Made by a program: the position numbers and the translations under genes
Part shown: positions 1-4,687 of the stretch, piece by piece
Layout: each line of letters starts with the position of its first letter
Position numbering within the stretch: the first letter of the stretch is position 1
Source of the DNA: a virus
Taxonomy: Duplodnaviria; Heunggongvirae; Uroviricota; Caudoviricetes
Direction: 5' to 3' (one strand)
IMG/VR virus record: IMGVR_UViG_3300013741_000045
Length of the DNA: 4,687 bases
The notes under the pieces: model-generated
What the model saw: the letters and a program-made list of their open reading frames with translations, nothing else
What the model was told of the DNA's origin: nothing
Databases searched by the model: none

Positions 1-617
1 TGCTGTTTGTCTTTTTTCACGCCACAGCGGGGATCGAGCTGTAACGCATGGTTGAGATGATTAAGGGCGGAAGCCGGATTGCTTTCACTCAGGACAGCGC
101 CAATCGCTTTATGCAGACGCGCCCGTGACTGGTCCGGCATATCCAGACCGTCTGTCAGCTCCAGCGTCTGCAGCAACAGATCGGCATCAAAGCCGGTAGC
201 GGCAAGCATTGCGCTCTGCGCTGCATCTGCCATTTCCTCTGCCAGCACGGTCTGCACGTTGCGGTTACCCAGAGGCATCACCCAGCCATGACGCAGGGCA
301 TGACGCCCGATCTCCAGCGCCCCGGCATAATCTCCGGCATCAATGCGCCACAGCATCACGTACATCAGCACGTCATCCTGTTGAGCGCCTCCGGCAGCCA
401 GGACGCCCTCCGCCCAGGCGGCATATTTCGGCAGCAGCTCCACCTTTATTTCCGCTTTTTTCACCGTGGACTGAACGCCCTTGAGACGGCGGCGGTCTTC
501 CGCCAGCTGCAGCAGCATCAGGTCATAGCCCGACGCGTGGCGAACACTGCCGCCCTCACGGGCGGCCTGTTCAGCCTGAACGCGCAGGCGATGCTGCCGT
601 GCGGGACTCAGGCTCAT
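1..617 (-). CDS. Terminase small (endonuclease) subunit, P2 gpM-like; partial, 3' end beyond the left window edge
   Basis: Hand translation of the minus strand from ATG at 617..615 gives 205 codons with no stop down to position 1 (MSLSPARQHRLRVQAEQAAREGG...DDVLMYVMLWRIDAGDYAGALEIGRHALRHGW...). This resembles P2 gpM as I recall it. It lies 3 nt downstream of the capsid gene stop, with GGAG 8 nt upstream of the ATG, matching the P2 order O-N-M. It is absent from the supplied ORF track because no stop falls inside the window. Confidence 0.85.
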   Translation of the reverse strand, partial: MSLSPARQHRLRVQAEQAAREGGSVRHASGYDLMLLQLAEDRRRLKGVQSTVKKAEIKVELLPKYAAWAEGVLAAGGAQQDDVLMYVMLWRIDAGDYAGALEIGRHALRHGWVMPLGNRNVQTVLAEEMADAAQSAMLAATGFDADLLLQTLELTDGLDMPDQSRARLHKAIGAVLSESNPASALNHLNHALQLDPRCGVKKDKQ

Positions 618-620
618 GGT

Positions 621-1679
621 TTACGCTCCGGCTTCTGCTGCGGCGGCGCTGAAATCACCAATCTGGATGTTTTCCACCAGTGCGGCGCAGCGGTAGTCCT
701 CAACCACATAGGCTTCATTAACGGATTCAAAGTTTTCAATCCGGTCACGTTTCGGGTTGTCGATAACTGAACGGCGGCGGGTGTCTTCCTGCCAGTAGAT
801 GGACAAGTTATCCAGACGGGTGATCAGCAGTGCATTCGGCGGGAAGAACGGCGCACGCACGGCCTGCAGGCCACCCATGCGTTTCTGACTGATGATCATA
901 TCGGCAGCGAGTTTTTCACTGTTTTCCTGCTCTTTGTTGACCAGTGGGAAATACTTGTCAGACAACAGTTCACGACCGCAAATCACCACCAGATCGTCAT
1001 CGTCCTGGTAGACCACGTCGATAAGCTCATTGACGGCATCCATCACCACGGCGTCCAGGTTGGCATATTCGCCACCTTTACCGACTTTCACCGCGCCCGG
1101 TGTGGTTTCACCGCCTGTGGTGGTGCTGCCCATGACGTGATCCGGTGCATCCTCACGGATTTTCTGCAGCCAGCGTTTGTTCACATCCTGCAGCAGCGGG
1201 TTTTCACTACGGTTGGAGGTTTTCGCACGCTTCACGCCGTTAAAGCCGATCATGATGCGGTCCAGTGCCTGACGTTTCACGATGGCGTCACGGATACGCA
1301 CCTGGAAATCCTGAAATTTCGCCCACAGGTCCAGCTTCGCGTAGGTCAGCACCGTGTCAAAGTTGGTCTGCTCGCATTTGTATTCCACATCGACCATCAG
1401 CGTCGGATCGACAGGTTCACGCTCTTTCGCGGTGGTATCAGTGGTTCCGGCAATGGTGCTGCCAACACCCAACCCCAGCAGCTGACCGGACTGCTCAGTC
1501 ACTGGCGTGACGTTAATCAGCGACAGGAAAGCGGCGGACTGCTGGATCTGGTCTTCCAGCGTCTGCTGTACAGACGGCTCCACGGTGAACTTGCTGGACA
1601 GTTCTTCAACTGCCACACCGTTCAGACGCGCCAGCTGCTGCAGGTAAGCGTTAAAAGCAAAGCGGGTATTCTTCTTCAT
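621..1679 (-). CDS. Major capsid protein, P2 gpN-like (352 aa)
   Basis: Complete ORF in the supplied track (MKKNTRFAFNAYLQQLARLNGV...KLDLWAKFQDFQVRIRDAIVKRQ...LAADMIISQKRMG...). Length and sequence resemble P2 gpN (about 357 aa) as recalled. It sits between the scaffold and terminase small subunit genes as in P2, with GGAG 11 nt upstream of the ATG. Confidence 0.93.
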   Translation of the reverse strand: MKKNTRFAFNAYLQQLARLNGVAVEELSSKFTVEPSVQQTLEDQIQQSAAFLSLINVTPVTEQSGQLLGLGVGSTIAGTTDTTAKEREPVDPTLMVDVEYKCEQTNFDTVLTYAKLDLWAKFQDFQVRIRDAIVKRQALDRIMIGFNGVKRAKTSNRSENPLLQDVNKRWLQKIREDAPDHVMGSTTTGGETTPGAVKVGKGGEYANLDAVVMDAVNELIDVVYQDDDDLVVICGRELLSDKYFPLVNKEQENSEKLAADMIISQKRMGGLQAVRAPFFPPNALLITRLDNLSIYWQEDTRRRSVIDNPKRDRIENFESVNEAYVVEDYRCAALVENIQIGDFSAAAAEAGA

Positions 1680-1695
1680 CGGGTTTTGTGCTCCA

Positions 1696-2529
1696 TCAGC
1701 AATTGGTCAGAGTGTCAGCGGGGGCGTTACCGCCTGTTGCACGCTGGCGGTAGTCCTGGCGGCTGTCTTCATGACTCAGCTTGTCCACCAGTTCGTTAAA
1801 GGCGGTTTGCTGTGCCTGCAGGGCAGTCTCCAGCTCAGACAGGCGTTCTTCCTGCTCAGACAGGGATTTTTCGGTGCGTGCGCTCAGGTTTTGCTGCTCA
1901 GTGGCGACCAGCTCCACGGCCTTATGCACATCAGAGAACCGGGCGTCATCGGACTGCTCTTTTTTGGTGAACAGCGCCGTGACACGGGCAAACAGGGACG
2001 GTTTGTCATCCTGGATTTCTTCCAGTTCGATCACCGTTTCCTCTGCAGCGGTAAAGAGATTGGCAGGATTCTGCTTGCGGTTTGCCAGCGGGTTATGGGC
2101 TGCACTGGCGCTGAATGTCAGCATTTCAGTGCCCAGACTGGCAGGGTCATCAGTGGCAGCCAGGCCGACCAGGTAGGCTTTGCCCGTATCAGCGAACTTC
2201 GGGCTGACTTCCATAGAGGTGAATAATTTCTGGCCTTTTTTCACCAGTTCCACCAGGGACTCCGTTGGCTCAACGTCGGCATACAGCGCCATCTTGCCTG
2301 CCAGCGGACCTTCCGTGATTTCTTCAGCAAACAGCGCCGTCACCTTGCCGTAGCGGTTAAAGGTGCTGTCCGGCAGATAAGACTTGATGTGCTCAAGGTT
2401 AATCAGCGCGGTATACACCGCCGGGTTGTAGCTGGCTGCCATCTGTTCCAGCCATTCACGCTGGATTTCGCGTCCGTCGGTGGTGGCACCTTCCACCCCG
2501 ATGCGAAAACGCTTTGCTTTCACTGTCAT
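1696..2529 (-). CDS. Capsid scaffolding protein with N-terminal protease domain, P2 gpO-like (277 aa)
   Basis: Complete ORF in the supplied track (MTVKAKRFRIGVEGATTDGREI...INLEH...LFTSMEV...YLVGLAATDDPASLGTE...ATGGNAPADTLTNC). N-terminal and C-terminal motifs match P2 gpO (about 284 aa) as recalled. GGAG lies 8 nt upstream of the ATG, and the gene is first in the leftward O-N-M series. Confidence 0.93.
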   Translation of the reverse strand: MTVKAKRFRIGVEGATTDGREIQREWLEQMAASYNPAVYTALINLEHIKSYLPDSTFNRYGKVTALFAEEITEGPLAGKMALYADVEPTESLVELVKKGQKLFTSMEVSPKFADTGKAYLVGLAATDDPASLGTEMLTFSASAAHNPLANRKQNPANLFTAAEETVIELEEIQDDKPSLFARVTALFTKKEQSDDARFSDVHKAVELVATEQQNLSARTEKSLSEQEERLSELETALQAQQTAFNELVDKLSHEDSRQDYRQRATGGNAPADTLTNC

Positions 2530-2671
2530 GAGCCGTGCTCCGTTAGAAAAAACTTACTGGAGCCTTATGGTTGCGGTGATGGGGGCAGTGAAACAATGCG
2601 CGGTATTTGTACCGACAACCACACAAACCGCAGGCGGGGAAAGCCTTCATTCAAGGCTGTAGGTTTGTGCC
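2530..2671. promoter_or_regulatory. Divergent late-promoter region between the gpO-like and gpP-like genes
   Basis: A 142-bp non-coding gap separates the divergent start codons at 2529 (minus) and 2672 (plus). In P2 the equivalent gap carries the divergent late promoters P_O and P_P. It contains a TGT-N12-ACA dyad at 2608..2625. Confidence 0.6.
2608..2625. promoter_or_regulatory. Ogr/Delta-type activator binding dyad (TGT-N12-ACA)
   Basis: Exact TGT accgacaaccac ACA at 2608..2625. The dyad centre lies about 55-60 bp from a weak -10-like hexamer (CATAAG on the minus strand, 2564..2569) upstream of the scaffold gene, consistent with the -55 activator-site geometry described for P2 late promoters. 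Confidence 0.5.
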
Positions 2672-3400
2672 ATGAACACCACACTGACACCCGCAGATCT
2701 CGATCCCCGTCGGCAGGCCATGCTGCTGTACTTTCAGGGATACCGCGTAGCCCGCATTGCTGAAATGCTGGGCGAGAAAGTTGCAACCGTTCACAGCTGG
2801 AAAAAACGCGACAAGTGGGGTGACTATGGGCCGCTGGATCAGATGCAGCTCACCACCGCCGCACGTTACTGCCTGCTCATTATGAAGGAGCACAAAGAAG
2901 GGAAAGATTTCAAAGAAATTGATCTGCTGGCGCGCCAGTCGGAGCGCCACGCGCGGATCGGCAAGTTTAACAATGGCGGCAACGAAGCCGATTTAAACCC
3001 TAACGTCGCCAACCGCAACAAAGGCCCGCGCCGTCAGCCTGAAAAGAATGTTTTCACCGATGAACAGATTGAGAAGCTGGAAGAAATCTTCCATTCCTCC
3101 ATGTTCAACTACCAGCGTCACTGGTGGGAAGCCGGAAAAACCAACCGCATCCGCAACCTGCTGAAGTCACGCCAGATCGGCGCGACCTTCTATTTTGCCC
3201 GTGAAGCCCTGATTGACGCCCTGCTAACCGGACGTAACCAGATTTTCCTTTCTGCCAGTAAGGCACAGGCGCACGTCTTTAAGCAGTACATCATCGACTT
3301 CGCCAAAGAAGTGGAAGTGGAGCTGAAAGGCGACACTGTATTTCCTCGGCACCAATGCCCGCACTGCCCAGAGTTACCACGGCAACCTGTATCTGGATGA
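2672..3400 (+). CDS. Terminase large subunit, N-terminal fragment (242 aa ORF; last ~20 residues are out-of-frame)
   Basis: ORF in the supplied track: [47 protein letters not shown]...[59 protein letters not shown] resembles the P2 gpP N-terminus as recalled. The tail [21 protein letters not shown] has no family-like sequence. AGG lies 8 nt upstream of the ATG. Confidence 0.8.
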
Positions 3401-4412
3401 ATATTTCTGGATACCGAAATTCCAGGAGCTGCGCAAAGTGGCTTCCGGTATGGCTATTCACAAAAAATGGCGACAAACCTATTTTTCCACGCCATCCAGC
3501 CTGACCCACAGTGCTTATCCGTTCTGGTCCGGTGCGCTGTTCAACCGTGGACGCAACAAAGCCGACAAGGTGGACATCGACCTGTCCCACAGCAATCTGG
3601 CCCCCGGCCTGCTGTGCGCAGACGGGCAATACCGCCAGATAGTCACCGTGGAAGATGCGGTGCGCGGCGGCTGTAACCTGTTCGACCTTGACCAGTTGCG
3701 CATGGAGTACAGCCCGGACGAATACCAGAACCTGCTGATGTGTGAGTTCGTGGACGATCTCGCGTCCGTGTTCCCGCTCAGCGAGCTGCAGGCGTGCATG
3801 GTGGACAGTTGGGAAGTCTGGACCGACTTTCATGCACTGGCCCTGCGCCCATTTGGCTGGCGCGAAGTGTGGATCGGTTATGACCCGGCAAAAGGTACGC
3901 AGAACGGCGACAGCGCCGGATGCGTGGTCATTGCGCCACCGGATGTGCCGGGCGGTAAGTTCCGCATTCTTGAGCGTCACCAGTGGCGCGGAATGGACTT
4001 CCGCGCCCAGGCTGACGCCATCAAAAAACTGACCGAACAGTATAACGTGACCTATATCGGCATCGACTCGACCGGCGTCGGTCACGGGGTTTACGAGAAC
4101 GTGAAAGCGTTTTTTCCTGCCGTCCGGGAGTTTGTCTACAACCCCAACGTTAAAAACGCCCTGGTACTCAAGGCCTACGACATTATCAGTCACCGCCGCC
4201 TGGAATTTGACGCCGGACACACCGACATTGCGCAGTCATTCATGGCAATCCGTCGCGCCACCACAGCCAGCGGCAACCGCCCGACCTATGAAGCCAGTCG
4301 CAGCGAAGAAGCCAGCCATGCCGATCTGGCCTGGGCAACAATGCACGCACTGTTTAACGAACCGCTGCAGGGCGAGTCCGCCAATGCCAGCAATATTGTG
4401 GAGATTTTTTGA
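3327..4412 (+). CDS. Terminase large subunit, C-terminal fragment (frame open from 3327; track ORF begins at GTG 3438)
   Basis: The second frame reads [69 protein letters not shown]...[22 protein letters not shown]...[28 protein letters not shown], resembling the central and C-terminal parts of P2 gpP. Its stop overlaps the portal gene start. Confidence 0.8.
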
Positions 4413-4687
4413 TGGGAAAGAGTAAGAAGAACCGCGCTGCGTCGACGAACCAGAACCAGCATAAAAGCCAGACTTCAGCCGAAGCATTCAGCTTCGGTGA
4501 TCCCGTTCCTGTTCTTGACCGCCGCGAACTGCTGGACTATGTGGAATGCGTACAGATGGATCGCTGGTATGAGCCGCCCGTCAGCTTTGACGGACTGGCA
4601 CGAACCTTCCGCGCCGCCGTGCATCACAGCTCACCGATTGCGGTGAAATGCAACATTTTGACCAGCACCTACATCCCTCACCCGCTG
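4412..4687 (+). CDS. Portal protein, P2 gpQ-like; partial, 3' end beyond the right window edge
   Basis: ATG at 4412 overlaps the terminase stop by 1 nt (TGATG), with GGAG 8 nt upstream. Hand translation gives 92 codons with no stop to the window end ([92 protein letters not shown]), resembling the P2 gpQ N-terminus. It is absent from the supplied track because no stop falls inside the window. Confidence 0.85.
   Translation, partial: MGKSKKNRAASTNQNQHKSQTSAEAFSFGDPVPVLDRRELLDYVECVQMDRWYEPPVSFDGLARTFRAAVHHSSPIAVKCNILTSTYIPHPL

Follow-up and report, generated by a model that had tools for sequence, protein, structure and literature searches.

The terminase large-subunit gene in a 4687-nt stretch of viral DNA, which was analysed as a whole and is called the window here, is laid out in two reading frames. 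The question is whether this gene, gpP, is a naturally divided gene, a broken gene or the product of a sequence error, and what the layout would mean for DNA packaging by the element that carries it.

The window and its relatives

From its gene content and order, the window is assigned to the head and packaging region of a prophage of the P2/186-like type (Peduoviridae). The following features were recognized (window coordinates):

1..617, minus strand: gpM, terminase endonuclease/small subunit; leaves the window at its 3' end, open throughout
621..1679, minus strand: gpN, major capsid protein, 352 aa; intact, gap-free against EC590
1696..2529, minus strand: gpO, capsid scaffold/protease, 277 aa; intact
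2530..2671, no strand: divergent gpO/gpP intergenic region, 142 nt
2672..4412, plus strand: gpP, terminase ATPase/large subunit; 1741 nt, in two frames
4412..4687, plus strand: start of gpQ (portal); 92 codons in the window, all open

The head-module synteny of Peduoviridae, with Q-P divergent from O-N-M-L, was present when the window was compared with annotated relatives. The stop codon of gpP and the ATG of gpQ overlap (TGATG). A preliminary description of this DNA had taken the capsid, scaffold and portal genes as intact. This held for gpN and gpO, and the exact gpO protein was recorded in 17188 blocks in a collection look-up; for the portal gene gpQ, the statement covers only the 92 open codons within the window.

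The best whole-window matches were E. coli prophages with 97–98% identity (EC590, strain W and others), and EC590 was the closest E. coli prophage compared over the whole window (97.9%). gpP was about 95% identical to that of phage Cartapus (Elveevirus) and 94–95% identical to those of Klebsiella prophages. Since the best matches of the window and of gpP were E. coli prophages, Cartapus and Klebsiella prophages, the host is most likely Escherichia or a close relative. The exact window sequence was absent from complete E. coli genomes. Judged by its domains, sequence identity and synteny, which all agreed, gpP is by descent assigned to the P2 gpP family of terminases.

Several side observations were made around these genes. 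A TGT-N12-ACA dyad at 2608–2625 in the gpO/gpP intergenic region is a candidate site for a late activator of the Ogr/B type. Its centre lies about 55 nt before a plausible transcription start of the gpO operon. We take this dyad to be the form of Ogr/Delta/B-type late-activator sites in P2-like late promoters. The number of such dyads in the window was not significant (3 vs 1.2 expected). No sigma-70-like promoter was found by scanning the same intergenic region, as is expected for activator-dependent late promoters. A 309-aa antisense ORF at 3291–4220 on the minus strand lies wholly within gpP and is a mechanical ORF; such antisense ORFs are expected opposite GC-rich coding DNA. Outside the window, relatives have a slot by the portal gene gpQ, before a DinI-like gene, with cargo that differs in nearly every relative (L003–L013): GmrSD_N (L005), AIPR (L010), an ORC-CDC6-like protein (L006), DUF4325 (L009) and DUF4145 (Cartapus). 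This slot looks like a variable accessory-gene hotspot of P2-like prophages, and such hotspots often bear anti-phage defence genes. The relatives are of the 186 type and carry DinI-like or SOS-modulator genes.

A 26-nt deletion in gpP

The gpP-like frame starts at ATG 2672 and reads through ...EVEVELKGD, with the D codon at 3332..3334. It is followed by 21 unrelated residues and by TGA at 3398..3400, and the ORF 2672..3400 encodes 242 aa. From 3327 the +1 frame is open, and it encodes the remaining gpP up to the stop at 4410..4412; the two frames overlap at 3327–3397. The preliminary description had given the same frames, with about 20 non-family residues before the first stop, and the terminase nature of both fragments was confirmed by strong Pfam terminase matches.

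The window (4687 nt) was globally aligned with the corresponding EC590 segment (4713 nt). The alignment contained 75 substitutions and one gap only. This gap was a clean loss of 26 nt, ATCCGATGGTGCTTCCCAACGGGGCC, between window positions 3332 and 3333, and the lost bases were positions 662–687 of the intact gene. The flanks of the junction were identical to EC590 from 3143 to 3649, which is 190 nt upstream and 317 nt downstream. An identical 26-nt gap was obtained against 13 of 13 relatives, each with an unbroken 1767-nt gpP. Since 26 is 2 modulo 3, the net shift is +1. Both this shift and a deletion of roughly 26 bp had been proposed in the preliminary description, the size as a guess, and the alignments with EC590 and the 13 relatives made the guess exact.

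The deletion drops residues P222–A229 (PMVLPNGA). D221 stays with a changed codon (GAT to GAC), and the original frame is lost from T230 on. In the +1 frame, the A of 'ATLYFLG' is read from GCG of the left flank and equals the intact A229 by coincidence only; true homology with intact gpP restarts at T230 (3333). The gene is thus divided as follows:

2672..3334, plus strand: 5' part of gpP, codons 1–221, with the Terminase_5 HTH and the start of Terminase_6N; original frame
3332..3333, no strand: deletion junction, 26 nt absent compared with EC590
3335..3400, plus strand: out-of-frame tail, 21 foreign codons and TGA (from the ORF list)
3333..4412, plus strand: 3' part of gpP, codons 230–588 and the stop, with the rest of Terminase_6N and full Terminase_6C; +1 frame

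The placement of the gap was ambiguous by 1 nt (A), and the exact microhomology was only 1 nt. The deletion ends formed an imperfect 5-nt repeat (GGCGA/GGCCA), with no homopolymer or tandem repeat. The junction had already been placed outside long homopolymers, and the EC590 alignment bore this out. No hairpin or quasi-palindrome that might explain the deletion was detected, as the intact region folded no more stably than shuffled sequence (z = −0.06). Slippage on the minimal microhomology is a possible cause of the 26-bp deletion.

Every relative examined that had a full-length gpP encoded it in a single ORF of 1767 nt (588 aa). The 1767-nt gene was found in Cartapus, vB_EcoM-813R9, EC590, ten further assemblies and, among the matches listed, Klebsiella phages. 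The length of gpP was also investigated in 60 evenly spread records of the 1231 matching E. coli records. A complete alignment was obtained for 51 of the 60, and all 51 spanned exactly 1767 nt. Records covering less than 80% of gpP made up about 4% of the matching E. coli records. H135 had appeared in the E. coli listing as a second split gpP; it was rejected, as its gene proved intact.

Compared with the gpP of Cartapus (YP_010663975.1) and EC590 (WP_058655988.1), the window gene had 95–98% nucleotide identity over the whole gene, the same order of Terminase_5, Terminase_6N and Terminase_6C, and the same divergence of gpM-gpN-gpO from gpP-gpQ. However, the window gene lacks codons 222–229 and two bases of codon 230, and its ORF is split in two frames. 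Comparison with homologues, which the preliminary description had asked for, defined the indel in this way. Since relatives with full-length gpP encode it as a single 1767-nt ORF, the two-frame arrangement is a lesion and not natural architecture.

Unlike its close relatives, the window gpP also has a 16-nt patch at 3929–3944 (+1 frame, intact codons 428–433). Seven substitutions were counted in these 16 nt, with the changes V429I and A433D and four synonymous changes. The patch was absent from the 13 close relatives, from complete E. coli genomes (best match 91.9% over 86 nt) and from INPHARED phages, and was not found in a metagenome scan. An identical 26-mer over the patch was present in a divergent P2-like IMG/VR contig (L014, 83% identity), while the flanking markers 3925 and 3972 were E. 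coli-type. On these sequence comparisons, the patch looks like a gene-conversion tract of 16–46 nt from a distant relative.

Consequences for the terminase

Intact gpP has three Pfam domains: Terminase_5 (residues 11–68), Terminase_6N (162–382) and Terminase_6C (410–571). In the N-terminal fragment, Terminase_5 (PF06056) was found at residues 11–67 (E = 3.6e-27, 94.5 bits vs a cut-off of 20.3), and Terminase_6N (PF03237) was matched at profile positions 1–69 only. The downstream 324-aa ORF matched Terminase_6N at profile positions 117–214. Terminase_6C (PF17289) was present in the +1 frame only, at profile positions 1–154 of 155 (E = 8.4e-51). The following features define the state of the ATPase domain:

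3167..3187, plus strand: Walker A-type motif SRQIGAT, residues 166–172; upstream frame
3387..3404, plus strand: Walker B-type motif LYLDEY, intact residues 248–253; +1 frame only
3438..4412, plus strand: longest start-codon ORF in the downstream frame, 324 aa, GTG start; putative product

SRQIGAT is taken as Walker A on the basis of what is established for the ATPases of T4-type terminases. The gene is interrupted within the ATPase domain, after Walker A and before Walker B. Walker B lies upstream of the first restart codon, GTG 3438, and is therefore in neither translatable fragment. From the positions of the two motifs relative to the break and to GTG 3438, it follows that no translatable product has the full ATPase, and that the nuclease domain is cut off from the DNA-binding N-terminus. 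A search of PDB sequences with intact gpP, made to place the deleted residues, returned a spurious collagen IV match only. Residues 222–229 presumably correspond to the '...NGS...' strand-turn before Walker B in T4 gp17.

In the window, gpP was not found as a single unbroken ORF of about 588 aa, nor was a complete Terminase_6N with both Walker motifs found in one polypeptide. For these two reasons, the window gpP is to be annotated as a pseudogene. T4- and P2-type terminases translocate DNA with the energy of ATP hydrolysed by the large subunit, whose C-terminal nuclease cuts the concatemer. On this basis, the window allele should be unable to package DNA. This statement would apply to the prophage acting alone, as a related co-resident phage can in principle package it. 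If the sequence is correct, an essential packaging gene has been inactivated, as in a defective prophage. The other parts of the prophage (integrase, repressor, replication, tail and lysis genes and cos) fall beyond the 4687 nt analysed.

A functional two-frame gene was considered, in which a programmed +1/−2 ribosomal frameshift joins the frames or an active terminase is naturally split. The overlap of the frames at 3327–3397 and an AGGAG sequence 10 nt ahead of GTG 3438 are in line with such a gene. However, no relative is arranged in this way, and every full-length gpP examined was a single ORF. To restore the conserved sequence, the shift would have to fall at 3332–3336, within GGC GAC ACT (3329–3337), and this stretch is not slippery. 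The frames meet in the context GGC GAC ACT GTA, and the zero-frame stop is embedded in GGA TGA A; neither is known as a +1 or −1 shift motif. Even a shifted product would lack 8–9 residues of the ATPase core, and neither Walker motif is present in the restart ORF. With the layout in no homologue examined and the junction in no other sequence of the collections searched, a programmed frameshift or a split functional gene was rejected and is considered extremely unlikely.

The AGGAG at 3423–3427 and GTG 3438 may form a fortuitous restart site, with a candidate 324-aa nuclease-domain product. By its position, restart at GTG 3438 could keep the coupling to gpQ and relieve polarity; the ATPase would not be restored.

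Origin of the deletion and comparison with known systems

The junction was searched for in several collections. In complete E. coli genomes, all full-coverage matches among those listed spanned 106 bp and not 80. The junction was not found in GTDB species representatives with either an exact or a degenerate pattern, nor was it found in IMG/VR, JGI metagenomes or PLSDB plasmids. The exact 242-aa and 324-aa products had no record in a collection that included NCBI and Logan assemblies. Because the junction and both products were unrecorded in the collections searched, the lesion is regarded as private, and for the same reason the deletion rests on one sequence.

The rest of gpP was close to intact alleles. 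Outside the 16-nt patch, the window gpP differed from the intact allele of relative L009 by 3 synonymous changes, and no private non-synonymous change was found. The 5' part (codons 1–221) had 0–3 substitutions compared with the EC590 and L009 alleles. With only 3 synonymous changes against L009, the window gpP appears to derive from a working gene that was inactivated recently. As gpP shows no other decay, either the deletion arose very recently or it is an artefact.

In the case of a sequencing or assembly artefact, the gpP of the organism would be intact (1767 nt), and the 26 nt would have been lost in assembly, consensus calling or polishing. The uniqueness of the junction to the window sequence in all collections searched, with neither product on record, is consistent with an artefact. 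The lack of any other sign of relaxed constraint in gpP agrees with it too, and fits a very recent event equally. However, the gap is a clean 26 nt outside any homopolymer or tandem repeat, with 1 nt of exact microhomology, and no unusual secondary structure was seen in the surrounding DNA. Typical platform errors are indels of 1–2 nt, and assembly collapse needs repeats of about k-mer length. A 26-nt loss outside homopolymers would therefore be unlike the usual base-calling or repeat-collapse errors, and an artefact is considered unlikely.

The lesion is thus probably a genuine, recent and strain-private 26-bp deletion that inactivates gpP of a P2/186-like prophage, a reading we hold with good confidence. 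The comparisons directly show where the lesion lies and how large it is, how the domains are split and that the neighbouring genes are intact; the reality of the deletion in the organism, the loss of function and the polarity on gpQ are what we infer from the evidence above. According to this explanation, the 26-bp loss would remove P222–A229 from gpP and shift the frame by +1. The gene would yield a 242-aa N-terminal fragment, in which the HTH domain and Walker A are followed by 21 junk residues, and at best also an internally started 324-aa fragment with the nuclease domain and without either Walker motif. Without a complete ATPase, the prophage alone would not be able to power cos-DNA packaging, and it would be defective for particles unless a co-resident relative supplied gpP. 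The premature stop would also leave about 1 kb of untranslated mRNA before the translationally coupled gpQ. Polar amber mutations in classical P2 genetics defined P and Q as one transcription unit, and for this reason the premature stop would probably lower portal expression.

The deletion might instead have been retained because a fragment is useful, or the element might persist as a helper-dependent prophage packaged in trans; this is considered very improbable. If a fragment were retained, the 242-aa HTH and Walker A fragment or the nuclease fragment from GTG 3438 could act as a dominant-negative subunit. Such a fragment would poison the packaging enzyme of P2/186-like phages that superinfect the host, or that of P4-like satellites, and the dead gene would become an exclusion function.

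If the deletion is genuine and recent, as preferred here, it is a clearly dated case of how prophage decay begins, with one small deletion in a gene that is otherwise unchanged. With gpP annotated as a pseudogene, the prophage should be scored as packaging-defective by itself and not as intact. For the host strain, this scoring affects the predicted inducibility and transduction and the predicted capacity to help P4-like satellites. The 26-bp allele was unrecorded, while the phenomenon is ordinary prophage decay and already known; the gpP deletion raises no new biological question.

A gpP lesion of this kind has precedent in RefSeq, where the gpP of another E. coli is annotated as a pseudogene and marked 'frameshifted'. 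In this strain, Eco_23-3571 (AC3R3S_RS14710), gpP of a prophage of the same type carries a deletion, and gpO and gpQ are still annotated. The pseudogene is about 1058 nt long compared with the usual 1767. Several unrelated-looking E. coli genomes (H153–H157) shared the same 5'-truncated gpP (query positions 310–1741), listed with 'late control protein D'. The shared truncation points to a large internal deletion, either recurrent or spread clonally, by which the tail end and the head end of a P2-like prophage became fused. The lesions of Eco_23-3571 and H153–H157 comprise hundreds of bases, whereas the window lesion is 26 nt in an otherwise pristine gene and is unshared.

Prophages that are defective through a broken terminase gene are well documented, and a related resident phage can mobilise them in trans (PMC2669165). 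Sp4 of E. coli O157 Sakai is terminase-defective, yet it is packaged in trans by the related Sp14 (PMC2669165). Unlike the window prophage, Sp4 is lambdoid, and its lesion is an IS element in the small-subunit gene nu1 and not a small deletion in the large subunit (PMC2669165). Trans-packaging was shown by experiment for Sp4 (PMC2669165) and is a conceivable route for the window prophage. The two prophages are alike in that their own terminase gene is disrupted, and Sp4 illustrates that such elements are common and that a related prophage with a matching cos site can still package them in trans (PMC2669165).
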